The notes beneath the pieces are model-generated. The model was not told the DNA's origin, did not search any database, and worked only from the letters and a program-made list of their open reading frames with translations. This document shows, piece after piece, positions 1 to 64,000 of a stretch of DNA of 64,000 bases (position 1 is its first letter; the number at the start of each line of letters is the position of its first letter). Source of the stretch: Octopus sinensis (taxonomy: Eukaryota); contig NW_021832590.1 of assembly GCF_006345805.1 (NCBI RefSeq), forward strand, positions 124,001 through 188,000. The letters are read 5' to 3'. Made by a program: the position numbers and the translations under genes.

Positions 1-590
1 GACGCTGTTGACGGCATTCCGCAGATCGAGTTTAACAGCCACGTGACGATGGAGTAGGGCATCCTTTGAAAGAAAGAGAGTTCGGGCCGCGTGTACGGCA
101 GCTTCACAGCCGTTTGGGATCCCGACTCCCAGTTGAAGTGGAGCTAGTTCGGCGCTGAGGCGTAGACTGACGTGTCGTGCGGCAGCTTTAGCGGCAAGCC
201 GGCGGAACAGGTTGCCAACAGCGATCGGACGAATACCGCCGTCCTTTTTTCTGAATGCCAGTAAATGAGACGAGAAAAGTAGCTTCGAAGCAAAATTCGG
301 GATGTTCCCGCTCAGCAACCGGTTTATAAGTGTGGTGATGGCAGTGAGTAGAGTTTTGCCTGCCTCGGCGGTCGTTTGAGAAATAAGGTCTTTTAAATGC
401 CCTGGGCGTAGTCTGTCTAGGCCCCCACAGCTGCTTTTTCCAAAAGATTGAATTGAGCGCTTGATTTCCTCGTTCGTCAGAGTTAGAATTGAAGTGTCTC
501 TTGGGCGTTCAAGGGGTCGGAGGTTGACGGGAGGGTCTAGATGTGACTTCCCCCGGGTCCGCTGCGGAAAAGGCTGAGACGGCCAAAATT
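1..590 (-). mobile_element. CRE-like non-LTR retrotransposon, N-terminal RT portion (runs off the window edge)
   Basis: Minus frame reads LLAFRKKDGGIRPIAVGNLFRRLAAK...QLGVGIPNGCEAAVHAAR...AVKLDLRNAVNSV, the RT motifs typical of CRE/R2-superfamily elements. Confidence 0.85.
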
Positions 591-817
591 AAAAATACCA
601 AGAACTTGGACGCCGTTTTATATTCGTACCAATCGCTTTGGAGACATCGGGCGTCGCAGGGCCTCTAACCTCGGCCTTCATCAGCGACATCGGGAGGAAA
701 TTGGCCCACAGGACGAAAGAGCCACGCAAGGTTTCGTGGCTATTGCAGCGGATATCCATCGCCATTCTCCGTGGCAACACGCATGCGGTACTTTCCGCAG
801 GTGGGTGCGTGCTTTAG
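591..817 (+). mobile_element. CRE-like retrotransposon 3' end (restriction-like endonuclease C-terminus)
   Basis: Plus frame KKYQELGRRFIFVPIALETSG...WLLQRISIAILRGN...GGCVL* (TAG 815-817). Confidence 0.85.
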
Positions 818-899
818 CCCCCCCGGAGTTTCCCTTTTGTACATTTTTAACTTAATTTGTTTTCTCTCGAAATAAATTGACTGATAGTCAAAAAAAATT

Positions 900-1130
900 T
901 CTTATTATCTAATCTGAATATCTCATAAGCCAATTTTCTCCACTTCACTCTGTCATTCGCTTTTTTAAGAAGCCTTGATAATGGCAATTCTATGACGTCT
1001 TTTACCGTTGATATCCATCGAGTTCTCGGTCGGCCGGGACTTCTTTTTTCAGCAAAATTGCTGAGCTTAATGGTTCTTTCAAATGGATCAGAGTGGGCGA
1101 CATGTTTAAAAAACTCCAATAGATTGTTCA
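900..1130 (-). mobile_element. RTE-type LINE C-terminal remnant
   Basis: KRSPGRPRTRW...ANDRVKWR matches the GRP-x-x-RW...DR-x-x-WR tail of RTE elements. Confidence 0.6.
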
Positions 1131-1346
1131 AATTTATTTGTTTGACTTTTTAGATGAAGTTTAGTTTTTTGATGGTTAGGACTTTAATTTCTGTTTTTAG
1201 TAATTTTTTGCAGAATATGTTTTTTATATACAATTATAAAAATGAAATTAAAATTGCATTATTTAATAAATTATATTATCACAAAAATAAATTTTTAATC
1301 ATTAAACTACCTACTTAAAAGATTAAATATTAAAATAAGTTGATAA

Positions 1347-2763
1347 ATGCTCGAAGCTATTTATATATTCAGTTTCAAAGGAGAAATAATAAGCGGTCAT
1401 GTGTATCGAAATGACATAAAGTAATAAATATATTGAGATTATATCAAAGGAACAATTATGCGGACCTTTTTCGTGTAAATGTGATTCATTCAAGACACGA
1501 AATTAAGTCTCCGATTGTTTCAATTTCTGGTCGATCCTACTGTTACATCAAAAAATGTGGATTTTGGTTCATGGCCTTCACAAGTGAGAACGCCAATGTT
1601 GCAATGACTTTCCAATTTCTCCACAAGATAGTATCCATGCTGGAACAGTGCATGGGCACACTCACTGAAAACAAATTTGAATCAAAAAGACACCTAATTA
1701 ACTTGATATTGTCGGAGGCAGGGGATAACGGGGTCCCACAACTGACCGACACACCTGCACTTTTGTCTATTCTGAACTGCTCTAATCTAAAAATAAAAGT
1801 TATTTGATATGAATAATTAGCAGAATAAAGCAGTCCAGTCCAAACTTACAGTACAAGTGACTGGTCAAATTGGATGGAGGAAGAATAACATTATTCACCC
1901 AAAACATGAACTCTTCCTCGATGTAAAGGAGCAAGTGCACTGTCTCATGTCATCAACTGGTAGAATGCTCACTCATAAATTTAGGGAGCGTGTTGACTAG
2001 TCATATAATCGGGAGTATTCAAATGAAATCTACGCTTAGTGGAATGCCCGAATGCTCTATTGGTATCAACGACAAAATTATCCGGTTTTCTATTGTTAAA
2101 AAACAAATATGTAGCCAAAACAATTCTCTAAATGCAAAAATGCTGCCAATTGACCACTCCACTTTTCACCAATGTGTCAAACTGTCCAAATATGAGAGTG
2201 AGCATTCAATAAACTTCATTCCTCCCGATGGAACATTTGAATTAATGAAGTATTGAGTGTATATCACTTTTAGTTATCGGACTAATACAGGAATTGACCT
2301 TCCGTTCAAAGTGACGTCCATTCACCGTGAACTGGACAAGAACACCAGCGAATTAACCATTATCCTCAAATCGAACTTTTCTGCTAATAGTAGTGCGACT
2401 AAAATAGTCGTTTGCATTCCTCTATCCAAAAAAACCTCAAAAGTGACAATTTTAAACGTCAAGGGAAAAGCCAAATACAAACGTGGGGAGGACGCCATAT
2501 TTTGGAATATCAAAAATATGAATGGACAGAGGGAGTACCAGTTGGTCGTCAGCGTAGCAGTCATGGAAGAATCTTGCCGAGTGAAACAAGCCAATGCAAA
2601 TATCTCAGTTTCATTCAAAATCGAACAGGCTTTCTCTGGAATAAAGATCCGCTATTTGAGGATATTGGAGCCACAGCTGAACTACTCCGAAAGAGATGTG
2701 ATAAGATGGGTCAGATATCAGAGTCGTAATGGGCTGTATGAGGTTCGGTGTGATCATGTCTGA
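1347..2763 (+). CDS. AP2M1: AP-2 complex subunit mu; 4 introns (29, 22, 25, 24 nt)
   Basis: Spliced product MLEAIYIFSFKGEI...FRVNVIH...VTGQIGWR...ELFLDV...LSGMPEC...FHQCVKL...FIPPDGTFELMNYR...VIRWVRY...GLYEVRC. Confidence 0.95.
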
Positions 2764-2914
2764 TATTCTAACTTTTTCTTATATTCTAATAAAAGAATTA
2801 AGATAGATTTATGATAAAATTTAATTGATATAAAAAAATATTAAAGTAATCAAATTTAATTTTAACGTCTTGTGATCTCGTCTTACCTAAGACGGCATTT
2901 AACGCTACGCACAT

Positions 2915-4459
2915 ATGGACGACAATCAACAGCTATTTAACAACCAAAATCATTTAAATAATGCAAATCATGAAAACTCTACTTCCGAGGAAGTACAGAT
3001 GACTGATCTGAACAGTCCCCTTTATTATATTCAAAAAACCCCCCAAAACGAATATTCTCCTTCAATAGAGTATCCTGAGTAATCGATTTTTTAATAACTG
3101 CTGTATTCAGACCCAATATGACTCAAGGCATGACGAATTTTGTCAAACCATTTCAATTGAAAAAGAGAGACACAATTCTTCCTAATTTAAGCATCGTTTC
3201 CACTCTTGACTCTCCGGTTGAATTCAAAAAAATTGCAAAAAAGTATTTATTGAAAAAGTTTTTTAGACCAAATCGGTCATATCGAGATGTATGGCGCCCT
3301 CAGGAGTTCATTCCTGCTATTTCTGAGGAAAGAAAAGACCAATCATCCCCAAAACAACCATCGGCAACCGCTAAATTTCCAAAAAAAACAAAGTCTCGTC
3401 AAAACAAGATAAAAGTGTCAGAAGAAATCGAAAAAATGAAATCAACATCTGATTCATTGCCAAATCATGATATAACGTGTCTAATATCCACAAAATCCGT
3501 TGAATCCTCGCTTTCCCACCAAAAAAGGCTTGTGCGTTACAACAATCAAGCCACGGAGTCGTCAGAAATTCAGTTGACCCCCTTTAGTCGAGATTTGATT
3601 GTCGGGACATGTGGGGATCTCGAAAAGGACTACTTTCGAATCACTTCTGAGATTGACCCTTCTAAAGTCAGGCCCGAAAGGGTCTTGAAGAAATCACTTG
3701 AGTTGATAAAGGAGGTTTGGGAGGAGGAGGGAGACTATGCCTACGTCTCTGATCAGTTAAAGTCGATTAGACAAGATTTAACGGTTTTGTACCTCAATTA
3801 TTCTTCAGGTTCAGGGAATAAGAAATCGCTTTGCCCTCTCAGTGTACGACACCCATTCGAGGATATCTCTTGTCGCCGTTTTGTCGTTGATTATAATTAT
3901 AGGGAGATTCCTCTGAGTTTGGACAGTGTTTGACACAGTTGCGGTCTCTCTTGTCCGAATCACGGGAGGACTTTGTGGCCAAGGATGAATTTACGAGTTA
4001 TTATATTCTTAATTGCATTTTCACACAATTTCAAGCAGGTTCACTTCAATAAAAAAAATTCAGGGCTAATGGAGGTAATTGGAGAGTTGGATGAGAGGGA
4101 GGTGAGAAATGAATTTATTTCTGCTGCTTTGGGGTTGCAGAAGGCTTACGAAAGCGTCAACTATCATCAGTTTTTCAAAATTTATTCCAATTTCCCTGGT
4201 TTGGGAAGGTTCATTATTAACTGGTTCTTGGATCGTTTTCGTGTACAAGTAATGTGTATTTTGTGCAAAACGTGAGTTTTTTGGAATATATTTTTGTAGA
4301 TATCGACCAGATTTGAATGTTGAGGTTGTCAGAGATAAGTTGAGGATTAGTTCGTATGAGAAGTGTCTCGACTTTCTAGCTGACAATGGTGTTGTCGTCG
4401 TGTCTGGCTTTGTTGACTGCAAACAATCTACTTTGTGCTTATTGAATAAATCGATTTGA
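2915..4459 (+). CDS. LENG8: LENG8/THP3-like SAC3/GANP-family protein; 5 introns (32, 25, 25, 25, 28 nt)
   Basis: IVGTCGDLEKDYFRIT...VRPERVLKKSL...DQLKSIRQDLTVQGIRN...YDTHSRISL...EFGQCLTQL. The start codon is inferred. Confidence 0.85.
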
Positions 4460-4890
4460 CTTTATAATTTTATCTTAAATAAGATTCGTATAGTAAAAGA
4501 GTCCAATTTTTCAATTATTTTGCTATCCGCGGTGTAGTCACTGACGAATTCTAATTGTAGACATAACTTTCTTTTGTTTTTCAATCACTAATGTGGACGT
4601 TCTTTGAATCCCAGTCCTTAGTAAAAACTGTTCGTCGTATTCTCAAGGATAGACGATAGTTTTGATTTTTGATGAAGAAATGATTCATAAGTACAGTCGG
4701 AAATTATCATGAAACTTATTTTAGCAAGATCGTTTCCGGAGAGAATACATCAATCAAAGTTATCGAAGATTTCATCTTTAGTAAATGGATCAATGCTTAA
4801 AGAAGCTAGTTTATTGGAAAGATAGTCGTATATTTGTGAGTAGGGAAATTCCGTTAAAAATTTAAAATGATCAAATTATTAGGAATCTGA

Positions 4891-7800
4891 TTATATGTTC
4901 AACATTTTTCCTCCCGAACCTGAAAATTTCCCGGAATGAGATCTATAGCTTACCTAGTATTAAGTGATTTCAAAACAAAATACATCATTAGAAAAAGTAT
5001 ATCCTCGGAATTTCCGTTTGCTTTCATATTTTTTTGATTTTGATTTTTTCAAAATAATATTGTTTTTTTTAGAAAGTCCTCTAAATAATAAAAACTTATT
5101 AAACTTACTTTGCAATCACCGGTGGCCACAGAGTAATGTTTAATATTAGAAAAAGCATGAACCAATAGGTTGGTTTTGTCCAAACAGAGTAGAGAGTCCC
5201 AACCGAGTCCGAATCAATATAGAAATAACTGTAAATGAAGGTCACTAGTAAGTAAAGGAATAGAGAGATCGTGACAGCAAATAAATGAACTGCAGTCCAT
5301 GACAAAAACGAAACTAGACACTTAAATGTAAGTTTGATAGCAGGGTACTCGACTGTTTACGACTACTATAATAATTGTCATTATTATTTGGCGGATCTGT
5401 TCAATGTCATCATTGGGAATTCCTCCTGTTGAGACGGTGTTGTTAAATGTTAAGAGCGTCAAAAATAAGATTGTTATTGCAGTCAGAATCCCTTCGGCTG
5501 CTGAAATTAGAAAGGTTTTGTTATTATAAATTTTGTTCTTTTGTCCAACATAGTAAAAGCCGAAATAATCTAGATCAGCTTTAAAGTCCTATTAATTAAA
5601 AAAGAACAAATTCACTTTGTCAAGAAATGCCATTACAGTAACAGGAGCGGATGTATAAATAAGGTTGTACAATGCAATGAATATTTGATTGTAAATGTTC
5701 TGCAATTTTTAATTTACAAATACCTGTGAACTGTATCCAGAGATAAATGTATAAAATCCTTGCATTAAAGCGAAGCAATAACTTTTGTAAATAAAATAAT
5801 TAGCAAAGTTTCCCAATCTTATATAAGAAAGTCTTCCGTGTAAAAAGATAAGTCTTCCTAGGTAGAAATATTCAGCAATCGAGTAATCCGAGTTCAGGAC
5901 TGCCTGCTGACCTTCAAATCCGTAAATTCCAACTCCAACGTTCGCGGCTAAAGTCTAAGGAAGAAGCAACCTTTGATCATGCTTACGTCATTAGCACCAT
6001 CTCCGACAGCCAAAGTCACGGCCTTTTTAGATGTCCGGATTAGTTCTACGACCGAGGACTTTTGTCCCGGTGTGAGTCTACAACAAATGACACTGCTGCA
6101 TAAATCCGTTAGCTCAATCAGTTTGTGTTTCATATCCTTCATTATAATTGCCTAAACTAAATCTTTAAAAAGACCAAGGTCTGTCCTGAAATGACAAGAC
6201 AGAATCCAATATGATCAAATTCTTTTTCATACTTATCTTTATCCTTCAAAAAACGCTCTGCTGTAATGTTTTGAGAACTCAGTTCGTCGAGGATCGATTT
6301 TTTAAAGTCGTCAAATATTTTGGCTACATTTTCTTCATCTTCTGTGACTTGCATAACGGTATCTGTCTCTTTAATTAGCCCGCAAAGATATCCGACATTA
6401 ATGGCGGTTTCTGTTAAATTAGAATTCTATTCAGCACCAATTTTGTCCCCTGTGAGCATCCACAATTTAATATTGGCATTAAAAAATTTATTAATTGTTT
6501 CAGGGACGTTTTTTTGAAGTTGATCTTCAATTCCAGATGCTCCCAACAAAGTAAGATTTTTTTCAATTTTTTCATAAGCCTGAACTAGACCGTCTCGATC
6601 GTTTATTTTATTTAAAGTTGAATTGTATTCGTTTTCCCAAATGCTCCATTCATTTTTTGAAATTATTTTATAACCAAAGCATAATGTTCGGAGTCCTTTC
6701 TCGGCGTAATTCTAAACTTCTCCTAAATTCTCAAACATTTATTTGTTGTTCGAGTAACTTGTAGTAATCAACGTCGCTTTTGTCACTAATTCCGAACAGA
6801 CTGGAATCCGCCCCCTTGCACAGTAAAATATACTGGGAATCTTGTTTGACGATAATTGACATTCGTTTCCTGACGCTGTCAAACTCCAAGATGGCCAAAA
6901 TTTCGTATTCAATCAGCCTTTTGTCAGCCTTGAGAATGATTTTTTTGGAATTTCTAAATGTAATTGTGTAATTGTATTCAAAGGCTCCTTCCACGAGGGC
7001 CTTTTCGTCAGGACTTTGTGCCTGAAATTTTATTTTCCCTAAATCTAAAAGGTTAATTTTGAAAAAACCTGCCTCTGTTTTAATAAAGACGGTATTGCAT
7101 ATTGCAAGCATTCTGAAGAAAAAATCAGTCTTTGAGTCTTCGACGTTCAAAGCAGCTTTCAGCTTTTTATTATTCTTCAAAATAATTATCAACTGACAAA
7201 CCGAAAAATCGTAACTTTTCTCAAGAATAGAAATCATTTTTAGTTTCATGATATTCTGAGCGTCAGAAAGTATTTTACCTTGGTTAAAGTGCCTGTTTTG
7301 TCAGTGAAAATGTGAGTGATTTGCCCTAGTTCCTCAATCAGTTCCGTCGAACGTGACCTGGCAGATTTGGAGTTATTGCCGACCATTTCCACATCCCAGT
7401 TTATATACATAGAATTGATAAAATGAATTAGATCAATGCTGATAAAGAGGGAAATGGGGATGATTGCGTTTATGATTATCAAGATAGGGAAAAAGTTTAA
7501 AAGAGTATCCACAAAAATTTCCAAGCCAAGGCTTTGGTTAAAATATCTTTTCACAGGTGAATAAATACGGAAGTTAATCCCATAAAACCTCTCCCAGATT
7601 GCATAAGAAACAAGCAATATAAATATGAAGATTCCGGCTATCAAAAATGTCTGAGAATTTGGTTTTACTTAAAAACCTTGATAAGATGTGAATTGAGGAT
7701 TTTGATAAGGTTTGTTTGTTTTTGCGTCAGTTTTCCGTTATTTCTGCTCAGTTTGGTGTCGTATCCAGCGTAGATCACTAGTCCAATAATATATTCCGTG

Positions 7801-8673
7801 TTTCTCAAAACAAATCCACGGAGAACAAGATTTTGTTTAAAAAGAGAAATTTGTTGGTCATCGAAAAATGCTGTTCCTGTAAAGTTTTCCAGGTCAGCGT
7901 TTGGCAGGTCACAAACCACTTTGCATTTGAAATTATTCATGCTTTCTAATTCCCTGATCTTGTCAACTATTTGTTCAGCGGCATAAAATGCCTTATAGTT
8001 AGTCTCCCTGATTTTTAATTTCAAAACCTAAACCCGTCTAGTTCGCTCGATTCGATGAAGCAAAATCCATCATCAGTGGTTGATAAAAGTAAAAGGTCAG
8101 CCTATATTTCAAATGACAAAGATTACTGGAACGGATTCGTTTTCCTTCACCATCACAATATCCCCGACTCTCAAGTTTTGCCATTTCTCAACTTTTTGTA
8201 TGTTATCTCTGATTACTTTGCATTTCCTCAAGTTAATTTCTTTGTCATTTTTATGCCGCAACTAGTCAAATTAAATTCTTAAAAATACATAGTCGTCATA
8301 GATCTCCCTTATTGCAGGAATGAGTAAAACAACGACGAGAGGAATAAGAGTGGTTAGTGGTGATAAGGAAGAGATTACCGGAATCGACTAATTAAATGGA
8401 ATTAATAATTATTTTAGAAAATAAAAACCTGGATAATGGCTAAAATAAGAAAATAAAGATTTGACGGGAGTTTTAGTTGTTTGTATAAAAACAATGGTAA
8501 AAATGAATACCAAGTGTAGAGAGAGGTTTTTATAAAGTTATTCTGTGAATGAGAATTTTTATAGTTTTATACACAAAATGAAGCTGTTTTCAAATTGCAA
8601 TTAACGCTGACAGTTCGTGATTTTTCTTTAAATTAAAAATGATATTTGAACCTTTTGATGATTTGAATTTCAT
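4891..8673 (-). CDS. P4-ATPase phospholipid flippase, ATP8-like class; multi-exon, C-terminal end approximate
   Basis: DGETN, DKTGTLT, QAQSPDEKALV, EFDSVRKRMS, CRLTPGQK, GDGANDV and RGYTFS motifs, joined by mini-introns. Confidence 0.92.
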
Positions 8674-9030
8674 ATATTATGTACCAATTAAATTATACAT
8701 ATTTCTTATTCGAAAATTTTATTAAATTAAATTACTATTTATAAAAATAAAAATTTTACTATATTCTTAGTTTTAATGAATGGGAATAAATTATCTAAAA
8801 TTTTTTAAAAATATACAAGATTGCAGCGAAAAACTACGACCAAACTTTGAAAGACAAAAATAGGACTTTTAAAGTTGAATGGAAATGAGAGTATTTTATT
8901 ATTTTTTTGTGAAGATAAAATGTTTTGTCTTGTAACATATCAATGATATTGAAATTGACTGACTATAGAGTAAAATAATTCATTTATTAAAAAATATATC
9001 ATTTTCTTTAACAGGACTAATTAAATTTTG

Positions 9031-11244
9031 TCAATACGCGGTGATGTTCGTGAGAATCTTCAACTTTTTAACTAGGTCTGAAATTGTAGGCCACGATTTA
9101 TTGTGCCCCTAAGTTTATAAGAAAAAGCATTAAAACTTGAAAAGAAAAATATCCATCTGGGTTTCGAACAATCAGGTAGTGAGCAATCTGCTCAGAAGTC
9201 CTCACGGATAGCGCAAAAGCTCCATCAATAGAAGATGATTTCCGAATCAGAAAATCTCCCACGTTCTTTTTTATCAAGTACTTGATTGCATCCGTTCTAA
9301 AATTTTTGAAAACAAAACACCTTGATATATTGGGTTGAAACCAGTCTTTCTCCAATTTATAGACTCTCGCGTACCAATCGTTTGCTGAATCTTGAATTTG
9401 AGTGTTTTTAGTCGAAGAATCATCATTCAAAGTTAAGAAATATGACCCATGTCCACTGTCGTTGTTGGAATGTTTTTTGGCATTAAAGAATTTCAATAAT
9501 TTTAATTTTTCCATTTTTTCATAATCCTTTTTCGAAATCTAAACCATAATCGATAACAAAGTGTCCCTCAATTCCATTGATTGATGGGGGGAAATATATA
9601 AAAGAATCCGTCGAACAGAACAAATTGTTTGAACGACTAAAGGTCTTTGACTTTCCGAGTGATTCATTTTCGATATTTTCTTTTTCAGTGTCATTTTTTC
9701 TCGGCCTGAGAACATGTGTTGGAGAAAAGTTAGGTTGTTGATAATAATCCAGATCTTTACGGTGTTTTCTTATTACTTTTCCTTCGTAATTAGAAACTTT
9801 TATTTTTGGTTTCTTTTCGGTTTCAAAAGAAGAAAGTCTATTTTCACAAATCTTGGGATTTTCTAGCTTCTCTTTGTAGGCAGGAAGCAAGCTGTATCTA
9901 AAAGGATTATTGTAGTCTTAAAACTTGATAGAAGAATTGCTCTGTTGAAACGAACCTTTCAGCATGTCGGCCATCTAAATTATAATAATCACGCTCGTTA
10001 ATTATAATAATCTAAAATGGCGCCGCGAATTTTAAAACAATGTTAAATATAATGATTTTTAGAAAGTACCCTGAACTCTCTAAATAAGCTATTTTCAACT
10101 AATAATTCCAATTATCCTAAAGCCCGAAGGGCATAAATTAGTCTTTTATGCAAATTTATAACTTGAAGAATTAGCGGTCGATAGCATGAATTAATTTAAA
10201 TTACATTTTCATTTTGGCGTCTTTTCCCCAAGAAATGATGCTTTTTAAAGAATAACTTTTTTTTAGTTTGAAATTACAAACCATCCAGGGATCAATTAGT
10301 TTATTCCTTTTGTGATTGTGGTTTGCCGAATATTTCATTTTAACAGCTTCACCAAAAGATTTTTTGATTTTTTCATTAATTGTTTCAATCTAGCATGTCA
10401 TCAAATAACCGCACTCAACTTCATATTTAAACGAAGTTGAGAAATAGTAAAAATAATGACTTGACTTTGGAATTTGGCTTGAAGACCGAGCTATGATCCC
10501 GAATCTTTTTCTTGAAGGATCACAAATTGCGTGAGAGATCCTTTTCATCGGGTAAGACATATCAAGATCCTAAAATATTTAGATAACTAGTTTTTAGACA
10601 AGCAGAAGCAGCACGCAGCATTATTAGTGATCGATACAGTGTCTGTTAAGCTGTTAATCAATTTATTAGCACTTAGATAGATGTTATTTGTGTATTACTT
10701 TAGAGTTTAGACTGCAAACTCTGATTTGAGTACTCGAAATTGTGATCATTACGGTTTCTGTAGAGATGTTGTTCATCTATAAAAAGAAATTAATAGTTTA
10801 AATAAATAAAAATATGTTGAAATAAAAATGAAGTAGGTTCAGAATCGACATGTGGGTAACTTAACATTTCAATTATGAATGTTAACATAATTATTGGATT
10901 AGTTAATTGATCGGTTAACAGATTCTGTAATTAACCTCCATGGTCTGCAGATAATGGACTGCTTTAGTGAGTTTGGTTGTCAAACATTCACTTTCCAGTA
11001 AAATTGATCCTTCATACTAAATTTAAGTAAAAAATAATTATGTTTATTTAACAATGAAAATGTTATTACAAATAATGTTAACGGTTTTTAGTCTTTAAGT
11101 AAATATAGAATTTTATATTTTTAATAAAATATATTATTGGGAACATATGTTTATTAAGCCAACCTTGACAATCAAAAAATCAGTGTTTAAAGAAATCTGG
11201 GGAGTTTGAAATATGTCTTCATTTGTGGTCACTGTAATTGACAT
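9031..11244 (-). CDS. SH2D5: PTB + SH2 adaptor, SH2D5-like; the PTB exons (10200-11244) are absent from the ORF track
   Basis: Spliced IVK|YEGSILL...VMITISSTQIRV...|DLDMSYPMKRISHAICDPSRKRFGIIAR (PTB), followed by WFQPNISR|TDAIKYL...GDFLIRKSSS...FALSVR...HYLI (SH2). The junction between the two halves (about 9975-10200) is uncertain. Confidence 0.7.
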
Positions 11245-12529
11245 AATCCACAAAAACTGCTTGTTTGATAGTTAAATGATTTAAAAAATGCGAAGCGTAG
11301 TTTTATACAGAAAAAGGCGTAAAATCGATGTCAAAGAGATAATTCATTAGCAATATAGATCGCGTCTAACTTGAGGATTCAGCAGGTTGCAGGGCGGATA
11401 TCCCCAATTAAATATATCCACCTAAAGGAATACCAGATTTTAGATTATTAATGGCCACAAAATTTATTAAATTAATTTTACGTGTGATTTAGTATTGTCT
11501 TTGTAGAGTACACTCATTCAAAAATACAAACATTTGTATTTTGACAGCCTGTTGGGCAATTAATAATAAGTCCAGAACAAATAGATAGCATTAAATAATA
11601 GTTTACCAAATATCGACGTTTATATACTCTACCAATTTTCTTTCCATAATTAGATTATATCAATTTTAAGAATTAAAAAATTAAGGATCTAAGGATTTGC
11701 TTATTATTAGAAACTCAGTTAAAAGAAATTTACAAAATCTTTATAGTTATTAGTGAAATGCAAGAGAATTGTCTTATTTTTTAAATAGTATGTTCATATT
11801 TTTCAGACATTTTACATAAGTATCTACTTAAATCTTAACTTTAATTAAAAATGGTCAAAATAATTTAAATAGAAAAACAAATAAATAAAGTTTACTCCAG
11901 ATGTTGTTGATAACTAATTAATATTGAAATTGTTTAAATGAATGACAGTATTGATTTAATCTTTAACAATTATATATTTAAAATAAAATATTCTTTTAGA
12001 AATCGAAAAAAAATTATAAAATTTCCTAAGCATTTAATAGTTTTTATTATAAATCTATGAATAAAAAACTTAAAAATTAAAAGTGCAGCACTCGTTTAGG
12101 TAATGGCAGTGAACTAACTCAAAATTCGTGATAATTTTGTCATTAAACAAATAATAATTATATTTTGATAAATTTTGTGAACTTAAAATAAAAGTCGATA
12201 CTTAATTAAAAAAATTTTAGAAAAATATGCAATCATGAAAACTTTTTTATTTTGAAAAATAAGTAAATTGTACCATTTCCAACGGGAAACAGACTAATAA
12301 ACTTTCCTGCCTCTTTAGTAGCGTCTAGTGTTATGATCTTTGAAAACCCACTTGAACTTATCCCACTAAAATTAAAAAGGTTATAATTGGATTAAAATTG
12401 TTAAACATCACTGGAGTATCAAAATTTTATTTGTAACAAAGTATTTTCTAATTATCATATTCCGCGTTTTAAAACACCTCATAGGCATATCATTCGATCA
12501 AGAAAAACAAGGCTATGACTAGGGCTGAC

Positions 12530-13250
12530 TAGCCCAACCTCTTATAATGCGCCTGCAACCGCGATTGATGACGACTACATTTACAAGAAGATGAATAGTA
12601 AATTTGTGGATGACAATGTTCGCGGTGCTGTCAGGCTTGTTGTTTACACAAGTTTTCTTTAGTCCTCGAAACCCGTTGTTTTAAATTCTTTCAGAGAAAA
12701 ACACCCCTCTCAGCCCAACGACTTCAGACCCCATCGGTCCCCTGTCATGCTTGCTGTCAATCCATTTGTGGTCTCGGAAGCTCTCGTATTGTAATCCCTA
12801 CGGAACTTTTCCCCAGGAAGCAGCGGTGGAGTAGATGGGTTGAGGCCTAATAATTCAACAAATGTGACATCTCTGATCACCGCTGAAGCTTGATAGAAAT
12901 TATTATGTGACATGGGTTGCTGGATACGGATGGGCAACCGGTTACATTTTACCTTAAAAAATCCTAATTTACTCTCGAACAAATGATACTATTTTAATCA
13001 TTGGTTAACTTAAAAAATACTTTAGAGATAATTAATAGTTAGTCAGTTTCCGTTTTTGTAATTTGTAGGTTGGGCTAAAGGGAGGCTCTGAATTAGCAAG
13101 ATAGACCTGTAGCCAGCGAAAAAAAATAGTTCTATTTGTACAAAACAGTTCTTGTTCGACGATCGTAGTTAGCGAGTGAGAGGAGGTTTTATTACAGACT
13201 CTGGATGAGAGAAAACCGAGGCAGAAAGAAGCAGAGTAGAACAACTTAAG
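12530..13250. mobile_element. Two degenerate CRE-like N-terminal fragments (+ about 12530-13000; - about 13020-13250)
   Basis: NFSPGSSGGVDGLRP on plus. WLQVYLANSEPPF on minus, which is shared with 44810-45130. Confidence 0.65.
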
Positions 13251-13259
13251 CTAATCAGA

Positions 13260-13720
13260 TTGCTCATTGAAGCCAAAGCATCATCCTTTGCAGTGGAAAA
13301 AGAGGAAGCTGCTAGGATACAAGAAAATTTAGGGAATCTAGGCGAGATTTGCCGGACACGGCGGAGGCGTTTAAAAGATACAAGAACGAAAGAGATAGAA
13401 TCAGTCTCCTATGTGGAATCAGAGAAATGGAAGGAATCTGGGGAGAGGCAGGCGCCAGGATTCGCATAGGGAATAGAGGGAATAAAAATAAGAGGGAGAC
13501 GAAAAGACAAGTGGGACAGACCCATGATAGAATACTTCTCGAAATGCGGAAAGCTAGGGAAACACAAAAAAGATGAGAGAACAGAATTCTTTCTTTCAGA
13601 GGGAAACAAAATTTGAGAGTAGGATGGGAGTCAGGCATACAAAAAAAGAATCGAAACGAATACGTGATTTAAACAGCTGAAAAACAGGCATACGACAGAA
13701 AAAATTGGAACAGGCCGACT
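13260..13720 (+). mobile_element. Degenerate LINE fragment, possibly RNase H-like
   Basis: Broken frames SDCSL...HHPL...CGIRE resemble the LINE RNase H SDS...SHCGI-x-GNE pattern. The match is weak. Confidence 0.3.
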
Positions 13721-13739
13721 CGCTCACTAAGGCCATTGT

Positions 13740-16270
13740 AAATGCCTTTGATTAAGATTAGCGGCCTATTAAACCAGCTGTCCGTTTTGTAGCTTCTGAT
13801 AACGTTGTTCTACCTTTTTCCGAAAATCTTAAGCTGTGTCGGAAGATCCCCCCAGCAACAGTGGTGGCATGGAAGGTCTCCGCCGTTCACAGCGCTTTTT
13901 GTGTAATAACGAAGAGAGTTATCAACTTGAATATTCTTAAGTTTATCGTAGAGAGAAGTCATAGTGTACCCAGGTAGCTTTGTAAGATTAATATAGTACT
14001 GAGTTTATCTATAGATGCTGGGCTCGCTTTTTTGTTTGACGTTGCCTTCAATCATGACAAATTCGATTTATTTTGAGGTGAGCCGTTCGTTCCAAAGGAT
14101 GGTTGGAATGGTGATTTTTTCTTCAAGGGCGGGTTTAAGTTGACTAACAAGAAGAGAGGTTTGTCATTCTTTATGGAAATCCAGTTAAAATTATTTCAGT
14201 ATTGTAAAAAGTGATTTCTTTCAAAAGAAGGTCGACAGTTTCTTGTTCATTTTTGCCTGCCTGAAGAGTTTTCAATGGTGAGACAATATAGGGTCTGAAA
14301 GAGCGAGCCCAATCCGTTTTTTTCGTTGTTAATGCTGCGGATGCTACACACCATTTTTCTCCTTTAATATGGCCTTTATAAAAGCAACAAAGAGGGGATG
14401 GGGATGAGTAAGTTTTGATTGAAATTCGAAATAGAACTGAACGCCAAGCATCCAAAGATAATTCTTGATTTCGACGATGCCACAAAGGTTTTCTTTTGGA
14501 TAAGTTCCGGTGATAAGAAACCCGGTTATGATCAAATAGTGGAAGTGCCCGAGGTACCTTATTCTTAATTTACCCGAGTTACCAACTGCTTACCCTCAAT
14601 TCTTGGCAACCCTCCCACTCCTTTGGTATTTCTTAATTTAAATACGTTTCTCTCGCTTAGCGGATTAAATATCCTAATTTATCCTTTGTTCATTCAGTTT
14701 AAATCTTATTAGCAGTCTGTCTCTCGTACGCCCCCTAGTAAGGAGGCACTCTTTAACCGGAACGAACTTGCAGAAGCGCGTTTATCTCATTCAGTTTAAA
14801 ACAAATTCATCCAGAGCGATATCTCTGGACCTGTGCCCGTAAATTCGTTCAACACCTCTATGGTTCCTCTATGTGATACTGCTCTAAATCAACTCACCAG
14901 CAAACACCCTCAGGCTCCTGCCAGCTTCCGTGCAATACCGTCGTAGGATTTGGTTCCGCCTATCCCGATCACCTTGTCAGAGAAATCGACCGTTCTAAAG
15001 TCTTTTGCGCCTAGCAGCAGCTGTGAGATAGACGTCTTAAACCCATTCATTTTCGTGATTTGGTTTATGATCTAATTATCATATCTGCAAGGTGACCAAC
15101 TGAGCCCACTGCTGTTTGCTTTCTCTGTTGACCATATCGTACGCAACCTTTCCTATAATGTTAATTTCTAATACTTACATGACGTAACAATTGGTAGAAT
15201 CACAGAATTCGTTATGAAGGACGTTAAGAGAATCACTTCTAGTTTCTCTAAGATCAGTCTTTCTTTAAACGACGGAAAATACGAACTTATCAATATTTCG
15301 CTTGTTCCTGGCCATATCTCCCACACGTTCTTTTCTCTTTCAGCCTGGTCGATGAGTTAAAGCTCACATCTATCAGCGATCTAGTTATCTTGGGTTCGCC
15401 AATTTTTGACCATGGTATAGTAAAAGTTTTACCGTCTAAAAGGAGGGAAATTAGGCTGCTTACTGATAGGATTTGTGGGCTTGGCTTAAATCTGGCTTTT
15501 TTCTTGCTGAAAAATTGTTTTGTTCCGTGGCTTACTTACATCTTTTTCCCCATGCTTTGTTTCTGTTTATTCCTTATCCAGAATCGACAATTTCATTCAC
15601 TGAACTTTAATATACCGTCTTAATTCAAGGTTCACTAGTGACGGTTTTACCCGTGACGCCTACCTAAACGTTTCGGGGGGATTGGGATTCGCTTTTTGCG
15701 GACCTGACCCTACCTTGTTATCTTTTTCATACCTCGGCTTTTAGGAATTTTGTTTCGGAATACTCTACTGCCTGCCGTGTTTGGTGCTCACTTGGCCTTT
15801 GTTTCCCTGCGATTACTTCAGTTCTAAAGTGCTGGCAAAATTTTCTGCTTAAATAAATTACGCAGATTTCACTAAAAGTCAAACAAACTTCAGCTTGCCT
15901 TACTAAGCCATATACGGGAGATTGACTCAAAGCACTCCCTATCCCTCGGACGAGATTACTACCGGACAATGGATCCTTACAGATTAGTATGTTACGCTTT
16001 GCATCCCACTTGTGCAGGTGCAAGACTACAATTTTGCTAAACGACTTGCACGCCTTGTCATGGAACAAAGATGCTTTTAGAATTCCTGATAATACTCAAC
16101 TTAAGTACGTCGTTAAAAGGGCTCTAGAGTCAGTAGGTTCCCTTCCACTCTAGAGCCGGTCGGTCTCTGCCAGAGTGACGGAAAGCGTCCCGAAAAGATG
16201 ACTACCTTTCGTTCTGGTGGAGACAAGTCTCTGGTTTGGGACACCATTCATGTTGATTCGTTCTCTGAGC
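13740..16270 (+). mobile_element. Heavily decayed CRE-like retrotransposon
   Basis: Fragmentary motifs: QGDQLSPLLFAF, YLHDVTIG, LGSPI, LP-x-RFGGIG, and a C-terminal GKRPEKMT...LVWD. Confidence 0.7.
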
Positions 16271-16652
16271 CGACGTTATTAAAGTCTTACAAAAAAATTT
16301 TAGAATATTTATGGAATCATTGAGTTTTAATGAAAGACTTGTGTAACTGACATGGCTAAAAGACATTCCAATAAACTCTAATGGAGATATCGTGACTAAC
16401 CCTGTTATGGAGATAAAGACTAAAATAGAGTTGGCAACATGATCTACTTCTAAGGAGAGTGATCACAAAATTGAACTAAAAATGGTATAGATGGAAGACT
16501 TGAAAAATGTCTACAATTTTCATTGAGTGTTTAATAATTAAATGTTCGCGTCAAATTATAACTGAGACAATAAAAGTCGCAATAAGATTTAGCTCGACCT
16601 AATTCAATGTAAATTGAAAGAATGATAAGGAAGAATAAAATTGACAATAAAA

Positions 16653-18769
16653 TCAAAATTCAAACAAATCATTGGGAGCGAGAGTACTGTAGTCAACTAA
16701 AGCTCGGGGATCGTTAGTTCTACAAAAATGTCAGAAACTCCAAACTGATATCGCCGAGAACTACGTTCTTCTCTGTGTCTTATTCCTTTTTCTACTTCCC
16801 TCGCAGGTCTATAAGCGGTATTCGAGGATGGGTGAAGAGGAAGACTGGGCCTGAGGGGATCACGAATGTAGTTATTAAAGTAAATAACCTGACAATTGAA
16901 AAACATATAATACCTCTTCCTTACACTCGGCTATTTTATCGCTATACTTATTGAATATATGTTTGTGCACAAATTCTGGGCCTTTGAACTTTTTCCCACT
17001 CAGAGGACACAAAAACTTTTCTACTGCCAGCTCCTGTGTATTCTCATCAAGGAACTTCTCCACAGCACTAGCAGTCAAATAATCTAAATCACCTCTCCTC
17101 GTCTCTCAATCCAAGTTGTCGTGCCTCATCATCACTCAAAGGAGTACAACATTTGAAAAGTGGCTCCAACCGCTTCCTTCCTTCATCCAACCAGTCTTCT
17201 AATACTACAAAATCAGGCAACCACATAACCCTGTTCAGAAATAAACGACTCAGACAAGGTAAAGTCCGAAGGCCGGACGTGAAGAACGAGACACTTGCAG
17301 GGCATTTGGTCTTCCAGGACGTACTCCACTCCCTTGTAAAAGTCGACAGAGTAGACGACTCGAAGGTATAGAATGAGTGTGTCCAAGTACTCTAAGAGAG
17401 AAGTGTCCGTGACTTTTGCCACATCTCTTTTCCTCAAATACTCGCTAGTCGTCAATCCTACCACTTTATAGAAAATTAGACACCTAGACACTCGACCATT
17501 CCAAAATCACCAGAATCTACCACAAACTGTTCAATGTTCTGCAGAAATGGATTAGTCTGTGTACTCAGAACACATACAAAAACCTCATCCTGATTCCACA
17601 TACCCCAATAAGTGTCCAGTACAGTGACAAGTCGAGCACACGCCAACAAATCAGCTCGAGCGACACGATTGCAGAACGAATTGGGAGTGACTGCTTTAAT
17701 TCGGTCTCCATACATATTGTGCTCAATCACACCCGACAATTCACACTCCTTCAACTAAACACTGCAGAACACTGCCTTACTCGCAGTTGATTCACATTCC
17801 AGCAAATATCTTTGATATTCACCGATGACTGGAAAGTCAACCACGTGCGTCTGAGCCACCTTCGGTTGGGGGATGGGTCTTGGAGAGCACATCGAATAAA
17901 TCCTTCGTACTGTCTGCCCAACTAGACACTATTTCAACACAATCCAACCGCTTCGACTTCTTTCTTGGTTATATCAGGAGTAATACTCCGAAATGACAGT
18001 GCCTGGTGTCGGTGAAGTCCACATCCTGGGGATTCCATTTTGCCATTCAAATCGTCTTCTCCAGAATTTTTTGACAAGTTTCTGAGTAATTAATTAGAAA
18101 TGGCACTTTTTTGCAAGACCTTCGACCTGTCCTTGACTTGAATCGAGAATATTGAGATCATCATGTGTACCTCCCTCCAATAATATGACAACTAAAGTCT
18201 CAAAGCAGCCCAATACCAGCATCCAGGAATTTCTCAATGTCAGAGGACTTGTTTATCTCTAAACTGATGGGGGAGAGTCTCCGATTTTCCCACAGCCACT
18301 GGAATATCCTCAGTCTTTCCTCAATTGCCTTCTTCCTTTCAGCTTGAACCGCGACTGAGTCTTTGGGGTGATATTTTTTCCGGAACCTTAAAAATAAGTT
18401 GAATGGGACAATTGCCATTCTTCATTTTTGTGATTTTCAAAAAAGTTTGAAATAAGTTTGTTCTGAAAGTTGTCTTTGAATATGGTGTATTTCCTTTTGG
18501 CTTCAGCATCGTCAATTCCGTCGTCTTGTGTGGCCAGAAATTGTTTGAATGTAAGTATTTGTGGTTTGTAGTTCTGCTCAATGTCGTGTGGCTTGGATCG
18601 CCTGAAGGAATGTTCGTCGGAAGAACCAGAATATCTCGTCCTTTTTCGACTGTGAGATAATTTGTGGTCTCTAAATATTGATGTATATCAACTCTTGCCT
18701 ATCGTTTCGATAGCGATCACGGGATTTATATCTATCGCTATCCCCACTGTCATTGCTGGACCACGTCAT
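16653..18769 (-). CDS. SRRT: Serrate RNA effector / Ars2
   Basis: [14 protein letters not shown]...FRKKYHPKD...RLRIF...IEKFLDA...[17 protein letters not shown]...[24 protein letters not shown]...DPRALVDY...NDLFEF*. Confidence 0.95.
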
Positions 18770-18949
18770 AAAAATACACTTTTTTTTATTAAATTAATAT
18801 TTATAAAACATAGGAATTTAGAAAAGTAGGAACTGGTAAAACTATTTAAATTGGGATATTAATGGTGTTTATATTCTTAAAATAAAATATGATCAGAAAT
18901 CTCACTGAATTACTGGTAAATTGTCTGTTATTATGATATTTTTCATTTC

Positions 18950-19210
18950 TCGTCAGTTGCCGAGCCTGGCTCTCGGCAAAACTTGCGGAGCTTACAAAAT
19001 CAAGAAAATACTCGTCCCTCGCTAGAAATCAAATTTTTGCGCCAATAGCCGTCGAGACATTAGGGGTAATCAATCCGAAATCACTTTCTTTTTTTCGTCG
19101 GCTGGAGACAAAGATCGCTAAGAAAAGCAAAAACCCCAACTTAGACTCGTCATCTTCTCCAAAGAGTCTTAGACAAGCCATCTTATGTGCCGGCAATTCA
19201 AAATCGTTAA
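18950..19210 (+). mobile_element. CRE-like 3' end fragment
   Basis: KSRKYSSLARNQIFAPIAVETLG motif. Confidence 0.7.
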
Positions 19211-19499
19211 AATAAATTGTTCTACGTCTATTATTAAATTTTAACCATTCCTCTGGTCAATTTGTTTTAAATTTTTAGGTAAATTTTTTAATCGGCCATT
19301 TTTTTAATAAAAATTTAAATATTATAATTATATTATAATTTTAAGCATCAAAATAAATTTAAAATAAATGACATTTCCTTTTATTGTAAAAGTCTTCTAA
19401 ATTATAAAGTGTATATGCATAAAAATGAGCTTTCAGATTTTATAAAAGCTAAAAATATTCGTGAAAAATATCCCAAAGAATTTTATAATTATACCGAAT

Positions 19500-19990
19500 G
19501 TAATGCTTTTTTGTAAACGAACTCGATAAATTGAGGAATTGAGCCTTATTTGAAAGTGCTGGGCATCTATTTTTTTAAGTTTACTTGCCGCAATATAGTA
19601 GAAATTTTAGCTCAACAAAAAAAAGTTATTTTGAATTATTTAATTGTTAAGGTTTTTTGTTTGTGAACGAAACTGATGTTGGAAGAAACAAATTTGTCAA
19701 CTGTCTATTTGGAACGTTTGCAAATTTACAAAGATATTATCTAGAAAATTATATAACATTTGATTTTTTTCCAAATTCTTCTATCATAGGTCAAAATTAT
19801 TAATGACACTATAGGGAAAATTAATTAAAAAAAGAATTTTTCTCTCCATATCACTGATGCTGCTTCATATATGGTTTGTGCAGGAAGTACTCTCAAATTA
19901 TTATATTGTGATCCATACTACATCACATGTTTTGCTCATTTAGTGCATAATTATGCACTTAAATAAAAGTAAATTATCAAGTCAAAAAAA
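19500..19990 (+). mobile_element. hAT-like transposase fragment
   Basis: ITDAASYMVCAG...TCFAHLVHNYA, i.e. the D...CxxH region of hAT-type transposases. Confidence 0.6.
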
Positions 19991-20229
19991 TTGATTGCTT
20001 GTGTCGAAACACTTTTTGTTAAATTAAAAAATTATCTGCTCACACGCCAACCAGTTTCAGTTGGCAAGTATTCATCGCGCTTGTCAACCACATTCGGCAG
20101 ATTGGCTCAATGCGCTACCGATCTCGTAAGTCTGTATGTTCCTGAACAATTAATCAATCAGCATCTGTATACGAGTTGTATTTTTAGGTCGATTTTTAAA
20201 CAATTTTTAAAATTTCGAAGTCCATGAGG

Positions 20230-20500
20230 CAACTGTAAAAATGTTCCGCTCGTTCTATCCCGGGACGGAATTGTTTCACAGTACTACAGACATCACATGG
20301 ATTCGTTCAAAGTTGAGGTCTCGGTGAGAGTATATATCCGGTCTGTTTCTCTGAAAAAGATCTTGATAGTATGAATTTAAGCACTGTGATTGGATTCAAA
20401 TAGCTGAAAATTCTCACTTGAGGATCACAATACAGGATCGAGAGAACATACACCTACAGGATGACCAGGCACCAAGTGAAGGAGAGCTAAGAGAAGAAAT
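20230..20500 (+). mobile_element. R4-like (REL) retrotransposon 3' fragment
   Basis: NVPLVLSRDGIVSQYY, homologous to the LVLTWD-x-IT motif at 27620-27960. Confidence 0.55.
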
Positions 20501-20674
20501 AAATAAGGAACTAATTACAATTAATTTTAATGAAACTTTGCTTTTATTGAAATTATATAAAAAGTACTTTCACAAAGGCAAACCTAAATAACTATACATG
20601 CATAATTGATATTTACAAAACTATTTGCCGCATTAAGATGATTAACAATAGTCTTTCGAGGTAGTTTTAAAACG

Positions 20675-21565
20675 ATGTTTTCTAATTTAGATCAACCCAA
20701 TGTGGATCAAATGGACTTTCAATCATGGAACAATACGTCATGGACTTTAAGGATACTTTTGGGAGTATTTTTACATAATTTTAACTACAAGCAAATCTCT
20801 CATCGAATGATAGTGACAATTCTGTTTTTCGACGCCTCAATGAAACCATCAAAATGCTCTCGAACAAGGATTCGAATATGCCGGTATGACTACGTCATTG
20901 CTGTCAGATGGTTTCTGACAAGTCGATTGCGCTTTGAGCATTTTAGATAGGAAATATTCTTTTAAAATGCCTGCTGATTTAATAGACAGAACTTAGAATG
21001 ATTGATACAACTTTGTCGATTTTTTAAGAATAGATTAATCCTCTTAACTACAATTTTTAGAAGTCTTTGGAAAGCGAAAACGTGTCTTTTTTGAAAGAAG
21101 GTTTTTTTGAACTGCAAAACTGTTCTGACAGTGACGTAAGTGATGAAAACCAAGTACCAGAAAGTTTGCCATTGTAAGATTCATTTTAATTTGAATAAAT
21201 ATTGGAACAATTAGTGGTATTTATTTTTAGATATAGCTACGTGCATTTGGAATCGTCGATTTACTGCCACATAAACCCAAGAGAACGTAAAAAATTAAAA
21301 CGAAAGTTGAACGTATCTAAAATCTCAGAATTTTTACTTTCCGGAAAAGGGAAAATAAATTCGTTGAATAAATCGGTTTCTTGACGTAATCCTTATATAC
21401 AAGAAATTTCATTTTTATAAAGTTAAAAAGGCAGTAATTTCACCTAAACAGCCAAGAAAAGCTCAAAAAACAGGAAAATGTCGCAAATTTTACGGAATTC
21501 ATCAGAGGGATTCTTGGTGTAACCAGTGCAAGTGGAAAAAGGCTTGCATTCGATTTGATCCATAA
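20675..21565 (+). CDS. C-clamp (CR3) domain protein, ZNF395/ZNF704/SLC2A4RG-like; 5' exons uncertain
   Basis: Last exon, after a 28-nt intron, reads KAQKTGKCRKFYGIHQRDSWCNQCKWKKACIRFDP*, matching the HDBP-type C-clamp pattern KKCRKVYG...WC-x-x-C-x-WKKAC-x-RF. Confidence 0.65.
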
Positions 21566-21599
21566 ATTATATTTTAAAGAATAAAATTGATATTATTAC

Positions 21600-22080
21600 T
21601 TCATTTCACAAATATTGGGGATTTATAAAGCAATGAACATGGAATTAGATCTCCTCTACCTAAATCCGAATGATTCCACACTGACTGAACCCTTAAAGCA
21701 CTTGTGGAAGAAGTAGCCTTCGGTGTATGCTTGTTTTGTGCTTCTCTTGAATATAGACACCTAGAAAACCAGGAAAGGTGCTCGTCGGAACTAAAGTTTA
21801 CACACTTCATTTTGGACTCCTTCTGCAAAGGACATGATTTAAGATCGTATCCTTCTCCAAAAATGACACCCCTCTCCTGATTCTTACAGAATCTATATTC
21901 TCAATTTTTTGGACTCCAGTCAGGGAACGGACATTGTGTTTGTCAAAGAAAAGCGAACTTTTGGACCCGTAAGCAAGGTGAGCCAGTCATGATCTCAGGC
22001 GTACGCTGCGAGTATGATTCCAACATACAGTTTCTCCTCAGATTGTTGGACCCATTAGAGAAATCCAGCATCACTGCAAA
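21600..22080 (-). mobile_element. CRE-like RT mid-domain fragment
   Basis: SLFFDKHNVRSLTGVQK, homologous to the region preceding GVQQGDP. Confidence 0.5.
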
Positions 22081-22259
22081 GGTATTTGGGAGTGTCTTGT
22101 GACAAGTGAAAAAAAGTTAGGTGAAAAAAAGGATTTTAACAAATTCTGACACATTGTTGTGGTGTATTTAATGTTAACCAAATCTGTAACATTGGCTCTT
22201 GTTTTTATCATAAATAATTCATCCTTGGTAGCAATCAAACTGCAAATCCATCTCAGACA

Positions 22260-23013
22260 ACCTTGCATTGAGGCTCGAACAGCATCGCCTTGCCTGCTTA
22301 CGCTCTGCAAGCATCGCTTCATTCCTATCGCGGGGGTAACCGCCCCTCTAACGACTTCTTTCATCAAAGAAGTCCCAGTCTGGAACTTTTCTCGATGATT
22401 ACTGTGTGAGGATTGACATATCAATGCACTTGGGAATTAATGTTTGTTCGGAGGGCCAATGCCGATGTGAGAGTAAAGTCGATACCAAAGGACTACACCC
22501 CTTTTCATGGAGAAGGAGTGCTGGGCGTGTACCCAGATATTCCGTTATCAACGAGATTATTTCGACTGCGTTACAAGCTGCAGGATTCCCTTCCGAACTT
22601 GAGCCTGTTAGGCTTTAGCGTGCAGACGGGAAACGCCCAGATGGAGTCACCTTTTTTCCGTGGATTAATCTGAAATGCCTCGGATGGGATTCTACATGCA
22701 CGGACACTTTCTCGAAAACGAATATAGTCGACTGGGCAATCAGTCCAGGGTCAGCCGCTAAAAAGGCTGATGAACATAAAATCTTGAAATACTCCAACCT
22801 GTAGGACAACGTGATCTTTTCCCAATGTCTGTAGAAACATCCAGAGCCATGAGCAACAAATCTTCTAAACTCGTTAGAAGAATCGGGAAACTGATCTCCA
22901 GAAGACAAGAACCTCGGGAGAAGCAATGGCTGTTCCAAAGAATCTCATTTCAAATTCTGAGGGGCAACGTCTTCTCGATCATTGATAGTTTTAGATCAAA
23001 ATTCATTGAATAA
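22260..23013 (+). mobile_element. CRE-like 3' half (zinc knuckle + REL), with frameshifts
   Basis: GTFLDD...CRC...GLHP...RSAGR...DGKRPDG...WDSTC-x-DT...ETS...QRISFQILRGN...IE*. Confidence 0.85.
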
Positions 23014-23044
23014 AATATGTTAATCTATTTGTCGTGTCTGTAGT

Positions 23045-23500
23045 TTGCCAGGCTGAGACTGACGCGATCGAAGATGACTTAGAGTGTACTATCGCAAGGG
23101 ATATCCGCCAAATAAGCATTTCGAATCGCAGGCATTGCCTGTGAATGTAGACATCCGAGATCCGATCTCCTGCACGAAGCTAATTGGCCTTTTTTCAAGG
23201 AACCGGAAGACTCAACAGCGAATGAAAGGAATTTGTATTTCTCCATAAGCAAAGAGTACTTCCTCATCTTTTTGCACTGTGACGATTGATCCAGGGGCGG
23301 ATGGGGACATCAGCAGGTTCTGAGGCGAGAATGAGTCCACACGCGTCTCAGGTGAGTGGCTTTCTTCTGTTGAGGAAAAATACAGTGATCCCGTCCGGTC
23401 TCTTCACATCCCCCTGATCGATCTCAGTTGGTTCAAGTATGGAGGGAATCCACCGATTTTTGCCTAGGAACCAAAATTAGCGTTTCTGAGAGACATTACT
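23045..23500 (-). mobile_element. CRE-like 3' end
   Basis: RPDGITVF...KYSLL-x-EKYKFLSFAVESSG...RISLAIVHSK. Confidence 0.8.
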
Positions 23501-24555
23501 TTAGTTTTTAATCAATGCGTTTTCTGTCAGTCAATTTGTTCTTCTCTTCTAATTAAAGCTAATCTCTTCAATGGAAACATTCCTCCATCTTACAGCCCCG
23601 GCCTCTTCTTTGGACGTTCTCAAGTTCAACTTAATGGTCGCACTCGGTAACGTTTCCTTCGTTGTTCCATTTGTAAACCAGACTTTTGGCATTATTCCAG
23701 CGGGATCATTCTAAACTCATGTTCTGTAGACACCTTCTCTAATGTTTTCCGGGTAATCACACACTAAATGTAAGATAATACGTCAGTCGTGCTGGAAATC
23801 GACAAGGACAGTGTAGCGTTTTTTTATTTGTAGCCAAACAAGTTAATACATTTTTTGATCTGTCATCTAACAATCAATATTAGAATATTTTATTCTGGCG
23901 ACACGTCAATTTTACGCCACTTAACTTAAATTATCAACATGAGAACATGTATTGATTTAAGGCCGGGAAAAAGAATGTTTATTGAACTTTTAATTTGAAG
24001 ATGTTCAATAAGCATAAAACAGATGTTGTGGGTTGTTACTTATGCTTCCGAATAGGTCTATTATTTGAAAAAAAGTTTTAAGCGATGAAAAAACAAAGGT
24101 ATATTTTTGTTCTCACAATTTATTAACAAATTTGATTTTAAATGATGATTGTTATCATATTATTTAGAATTTATTCAAACTGCCATATGAATATTCTGAA
24201 AAAATTAATACTACAAATACTATTATGTTTACGATATATTTGGATTGAAAAATATTTTTTAACATGAGAATTAGACGCTGCGATAATTAGATATACTTGT
24301 GTTTCTGTATTTAATTTTAAGTAATGGAAACAGTCAATATTAATTAAAGAATTAGATATAGCTGAGATCCCTGACGTTACTAGATTTGCTGGAGTTTTAG
24401 ATGATTCTAGTGTCTGTATTGCTTATAAAAGCAACTTAATTAGAAAATAGATAAAAAAAAAGAAAGCTGAAATCAAACAATTAGAAAATTAACTAAAACA
24501 AAGACTTTTTTCCATTATTTTTGCAGTCTCCATTGCCCTTGAGACTAAATCACTA

Positions 24556-25393
24556 TTAACCAACCAAGGTCAGCCCCACACAGCTGTTCTGCATAAATTC
24601 AAATAATTTTGAGGCCATCCCCTCAAACTCTGGTTCCTTCCTGATTGCCTTATAGACTCCACTACACGTGAGTACTCTATCAAATGACTGGTGAGGCAAT
24701 ACGAATGTAATTTGACATTATTTGCCAGTAAATTGGCAGCCCCGCCCTGTTCTCTGTCCAAGATTGTAATTGCGTCTTCAACAATCAGTCCATTATTCCT
24801 CAGGTCCTTAAAAACTGTGATCAAAAATTACTTGGACGACTTGATTAATCGAATCCCCCCTGACAACAACATCTTCAACAACGAGACACCTCATTCCCTT
24901 TGTCCACGTCCCCTCGATTAATTTTTGTGTGCCATATTTCTTTAATTCCTTTCTTTTGAGTATCATTCCCTTATTAAGCCCGAGGGAGACACACTTTAAT
25001 AAGATATATAACTGACTGTGGCAAAACTGATGGCTGCAAAGGGCACTCCGCAAATGATATCGAATTCAAGAGCACTCTCCAATATTTTTGAACAGAGTAA
25101 ATCAATTGTTTGTTTCTTTGTAAATTGTATGAATTATGATAATACCATCACAATTGTGTGAGATGGGATAAGACGTAAGTCAAAGTACACTGAAGTTTGT
25201 TCTTGGTTCCCGAGAGTGAAATCTCCGAATTGAATCGATTCAATGTCTATTAGTTGCCGCACTAGTGCTTCCACTGAAGAAATTGAACTGTTCCTACGTT
25301 TTTGTTCAGATAAGAGGAATGTTAAACATTTAGGAGGAAGTGTGCCATCTTGTAAAATATTATTTTATGAAAATCAAAACGGTTGTCCAACAT
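24556..25393 (-). CDS. Orotate phosphoribosyltransferase (UMPS N-terminal half only); 5 introns (32, 30, 23, 25, 26 nt)
   Basis: IQFGDFTL...SVYFDLR...ICGVPFAA...RKELKKYGTQKLIEG...CLVVEDVV...DREQGG...LHSVLT...LVG* (TAA 24556-24558). Confidence 0.88.
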
Positions 25394-25454
25394 AAAAAAA
25401 TTAATTTAAATAATATTTAACTTAATAAAATATTATTAAATCCAAATTAGTAAG

Positions 25455-26800
25455 TTGATAAAAATGAAGATATTTCTCATCATGATAATTTTGATTTCAG
25501 CTTCCTCCTCTTTGCTTTTGATCCGCTTCCTTCAGCCAGATTCATGGGCCGGGATGCAGCATTTATGTCCTCGACAGGTTTCTCTAATGTCTCCTGGTGG
25601 TGCTTCCTCCACTCAGTCGTTCATTGATTGCATGATTTGTAGCCGTAGCCAAGAGTTTGTATTCAGGACGCATGCTCTCTACTGTCTTTTTAATTACGAT
25701 CGTCTGGACATAAGCACGAGTCGAATTTTAGACTTGTAGGGAGTTTTGGTAGTGCTTGTAAAATTTGTATACTATTCCATTTCATGTGAGAACCAGTGAT
25801 ACGACGTTCACATTTGAATTGTAAATTAACTTCAATTCGCTTCCCAAGAGATTGTATTTGTGTAATTTCTTGACTTCCGCATGCTTAAAAGATTGTTAAA
25901 AATAATCCCAACTTCGATGAACGTAATGATGTTCAGAACTTTGTCGTAGATAAAAATGTCTGGTTTATTATTATTGACTAAAGTATCCGTCTTTATCGTC
26001 GTTTCAACCCGTATTTCGACCACTTCATTCGAGACAGTCGACTGAACGGAGTGGGTCTTCAACTTCCTAGACTGTTTTATCCCATATTTTCGGCAGATGT
26101 GCAGATTCATGCACCTTACAACCTCATTGTGGCGACGTAGGTAATCACTGTTCAACATTCTGCCACATTTTGTAGCAAGATGATCCACAGTCTTTTTGGC
26201 GGCGTTGCAATGGTTGAAACAACTACCACCGTTGTCAAAGAATAAGTTGCGGTCCTGAACCATGCACAGCATTCCCTCCGACCTTGGAGAGTTGTTCCCA
26301 TGAGATAACCACCAGGACGATTCCCTTAGATTCACAACTAAATCGTAGCAAATGAACAAATCGAGTAAAGCGATTTTTTCCGTATCTGTTCAATTAAGTG
26401 CTTTATTTGCAAATCCTTTAGAACGCACACTAGAGAGCATGTGTACAAACTCTTAGCTACGGAGGCGAATCATGCAATTAATGAATTACTGAGTGGAGGA
26501 AACAGCACCACGAGACATCAGAAAAATCTATCGAGGACATAGACGCTTTCCGGAGTTGAAAATTGATACTTTCTGCATAGGAATTCTTTGATAGTGGCCA
26601 TGTTTGTTTTCTTAGATCTGACGGCCTTCAAAATTCCATCTCTCCTCAAACAATAGGTCCTTGAGAACTCGAGAAGCATTCGCTCGTTTTGATGCATCAC
26701 AGAGACCAAATAAATCATATTTAACCAGGATTACCCTGGTTAATGCCCGTTCCCTTTGAAAGCGGGCAGCAGAGCTAATAGCTCTTATCAGCACAGCTCA
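25455..26800 (-). mobile_element. R4-like REL non-LTR retrotransposon, 3' half, decayed
   Basis: CNHC...VDHLATKC...LRRHNEVVRC...IRVETTIKTD...KPDIFIYDK...IEVG (CCHC knuckle + PD-(D/E)xK). Confidence 0.85.
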
Positions 26801-26804
26801 GATA

Positions 26805-27300
26805 CAGTGGGGCAAATAAGTCATGGCACACCTATCATTTTTTTTAATTCAATATATTTTTACAATGATAACTTTTTCGATTTAGTTCATCATGCTACAC
26901 AATAAAATCTTGCATTCTTTTGAACCCATTTCGTGCTAATTATATTCATGAATTTTAAATAAATATAATTGTTTTTGCTTCATATTTAGATGTATTTATC
27001 ATTACGAGACTGGAAGTATTAATTGATATCCTTCGGTATTTAAGTGCTGACGCTTCCACATAAACATCAATATTTTAGACAAAGTCTATTGATATTCGTG
27101 ATCCAAGAATAATTGAACAGAATGTATCTAAATTAGCATCTATTGATTTAAAGATTTCAACTGGATGGATAACCGTTGAAGGTATATATACTGCAAAAGG
27201 TTAAAAAATATTTGTCGATTGTCAAAAGTTTTATAAAAAATGAAAATCCAATTCTTGTTGGAGACTTAAAAGCGAAGCATACTGGCTATGGGTGCGTGAA
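26805..27300 (+). mobile_element. Tc1/pogo-type left terminus plus transposase remnant
   Basis: TA followed by CAGTGGGGCAAATAAGT, and downstream LKISTGWI (resembles FKASNGW). No right TIR was found. Confidence 0.45.
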
Positions 27301-27619
27301 GTCAAATCAGAATGTAAATTTTGAGATCAAAAAATCATCAAATTTTAACGTCTGAAGAGTTGTTTATTGTTTCAAATGTCTCAAGTGGTTTGTGTGATTC
27401 GCCTTATGTTGAAAATGATGTGGTGAGTGACCATCTTCCCGATAAAATTACTAACGGAACAGTTTTCACTAAGTATATATTTCTTGGTTATTATATCAGC
27501 AACTTTGATTTGAATTATTTCAATTTTTGTATGTCTATAAGTTTACGACAAAGTTCGGAACATCATTACGCTGATCGAAATTGGGATTACTTCTCAACAA
27601 TCTTTGAAGCATGTGGAAG

Positions 27620-27960
27620 TTAAGAAATTACATAAATACGACCTTTTGGCAAGCGAATTGAGGTTAATCCATAATGCAAAGGTGAATGTCGTACCGTTGG
27701 TTCTCACGTGGGATGAAATAACATCCAAATTCTATAAGCACTACTAGAACTCCTTAAAAGTCCATAAATCTACGCGAGCTTATGTCTAGTCAATCGTGAT
27801 CAAGAGAACATTGGAAAGCATGCGCCCGGAGTTTAAACTCCTCTCTACAGCAGCGAGGCATGCAATTAAATCAGACTCAAGAACAACATCGAGAACAGCC
27901 ATATAAAATGGATAAGTGTACCCGTCGGAGACATTTGCTCGGGCTCAAAGAGGAGGAGAA
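27620..27960 (+). mobile_element. R4-like REL retrotransposon 3' end
   Basis: EVKKLHKYDLLASEL...VVPLVLTWD...KRTLES. Confidence 0.8.
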
Positions 27961-27999
27961 TTGACTGAAAGCAGACGCAATAATTAAAAATCAATTTTA

Positions 28000-29214
28000 T
28001 CTGGACTTTTCAAATAAATGAAGTTTTATGTCTATAAAATTGGCAAATACTCAAAAATTGAAAATACTAAATCTTGATGAGATTAATTATTTAGATGAAA
28101 GAATGAAAAATATTATTCTAAGTTACCTGGAGGGCTATGGAAAAAAAGGTTTCTCTAACGGGATAGAATTATTTGTATCAATGATGATATTCTTAATCAA
28201 GTTGTTTCGGACATAAAGAATTCTTCCATCAAAATTTCAATCCAGTTGGATGAGTCCACTGATGTTGATAATTGCAGTCAACTAATTGCTTTTGTTTGTT
28301 ATGCGCAAGAAAATTTAATTGCTGAAAAGTTTCTTTTTTGTAAACCTCTCGAAAAAGAAGCCTCTGCAAAAAATGTTTTCCATATACTTGAGACTTTTTT
28401 TAATGAACGTGATATTCCATTGGAAATTATCGGATCAGTTTGCACGGACGGTGCTTTAGTTATGCTGGGAAACAGGTCGGACTTTCCAGCCCTTTTAAGA
28501 AAACATGTTCCATATGTAAAAGTTACTCACTGTATTCTTAATCGACATGCACTCGTATCAAAGTCTTTGCCTATTAAGTTGAAAAATGTTTTAAATTCAT
28601 GCGTCAACATTGTGAATTTTATTCGAGGAAGAGCTTTCAATCATAGATTATTCAAAGCATTATGTATTGATTATGATGCTGACGCCACTGTTCTTTTGTA
28701 TCATATTGGCTTTCAAGAGGTCATGGCTTTCAAGAGGTCGTGTATCGAAGATTCTGATACCTGGATCGTTAATCCATTTGTTTTCAAAATGGAAAAGATG
28801 GATGATAGAAACGAAGATAAAAACGATTTGATTCAATTGCAAGCATCAACATCACTGAAAATGTTGTACGACTTAAATTCTTTGAAGATTTTTTTGTGCA
28901 GTTTGCAAGCAGGGTTCCCGAAACTTGCAAAGAAAGCACTGGAAGTTCTGATATCATTTGCAACGACTTGGCTATGTGAATCTGGAGTTTCATCTCTATT
29001 ATATATAAAAAATAAGAACAGAACTCTTTTAGCCCTGAAAACGATCTCAGAATTGCACTAGCAAACAAAAAATCGCGTTTCGAAGAATTAATTAAGACTA
29101 AAAGGAAAGAAAAATCCCAAGGAACCTAGATATTTTTTTAATGATTTTTTTCATGAAATTCTCTGTTAGATTTAAAAACGGGGGTGCGAACTCAAAACAA
29201 ATCGGGAAGCACTG
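28000..29214 (+). mobile_element. hAT (Buster/ZBED8-like) element, internally deleted, right terminus present
   Basis: QLDESTDV...FLFCKPL...CTDGA...HCILNRHAL...FATTWLCESG. The terminus GGGAAGCACTG is followed by TTCTAGAG, which fits the NNNTANNN target pattern. Confidence 0.85.
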
Positions 29215-29429
29215 TTCTAGAGATTGTTCAAATACTTTTGTGAAACATTCTAGCGAGTTTTCGAATTGAATGCTTTTTTTAAGAGAAGTTTAGCAATTTC
29301 AAATTTGTATCGTAGTTTAAAATCATAAAAGGTAAAGGTAAAAGGAAAAAAATAAACAAAAATCCGAACATGATTAAAAATTAATTGTAATTTATTTTAT
29401 TTAACCGCCAAGGCCACGGTAAAAATCAA

Positions 29430-30070
29430 ACAAACGTCACGTGATCCCGATGCACTCAACCAGAAACCTTATCCTCGCTCAGTGATCCTTCAAAGAGCTC
29501 ACAAAGGATCGCACTGCGCGGCAGGCCGTTTTTGACGGGGCATTTGCAGGCGGACAGAGGTTCAGCTTGATAAGGTTCTCAAGAGGAGCTGGGCCGGAGC
29601 GTTCGTTATCGTGTAACCAACAATCGGTTAATCTGTGGGCCCTTTTTTGGGCCTCCTCGATTCGCCTCCTGTTGGACCACCATAACCGCGGACCCCATGA
29701 TCCGCAGGCGTAGGCAATTGACAGTTCGAAGTATTGACTGTAGATATTCGCCAGTACCGGGTGCGACCCGTTTTTCCATATGCCGGATTCTAAGGATGTA
29801 CAATTTTTTTGCATTTTCGAATGAAATTGTCTGCGTGCGGGGAGAAGCAGAGATGCATGTCGAGGGTTACCCCTAGGACCGTCTGACTCCTGTAGAAGGG
29901 TACGGACACGTTCTTCAGCTTTAAGTCGACTGAAGTTCTTTCCAATCTTTTTTCGGAAGTGAAAAGGGACGTGGCGGACTTGCCGCGTCCGTCAGCCATA
30001 AGTTCAGCCGATCCAAGTTAGCTTGGAGCCTTTTAGAGGCCTTCTAGATATCCCGGTCCCAACATGAACT
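29430..30070 (-). mobile_element. Jockey/I-like LINE RT C-terminal fragment
   Basis: VPFYRSQTVLGVTLDMHLCFSPH, the LG-x-x-D-x-x-L-x-F-x-x-H motif; related to 46100-46700. Confidence 0.7.
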
Positions 30071-30329
30071 GTTCTTTACTTAAAAATAAAGTGTGTGTCT
30101 CGTCTGTGACTATAAATTACTATGGCTCCTGTCGAAACTCGCGTGTGTCATTTCTCTTCAGAGAGATCAGACGTCCGAGCTTATAGAGGAAAGTCAAAGA
30201 CTTTTCCCCAATGACCCCCGAAGTCTCGCTCATTGTGGTTCGCAGATGATGATTATGACTCATTTGTGGTTTTTTATTTAATTAAAATATGAATGAAAAT
30301 TGAATAAATCAAGGTAAAAACAGATAGTT

Positions 30330-30830
30330 AAACAGCGAGTACCTCCAAAGACACAACAAAACTGTAATGTGCATCCATCTACATTTTTGCCGAGCCTACG
30401 GTATTTAAAGTGGAAGAAGGATAGAGGCTCACTCGGCTCAGTTTATAATATCGACGGAAAATGTTGAAATCCGAGCTGATATGTCAATTATGACAGAGAC
30501 AAGATTCCAATACAACAAACCTAATATTTTTATCTAAGAAAATAATCAAAGTGGGCATCACATCGCAAGACCGCCTCCGAAAAGCAAATGAAAATTCGAT
30601 ACTCTATTAAGCCCAGATGAAAACTATTCCGGTATGTTTTGACGTAGGACGAAGTTGTCTCGAAATGATTTAAATATTACATGAATAAAATAACCATTAA
30701 AAAAGCAACAAGAACATACATCCAATCCGTTTTATTAAAAATAACTCTCAAAAATATGTTAATTGAACACAAGCATTAGATGAGGGTGTCTGGTAAAAAT
30801 ACGCCTTCGCTACCGACCAACTTCTGGAAC
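30330..30830 (+). mobile_element. R4-like REL retrotransposon fragment
   Basis: EIRADMSIMTETRFQYNKPNIF and VGITSQDRL motifs in broken frames. Confidence 0.65.
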
Positions 30831-31095
30831 TGGCATACTATCGGAACACGACTATAGGACATATAACAACTTTGTCTGACAAAAAGATAGAGAGCGAGGA
30901 GAGCGAGGGACAAGCAGCTATTCTCCCCCTAAAAAGAGAAGAATGATTTCCAACAATAAGGAGTGAAATTAAAACCTTATTTTTTGTTTGACTAATATTT
31001 TTTTTAAACAATTTTAATAAAATAATGGTCAACCAACATTATTGAATAGATAATATCGAACGTAAGGTTGTTAGGCATCGCTTAGTTCGATTTTC

Positions 31096-32432
31096 ATGTT
31101 GAATGATGACCCAAGCCAAAATTCATCCTTACTTGAGAACGAAATACCCAAAGTGATTCCTGGAGGGTATTTTTGGGAGCTTTTCATGCCAGAAATATCT
31201 CCATTTTATCAAGATCAGTACAGTTGCAGTATCTGGTATGCTAATAAATTACTCGATTATATATATTTATTAATTAGTAAATAATATTATTTTAATTATA
31301 TTTTTTTTTAATAAAATTTTTTATTTTAGTTATCTTGTTTTGCGTGACCCGTACAAATGTCAGAACAATCATCTATTTTGCAAGTCATGCCTACATAACT
31401 GGATCATGACCGACAACAAGCGAAGCCTTGAATGTCCGGTCTGCCGAGATGTTGGTCCGTTCCTCGAAGACTCCAAAATCAAGTCAGAACTCGAGAATCA
31501 CCCCACAGCATGTATGGCCAATGAATGTCCTTGGGTGGGGAAACTGTCAGGTTGAACTTTCTCAGTGCCTAAAGTCCGCAGAATACGGCTTACACAACCA
31601 TGGAAGGATTGAAGCAGAAGGAAGACAAGTCCCTGACTTATCAAAGACCATAAACCACGAAAGACTCAAAAAAGAAAGGGCGGACGACTTTATAACCGAG
31701 GACCGGATTGTGTCAATGATGTCAGTGATATATGCGGATATAGAACACCGTCGGCGTAGAATAGAAAATATAAGATTAGGGAGAAATGACTACACTAATG
31801 ACCAATTGGGAGACATTCAACTCCTTCATGACCGTTTGTTGTCCCTCAGACGAAATATTGATACATTTTTTGGGCAGAGTGACAGTTACCCACTCTGGAC
31901 TAGAATTACTCATGTTCCCAGTAATTCAGAGGTGTCGAGTGGGCCTGCTTCTGAAGTTGAGGCTTACGAGCCTGTGGAATTTGTGCATGCTTCTCCTGAG
32001 TTTAGTGAGGTTGGGGATCGTGGGGATATGAGCTCGTTGGGTGATGTGCCTTCTTTTTCGAGCGAATTTGAGTTATCCGATGGTAATTCTGATATTCTTG
32101 CGGAGACGGAAATGGCGGATTTGATTTACAGATCTCCGAGTTCTTTGGATTGCAATTTGGATGAGATAAATGTGCCTGGGAATGAGGAAGCTTTGGAGAA
32201 TGTAGAGAAGGTCACTCCGACAGTTCAAACAAGTATTCCGAGGCCGATTTCCTCGGTTTCTGAATCAATGGCTACGAGGAGTCAACGTTCGCAGGCGATA
32301 TCTCCGAGTTCTGCGTTGTCTTCTAATTCAACTGCCGCTTCTCGACTTCGATATAACTATTTGTCAAGACGCTTTAATTTTGGAAGTCGAGAAAGTGAAC
32401 CTGCAGATACAAAGAGGAGGAAACTTCATTAA
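31096..32432 (+). CDS. RING-HC (TRAF/RNF41/RNF151-like) protein with a long acidic, serine-rich tail; 2 introns
   Basis: YSCSIC|YLVLRDPYKCQNNHLFCKSCL...CPVCR, then C-x-x-x-ECPWVGKLS|EY. Introns are about 100 nt and 31 nt; the tail ends TKRRKLH. Confidence 0.85.
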
Positions 32433-32479
32433 TCCTAAGTTTACTAATTGTTGCTGATTCACGAATATTAAATTTGACT

Positions 32480-33450
32480 TTGTTTATGTGGCATATCAGG
32501 TAATTCTGACTTGAGGAATGCAAATATTAATTCTATATTTAATAAATGCCAATTCTATTTTAATAAGAATTCAGTTCATCAGTGATTTCTCTTCTTCGCT
32601 TGGTTGATGAATTTGCCACAAACTTATTTTCATTTTCCATTTCTGCGTCAAGGTTTTCGTTCAGCTGAGTGTCCTCGCGACATGACTGCTCCGCAAATTG
32701 ATTAGTGGCAGATACGTGCGCTTCGTTGTCTACTTTCACTTTGTTTCTTTGTTCAATTCAGAATACCTTCCAGTGTTCTCTTTAGCACAATTGACTGGAT
32801 GTATGTCTTAGTTTTTTCTTCAATCGATAACTTATCCATATGACTTTTAAAGATCTTTGTGACAATTCCATCTCATGTCAATACAATTGGAATAATCTTT
32901 ACTTTTTCTTCATAGAGGACCGAATCCAGTTCGTCACTGATTTCTTTTCTTCGCTTGGAAGAAGAGTTTGCCACAAACTTATTTTCATTTTCCATTTCTG
33001 TCTTAAGTTTTTTTCAGCTGTGTGTCCCCGTGAAAATGATTTAAGGCGGATACGTGCGCTTCGTTGTCTACTTTCATTCTGTGCCTGTGTTCAATGAGCA
33101 TTCTCTCAAGCGTCCTTTTCAGTTTGACTAAGCTAAGATCAGTCGACTGGATGAATGTCCTAGTTCTTTCTTCAATCGATAACTTATTTATCCATATGAC
33201 TTTTAAAGATCTATTGTGAAATTTTTCCACTTCAACTTGGTTTAAAAGATCTTGTGAGGTACTGCCCACTTTGATTAAATTTATTTCTTTTTTTCCTCTT
33301 TTTATACACAAAAATGTCAGTTTTATTGAATTGGACTTTCGTTTCAGTCATAAATGACGTGTCAACTCTGATTTCGACATTTTGGGTTGACATTATTGAC
33401 ACAACCCAATTTCCTTTCAATTGTCTGGTTTGTCTAATTCCAATATATTC
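32480..33450 (-). mobile_element. R4-like REL retrotransposon 3' fragments, tandemly duplicated
   Basis: EIRVDT...KTDIFVYKK...IKVGSTSQDLL...KRTLE. 32560-32860 and 32930-33220 are near copies of each other. Confidence 0.75.
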
Positions 33451-33859
33451 GACGTAGCTGAAGATGGATAGACTTTAGCACTTCATTATGTCTTCTGAGA
33501 TTTATCACAATATTATAAGTACAACAATTAAATTACATTGATTTTATTCTTTTATCGATAATTTAGTTTGTAAGTTATCTATTAGCGTCTTTGGAGATAT
33601 AAGAATGTGCATGCATTTTTGCTTATAAATTTTTGTTACTTTTGTTTAGGACATTATTTCTAATGTTTTCAAACAAGACATCTTCTATAAAAATGCTTCT
33701 AAATACGAGAAATCACTAAATTCGTTATGAACGTAGTAAAGATGGAGAAATTTATTTGAATAGAGTTATACGAGTAAAGTAACACGACGAGTCTTTAACT
33801 GCGATACCAGTTAAGTAAGTAAACGTAGAGCATATACCTCGTGTCGAAATCCTAAACTA

Positions 33860-34130
33860 ATTAATAGTCTTCAGATACCAGTCGTGTAATCCTGATGGTG
33901 TTTATTATAAATATGCAAATTTGGGTATATGTATCCATCAATTCTACGCTTTTCATTTTAAGTTGATTGTAAGTGTCACGAGACCTCTGCGCAACTCTAC
34001 GTTTATGACCAACTCTTACAATTATTTGGACTCGCGTCTCTTCCAGTAAACTGCATAAAGATAGTTTAGTCAAATCATTTCCAGTTATTAAACGTTGTAA
34101 AGACCTCACGTTGTATTTTATTGCGGCCCT
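33860..34130 (-). mobile_element. RTE-like APE endonuclease fragment
   Basis: YNVRSL...LEETR motif. Confidence 0.5.
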
Positions 34131-36508
34131 CCTATTTGATTAGCTAAGATAGTCTACCTTCTCCTCTCAGCAATCTTGCACTTAACTCTGTCAATTTAAA
34201 ACCTAAAAACTACTTTTTCATTTCTTCCTGAATTTCATATTTATTTTTAGGAAGAATTTCCGAACTTTGAACAAATTCCGAAACCAGACACTGACTTGGA
34301 TTAGATTCGGAACCTGGGAAACTGTTTTTCCCTCTCAGAACTCCATTTTCAAACGTCTGTAATATTTCCTCAATGCAAGTCTGCATGACAGTAGACTTGT
34401 TAGATTGAAAACTATTCGTATACATAAAAATTAACGTCAGCCTGAATATCATTGGGTCTTATTTTTATTTAAATACGTGTATTTTTCATAGAAAATACAC
34501 ATTCCGATCACTTATTATTACATTTAATATAATGCTTGTAGAATTTCTTGACTTGCAGCTGTTTTGACATTTTATAAGATGCAATTTCTACCTAAATTAA
34601 TTTTTTCATTTTTTGTTTGATCAAAAAATATCTGGCATGTCGCTTTTTATTTCAATATTTGTTTTTAGTGTTTCTTTATTAAACATTATTATTTGATGTT
34701 AAAAAATATTTTAAAAATATCATTAATTATGTTGAGATAATTCTTGATTTGTATGGTTTTCGTGAATTAGACATAACCAGCAATACTGGTGGAATTTCTT
34801 ACAAATCTAATTTTTAATAAGATGTTTACGTTATTTATGCTGTGATTTTTTGTTTTTAAAATCCCATTCTTAAATTCAATTTTACAATCACATTTGTAAA
34901 AGGCTTCAATATATAGAAAGTCTATGGCCGGTTTTCACCTGTAATTCTATCGATACAAACAAAAATTGTACGAACTCTGGTTTTTATAACTTTGAGTTAT
35001 TTGCTAAATAACAAAATAAGGTAAACTGTTGATTATTATCATGCAAAATTTTTGTTTGGTTATGAACTAATTTGTGTAATTATTTCAAGACACAGATACA
35101 ATACAAATTTAAGATCAATCGATGAATTAAAAATGGGAAAACTCTTACACTTGCAAGTTGACGATTTATTTTTGAATTTAGGCTACTTTTCTTAGGTGAT
35201 TCAGTTGTAATACCGGCTTAGTTCATTTTAAATGTGAACAGAGTAGAAAAAAGTTTTTGTTGTTATAAATCAAAATTTGGGACACATTGACCTTTCAAGT
35301 TGAGCAGAATGGAGACGTTCTTACAGAAATTTAGATTTCCCAAACGACGAACGGCAAATTAGATTCATAAATCAATATGCAAGTTGCATTGGGTTTTTAT
35401 GTGCGAAAAAAACACTCAATAAAAGAAAGAAATTCTGAAAAAAGAAAAAAGTTAGTATTGTGGGTGATACAAGAAACCTAGAAATTAATATAGAAAAAAA
35501 TGAACAAATAGACTTAAAAAAACATTTCCAAAAACAATCCATTTACATAAAAAAATTATGGCGATGGCTTTATAAAGAGAATACTTGGTTTTTCAATTGG
35601 TGGAATTTATTCTATAAAATCAGGGCTTTGGTTCCCGATTCCTCTAGTCTCAGCGGATTTATATGTTTTTTTACAAAAATAGACAAAAAAGAAACCATCG
35701 CGTAGATTTAAATTACTTAAAAAGGTCACGATATTTGGAATAAAAACTTCTCTTGCAATTAAATAAATGAATTTTTTATAAAACGAAGAAGCCAAAAAAG
35801 AGAGAGATAGTTAATGAGACCACGTATATGCCTCTTCTCCGTTGTTTCCCTCTTTTTTATGTTTAATTAGAAATTCGAGAGGAAAAGGCTCTCTCAAGAA
35901 TACTTCCAACCGTTTCCGTTGCGTCTTTCATCTTTTGAGAGATGGGTTGGTCCAGCTGGAGTCCATTTGCCAATTTGATGGCATATCGTCTCGTCTTCTA
36001 GAGCTTAGCGATAATGCCATCCCTCTCAGCAGTAGGGTACCATCCCTCGAACCCGTAGGTAAACAATGATTCGACGCACGTTTTATAAGCATATAAAAAA
36101 GTTTCCGGACAAAGGTGAAAGTGAATTTGAGCGCATTTCCTTCTCCTTGAGTCGATGTATCTGAAGTAAGAACTCTTGGATCCAACTTCAACCCCAAGGT
36201 ATTTCAGGTTCTCCGTTACTGTAAACCCATAAAGATTTCTCGACGATTTTCGTTTAGCTCCCTGTTTTGCAATCCAAGTGGCGATGCACTTTTCTTTTGC
36301 GAGCGTCAGTCCTTTTGATATGCACCACTCTTCCACTCTTGTCACGTATCCTTTTAATTTCCTCCACGAGATGTCTTTTCTCCACGAAGCATCCGTTATT
36401 AGTATGTCGTCCGCGTAGCACATGAGACGACTTGTTGGATCTTTCGGTTTTTGAATATCAGCAACATAAATATTAAAAAGCAGAGGGCTCAAGACCGAGC
36501 CTTGAGGT

Positions 36509-39500
36509 CAGTGTTCCCTCTAAGCGAGTGGTAGCTATGCGCGCTGGGCACATTGCATTGTGCAGCGTCATAAAGTGACGTGTGCAAAAAATTTTGGGGG
36601 GGGGGAAAATTTTACAATTAAAAAACCAATGGTTAAAAAAATAGGTCTAGTAAATTGGATATTCTCTTCTGTTTTTATTTTGTATCCAAAATTTGTATAC
36701 TCGATCAAGATCCACTGTATTCCCACTTGTTAAATAGAACTTGATTCGCATGATCATCTCCAAATGGTCAATCTCAAGTCTATTACGTAGTTTAGTTTTG
36801 ATACAGTTCATCAAACTAAATCCACGTTCAGCATCAGCACTCGACGCTTGAAATGTGCCACAAATATCCACAAATGTTGCAGTGGCTGAAAATTTTTTCT
36901 CCGCTAGTATATAGTAAATTACATCTTCAAATGTTTTCAAAGCACCAGAGTGCAGTTTTTCTTTTAAAATAAACTTGAGATCTGTATATTCCGACTGCAG
37001 TTTTATGAGTGGGACTTCTGAAGAGAGTAAATTTTCATATTTTTTCGCTAATTTAATTATCTCCTCTTTTCCAAATTCAAAGTTTGTCTGATTTTGAATT
37101 GCTTGAGTGTCAAATGCTACCCATTCTCTTAATTCGTCAGCTGGAAATCTTTCTTGTAAATGCAGATAAACATGCTGATAAAGCATAGGATTTCATCTGT
37201 ATTTGTATCTCCATAACCAGTTGTTGATAACAACATCTTCACACTGTCACTCCAGTAAATTTCATTTCCATCCAAATATTGAGATTTCAGCTTCGAAATT
37301 TTTGCTCTGGCAAACTGTACAGCTTCTATGGTCGATATACAGCTTCTTTGGAAAACTGTGCACAAATCTGCTAATTCAGCCAAAATTTCATTTAAGACAG
37401 TTAAAGCAACATGAATAAGAGGATTTTGAAGTTGTTTTAAGCAATATTTGCAATCGGATCATTATCATCTTCAACCTGTTTCTTGAAATATTCAATTAAA
37501 ATTGTGTAGTTTTTTATCAAAGCTTTAACAGCAAAATGCCGAGACATCCATCTCACTTCATTTAGTGGCTTAAATGAAACGACATCTTCAACAACAACAT
37601 TAGCCAGGTCCTGAAATGCAGCTTTTTTTTATACTTGATCGACTGAAAACAGTATAAACAGTCCGGAGTAATATTTCAATATTTTTCACAAGATTATTTT
37701 TTTTCCATGCATCATCGATCCCTAGATCTTGTCTGTGAACGACGCAATGTTGTTCAGTAAGATGAGGAACCTCAGCACGGATCAGTGATGCCACGCCATT
37801 TCTTCTCCCTAGCATAACGGATGCCCCATCTGATGTAAACATTACCATCTTTTGAAAATCAAGATTGTTTGTCATGTAGAATTTCTTGATTGCAATGAAA
37901 ATAGATTTACTGTCACAACTTGTAAGTTTCATTATGCTAGCAAAAACTGTTTTGTGATAATTTGTCCCCGTAGGACGATATTTAATATATATACAGTCCG
38001 ACCCCAAAATGGGGCAGACCCCAGGGGTGGGGCACCCTCGGATTTTGGGGCACCCCCGCAATTTGGGGCACTTTATTCCAAAAGTACATTTTGGCAGAAA
38101 AAAAATAAAAATCGATAAAAAATTATGGAATTTTTGGGGCACCATAAAATCATTTATAAGGAATTAAAATATAAAATAAAATTATAATAAATTAATTATT
38201 TTTGTTTTATTTTCAATTTATATTTTTATTGTTGTGGTTATGGATTACGAAACTAAATTGAAGATTGCTAAAGAAATTTTGAAGAAAAATTTATCTGAGA
38301 GGCAACTAATGAAAAAGTACAACACAAGTAAAGGAACAATATCAAGAATAAAACGAAATATTGTACCTTTCTTGCAACACGGCAATACTATTTCTGAGGA
38401 ATATGACACATTTAAAGCCGATAAAGATAAATTTGATGATCAAGTCTTTGAAATATTTCAAAGACTACGCGTAGATAAAATTCCGATTTCAGGCCCTATT
38501 TTGAAAAAAATTGCCTTAGTTACAGCTTCAAAAATTGGATTTACTTCTTTTAAGCTTCCAATGGGTGGCTTGATAGATTTAAATTGCGGCATGAACTTCA
38601 ATTCAAGTCAATATGTGGTGAAAAAGCTTCATGTGATTTATCTTATGTGAAAAATTATTTTGAAAAATATGACCAGAAAGTATTAAAATATGGACCTGAG
38701 AATATATTTAATTGTGATGAAACTGCGCTTTTTATAAAAAGAACTCCTCAAAAATCATTTGTTGAACAAGGCGAACCGTGTTTGGTTATAAACAAGGGAA
38801 AAAGACTCACTGTTCTTCTATGCTGCAGTTTAATCGGGGAAAAACTTATCCATTGATTATTGGAAAATATAAAAAACCTCGGTGTCTAAAAAATTTTGAT
38901 GTTCAAGATTTTGGGTTATTGTATTCATCTTCTCAAAATGCATGGATGACTGGAAAGACTTTTATGAGTTGGCTTACACTTATAAATGAATCGTTTTGCA
39001 AAAACAACAGAAAAATATTATTAATACTTGACAATGCGGGATGCCATAAAACTGCCGAATGTTCGAACATCGAATTTTTATTTTTGCCGAAAAATACAAC
39101 GCCCTATTTACAACCTTTGGATATGGGAATAATCAAGATTTTTAAAGATTATTATTCCTCTTTCTTAATGGAATTTTTATGTTTTCAAGATTTCGAAAAC
39201 GATTTTACACATTCTATTGGTAAATTAAATTTGCGTCAGGTTATGATGCTAATTTCAAAAGGATGGGAGAAAATAGATGCTAAAAGTATTGTTAATTGTT
39301 GGAAGAAAATCGACAGGAACCGTGATTCTATGCAACAAAAAACTGTCTAACAGATGAACATTTAGATCAAGTTGTTAACGAAACAATTGATGGAGAATGC
39401 GAAGACATGAACAATAATGTTTATGATACATATTCAGAAACCGAAAATAGTGAAAATGTCGTAGCAAAAACAAAAGATCTGCTTAACAATTTAGAAGAAA

Positions 39501-40548
39501 AAATTTCTAATGTTGCACCAAGTATGCTCCGAGATTTTTTTGATTTTCGGCTGAAATTGACGAACAATATCAGACAAAACTCTACAAATAAAAAGAAAAT
39601 AACTGAATATTTTAGTAAAAATGTTTTTTGATGTTTATTAATGGTTTAATTTTTAAAAAAATAACAAACCCCTGTTTTTGGGGCACCCCCGCATTTTGGG
39701 GCACTTGGTGCCCCATTTGGGGGTCGGACTGTAATAAGCATTTTGGTTACGGATATATCTGTGCTTTCGTCCACAATGAGTGTATGGAACCGAGACTCTC
39801 TAATTTCCTGCATACATATCTCTTTGACCACGTAGTCGATGCATTCAACAAACTCAAATGCATAATTTTTACTTCGCCAGCTATCAGGAAGTTCTACATA
39901 TTTTGCCATATGATCATGTATTTCATAACAGAAAGTAATGAAGCATTCATGGAGAGAGCCAAAATAACATTGTCAATGAGAATTTTCACTTTTTCAATTT
40001 TACTTCGTGCACGATCACTCATTTTGAATCTCATCTGTCGGTCATCCTTAGACTCTGTGAGCAAGCAGCTGATTCCAGTTCCTGCTCGAATTCTTCTTAA
40101 TTTTATTATTGAATCTGATGAATTTTATGGGTAATATGTCTCTTCAGATAATCCAATTTCCATATATCCCAGGTTTTTCCACTCGCAAAATCACAAGTCG
40201 CTTTAGCGTCGCCACATATTTTACAAACAACTCCGCAGTCTTCGGAAAAACTAAAAATATCACCCAGTTGCACATGTTGGGGATTTTTGAATCTGGTGTT
40301 AAGGTTTCGACGTACTCTATCAACCATTCCGGCTTAAAAGAAGGAGAATTTTCTTAAGTCTCATATCAATATTATAGACACGTTTTCGTTTTGAAATGAA
40401 AATAAGAATATATAAATTCATATAAAAAATTAAAAAAAATAGCAATTTTTAATATTATACTTTCTACTGCGCAGAAAAAAATTTTGCTGCGCAGCAAGGT
40501 GCAAACTGCTGCGCGGCCGCGCACGCGCGCAGCTTAGAGGGAACACTG
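36509..40548 (-). mobile_element. Full-length hAT transposon (ZNF862-like transposase) with TIRs and an 8-bp TSD
   Basis: TIR CAGTGTTCCCTCTAAGC at both ends; TSD CTTGAGGT at 36501-36508 and 40549-40556. Motifs VCKIC...KRH, DESTD, SDGASVM, HCVVHR, VRWMSR, SSADAERGFS. Several 1-nt frameshifts. Confidence 0.95.
37994..39731 (+). mobile_element. Full-length pogo/Tigger transposon nested in the hAT transposase
   Basis: TIR CAGTCCGACCCC...TGGGGCA with TA duplicated at 37992-37993 and 39732-39733. CENP-B HTH (PISGPIL...FKASNGWL), NCDET, LILDNAGCH, QPLDMGII. Confidence 0.95.
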
Positions 40549-40982
40549 CTTGAGGTACCCCTCTTTTGAGATCGATTCCGACAAACTGTTTCCGCATCGT
40601 AGGTATGACCTCCTCATTGATAAATAGCTCTTCAGCCAATTGACCGTTCTAGACCCGGGTTTGATTTTGGCGACACTTTCCAAGAGGCCCAGGTGCCATA
40701 CGCTGTCAAAAGCTTTTGAGACATCGAGGCAGATAGCAATAGTCGCTATATTGTTTGCAAGACTAAGCGAGATAATTTTCTCGAGTTCTCCGAAACAATC
40801 TCCGCAGGATCTTTTTCGTCGGAATCCCCACTGCTCCGCTGCAAGTGCACCTGATTCCTGTACAAAGTTCGAAAGCCTTATGAAGACAATCCGTTCCATA
40901 ATTTTAGAGACGGAGCATATTAGGCTTATTGTCTGATAGTTCTCTGCATGGTCCTTCATTTTTCCAGACTTGGGAAATATTA

Positions 40983-42758
40983 TGTCACAGTCCGAATAAA
41001 ATACACGCCGAATAATTACATTCTTTAATTTTACTGAAATTAAAAATTTACACAACAAAATGTTTAATTATTATTAAAAATATGATTTTTAATGTAAAAT
41101 TCATTAATTTTTCTACTAATTTGTATAAAAAAACCAACCACACTCATTTTACGCAGTTGTTTGAATATTGTTATTCCATTTTAGGTTATCCTAATAAAAT
41201 TTTCAGATAAAATTTATCGTTAATTTAAATAAAAAATTATTTTTATTATGGATTTATGAAAATTAATCAATTTTAGCTAATCGAGAAATATGAATTCCGT
41301 GTAACCGCTCACCGTCCTCCTTTTCGATAACATAGAGATCATTTCTTCGCTCGACAAAATATACTTATTAACTCAAGTCCATCGTACAGCGGATACTGCC
41401 GAACATTGGCATCGTTGTCCTGTCTAAAAATTAATTTGACGCTTGAGACCTTAAAAGCACAGTCGTTCCGACATTGATATTTTCTTCGTCGTATCTCCAT
41501 TTTCTTTTTTCAATCATTTTTTCGCCAGCAATAATTAAGTTTTCTAATGCACTTTCTCGTGCCTCTGATAATCCAGTTGAATCATAGGCTAAAAGTTGCT
41601 CCATTCCCCCTTCATCAATCCTTCCAGGATTTTCAACACCCATGAATATATAAAAAGGGATTTTTTTTGTCGAAGAATGAATGCTGTTATTGTAATCATA
41701 CACGATGTCCTTTATGCATTCGCGATATCGTCCAAAACAATTTTGAGAAGAACTTGCCGACGATATCCAGCGTTTTATGCTTTGATTAAATCTACAAATC
41801 GATTTTAAATCATTAACCTTTCGACTTGCCCTTGTACCCAAGGAGCACGAGGCCTCCCACGTACATGTTTTATACCATATTTCGTACATAGAGCATCCAT
41901 TTGCGAATTGCAAAATTCCCTTCCATTATCAGTGTGTAGAATAAGCGGAGGCCCGACATAATAAAAATTCTTTGGAATAAATCTGCGATTTCTTCAGAAG
42001 ATTTGGTCACCGACAGTTCAAGCATTACATATTTGGAAAAAGAATCCACAATTACCAAAATCTATTTATTAACATTAAATTCATACCCAGCTAAAGCCAT
42101 CATTCAACGCCGAATATCTTCTGAGGTCAATTAAATCCGCAATGTATCTGTCCCTACATCTCCTTGCAATGATTGGCGTAATCGGAGGCTTCGTAGACAA
42201 TAATTTTTTCGACTAAGATATATTACTAAAAAGAGTTATTACCTGACAGAAAGCACAATTCGGAATCACCTTAGAGATTTCTTCTCTATTCAATCCATAA
42301 TAGAGATTTCTTAATTTCGAAAAAAGCCGGTCTCTCCCAAAGTGGTTATAGTTATGTTCCGCCTAAATTTTATTTATTAAGTTGGACCTCAACGCACTTA
42401 AGCTTTAATTCGATTTCATCTTCACAGAAAAAACGCAATTTAAGCCCATTTTTTCGAAAATATGTTTTCCATTTTCAAAATGGAAATTCTTTCCAATTTT
42501 GTGAGCCTGTATCGCTCATGCCGCTCGATTGACAATGTATCAAAGTTGGAGTCTTTCATTTCTTTGATTTTGTCCAGTGTTTCCTTAAATAATCTCACTA
42601 CACGCATGTTTCACGCTTTTTTAAATAAAAAATAATAATGTGATTCTACTAAAATAATAATCAATTATTGATTTTTTTCATACTAATTTTTAGATTTCTA
42701 ATTTTTTCAGCCATTTGTGACAAGTGTAGATTATTCGGCGTGTATTTTATTCGAACTG
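40983..42758 (-). mobile_element. Ginger-like DNA transposon (gypsy-type integrase) with about 33-bp TIRs
   Basis: Inverted repeats CAGTCCGAATAAAATACACGCCGAATAATTACA (40988-41020) and 42725-42758 differ by 1 mismatch + 1 indel. The left end begins TGT. Confidence 0.85.
41263..42607 (-). pseudogene. Ginger-like H2C2-DDE integrase with five mini-introns and about four 1-nt frameshifts
   Basis: Spliced: VE|AEHNYNHFGRD...CAFCQ|SKK...RDRYIADLIDL...GFSW|ILVIVDSFSKY...ILHTDNGREF...QGQVER|FNQSIKR...YNNSIHSST...VLLR|QDND. Confidence 0.88.
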
Positions 42759-42907
42759 TTATTTTCGTCTTTTTAATTCTAATTCTGTAATAGAAGACCA
42801 GATTTAACTAATAAAATTCAACAGCTTCATTATTGTTAATTAACGAGAGAGACATGGTTAGTAGTGTTAGTATTTTAGTAGTGTTAGTATTTCAGTATTT
42901 GAGACAT

Positions 42908-43225
42908 TTAAGGAGAGAATCTGTCTTGATTCTCTTCTGATGGAGGAGTATCCATAAAAGGAGTAATATTTGGAAATGTTTTCATGTCCTTCAACCAATC
43001 AAGTGGCTTTAGAGAGTCGTCTGATTCATTCATATTTTGTGTTTGAAACGGAGAGTTGCTGTCATCAAAATCTAAGGGAGTAATATTTGGAAATGTTTCC
43101 ATGTCCTTCAACCAATCAAGTGGCTTTAGAGAGTCGTCTGATTCATTCATATTTTGTGTTTGAAATGGAGAGTTATTGTCATCGGAAAATTGATTTTCTG
43201 AATTTTGTGATTCTTTTAGTCCCAT
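42908..43225 (-). repeat. 105-aa ORF built on a 117-bp tandem duplication
   Basis: The 39-aa unit NSPFQTQNMNESDDSLKPLDWLKDM(E/K)TFPNITP occurs twice; the offset 42964 to 43081 is 117 bp. Confidence 0.8.
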
Positions 43226-43788
43226 AATTTTTAACCAATTCGCAAAAAATTAAATATTTAAGTGAATATGTACGTCAAATAATTTTATTTCGAAAAACAA
43301 TATATATAACACTGTAACTGAATATTTTGTCATTTAGTAAATCATGAAATTAAATTGATAGAGAAAACTTTATGAAAAAAAATATTAAAATCGTGCCTTC
43401 AAGATTTATTGCAAATCCATCTGACAGACTATATCAACTCTTATTTTGGGCACATCCACCCATGTGGCACCATTGAATTTAACTATTTTCAAACTTTCTA
43501 ATGGAAATTGTAAAAAAATAATGTTACAAGAAGTAGGCGATTTTTGGAATTTTCCTGCATTTAATTAATTTTATACGTTTGAAAAATTGTAAAACATCAT
43601 TTAATTAAAAAATTTTATCAAAATTAAGATATTCTTTGTATTTTCTATTTCTATGAAGGAGGCCTAACCTGTCACAGAGGCTAAGGTTTTAAAGTTCTTT
43701 AGCCTCCCGAAAAGCTAGGCTATATCGATACCCACATTGAATTTTCTTCGCCGAGGGATTTCCTAAATATTCTAAAGAGAACCTATAT

Positions 43789-44560
43789 CAGAGCTTTTCA
43801 AAAAATAATCCACGGCACACATTAAAAATAAAATAAATAAATTTTTAAGATATGTAAAACTAAGTACAAAAATTGGTAATTTAATGCCCAAATTTTTATT
43901 AATAATGAAAATGAAATCTTAATTATTATTGTTGTTGCATATATCATCAATATCAGGTCGTATGGTTGACAAAGCCACCAGCATTTCAGCATCAATGTTT
44001 CTCAAACTTTCGCGTTTGTTATATTTTATATTATGCAGCTTAGAAAAACCTGTTTCGCATAAATAGGTCGTTGAAAACTGTAAAATTATGGTCAGTGCTT
44101 GTTTTGATAAACTGGGATATATGTTTCGAATATATATCCAGAATTCTCCAATGTCTAACTCCGTCATCTTTAATCTTAAGGATCGATCATTAAATAGCGC
44201 AGTAAGTTCTTCATTTTCTTTAATAGACAAGTTTTTTGATTCAGAGACAAGAAAAGGATTTCGTATCTTAAATATATTAAAAAACTAATAATCCAATCGA
44301 ATTTTTCAATTTCTAAGTCTGGAAAATAAACATCCATTTTGTTTTCCAAAATTATTAAATGTTCATTAATTAGTCCCTGTATCGAATCATCATTATATCC
44401 TTATTAATTGTTTTAATTTGTTTATCTTCTCTGCTTTATATTTTCTTATGTTGTGCACATGTCATAGTACTACCATACAATGGTAGTTTCCCAATGATGC
44501 TACACTATTGTGCTTTTTGTATTTAAATGCACTACATTAAATAGTCATGCATCTACTTAT
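43789..44560 (-). mobile_element. hAT (Buster-like) 3' fragment with terminus
   Basis: FW...YPSLSKQAL...FSTTYLCETGFS dimerisation domain. The terminus CAGAGCTTTTCAAA is preceded by ACCTATAT (NNNTANNN). Confidence 0.8.
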
Positions 44561-44809
44561 TTTTGGTTTTGAGGACATTCGCAAACACGCGAAAAACAAG
44601 GCTGGGTGGAAAAGAATGACTGGGAGGATAGCTGAGAGTGTGGGATAAGCGAAGCCTTAGACAGTGTTTATTCCACTTATTTTAAAATTTTTGTCTAAAT
44701 GGTTCATCACATATTTACCACCTGATCCGATGGTGCTAACATCAGTTGTTGTTTTTCACCTAAAATTAGTGCTTCTATAATTTTTAACTACATATTTGGA
44801 AATTCCCAA

Positions 44810-45130
44810 AAACGTTTTTTAAAGACGGCTGAGAGGGATGTTTTTCTCTGAGAGAATTCAGAACGGCGGGTGTTGATGACAAAAGGGAACTCTACGAGGC
44901 AACAAGCCTGACAGCATCGCGAACATCGCCGTCCATGATTTTGCAATTTACTTTTCTGTAAAGGTAGTCGTCATCGTACGGGGGTGCAGTAAAATTTGGG
45001 CAGGTTGAGTCGAAAGGAGGCTCTGAGTTGGCGAGATAGGCCTGGAGCCAGCAAAGAGAAAAACAGTTCCCGTCGTACGAGGACAGTTCATGTTTGACGG
45101 TCGAAGCAAGCGAGGGGGAGGTTTTGTTAC
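44810..45130 (-). mobile_element. CRE-like N-terminal fragment
   Basis: WLQAYLANSEPPF...DGDVRDAVRLVAS. Confidence 0.7.
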
Positions 45131-46100
45131 TGGAACATGAACGTTGATGAGTATTTACAATATTATAGTTCTTCAAAGGCTTGGATGAAGGTGGAAATAT
45201 TTAATGAATGGTTGTATAATTGGAATAAAACTTTCAAACGAAAACAAAGAAAGATACTTATGTTTGTAGACCAGGGATGGCAAAATACTGGCACGCGTGC
45301 CATGGGTGGCACTTTTGAAACTTTTGAATTTCTTTTTTAAACCGAGTCAAATATGATAGGATATTAATTCTTTTTAACAATTTAACATTTTGTTTTATTA
45401 AAATGGTATTATAATAATTTTTAATAAGGTTAACCCTCCTATTGTTTAATACGCTACAAGTTACGAAAATCTGAAATGCAAAAAATTGACCTTAGTATTA
45501 TAAACTACGATTAATATTTGAATGGTGTGAAGATTGACTTGATTTTAGCTTACAAAAAATCGAGTTTATTTGAAATTTTCGTTACCTTGTCTTTTTAAAA
45601 GACCTTATAAGAACAGAATAAAACTTTAAAAAACAAGGGATTCTATGTGTATATCATTGAATAAAACACGATTCCTGGTTCTGGTTTTCTAGCAAGCAAA
45701 ACAATCATTTTAGAGCGAAATGCGATCAAAATAATTTAAACGTCTCATATTTTACTTATAGTGTATTTTTACAGACAATCATTAAAAATTATTGGACTTA
45801 AGACTATTGTACTTTGTTATTCAAAAAATTAGTGTCTCAACAATTTTTAATCGTCAAATGTATGTTGAACACTTTTCAAGTTAATTAAAACAAAATGGAT
45901 TCTCAAGTCGAATTTGGTTGAAGGAAAAGACAAAGATTTTTTAATTTTCCTTAATGATTAATCTGTGGTAAATTATAAGTAAAACCACGAGTTAGAAACT
46001 TCTTTAAACTATCTTTTTGTACGATATAAAAAATTAAGCTGCTAGAATGAACCTGAATTTGTTACATGATTATTATTATTATTAGAACCAAGATCACAGT
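45130..46100 (+). mobile_element. pogo DDE fragment (45130-45271) cut by a hAT terminus starting at 45272
   Basis: YSSSKAWM...KILMFVD is interrupted by CAGGGATGGCAAAATACTGGCACGCGTGCCA, which is preceded by TTGTAGAC (NNNTANNN). Confidence 0.65.
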
Positions 46101-46700
46101 CCAAACCATAAAACTAATTAATCAGGTGATCCCGGCTTCTCTGAGGAGGGTCCTCAACTTTGCCCGGTGCTCCTCCCTTGTCCCGGCACGATTTCTGTGA
46201 GTGCGCGGTGGTGGTGTTTTAGGGCCTGTAGCCCCGAGGTTTCTTCTCAAGATTTCATTAAATGGGGCGATGGGTAGATGTTCATTCAGTCCTTGTAGTG
46301 CTTTTCGAAAGCGTTCTTGAGTTTTCTCGATTTTAACGCGGTTCGTTCCATTGATAAACCCTCCCCACGCCTCACAAGCATAGCTAAAAGAGGGTTCGAT
46401 GAATTGCCGGTATAATGCTTGGCGTGCGGGGAAGCTGATCCACTTTTTGCATTTTCGGAGAAACACTTTCAAGATGTTCAGTTTCTTCATGCAGCTAGTA
46501 GTAATATTATCGACTTGTTGAGAGAAACACATATGACTGTCGTAAGTCACCCCGAGGATTTTCTGGGATTTTTTAAACGGGATTTCCATGTTATTTAGAT
46601 ACAGGTTCACCACCGTTTTCCCAAGCTTCCTTGCTGAAGTCATAAGCTTGGTGACCAATTTTTCTGGACTCGTTGATAGTCGATTTAGCGAGAGCCAACT
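46100..46700 (-). mobile_element. Jockey/I-like LINE RT C-terminal fragment
   Basis: IPFKKSQKILGVTYDSHMCFSQQV...LY-x-x-FIEPSFSYACEAWG. Confidence 0.8.
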
Positions 46701-47418
46701 TACATGATTATGGGTTTTTAGTTTTTAAATATTGTTCTTAAAAATCTCATATTTAATTTTTTACCGTTCTATAACTGACTCTTCAGAAAAAGCCAAATAA
46801 AAATAAATCTTCAGGATGTATAAGAATAATTTAGTGACCAGGGTTATTTGGTATTATAGAAAGACTGTGACATAGTTCTTAATATAGGACGTCTAAGAAT
46901 AGCGTAAAGTAGTGAAATTATGTTGTGAACGAATAAACTATAGTTACCGAGTGCTTTACATTGACGTAGAGAATAAAGCATGTCATTGGTCCTGTCATCA
47001 CATTTTGCCTCCTGGGGCGTTAAATCGCTAATTCAGTTGTAACAATTGTTCACTGGTTAATCTGACTTTAAGTACTCATTAAATTAAAGAAATTATCAGA
47101 TTAGTCAGTGTACTCCAACATTGTTTTCCATTACAGACCTCGTCCGTCTTTGCCAATTGGGAGATAAAGTCTTTGATTTCCTCAATTTCTGTTAAATTAA
47201 ATGTCAAATCGAGCGAAAAGCGCATTTCCCACACTGACATAAAACATCGAAACTAAGAAAAAACCATTCGATTGGAAGATCACTGTAAAACTGATTATGT
47301 TAATTCGTTGCTGCTTCATAGAGTTTAGTTTAAACTGATGAAAGAGCGCCTACGTAGTTAGGAGAGATGGCATTTGATGCAACTCCTTATCAATATAAAT
47401 TCTATTTTCAGGTACGAA

Positions 47419-48953
47419 ATGGAAAGACACGAAAAAGACAGAAATTCTACCAACGAAAAAATAATGGAATCAAAAATCGAGGAAATGGAAAAAGGTAGTC
47501 GTTTCTAATTATAATTTTAGGTGAGAGATTTCTCCGGAGAATGAGAAAAAGTAATAAACATAGCGGAACAAACCAATTGGGAGGAAATTTTGTAAACGGG
47601 AGACCCTTGCCAAACCAGACTCGTCAGGAAATAATAAAGCTGGCTTATAGTGGAGCGAGGGCATGCGACATTTCAAGGATTCTCCAAGTCTCAAACGGGT
47701 GTGTGTCCAAGATTTTATGTCGCTACAACGAAACTGGATGTTTCGAACCAAGGACGATTGGTGGGAGCAAGCCACGTGTTGCTACAAATCATGTAATTCA
47801 GTACATTGCCCAATACAAGCGAGAATGCCCCTCAATATTTGCTTGGGAAATCCGAGACCGATTGTTGAATAACGCGGTCTGTACACAAGAAAACGTCCCC
47901 AGTGTTGTAAACTAAATAATTACCAGTAGATATCTTCGATAAACAGAGTTTTGAGAAACCTACAAACAGGGAACATCAAAGACATGAATTCTCATTCCAC
48001 ATATACAACTGACTATCAGCCCAGACATGAGATCGGTTACGGAACGAATTGGGCATTTTCTCAGCAAATGTTTACTCAGAACTTGTCTAATTCCTCGGCT
48101 GAGCAATCCACCATGGTAGCACAGACATGTATGACTATTTTATAGTGCAACGCCCTTCAAGATACTCCAGTGAAAAAGAAGAGTCAAAGAAATAGAACTT
48201 CCTTTTCCGCAGAACAATTAAAGACGATGGATGAACGTAAAACGTGGAATTTTAATTTTAGACTTCCAACAGTCTCACTACCCGGATATCTCGATCAGAG
48301 AAAAAATCTCAGAGAAGCTCAATATTCCCGAGGCCCGGATTCAGGTTAAAGAACACTTTTAACAAAAAGGTTTGGTTTTCCAATCGACGGGCAAAGTGGA
48401 GACGTGAGGAAAAACTAAATGAAGACAGAGGAAACGAATCTACCCAAAGAAACTACAAAGTCGAAATTAATGAAAAAATACCGTCTGAAATGTCTCAGCC
48501 ATTCCAAACTAATTTCGGGTCATTTTCTCAGTAACACTTATTGAATAATGTAGAAATATGTACCAGCCATACAACTATATTCCGGACTTGTCAATGCAGA
48601 GTAGAGATGGTCTAGTCCCTGATTATTTCAACCAATTCGTTACAGGTACTTCACTTGTCACTCACTTTTAGTTCCACCTCTTAATACTCGTTATAATTTT
48701 AATTACTGGACAAAAAACGAGACCGAGTCACATGAAGCTTTAAAAAATTACAACTTACAAGATGTCTCCTCAATCGGTAAATACATGCCAAGCGACAACG
48801 AATTTTCTTTGGCAAATACAATGAATGCTTCTTGTTTGTGAGAATGTCTCATGTTTAGCAATGCCCACAATTGAGATCCCTTCAAATCAAGTCATTCGTC
48901 CAGAGTACTACCACGGATTTGACACACGGCCCTTCTGGACCAAATTTAATTAG
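47419..48953 (+). CDS. Pax6: Pax6; 8 introns (26, 26, 30, 25, 25, 23, 26, 25 nt)
   Basis: Paired domain [18 protein letters not shown]...NVPS|[10 protein letters not shown]; homeodomain QRNRTSF...IQ|[15 protein letters not shown] (S50); C-terminus RPFWTKFN*. Confidence 0.95.
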
Positions 48954-49439
48954 AAAGGCTTGAGAAATATAGTTTTATATTTATACGTCTATTTAATCCC
49001 AATAAATTCAATTCTAATATTCAAATTACACAACTAGCACATACTTAGAGATCATTTGTTTGTTTTTTTTCCATTTCTCAGCACTCTGAAACAGTTGAAA
49101 CCACAAAATGACAAAAACCATAAATGGTGATTATAAGCAAGTCTATGCAAGAATTTGTCAAAATGTTTTCACGTAGTTAGGTGTCAATCAACATGATATA
49201 ATAATTGTATAATGTAACTGCTGGTTTTCCTATCGTCTATGACTCAAAGGTATCTCTTCCAACAATTAGTTTTATGACATCAATAAAAAACGATTAGAGG
49301 CCTGTCACAATAAACTGGTCACTATGATTCTAACATTTTAAAGACTGAGTGAATAATAATTATTAGCACTTTCACGAAAGCCATAGTTTTTGTGCAACAC
49401 TCAAAAAGACAATATTAGTGGTTAATTTTTCCGCCTTTT

Positions 49440-49930
49440 CTTGTCGAATGCGAGATTTTTCCTCACACGATTTAGCTCTGTTTTAAATAGTCGAAAGTGT
49501 CGATCTAGGTCGTCCGCAGAAGAGTTTATCGCAACTGTCAAAGTAATTTTCCACTGCTTTGTTAGCGGATGGATCCGGGCTCATTCTTAGTACATCTCCA
49601 AATAGCCTCCATCGGACATCTATCACATCCCCTCTGATGTAGGAACACATACACTTGTTGTAGATACCAATGGTTGATATTCTTTGTGGCCACTCCATTC
49701 CGAGTAAGCTTTTTAGTTGCCTTCTATGAAACTAATCCAGTTCAATAGTTTGTTAGAGGAAGTTCCCCATCATTGTACAGTAGGATTGGTTTCACGAACG
49801 CGTTCTAAATCCTTCATCTAGATTCAATTCCAAGTCCTTTCGTTCTTAGCCATTTTTTTTCGGTGTGGGCATTGTCGCGTTTGCCAGTATTTTCCTTTTA
49901 AGTACATCTTCGGTGTTTCCTAGTAGAAAG
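49440..49930 (-). mobile_element. RTE-like LINE C-terminal fragment
   Basis: WPQRIST...RWRLFGDVLRM...GRPRSTL. Confidence 0.7.
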
Positions 49931-50396
49931 CCGAATTTATTAGTATGAGTGAATGTTATTACAAATTTCCTCTACCTAGTTTGTGACATTTCATAATCTC
50001 TATTTTCAATATTTTATTATTTCTCAAATGGAACACAAGAAACGGAACAAATAAAATGACGTAATCCCGAGAAAGGGTCCTTATCTTTTCTCAATTTTCC
50101 TCACGTGAGTCCGCGTAAGTGCGTCTTAGACGTGTAGTCTGGTTTCCGCGATTGCATTATATCTTTGTCATTATAACAGCATGAGGGCTTTCATGTTCAT
50201 AAAAGCTAACGAAATTTATCTAGTCCAGCGCTTTGTAAAGGCTCTTGTATAAACTTTTCCAAACTTCCAAAGACCGGAAAGACATTTTACGACGTGGATC
50301 TTATATTCAAAATTGTTGATGTTTGCCAAAAGTTTTAATAAAATTTATAATCCAATATATAATTAATATAATTTAAAAAACAAACCTCGTGTTTAG

Positions 50397-51878
<1,482 letters not shown>

Positions 51879-52088
51879 TTGTCGCTTTTCACGTTCCTTT
51901 TTGATTTTTTGTTTACGTTTAATCTTCATTTCATTTTCTCCCTTTACACTCGAAATGAGCAGAAACTAAAATATTGGTAACTGAAGAAGCGTATTTTTAG
52001 AAAGGGGGGAAAGAATAAAAAGATTTCTTAGATGGGAATAAAATAATAAAAAGCATGTAGTTTTATAAAACGTCAATAAAAAATGTGT

Positions 52089-55000
52089 TCAAATAAATCC
52101 AGTAGCGAGAGCGTTAAAGTCACAATTTGCTACCAAATTTGATATACTTGAAAGTATCCGACAGTATAAAAGTCCCGAAATCCTGTCGGTGGTGATCCTC
52201 GGAATTTTTTTCCCAACATTAAGCCAGCCACTAACTATTCCGATATAAAGCAAAAAACACACCATCACTGAACATGAACGGCCTCGAAACTACCGTGGAA
52301 TGACATCCTCTGGCCACGAACACAAGAAAGTCGACAACTAAAGACATCAATTCCTTCTGGGCCACTGCAAGCATACAAAGCGGATCAAGCACAGTCAGGA
52401 CATAACAAGTACGCTCGACTGGACTCAAATCAGAGTAATTCGCAGCCACAATCTCCAATGCAAGTTTCCCCACTTTGAGAGCCACTCCAATCCGATACTT
52501 CCGACTCAGCTCAGCCAACAAATGAACTCCAAACACCTGAGAATTATAACTCCCAAAAAAACGTGTCTTTCAATTTGGACATGACTGAGCAGTCCAGGGA
52601 GGAAATCAAAACAAACATGCATTGAAGGAATCAATCGACAGGTCAAAGAAACTAATTTCAAGGAATATGTCTGGTAGTGAATTATTTGGAGAATATCTCT
52701 GTTCCTCAAAAAGACTCGGTGGAGATATGAACAAATCAACTGAGACTTTTCATCAGCATCAGACGAAGCCAGTCCCAGGAGTCGAATGTATGCTGCACAG
52801 TCCTGGGCAAACAAAAATGTGTCCGTCAGAGGCCTGATTTGTGATATGCGGGTCTTGTTTTGAATCTCCTGAATTATTTCCAGACTTGCCTTTTTAAGAG
52901 ACACGTCCAAAATATTAATAAAAATTTTCAGAAGAGGAGATTTGCTGAACCAAAATCAAGTCATTAAGACAACCTGAACACCGAAGGAGGTGCCTCGAAC
53001 AATTGGAGTGGATTCTTGACATCCTTCTCTCTCAGCCACACCTCCACTGTGAGGCTGGACAATTTCGGACATACAAAATAAAGATCCCACCACAGACAGG
53101 CCAATTGGGGCAAGTCGGAATCCTCACAGCGCAGCATTTCTTCCACAAAAAACAATATTTTCTGTTCATCAAACTTACGCGGAGTCCCCAAATCACAAAA
53201 TCTGTCAAAAACTTGAGCGAATATATCATGACGAGATCTCCCTCTCAGCCAGTCGTCAACACAACAATAATAAGGCAAATGTACGACCATCAACCTTCCT
53301 CAGTCAACAAATATCCAACCAACCTCAACAACGAAGAATACAAAGTCCCATATTGTTGTTGTCGACTAGCAGCATGCCATAAAAGCATCCGGACTGGCAT
53401 AGAATCGACAACTGATTGGAATTGAAGGAAATCAGGAGGACATGCAGACTCCCTGGAATAGCCATAAACCAGGACTGTGAAATATAAAACGAGAAGTTGG
53501 CGGAATAAATGTATTTCCATGTCCTGATGACCAGTCCATACTCTGAGCACATCGAACAACTCAATGAACACCTTCCACTAAAAAAACTAGGAAACCTGTG
53601 GAGAAGGGATAAGTTGTCTCTTCAAAGGAATCTGTTTGAACTCAAGTTCCACAAAAAACTCAACAAGTTCGACAATATCTGCCCCGTCCTTGAAATCTGC
53701 ACTGCTTATGGCCAAAAGAAGACATCTCTGCAATGACAGACAAATATAACTCCCAAAGACGGCAAATCTCCTGATTGGGGGGACGCCACACAGTGAAGAC
53801 AAACCAAAAGTGGGGACACGTTTGAAAGACTCCCCCATGATTTATCCTTCAGTTTTTCCAGTATTTTGATAACCGATTCAGGGGCTTTCTAGCAGTAGGA
53901 GAGCAATTTATCACGTTGAATTGGCCAAACATGAGGACTCGCATTTTCCTCGTTTTTCTGGACGGAGAAATTCCCAAAACAGAAGAAACATTTTTTTGAA
54001 AAGACTCCAAATGTCTACTACTCACCACGAGACTCCAAAGGAGAAGAACAGTCTGAATTCTCTCATAGTAAATTGTTTGCATGTTCAGCCACTCGACAAA
54101 CATGGCCGAATAACTCTCCGAATCACTGTTTGATAGTCACCCGAGTATATAACCTGATTATAACAGCATTGGCATGAACCCACCCGAGGACTGAGATGAC
54201 ACAGTCATGACTGTCTACAACACGGGCCAGTATTAAGGAGAACAGTCGGTCATCAACTGAACCACCCAGTGCAGTCAAAACTTGTATTAAAACATGTCGA
54301 TAACAAGAAAAATCTTGCATTTTGTCCACAATTTTGTTTATTAAAGAGGATATTCCACCCGAATGGGTCAATTCACTTATCAGCCATTCACTTGTGGTTG
54401 TGTCGTGACAAAATACTTGTGTAATCCTCGAAATCCAATCTTGGCCACTTCTTTCAATCAATTCGACCACAAGGGATGGAAAACGCCTGAGAAAAATCTA
54501 AAAATCACCAGAAAGGGCAAAATACCGCCAAATCAAGCACATGGGTTTCCAACGTGGATTCTTCTCTGCACAATGTGATCAAAATCTGTTCAATATGTCG
54601 CTGAAAATGTGGATTTGTGTGCTCAAAGCGAGCCATAATACGACCAATCAAAGACAGGAATGAGTGAGGGTTGTTGAGAGCAATTGAACTGACTATTGAC
54701 GGGCCACTTCTAAGGAAGCAGCAGGCCTCAACCACTCTCTCTAAGGAAAGTGCTTCAAAAAACTCTGAAAGTGACTCTTTGGGGTTACCTCTGTGGATTA
54801 TGCAGTTCACTGTGTCCACCACCACCTGGAAATAATACGACTCGGCAAAAATAGGAATATCGAGGACGTGGTACTCACATGTGGCCAGATTGGACGTATT
54901 TTCGATTAAGTCGATTAGTTGGCGGGAAATAATGTGAATTCGATCTTTGGAAGAGCAGGATGGAATATTAGTTGGATTAAGTGAGTTTTCTACTTTAGAC

Positions 55001-55182
55001 AAGTTAAGCAATGATTGGTCGAAAATGAGCATTTCAAGTATATGGTCAATGTTGTAGTCTGCCATACATAGGCAGAGTGTGTCCATTATGTCAGTGTTCT
55101 GATTTGAAAGGAAATCTTTGTAAATAAGTGGAATTGCTTGCTTAAAGTCTTCGATTTTTGATTGTTTGATTGCACCCCACAT
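52089..55182 (-). CDS. INTS2: Integrator complex subunit 2
   Basis: C-terminal ICSYLHRVF...IHYQTY...IPSMHVCFDFLP-x-LL matches the INTS2 signature; the N-terminal IALNNPHSF region is also consistent. Confidence 0.85.
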
Positions 55183-55471
55183 CGAAAACTAATAATCAAT
55201 TTAAAATAATTTATTTTATTAAATAGAACATTTAATATACATCTATTTTTATAACTCGAATTGTTTTTTTCCCAAAAAATAATTTATTAGATTTTTAATT
55301 AGGCTTAAAAGTGAATTCCAAGAACAGGAATTCGAAGAATGTAAAAATATAGATCAATAACTAACATCTAAAAAATAATTTCTTATGAGCTGATATTAAT
55401 TTAATATTAAATAAAAATATTTTCATAAATGATTAATTTCAAATAAAATATACAAAATATTCTAATTATAA

Positions 55472-56317
55472 ATGGTCGATAAGCTCAACTGGTCGTCCTT
55501 AGAATTCGCGATATATTTAAGCGATCAGATATTCCGTTTCAACGGTGGATCACTAAACATTAACCTCTCTAGACACATGCATTCTGTTTGAAGCATTCTC
55601 TAAGAATAACTCAAAAGATATCCCTGAATACATTCGAAACTGTTTTTCCTCCTGTTGCAAGAATAAAATGTCTGAATATCGCAATGCAGTGCGAGCTTTG
55701 GACGTGTTAATTGTCAGAGAGGAAAATTCACACAGCAATTCTGTCAGCATAATTAATGAAATTCGCCAAAAAGTATGTTATGTTGCTAGGAAACTAACAG
55801 TGCGTTGAGAAAATAAAACAGGCCAAGGAATTCGTCTGCCGATATGCCGATCTGTTTGCCAGTATGCCAGCAGCCTCAGTGGAGACTCGTCTGTTCTCTA
55901 AAAAGATGTCATTTCATTCCGTAATTCGTAGGGTCGCGGACTACAGTCGGTACATGGCTGAGGTCTCCTCTCCCAATGACGAATTTGTGGCCGAGAGTTT
56001 GGAGGCATATTCCGCAGCGAGTGACCTGGCTGAGGATTTGCCCGCAGACCATGTTGGAAAGCTGGGACTTGCGCTTAACCGTTCTGTGTTTTTCTACGAA
56101 ATTATGAACGACAAGAAGCAGGCCATTCAAATAGCCAATGAGGCGTTTGCTGGGGCATATGCCAAATACGACGAGGATGGTCACACAATGAGTGACGAGT
56201 CCGCTAACATTACTCAACTCATCAAGGACAATCTCGTCCTCTGGAGTTTGTCTTTTCCTTATTATAGACGCTGGGGACGACGACAGTCAAGACAAGTCCT
56301 CCAATGACGAGTTATGA
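55472..56317 (+). CDS. 14-3-3: Highly divergent 14-3-3 protein
   Basis: KKM|VADYSRYMAE...LGLALNRSVFFYEI...QLIKDNLVLW; the N-terminus aligns loosely (RNCFSSCCKN). Confidence 0.9.
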
Positions 56318-56393
56318 TTAATTAATTTACTTTCCTTTTAACAAATAATTCCCTTTATTAACGAAAATTTAGTTAGGAATGCAGTTAAATTAA

Positions 56394-56915
56394 TTAATAT
56401 TTGATAACCCCCACAACGCTGTATTTGTCTGGACATAACCTCAAAAGGGGTGACCTTTAAATGTTTGAATCCAGCCTTCAAGGACCTGTTTTTCGTCCTC
56501 GCTGAGATCTTCCAGGTCATCAAAAACGTCTGAAAGACAGTCGGGATTCAAATTAGATGTCGCCAAGGCCCTTCCAATCTCCCTCCCGGCAAAACTGTGG
56601 TATGAACCACCTGTATAATTAAAGACACACCAAATAACCAGGTCCGTAAAATGTTGCTGATTTTGTAACGTCATAAACTGTCCCTTTGATGCTGGTCAGT
56701 ATCCTGGGATTGCATTCTCCGTCGTATTTTTTCAGTTCTTGAAGAGATAAGTCCAAAGAGGTAAAGTCAAGGTTGAGAGATCCGCTGGTGGGTTTGGTCT
56801 CTGGCATATTTCTACTCAGAATTTTGTAGAATTTAAAAATGACAACGAGACACAGAATAATAATCAATGAATTTAGGAGATTAATTTCGAGAAAAGAATA
56901 ATTCATTAATGCCAC
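56394..56915 (-). CDS. PGRMC1: Membrane-associated progesterone receptor component (TM + cytochrome b5-like heme/steroid domain)
   Basis: TM helix, then LQELKKYDG...TVYDVTK...FYGPGGSYHSFAGR...DDLEDL...W-x-x-x-F-x-DKYSVVG. Confidence 0.9.
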
Positions 56916-57289
56916 AAGTCTAATTAGTGATATAAATCTTGAATAATTAATATGAAATAATAATTATATATTAAATTCTCTTAAGCATAATTTATGTGGA
57001 ATATTGCGGTTTATTTGGTTTTCCGTATCAAGTAACCAGAATCCACCATGTGGATTTTGTCAACAAAACGGTGTGTATTGCACTTAATTTTATTTTTTTG
57101 TCTTTGATTTAATAAAAATGATTTTGTTTAAATGGTGGAGATAAATTCACGTAGAACAGCGAGTAAGACAAGTAACCACACTGAACGTCCATGTAAATCA
57201 GGTTTGCCATTTTAATCACACAATTATTAAAGTCTTAATTAAATATCTTATAAATTTTATTATTCTAAAACTGTATAAAGTATGAATCA

Positions 57290-59350
57290 TTATCCACTCG
57301 GTAGTATGAACTTTCTCTCACGGTCCCTCATAGACTGACCCCTCCACTGGATGCCTGGAGAAATCTCACATACTTTCTGCCCAACGATATTATCCTGGGA
57401 CCCGAGTTTATTTTCTAAAATTCCATTTTCATGTATTCTGCTAAAAAATCTCTTTTTTTCCTTGATGTGCTCGACTTTCAAACCACTGAGAATCGCCTCT
57501 TCCCTCGTGGCTTTGTTGTTCCAAAAAACCGACAAAATCTACCCAAAGTTAAAAATGACTAACCCAACTGATCTCTTTTAGAAAACTATTATTCAAAGAC
57601 CGAAAACGGAGAAGAACGCGTATACCTCCAAATTGTACAAAAGATCTATTTGGACCATTAGGGATCTGGGATTACCTTTCAAAATGGATGTCGTGTTGGC
57701 GTTTTAAAATATCCTTCATCAGTTTGAAAACTAAATTTAGGCCTTCATTCACTGCTAAAAGCTCTGCTGACGACAAAAATCTTTCCATGCAGTGAACAAT
57801 GTATTTTGCGCCACAAAATGATATTACATTTCTGTTTGAGTTGATGTCCATAAGAATATTCAGCAAGACAAGAGTCTTCAATAAGATTTCTACACGGCCC
57901 GTCTCCAATTGAGAAAGGATGAGGAGGATCCCGTCGTTTTTCCTGATGACATTTTTATAGCATTTTGAAAACTAAAAATTTTAATTTTGTCAAACCGCAG
58001 TATCTTTACAAGTCAGATTTATGTAGATTTGAAGAATGTTCAGCACATATAACGTGTCATAGCTGTTTTTTAACATTGACATGATTAAGTCGTGTACTTC
58101 TTCTAACCAGAACAAGGCTTGTCTGAACGTTATTGATAAAATCTCACGGATTTTCTGCGAATTTGATCAATTTCCGTTTCTTCAGGTTGGAGCAAGCTGG
58201 ACATGAAATATGATTTTAATACAAAACAAGTCGTTTTTGGATTCAGGTTGAAATACTTCCGGGCTGAAATCCGTCGACAAGAGTTTCAACACATCTAACG
58301 TCACGGAAACCGTGGACTGGTCTATTCCGTCGAAATAAGAAGAGATTTTCAACGTCTCCAACAGCAATGTCGGCACGGAGATGCGACCGAGGATGTAAAA
58401 TTTTGCTAAATTGTCATTTTTTAAAAAGTTTCTAAATTTAAGTCGAGAAATAAATACAAAAAACATTCCGCAATGAGACCAACCATTCCCGATAGATTTC
58501 CTTGGTCACAAAAAGCGGTCCTTCCCTTATCTCTTGCCCAAGATTGACAAAATCTGCTGATGATTCGCTCAAATGGTTCGACAACCATCGAAAACATTTG
58601 ATTACAAGAATTCTTGTTTGAGACAGTTTTTGTACCTGAGAAAACGAGAGGTTGCGTATAACGCGGACGAATTTTTCTTTAAAATCATCGGAAAGTCTGC
58701 TGTCAATCAAATATCTGTAGATACATGCCATGTTCAACTTAGATTCTAAGATGACAACCTGCAATGCTTCAAAGGAAATTAACTCTGTTCTTTTCAATTG
58801 CCTGACATGACCCAGAGGTGATGTTGATCAAGACACGCACCAAAAAAGGCACCATTTCAGGAACCGGACTTTTTAAAAGACTAAAAAGTCTATCAATTCC
58901 TCCAAAAAGTCTTTAAATCATAATATTCAAAGTTGCCTTAGTTCATTTGAGGAAAGGGCATTTTGGCTTGTCGATTCCTCAAGGTACTGTAAGGCTCGGA
59001 GCTTTTCCTCATCATTGGGGTTGAACAAATGGTCCACTGCGTCGCATATGTCGATAAAGTGGGTTTTTGGACTGTCTTCAGCTTTGGTCACTCCTTGGTG
59101 GATAGTCGCTGGTCTTGATTGAGGCCTGGCAAGATAATAAGAATATAAAGAAATACAGGACTGTTGGAGTAATTGGACGAACTGTCGTTGAAATGTGATT
59201 GATCTCACATTGTTTGAGAGGACGTGTTTCTTCTTGTCTTACATTTGTTTGTGGTTTGGTCGTAGCAAAACAAGGCGATTTTTTGAGTGGCTTTAGGATC
59301 ATGAAATGCTCTTTGGAAGGAGGAGGCCTCTGCCAAGTTGAATCTTTCAT
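57290..59350 (-). CDS. Multi-exon protein of unknown function, predicted helical (ARM/HEAT-like)
   Basis: Chain of same-strand ORFs linked by mini-intron-like gaps, e.g. DAVDHLFNPNDEEKLRALQYL and ILLKTLVLLNILMD. No family was recognised. Confidence 0.65.
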
Positions 59351-59949
59351 GACTAGACAATAATATGGTGAAGCGATTATATAAATAATTGATATAATCG
59401 ATAAATATTATAAATTAAGAGTACTTATAGTTGCCAGCCGACAAAAAATATGTCGGAGACTACTCAATTATAACCTTTTGGGAAGGATTTAAACACAACG
59501 GGTAAAAGCGTCAGACGACAAAATAATCATTTAAAATATAAACTGGCATATTAATCACATATTCCGTATGCGTAACTAATCGATTGTAGACAAAGCAACT
59601 GTGCTCGCAATCGCTCTGCGTGATGCACAGAATACTGTCGCTTAATTAATGTGGCATTGATATTCATAATAAGTAAGTAAAACCTCTCTAATTTACCATC
59701 TCTATGATTTGCCACTCTCCTTTTTTTACCAAGAAATTAAAATTCTGTTTTCCCTTATGTTTTTCTATTTTTTATCATTTTTCTATATTTGACCACTTTT
59801 TCAGGTTTATTTAATTTTTTTTAGTAAGACTTATTTAAATTTTAAATCATCACCTGTTTTTGTCTCGTGTTTTGGTGAATCATTGTGTTTTTTAATAAGT
59901 TTATCAAAATAAAAGTTATTTCCATTGAAACTATGTCGCTGATAATTAA

Positions 59950-60720
59950 CAATCGTTCTAAATTTCTAAATTTAAAAGAAAAAATCGATATTATTGAATA
60001 CTGCAAAAAAAATACATGTAAAACATACTAGAGTTTCCGAAATATTTGCCTTACTATTCAAGAAGGAAATAAAACGTCGATATATTAAAAATTATTTTGA
60101 TAATGAAGTAGAGCTAAAAAACGCTTTTGCTGTAAATAAAAATTTGAATTCTATACCACGAAATCTGAAATTCAAAACTATTGACTCCAAGTTAAAGAAA
60201 TGGCTCGATATGGTTGAAGTCGGTGGTGGCTTTTATAATGATGCAATCCTTAAGGAAAAAGCAAAGTCATTATATGGAAATGTGTTTTGTATTTCAAATG
60301 AAACTGATGTATTTAAAGCATCAAATGGCTGGGTGTCGAAATTTAAAAACGTCACAATATTCATATGAGAGTATGTAATGGCGAATACGCCTTCAGACAT
60401 ATTTAACTGTGATGAAACCGCACCATTTTTTATAAAATTGCTCTTTTAAAGAGTATTGTTTCAAAAATCAGATCTGGGATTAAAAATTCAAGGAAAGAAT
60501 AACAGTTCTATTTGCTGTAATAGCGATGGGATGAAAAACTAATGCCCTTTATAATTGGAAAATTCAAAAAACCCAGAAAATTCAAAAACCTCAATTACTC
60601 AGCATTTTGTAGTCATTTATACAATAAAACTTTGTGAATGACTTCAAAAGAATTCAATTTATGGTTGATGAATATAGATGTGAAGTTGAAAGGAAAAATA
60701 TTATTGATCTTGGAAACAAA
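59950..60720 (+). mobile_element. Decayed pogo/Tigger transposase
   Basis: ILKEKAK...FKASNGWVSKFK...DIFNCDET...PFIIGK...KNP. Confidence 0.8.
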
Positions 60721-60739
60721 AAAATAGCAAACTAATTAA

Positions 60740-61334
60740 AAAAACATTGCAAGATGACATTGTCCGCATTCGCCCCTGAATCAATCGTTACTACTGCCGA
60801 ATCTAAAAAAATACTTTATTGACCAAGGGACCAGCCAGGCTAAGCCAGTTAATTATAATCCCCCGTGATCCCCGATTCAAGCGAGGGAGATCCTTCTGAA
60901 AGGTTCAATCCTGCCCACAATGATCGGACTGAGACGACGATGTCTCAGGGTCAGAGTTCTAGAAGTCCTTTTTCGGTAGGCATTAAGTGCTTCCTGAGCG
61001 TTTCCATATCAGATTAGAAGTTCCAACTGACATGGTGGACCCTATAACGCCACGTTAAGACCGGAAGGAAGGTGAGAGATGATGCGAAAGTACTCTTCAA
61101 AAAGATGCGAAAGTACTCTTCACTCGTGGAGAAGTATCAATTCCTTGCATTCGCAGTTGAGACGTCTGGTTCTTCGAAAAGGCAATCAGCTTCGTTCAGA
61201 AGATCGGGTTTCGGATGTTGACACTCACAGGCGACGCCCGCGAATCGAAATGGTTTTTTGAGCGGATATCCCTCGCGATGGTACGCTCGAACTCTTTCTC
61301 AATCGCGTCAGCCTCTCGCCCAGTAAAGCATTAG
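60740..61334 (+). mobile_element. CRE-like 3' end
   Basis: AFAVETSG...WFFERISLAMVRSNSFSIAS...KH* (TAG 61332-61334). Confidence 0.8.
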
Positions 61335-61406
61335 TCCTTTAATTCATTAATATAATTTATTAAAAGTTGAGAAAAATCGATAATTAATTCCCCAATAGGA
61401 TTATGT

Positions 61407-62660
61407 TTATGGTAGATATGTAGCCTGGCGGATTGCCAAACTGTTTCCCCGGATGATGGCAATCGAGAACCGTTGCATTAGCCAGTTCGCCTCCCGAGGA
61501 TCATGGGTGCGCATTGAGATTTTGGCTCCGAGCTTGCGAAGAAACTTTTCTGTTTTTGGACCGAGAGCACCCGACGTCTCCGCCGCGATTGGCACCACGG
61601 AAAACTTCTCCGAGAGGGCAGAATATTTTAAAAGCTTTAAATCTTCAGCCTTCTTAGCTGCAGATTTGGCCTCCAGAGCACACGAAGTTAAGTGAGAAGC
61701 AGAAAAGGTGTCGCAGCAGGTTGCGTCCCAGACGAGGCCTTTTCCGCCTTCAAAGGGAAAAAGGGTCATCCCGTCAGGACGTTTCCCGTCGCCGCGATCA
61801 AGGCCCGGTGGTTCGAGAACCGAAGGAAATCCCGCCGAGTCGAGGGCCCTCCGTATGATGTCATTCATAGCAGAGTGCCTCGGGAAACGTCCGGCACTCC
61901 TCTTGCACGATAAAGGGTGCAGACCGAAAGGGTCAACAGTGCAGCCACAGCGGCACGTGTGCGGGACACATTGCCTTAGTCTGAGTCGCAGAGAGACTCC
62001 GATCCTTACCGTTTCATCGTCAAGCAGAGTGCCAGATGAGGCGTTCGGGAATGCACAAAGCCAAGCTCCGCTAGCCGGGGATGCTGGCGACAGAAGGCAA
62101 GCGCGGCGGTGCTGGTTGGACGACTCGAGCAGCAGATTGAAAGTTTGCTTGCATCTAATTCGATCCCAGGCTCGTTGAGACATATGATTTTCCGGAAAGT
62201 CAAGACTATGTTCTCTTCAGACTTCGCTGAAATGAGCCACTTTTGTGTCCAAGGAAAATTCAGAAAAGGAGCGTAGAATTTCCATGACAAGTGTGTGGCT
62301 CGCGGAGACGGAAGAGAGATAAGCAGGTAACGATAGGTCGGAACATGAGCGGATGCCGAGCCCTCCAAAAGATAACGGGAGGGTTGCCTGTCTCCAACCC
62401 ATGTCGTCGAAAGGGGAATTGCATACGTTCTGAGTGCAAGTGCGGAAAAGGAGGTCAATGGCTGAAAGCCTCTCTGGAAAATCAAAGCACGGAGAAGAGC
62501 GAAGCAAATAGGAGAGCTTTTGGATCGAAAAGCAATTCCGTAGGAGGAATAATGCAGTGTGCGAGTCCAGCTGTCTGATACGATCAAAAGATTCTTCGAG
62601 GAAAAGTTCTTTTTTGCGTAGGGCCACATCGATAGAGTTGCCAGCGACCGGGGCTCCGAG
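61407..62660 (-). mobile_element. 5'-truncated CRE-like retrotransposon, nearly intact 3' half
   Basis: LGAPVAG...LLRNCFSIQKLSYLLRSSP...QATLPLSFGGLG...CRC...LHPLSC...DGKRPDG...WDATC...PIAAETSG...QRFSIAIIRGN...YLP*. Confidence 0.92.
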
Positions 62661-62847
62661 ATTAATATAATTAATAGTTAAAAAAAGATAAATTTCCTTT
62701 TTTTACCACATCGCTTTTTTTCCATTATTTTTATTGGTCCCGTAAGTGACAATAAATAGATAAGTTGTGACTTGATATGATCTCCTCTAATGTTGGTTTC
62801 CTAATACTCAATCTATCAGGTTCAACACAAAAGTGACATATAAAATA

Positions 62848-64000
62848 TCAAGGAATATCGTTAAAAAGAGAAGCAGAACTCTGTGCATCACCAATTTTAA
62901 CCCAATGTCTATACACGTCGAAAGACGCATTATCAATGATTTGCCTCAACATCCTCGTCCGGTAGGGATCCCTCACCAATTCAGAATGAAGCAATCCCAG
63001 CCTTAGCAAGCCCGTAAACCGAACTACTGCCAACACAACCAATCCACATCTCTACACTCAAAAACCATCAAACACCTTAAAATGAGAAATTCTATGACTT
63101 CTCCCAATTCCCTGAGAAGAGGATCGAATAAACGGATGTTCCAGAGCCTCTGCTGCACTGATCCTTTCACGAGGATCAACAACCAGCAGTCGACTGATCT
63201 GTGCCTGAGTACACACAACTCATACAAAATCACGTGCAGTCTCACTCACAGCTGAATGGGACGGAAATTCATATTCTCCGTCCATAATTCGACAAATAAG
63301 ACTCATTTGAGGGTTCAGTCTCCGACGAGGACGGTGAGGGGATGCTTCCGAAGTGAAGGGAGGCTGTCCGAACAGTCTAGAAATAGTAACCAAACATCCC
63401 ACAGAGTATAACAAATCACACCACACGCCCATCTGGAGGGTTAAGAAGGGAGGAATACTAACAAATCGACTTGGAAGGAATATCCTTCAGGGTCATCGTC
63501 CATACTGCACCTGATCAGTTCGGGGGCCATGTACATTACAGTCCCACATGTCTCTGACATTAAAGCTTTGGGGATACCGAATAGTCGGTCCGTAGAAGAC
63601 AACATTTTGGCAAACCCAAAATCTGAGATCACCAATTCCAAATTATCATCAAGCAAAATGTTCTCCAACTGTCTGGTCTAAAAACACGATAACCTTCAAA
63701 TCCCTGTGAATAAGGCCAATCGAGTGCATATACTTAACCCCTCCCAATATTTGCTCCATAAAATTACTAAAAATATAAATTACAGTCAACCGAGTTCGTT
63801 TTTCCGAAAAAGTGACTTGCCGAGTGTGAAAGTCGAATAACTCTCCACCAGAACAGCTAAACTAATACTAAATGCCACACATACAGTTGTAGGACTATGT
63901 AGGCATATGTATCAGACTCAAAATAGTCCTCGAGTTGTACTACAATCAATCATCGGCTTACTTATGTGTGGGGCATTCTGACATTTTTTAAGGATTTTTA
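62848..64000 (-). CDS. PHKG: Phosphorylase kinase gamma catalytic subunit (5' part outside the window)
   Basis: HRDLK|LENILLDDN...SDFG...CGT-x-x-YMAPEL-x-RCSM, and C-terminal RDPY...RQIID...F-x-VY-x-HWVK...ASLF. Confidence 0.92.

What the first reader, a model, noticed from the sequence alone, without database searches (positions are those of the whole stretch)
40983..42758. TIR-bounded Ginger-like integrase transposon carrying five host-style mini-introns
Seen: a gypsy-type integrase (H-x3-H...C-x2-C; DLID, TDNG, VER catalytic motifs) whose frame is restored by removing five GT-AG segments of 25 (42363-42387), 30 (42213-42242), 25 (42062-42086), 26 (41792-41817) and 26 nt (41424-41449). The first four splices rejoin recognisable integrase motifs (e.g. 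QGQVER|FNQ, GFSW|ILVIVD); the fifth junction is less certain. The gene lies between about 33-bp inverted repeats. Established: Ginger DNA transposons can hold introns, while LTR retroelements lose them. Inference: this mobile element has either gained introns at host density (5 in 1.35 kb) or shrunk them to the host 22-32 nt size. It could be splice-regulated (germline versus soma) and a vehicle for intron spread.
Basis: partly seen in the sequence, partly recalled or inferred. Interest (0 to 1): 0.82.

Follow-up and report, generated by a model that had tools for sequence, protein, structure and literature searches.

The report
Broken Ginger2-type transposon with five mini-introns
This is one decayed copy of an integrase-encoding cut-and-paste transposon whose gene carries five 25-30-base introns like those of its animal host's own genes; it is an unusual gene structure for this transposon family, but not a new kind of element.

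Summary
On the minus strand, 40983-42759 is a 1.78-kb element bounded by 30-nt inverted repeats (29/30 matching). It encodes a standalone Gypsy-type integrase (Pfam Integrase_H2C2 + rve; D, D, 35 residues, E).

Removing each gives a gap-free alignment to intronless relatives, including the "uncertain" fifth. Each carries an in-frame stop if retained.

Sixteen host introns that I mapped in the same window (RuvBL1, a P4-ATPase) are 22-41 nt, median 25.5. "Host-style" is therefore right. The host looks like a dicyemid.

The frame is not fully restored. Four extra 1-nt frameshifts remain, all at short homopolymers. One terminus lacks the family's terminal TGTC. No target-site duplication is visible, and there is no second copy in the window. 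This copy is therefore a relic unless the indels are assembly errors.

Similarity and architecture point to Ginger2/KRBA2-type elements. No tree against reference sequences was built.

Every relative I sampled (Logan, TARA, Octopus, a 25%-GC eukaryote) is intronless at these sites, so intron gain in this lineage is the simplest reading. That sample is biased towards intronless genes.

Splice regulation and "vehicle for intron spread" have no support. Interest is moderate to low.

The parts
40983..42759 (-). Whole element, 1,777 bp, with the gene on the minus strand.
   Evidence: Bounded by the inverted repeats. No second copy in the window.
40983..41016 (+). Left terminal inverted repeat (3' end in gene orientation). 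It starts TGTCACAGTCC, which fits the Ginger/Gypsy TGTNR terminus.
   Evidence: It matches 10 of 11 bases of TGTCACCGTCC, found at both termini of relative L001. It holds two CCGAATAA 8-mers.
42730..42759 (-). Right terminal inverted repeat (5' end in gene orientation). It lacks the outer 4 nt: AATA stands where TGTC is expected.
42388..42607 (-). Exon 1, from the ATG at 42607. It has two 1-nt deletions, at about 42494 (GG run) and about 42450 (A6 run).
   Evidence: After allowing for these shifts the N-terminus aligns to P0001 from residue 1.
42363..42387 (-). Intron 1: 25 nt, GT-AG, phase 0, GC 0.20, with an in-frame stop if retained.
   Evidence: The junction KLKCVE|AEHNYNH is gap-free against relatives.
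42243..42362 (-). Exon 2, encoding the H2C2 zinc finger (HNYNH...CAFC).
42213..42242 (-). Intron 2: 30 nt, GT-AG, phase 0, GC 0.20. Retention would end in an in-frame TAG.
   Evidence: Junction CAFCQ|SKKLLSTKP.
42087..42211 (-). Exon 3 (runs to 42212), containing the first catalytic D (ADLIDL).
42062..42086 (-). Intron 3: 25 nt, GT-AG, phase 0, GC 0.16.
   Evidence: Junction GFSW|ILVIVDS.
41818..42061 (-). Exon 4, containing the second D (HTDNG) and the E (QVER). It has a 1-nt deletion at about 41951 (GGGCC).
41792..41817 (-). Intron 4: 26 nt, GT-AG, phase 2, GC 0.23.
   Evidence: Junction QGQVER|FNQSIKRW.
41450..41791 (-). Exon 5.
41424..41449 (-). Intron 5: 26 nt, GT-AG, phase 2, GC 0.31.
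   Evidence: The junction VLLR|QDNDAN aligns to VFLR NDTDAN of P0001.
41263..41423 (-). Exon 6, running to the TAA stop at 41265-41263. It has one extra T at about 41356 (T4 run).
40534..40982 (-). Flank, not part of the element: a 5'-truncated non-LTR reverse transcriptase that abuts the left terminus.
   Evidence: Pfam RVT_1 matches from profile position 5. The missing upstream half of the LINE is not on the other side of the element.

Best explanation
The region is one copy of a small Ginger2/KRBA2-type cut-and-paste DNA transposon. It lies in the genome of an animal with ultra-short introns, most probably a dicyemid such as Dicyema japonicum.

Its only gene encodes a roughly 404-aa integrase-like transposase: an H2C2 zinc finger, a DD35E RNase-H-like core and a C-terminal region. 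In an intact copy this enzyme would bind the TGTCA-ended inverted repeats and cut and rejoin the element (inferred from the family).

The gene is split by five genuine host-type spliceosomal introns of 25-30 nt. Each contains an in-frame stop, so the transposase can only be made from fully spliced mRNA (inferred from sequence; no RNA data).

This particular copy is a relic. Four 1-nt frameshifts break the reading frame, one terminus has lost its last 4 bases, and no target-site duplication survives.

Every relative sampled is intronless at these positions. The introns were therefore most likely acquired after the family settled in this ultra-short-intron lineage. The alternative, that they were inherited long and then shrunk, cannot be excluded. 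Retained introns also show that the element copies itself as DNA, not through RNA.
For: - TIRs: 30 nt, 29/30, none expected by chance.
- Integrase domains are above Pfam cut-offs, and there is no RT or RNase H inside the 1.78 kb.
- The D-D-35-E residues are invariant in alignment A1.
- End-to-end alignment to the uninterrupted 413-aa P0001, E 1e-128.
- All five junctions are gap-free against ten relatives.
- All five segments are GT-AG, have GC 0.16-0.31 against exon GC 0.35-0.42, and hold an in-frame stop if retained.
- 16 host introns mapped in the same window are 22-41 nt (median 25.5), all GT-AG.
- The close family is about 33 standalone integrases, some named KRBA2-like or SCAND3-like. 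There is then a large gap to Gypsy pol proteins and GIN1. KRBA2 and SCAND3 derive from Ginger2 (PMC3575427).
- The left terminus TGTCACAGTCC fits TGTNR (PMC2836005). It nearly equals both termini of relative L001.
- Relatives are single uninterrupted ORFs in Logan, TARA, Octopus sinensis and a 25%-GC eukaryotic contig.
- Host identity: only myxobolids and D. japonicum have introns under 30 bp among animals (PMC13644364). The window GC of about 0.36 matches the 36.7% and 49% repeats of D. japonicum (PMC6736024).
Against: - There is no RNA evidence that the five segments are spliced.
- No TSD is present, and one terminus is incomplete.
- Copy number is unknown: there is one copy in 64 kb, and the host genome is absent from the searchable collections.
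- The TIRs (30-34 nt) are shorter than the 45-297 nt listed for described Ginger2 families.
- No formal phylogeny against reference Ginger1/Ginger2 sequences was possible.
- The sample of relatives is biased towards intronless genes, because most come from ORF-calling on short contigs.
- The four frameshifts all sit in homopolymers, and the published assembly of the likely host merged PacBio RS II with Illumina data. Some or all could be assembly errors, in which case the copy is intact rather than a relic.
Confidence: 0.72

Rival explanations
1. It is a domesticated or long-resident host gene derived from a Ginger2 integrase (like KRBA2, SCAND3 or GIN1). It would have acquired host-density introns over a long vertical history. 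The inverted repeats would be leftovers and the frameshifts assembly errors.
For: - Five introns in 1.35 kb matches the density in the host genes mapped here, which usually takes long residence.
- Only one copy is present in the window.
- All four frameshifts sit in homopolymers, and the likely host's assembly includes PacBio RS II data.
- Ginger integrases are domesticated repeatedly (PMC2836005, PMC3575427, PMC12863088).
Against: - The TIRs are 97% identical and keep the family's terminal motif at one end, whereas domesticated genes normally lose them.
- The locus sits in a transposon graveyard of LINE, pogo and hAT fragments.
- Host genes in the same window needed no frameshift correction over the parts mapped, about 450 and about 900 codons. 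Every transposon copy examined did.
Confidence: 0.12
2. The copy is an intact, autonomous transposon. The four 1-nt frameshifts would be homopolymer errors of a long-read-derived assembly of a repeat, and the element may still be mobile.
For: - All four shifts lie in runs (GG, A6, GGGCC, T4).
- There are no nonsense substitutions in about 404 codons.
- The catalytic and zinc-binding residues are all intact.
- The assembly of the probable host merged Falcon/PacBio RS II and Illumina contigs.
Against: - One terminus lacks the terminal TGTC and there is no TSD, which argues for real damage.
- The neighbouring pogo and hAT copies show the same kind of decay.
- Genuine indels also favour homopolymers.
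Confidence: 0.2
3. The five segments are not introns. They would be small AT-rich insertions accumulated in a dead integrase pseudogene that happen to look like introns.
For: The copy is otherwise decayed (four frameshifts), and there is no RNA evidence.
Against: - All five begin GT and end AG, and all fall in a 25-30-nt band that matches the 16 host introns.
- All are clean insertions with no loss of flanking codons.
- The other indels in this copy are single bases.
- As a rough estimate, the chance of GT and AG at both ends of five independent insertions is below 1e-8 (inference).
Confidence: 0.04
4. It is a fragment of an LTR retrotransposon or a Polinton/Maverick (integrase only) rather than a Ginger element.
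For: The integrase is Gypsy-like (H2C2 + rve). An RT fragment lies immediately next to it.
Against: - The adjacent RT is outside the inverted repeat. It is a non-LTR-like RVT_1 fragment with no RNase H or LTR.
- The introns exclude an RNA-copied origin.
- The close family consists of standalone 200-494-aa integrases, while Gypsy pol proteins score far lower (E 1e-29 against 1e-100 to 1e-188).
- Polinton integrases lack the H2C2 finger (PMC2836005).
Confidence: 0.03

Closest known systems
Ginger2/Tdd DNA transposons (Bao, Kapitonov & Jurka 2010, PMC2836005), e.g. Ginger2-1_NV
   Same: - A single gene for a standalone Gypsy-like integrase with H2C2 and DDE, and no YPYY or GPY/F motif.
- Terminal inverted repeats, with a TGTNR terminus at the intact end.
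- Occurrence in protostomes and cnidarians.
   Different: - Smaller (1.78 kb against 2.75-6.7 kb) with shorter TIRs (30-34 nt against 45-297 nt).
- No 4-bp TSD or RTATAY target can be seen in this copy.
- Five mini-introns. The 2010 description mentions introns only for Ginger1 (1-4 per gene).
KRBA2 / SCAND3 (ZBED9) integrase domains and the 'KRBA2-like' proteins of Octopus sinensis and of the microsporidia Dictyocoela and Nosema
   Same: These are the closest named relatives by sequence (38-46% identity, E 1e-42 to 1e-68). They share the standalone integrase architecture.
   Different: - They are encoded by one uninterrupted exon or ORF.
- The mammalian genes are domesticated and have lost their TIRs.
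- The copy here keeps its TIRs and is broken.
Ginger1 elements and the GIN1/GIN2 genes
   Same: They are integrase-type DNA transposons in which canonical GT-AG introns interrupt the transposase gene (1-4 introns).
   Different: - Ginger1 has YPYY and GPY/F motifs, OTU or Ulp1 C-terminal domains and CCGG/CCGT TSDs. None of these is seen here.
- A GIN1-like protein scores only E 1e-17.
Intron-bearing transposase genes in general (Drosophila P element, CACTA elements; PMC4158355)
   Same: The transposase can only be made after host splicing, and the intron sizes follow host norms.
   Different: There is no evidence here for regulated or tissue-specific splicing. The introns are among the shortest known in animals.

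Membership tests
Ginger2/Tdd DNA transposons | A standalone Gypsy-like integrase (H2C2 zinc finger + DDE core) as the only protein, with no RT or RNase H. | tested here: met
   Pfam Integrase_H2C2, rve and rve_3 are above their cut-offs. The D, D, E residues are invariant with 35-residue spacing. There is no room or signal for another gene within 1.78 kb.
Ginger2/Tdd DNA transposons | Terminal inverted repeats (45-297 bp in the described families). | tested here: met
   30 nt, 29/30, extending to 34 nt at the left end. This is shorter than in the described families.
Ginger2/Tdd DNA transposons | Termini that follow 5'-TGTNR. | tested here: inconclusive
   The left end is TGTCA, almost identical to both termini of relative L001. 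The right end has AATA where TGTC is expected, which suggests truncation.
Ginger2/Tdd DNA transposons | A 4-bp TSD (5 bp in Tdd) at AT-rich RTATAY targets. | tested here: inconclusive
   No matching 4-5-bp flanks were found. One terminus is damaged and the other abuts a truncated LINE, so this copy cannot decide the point. The flank AATATTA is AT-rich.
Ginger2/Tdd DNA transposons | Absence of the YPYY and GPY/F motifs. | tested here: met
   Neither motif occurs in the 404-aa conceptual protein (sequence). The C-terminus reads YPLYDG instead.
Ginger2/Tdd DNA transposons | Phylogenetic grouping with Ginger2, KRBA2 and SCAND3 integrases. | tested here: inconclusive
   The evidence is indirect only. 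The nearest named proteins are KRBA2-like or SCAND3-like, while Gypsy pol and GIN1 score far lower. No reference Ginger sequences were available for a tree.
Ginger2/Tdd DNA transposons | Multiple dispersed copies, as evidence of mobility. | not testable with these tools
   There is one copy in the window. The host genome is not in the searchable collections.
Ginger1 DNA transposons | YPYY and GPY/F motifs, an OTU or Ulp1 C-terminal domain, and CCGG/CCGT TSDs. | tested here: not met
   None of these is present. A GIN1-like protein scores only E 1e-17.
Host-type spliceosomal mini-introns | GT-AG boundaries and a length within the host's own range. | tested here: met
   5 of 5 are GT-AG, at 25-30 nt. 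The 16 host introns in the window are 22-41 nt with median 25.5.
Host-type spliceosomal mini-introns | Removal restores an uninterrupted homologous coding sequence. | tested here: met
   All five junctions are gap-free against ten relatives, and the protein aligns end to end with P0001.
Host-type spliceosomal mini-introns | Spliced junctions observed in RNA. | not testable with these tools
   No transcript data were accessible.
LTR (Gypsy) retrotransposon | LTRs and a pol gene with RT and RNase H upstream of the integrase. RNA-mediated copying removes introns. | tested here: not met
   The element has inverted rather than direct terminal repeats. There is no RT or RNase H inside it. It retains five introns.

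The most novel reading that the evidence does not exclude
An ancestrally intronless Ginger2 transposase gene gained all five introns de novo while the family lived in the dicyemid lineage. Transposon families turn over faster than host genes. This would therefore be a datable record of recent, repeated intron gain in an animal whose introns are otherwise reported as positionally conservative. The family's copies could then be used to measure the rate and mechanism of mini-intron birth.
Probability: 0.35. Interest if true: 0.55.

Novelty: new member of a known kind. Interest (0 to 1): 0.3.

Why it matters
Introns inside DNA-transposon genes are known, and integrase-type (Ginger) transposons are known. 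The element is therefore not a new class.

What is worth keeping is the combination of three things:
- The family is intronless in every relative I could sample.
- This copy carries five introns, at the density of the host genes mapped in this window.
- It sits in one of only two animal lineages with introns below 30 nt.

If other copies confirm the structure, the family offers a bounded time window for asking how and how fast ultra-short introns arise. It would also show that gene-finders and repeat annotators that assume intronless transposases will miss such elements in these genomes.

Tried and rejected
- **Second copy or solo TIR in the window:** none found.
- **Exact-product look-up of the largest integrase ORF in public assemblies:** not on record. 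The host genome could therefore not be searched for copy number or TSDs.
- **TIRs and TSDs around relatives:** only L001 shows termini (TGTCACCGTCC at both ends), and it has no TSD. The Octopus, TARA and L006 loci gave no convincing TIRs. The P0003 contig had no DNA on file.
- **Metagenome scan with the family profile:** it returned only distant (at most 41% identity, mostly 25-33%) integrases, and I did not examine these loci further.
- **Introner-like origin:** none of the five intron sequences has a near-copy (6 or fewer mismatches beyond chance) elsewhere in the window.
- **A sixth intron in place of the frameshifts:** rejected, because the alignments are contiguous with exactly one base missing or extra at each site.
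- **Ciliate host with reassigned stop codons:** an early idea, rejected. The window holds Pax, RuvBL1 and other animal genes read in the standard code.
- **Myxozoan host:** considered less likely on GC content (Henneguya 29%) and on the 82% identity of RuvBL1 to bilaterians.
- **Mini-introns in neighbouring transposons:** the pogo copy has none, only 1-nt frameshifts. In the hAT remnant I saw only frameshifts and no evident mini-introns, but that copy is too decayed to be sure.
- **Mended sequence:** none was built. Frameshift sites are marked X in the conceptual protein.

Full report
**1. What is in the sequence**

The gene lies on the minus strand.
- A 30-nt inverted repeat, 29/30 complementary, bounds the region at 40987-41016 and 42730-42759. 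None is expected by chance, and the window holds no other copy.
- Between the repeats, three-frame translation shows integrase motifs scattered over the frames.
- The spliced product hits Pfam Integrase_H2C2, rve and rve_3 above their curated cut-offs.

**2. Are the five segments real interruptions?**

A search of 5.8 billion proteins found a small family of standalone integrases. The best hit, P0001, is 48% identical over the 352-aa query and is an uninterrupted ORF of 413 aa.
- In a ten-sequence alignment, each of the five excisions gives a gap-free join inside conserved blocks: KLKCVE|AEHNYNH, CAFCQ|SKKLLSTKP, GFSW|ILVIVDS, QGQVER|FNQSIKRW and VLLR|QDNDAN.
- The zinc-binding H, H, C, C and the catalytic D, D, E (35-residue spacing) are invariant columns.
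- The full conceptual protein of 404 aa aligns from residue 1 to the end of P0001, at 45% identity and E 1e-128.
- The segments have GC 0.16-0.31, against 0.35-0.42 in the exons. Their phases are 0, 0, 0, 2, 2. Each puts a stop codon in frame if retained.
- They are clean insertions bounded by GT and AG in five cases out of five. Chance or pseudogene debris cannot plausibly account for that (inference).

**3.

Removing the five segments does not restore the frame. Four single-base shifts remain:
- a missing base at about 42494 (GG);
- a missing base at about 42450 (A6);
- a missing base at about 41951 (GGGCC);
- an extra T at about 41356 (T4).

All four shifts are in homopolymers, so two readings are open: real decay, or assembly error in a repeat. 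Three observations bear on this.
- Host genes in the same window needed no frameshift correction in the parts I mapped, about 450 codons of RuvBL1 and about 900 of a P4-ATPase.
- The neighbouring pogo and hAT copies do carry such shifts.
- The likely host's published assembly merged PacBio RS II and Illumina contigs (PMC6736024).

I lean towards real decay. One terminus is also damaged, as the next section describes.

**4. Termini and flanks**

- The left end reads TGTCACAGTCC from 40983. This fits the TGTNR rule for Ginger and Gypsy termini (PMC2836005). It is almost identical to TGTCACCGTCC at both ends of the relative on Logan contig L001.
- The right end stops four bases short, with AATA in place of TGTC.
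- There is no 4- or 5-bp target-site duplication.
- The left flank is a 5'-truncated non-LTR reverse transcriptase that begins right at the junction (RVT_1 from profile position 5). The missing half of that LINE is not on the other side of the element.
- One deletion that removed both the terminal four bases and the upstream LINE half would explain both oddities. This is inference and was not tested.

**5. Host and host introns**

The window is animal DNA. It holds RuvBL1 (82% identical to hemichordate, mollusc and cnidarian orthologues), a Pax paired box, 14-3-3 and a P4-ATPase. It also holds many LINE, hAT and pogo fragments.
- Using orthologues as guides I mapped 4 introns in RuvBL1 (22-27 nt) and 12 in the P4-ATPase (23-41 nt). 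All are GT-AG, with median 25.5 nt and mean GC 0.31.
- Among animals, introns under 30 bp are reported only for myxobolid myxozoans and Dicyema japonicum (PMC13644364).
- The window's GC of about 0.36 and its repeat load match D. japonicum (36.7% GC, 49% repeats, LINE-rich) better than Henneguya (29% GC). The host is therefore probably a dicyemid, but this is not proven.
- The integrase introns (25-30 nt, one per about 270 nt) match the host in both size and density.

**6. Family assignment**

- A profile search shows about 33 close standalone integrases (E below 1e-48). Some are named KRBA2-like or SCAND3-like (Octopus sinensis, Dictyocoela, Nosema).
- There is then a wide gap to Gypsy pol polyproteins (E 1e-29 and weaker) and a GIN1-like protein (1e-17).
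- KRBA2 and SCAND3 integrase domains derive from Ginger2 (PMC3575427).
- The protein lacks the YPYY and GPY/F motifs of Ginger1.
- Together with the TIRs and the TGTCA terminus, this makes a Ginger2-type element the best assignment.
- Three caveats apply: the TIRs are shorter than in described families, the TSD cannot be judged in this copy, and no reference-based tree could be built.

**7. Origin of the introns**

Every relative whose DNA I could inspect is uninterrupted at these sites:
- P0001 (L001/L002);
- the Octopus sinensis gene, a single 1,194-nt exon (L003);
- a TARA contig (L004/L005);
- L006;
- a 25%-GC eukaryotic contig, which has one frameshift but no introns (L007).

The mammalian KRBA2 integrase is also encoded by one exon. 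Gain in this lineage is therefore the simplest reading. The sample is biased, however, because ORF-calling on short contigs favours intronless genes. The intron sequences have no near-copies in the window, so nothing suggests an introner-like mobile origin.

**8. Mechanism and claims not supported**

- Shown: a TIR-bounded integrase gene split by five host-type introns, in a copy that is broken.
- Inferred from the family: cut-and-paste transposition by the DDE integrase acting on the TGTCA termini. Transposase production would depend on complete splicing, since each retained intron terminates translation.
- Not supported: germline or soma splice regulation, and the element acting as a vehicle for intron spread.
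- Not testable here: copy number, and RNA junction reads.

**9. Verdict**

This is a new member of a known kind, a compact Ginger2/KRBA2-type element, with an unusual intron-rich gene structure in an ultra-short-intron animal. Interest is moderate to low unless genome-wide copies show that the introns were gained recently.

Noticed in passing
window 38043-39706: A pogo/Tigger-like DNA transposon (Pfam DDE_1) with 31-bp inverted repeats. Its reading frame is broken by 1-nt frameshifts and it has no mini-introns. It is nested inside a decayed hAT-like element (36647-38042 and 39707 to about 40400, minus strand).
   Followed up: partly
window 40534-40982 (minus): A 5'-truncated non-LTR reverse transcriptase whose truncation point coincides exactly with the left terminus of the integrase element. 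The missing upstream half is not on the other side of the element.
   Followed up: partly
window 42957-43190: A 117-bp tandem duplication (94% identity) inside the 3' end of a minus-strand ORF that stops near 42908, about 150 nt upstream of the element.
   Followed up: no
window 5403-8623 (minus) and 50412-51875 (plus): A P4-ATPase and RuvBL1 with 12 and 4 introns of 22-41 nt (median 25.5), all GT-AG. The window also holds a Pax paired-box ORF (47541-47915), 14-3-3 (55864-56307) and an SH2-domain ORF (9098-9514). Together these point to a dicyemid-like host.
   Followed up: yes
window 44823-45130 and 12535-13195: Two stretches about 75% identical at the DNA level, probably copies of another repeat family.
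   Followed up: no
L001 60-124 (Logan SRR26596599): The closest relative's left end carries its terminus twice in inverted orientation (TGTCACCGTCC...GGACGGTGACA), forming a 59-bp palindrome. This could be a foldback or MITE-like unit, or an assembly artefact.
   Followed up: no
window 40990-41016 and 42730-42756: Each inverted repeat contains two CCGAATAA 8-mers 17 nt apart. The TIRs of L001 likewise contain a doubled GC-rich 9-mer. These are possible transposase-binding sites.
   Followed up: no
L003 4001-5194 (Octopus sinensis VCDQ01000492.1): The nearest relative named for an animal comes from Octopus sinensis, and octopuses host dicyemids. At 39% identity and without introns it is too distant to indicate recent host-parasite transfer.
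   Followed up: partly
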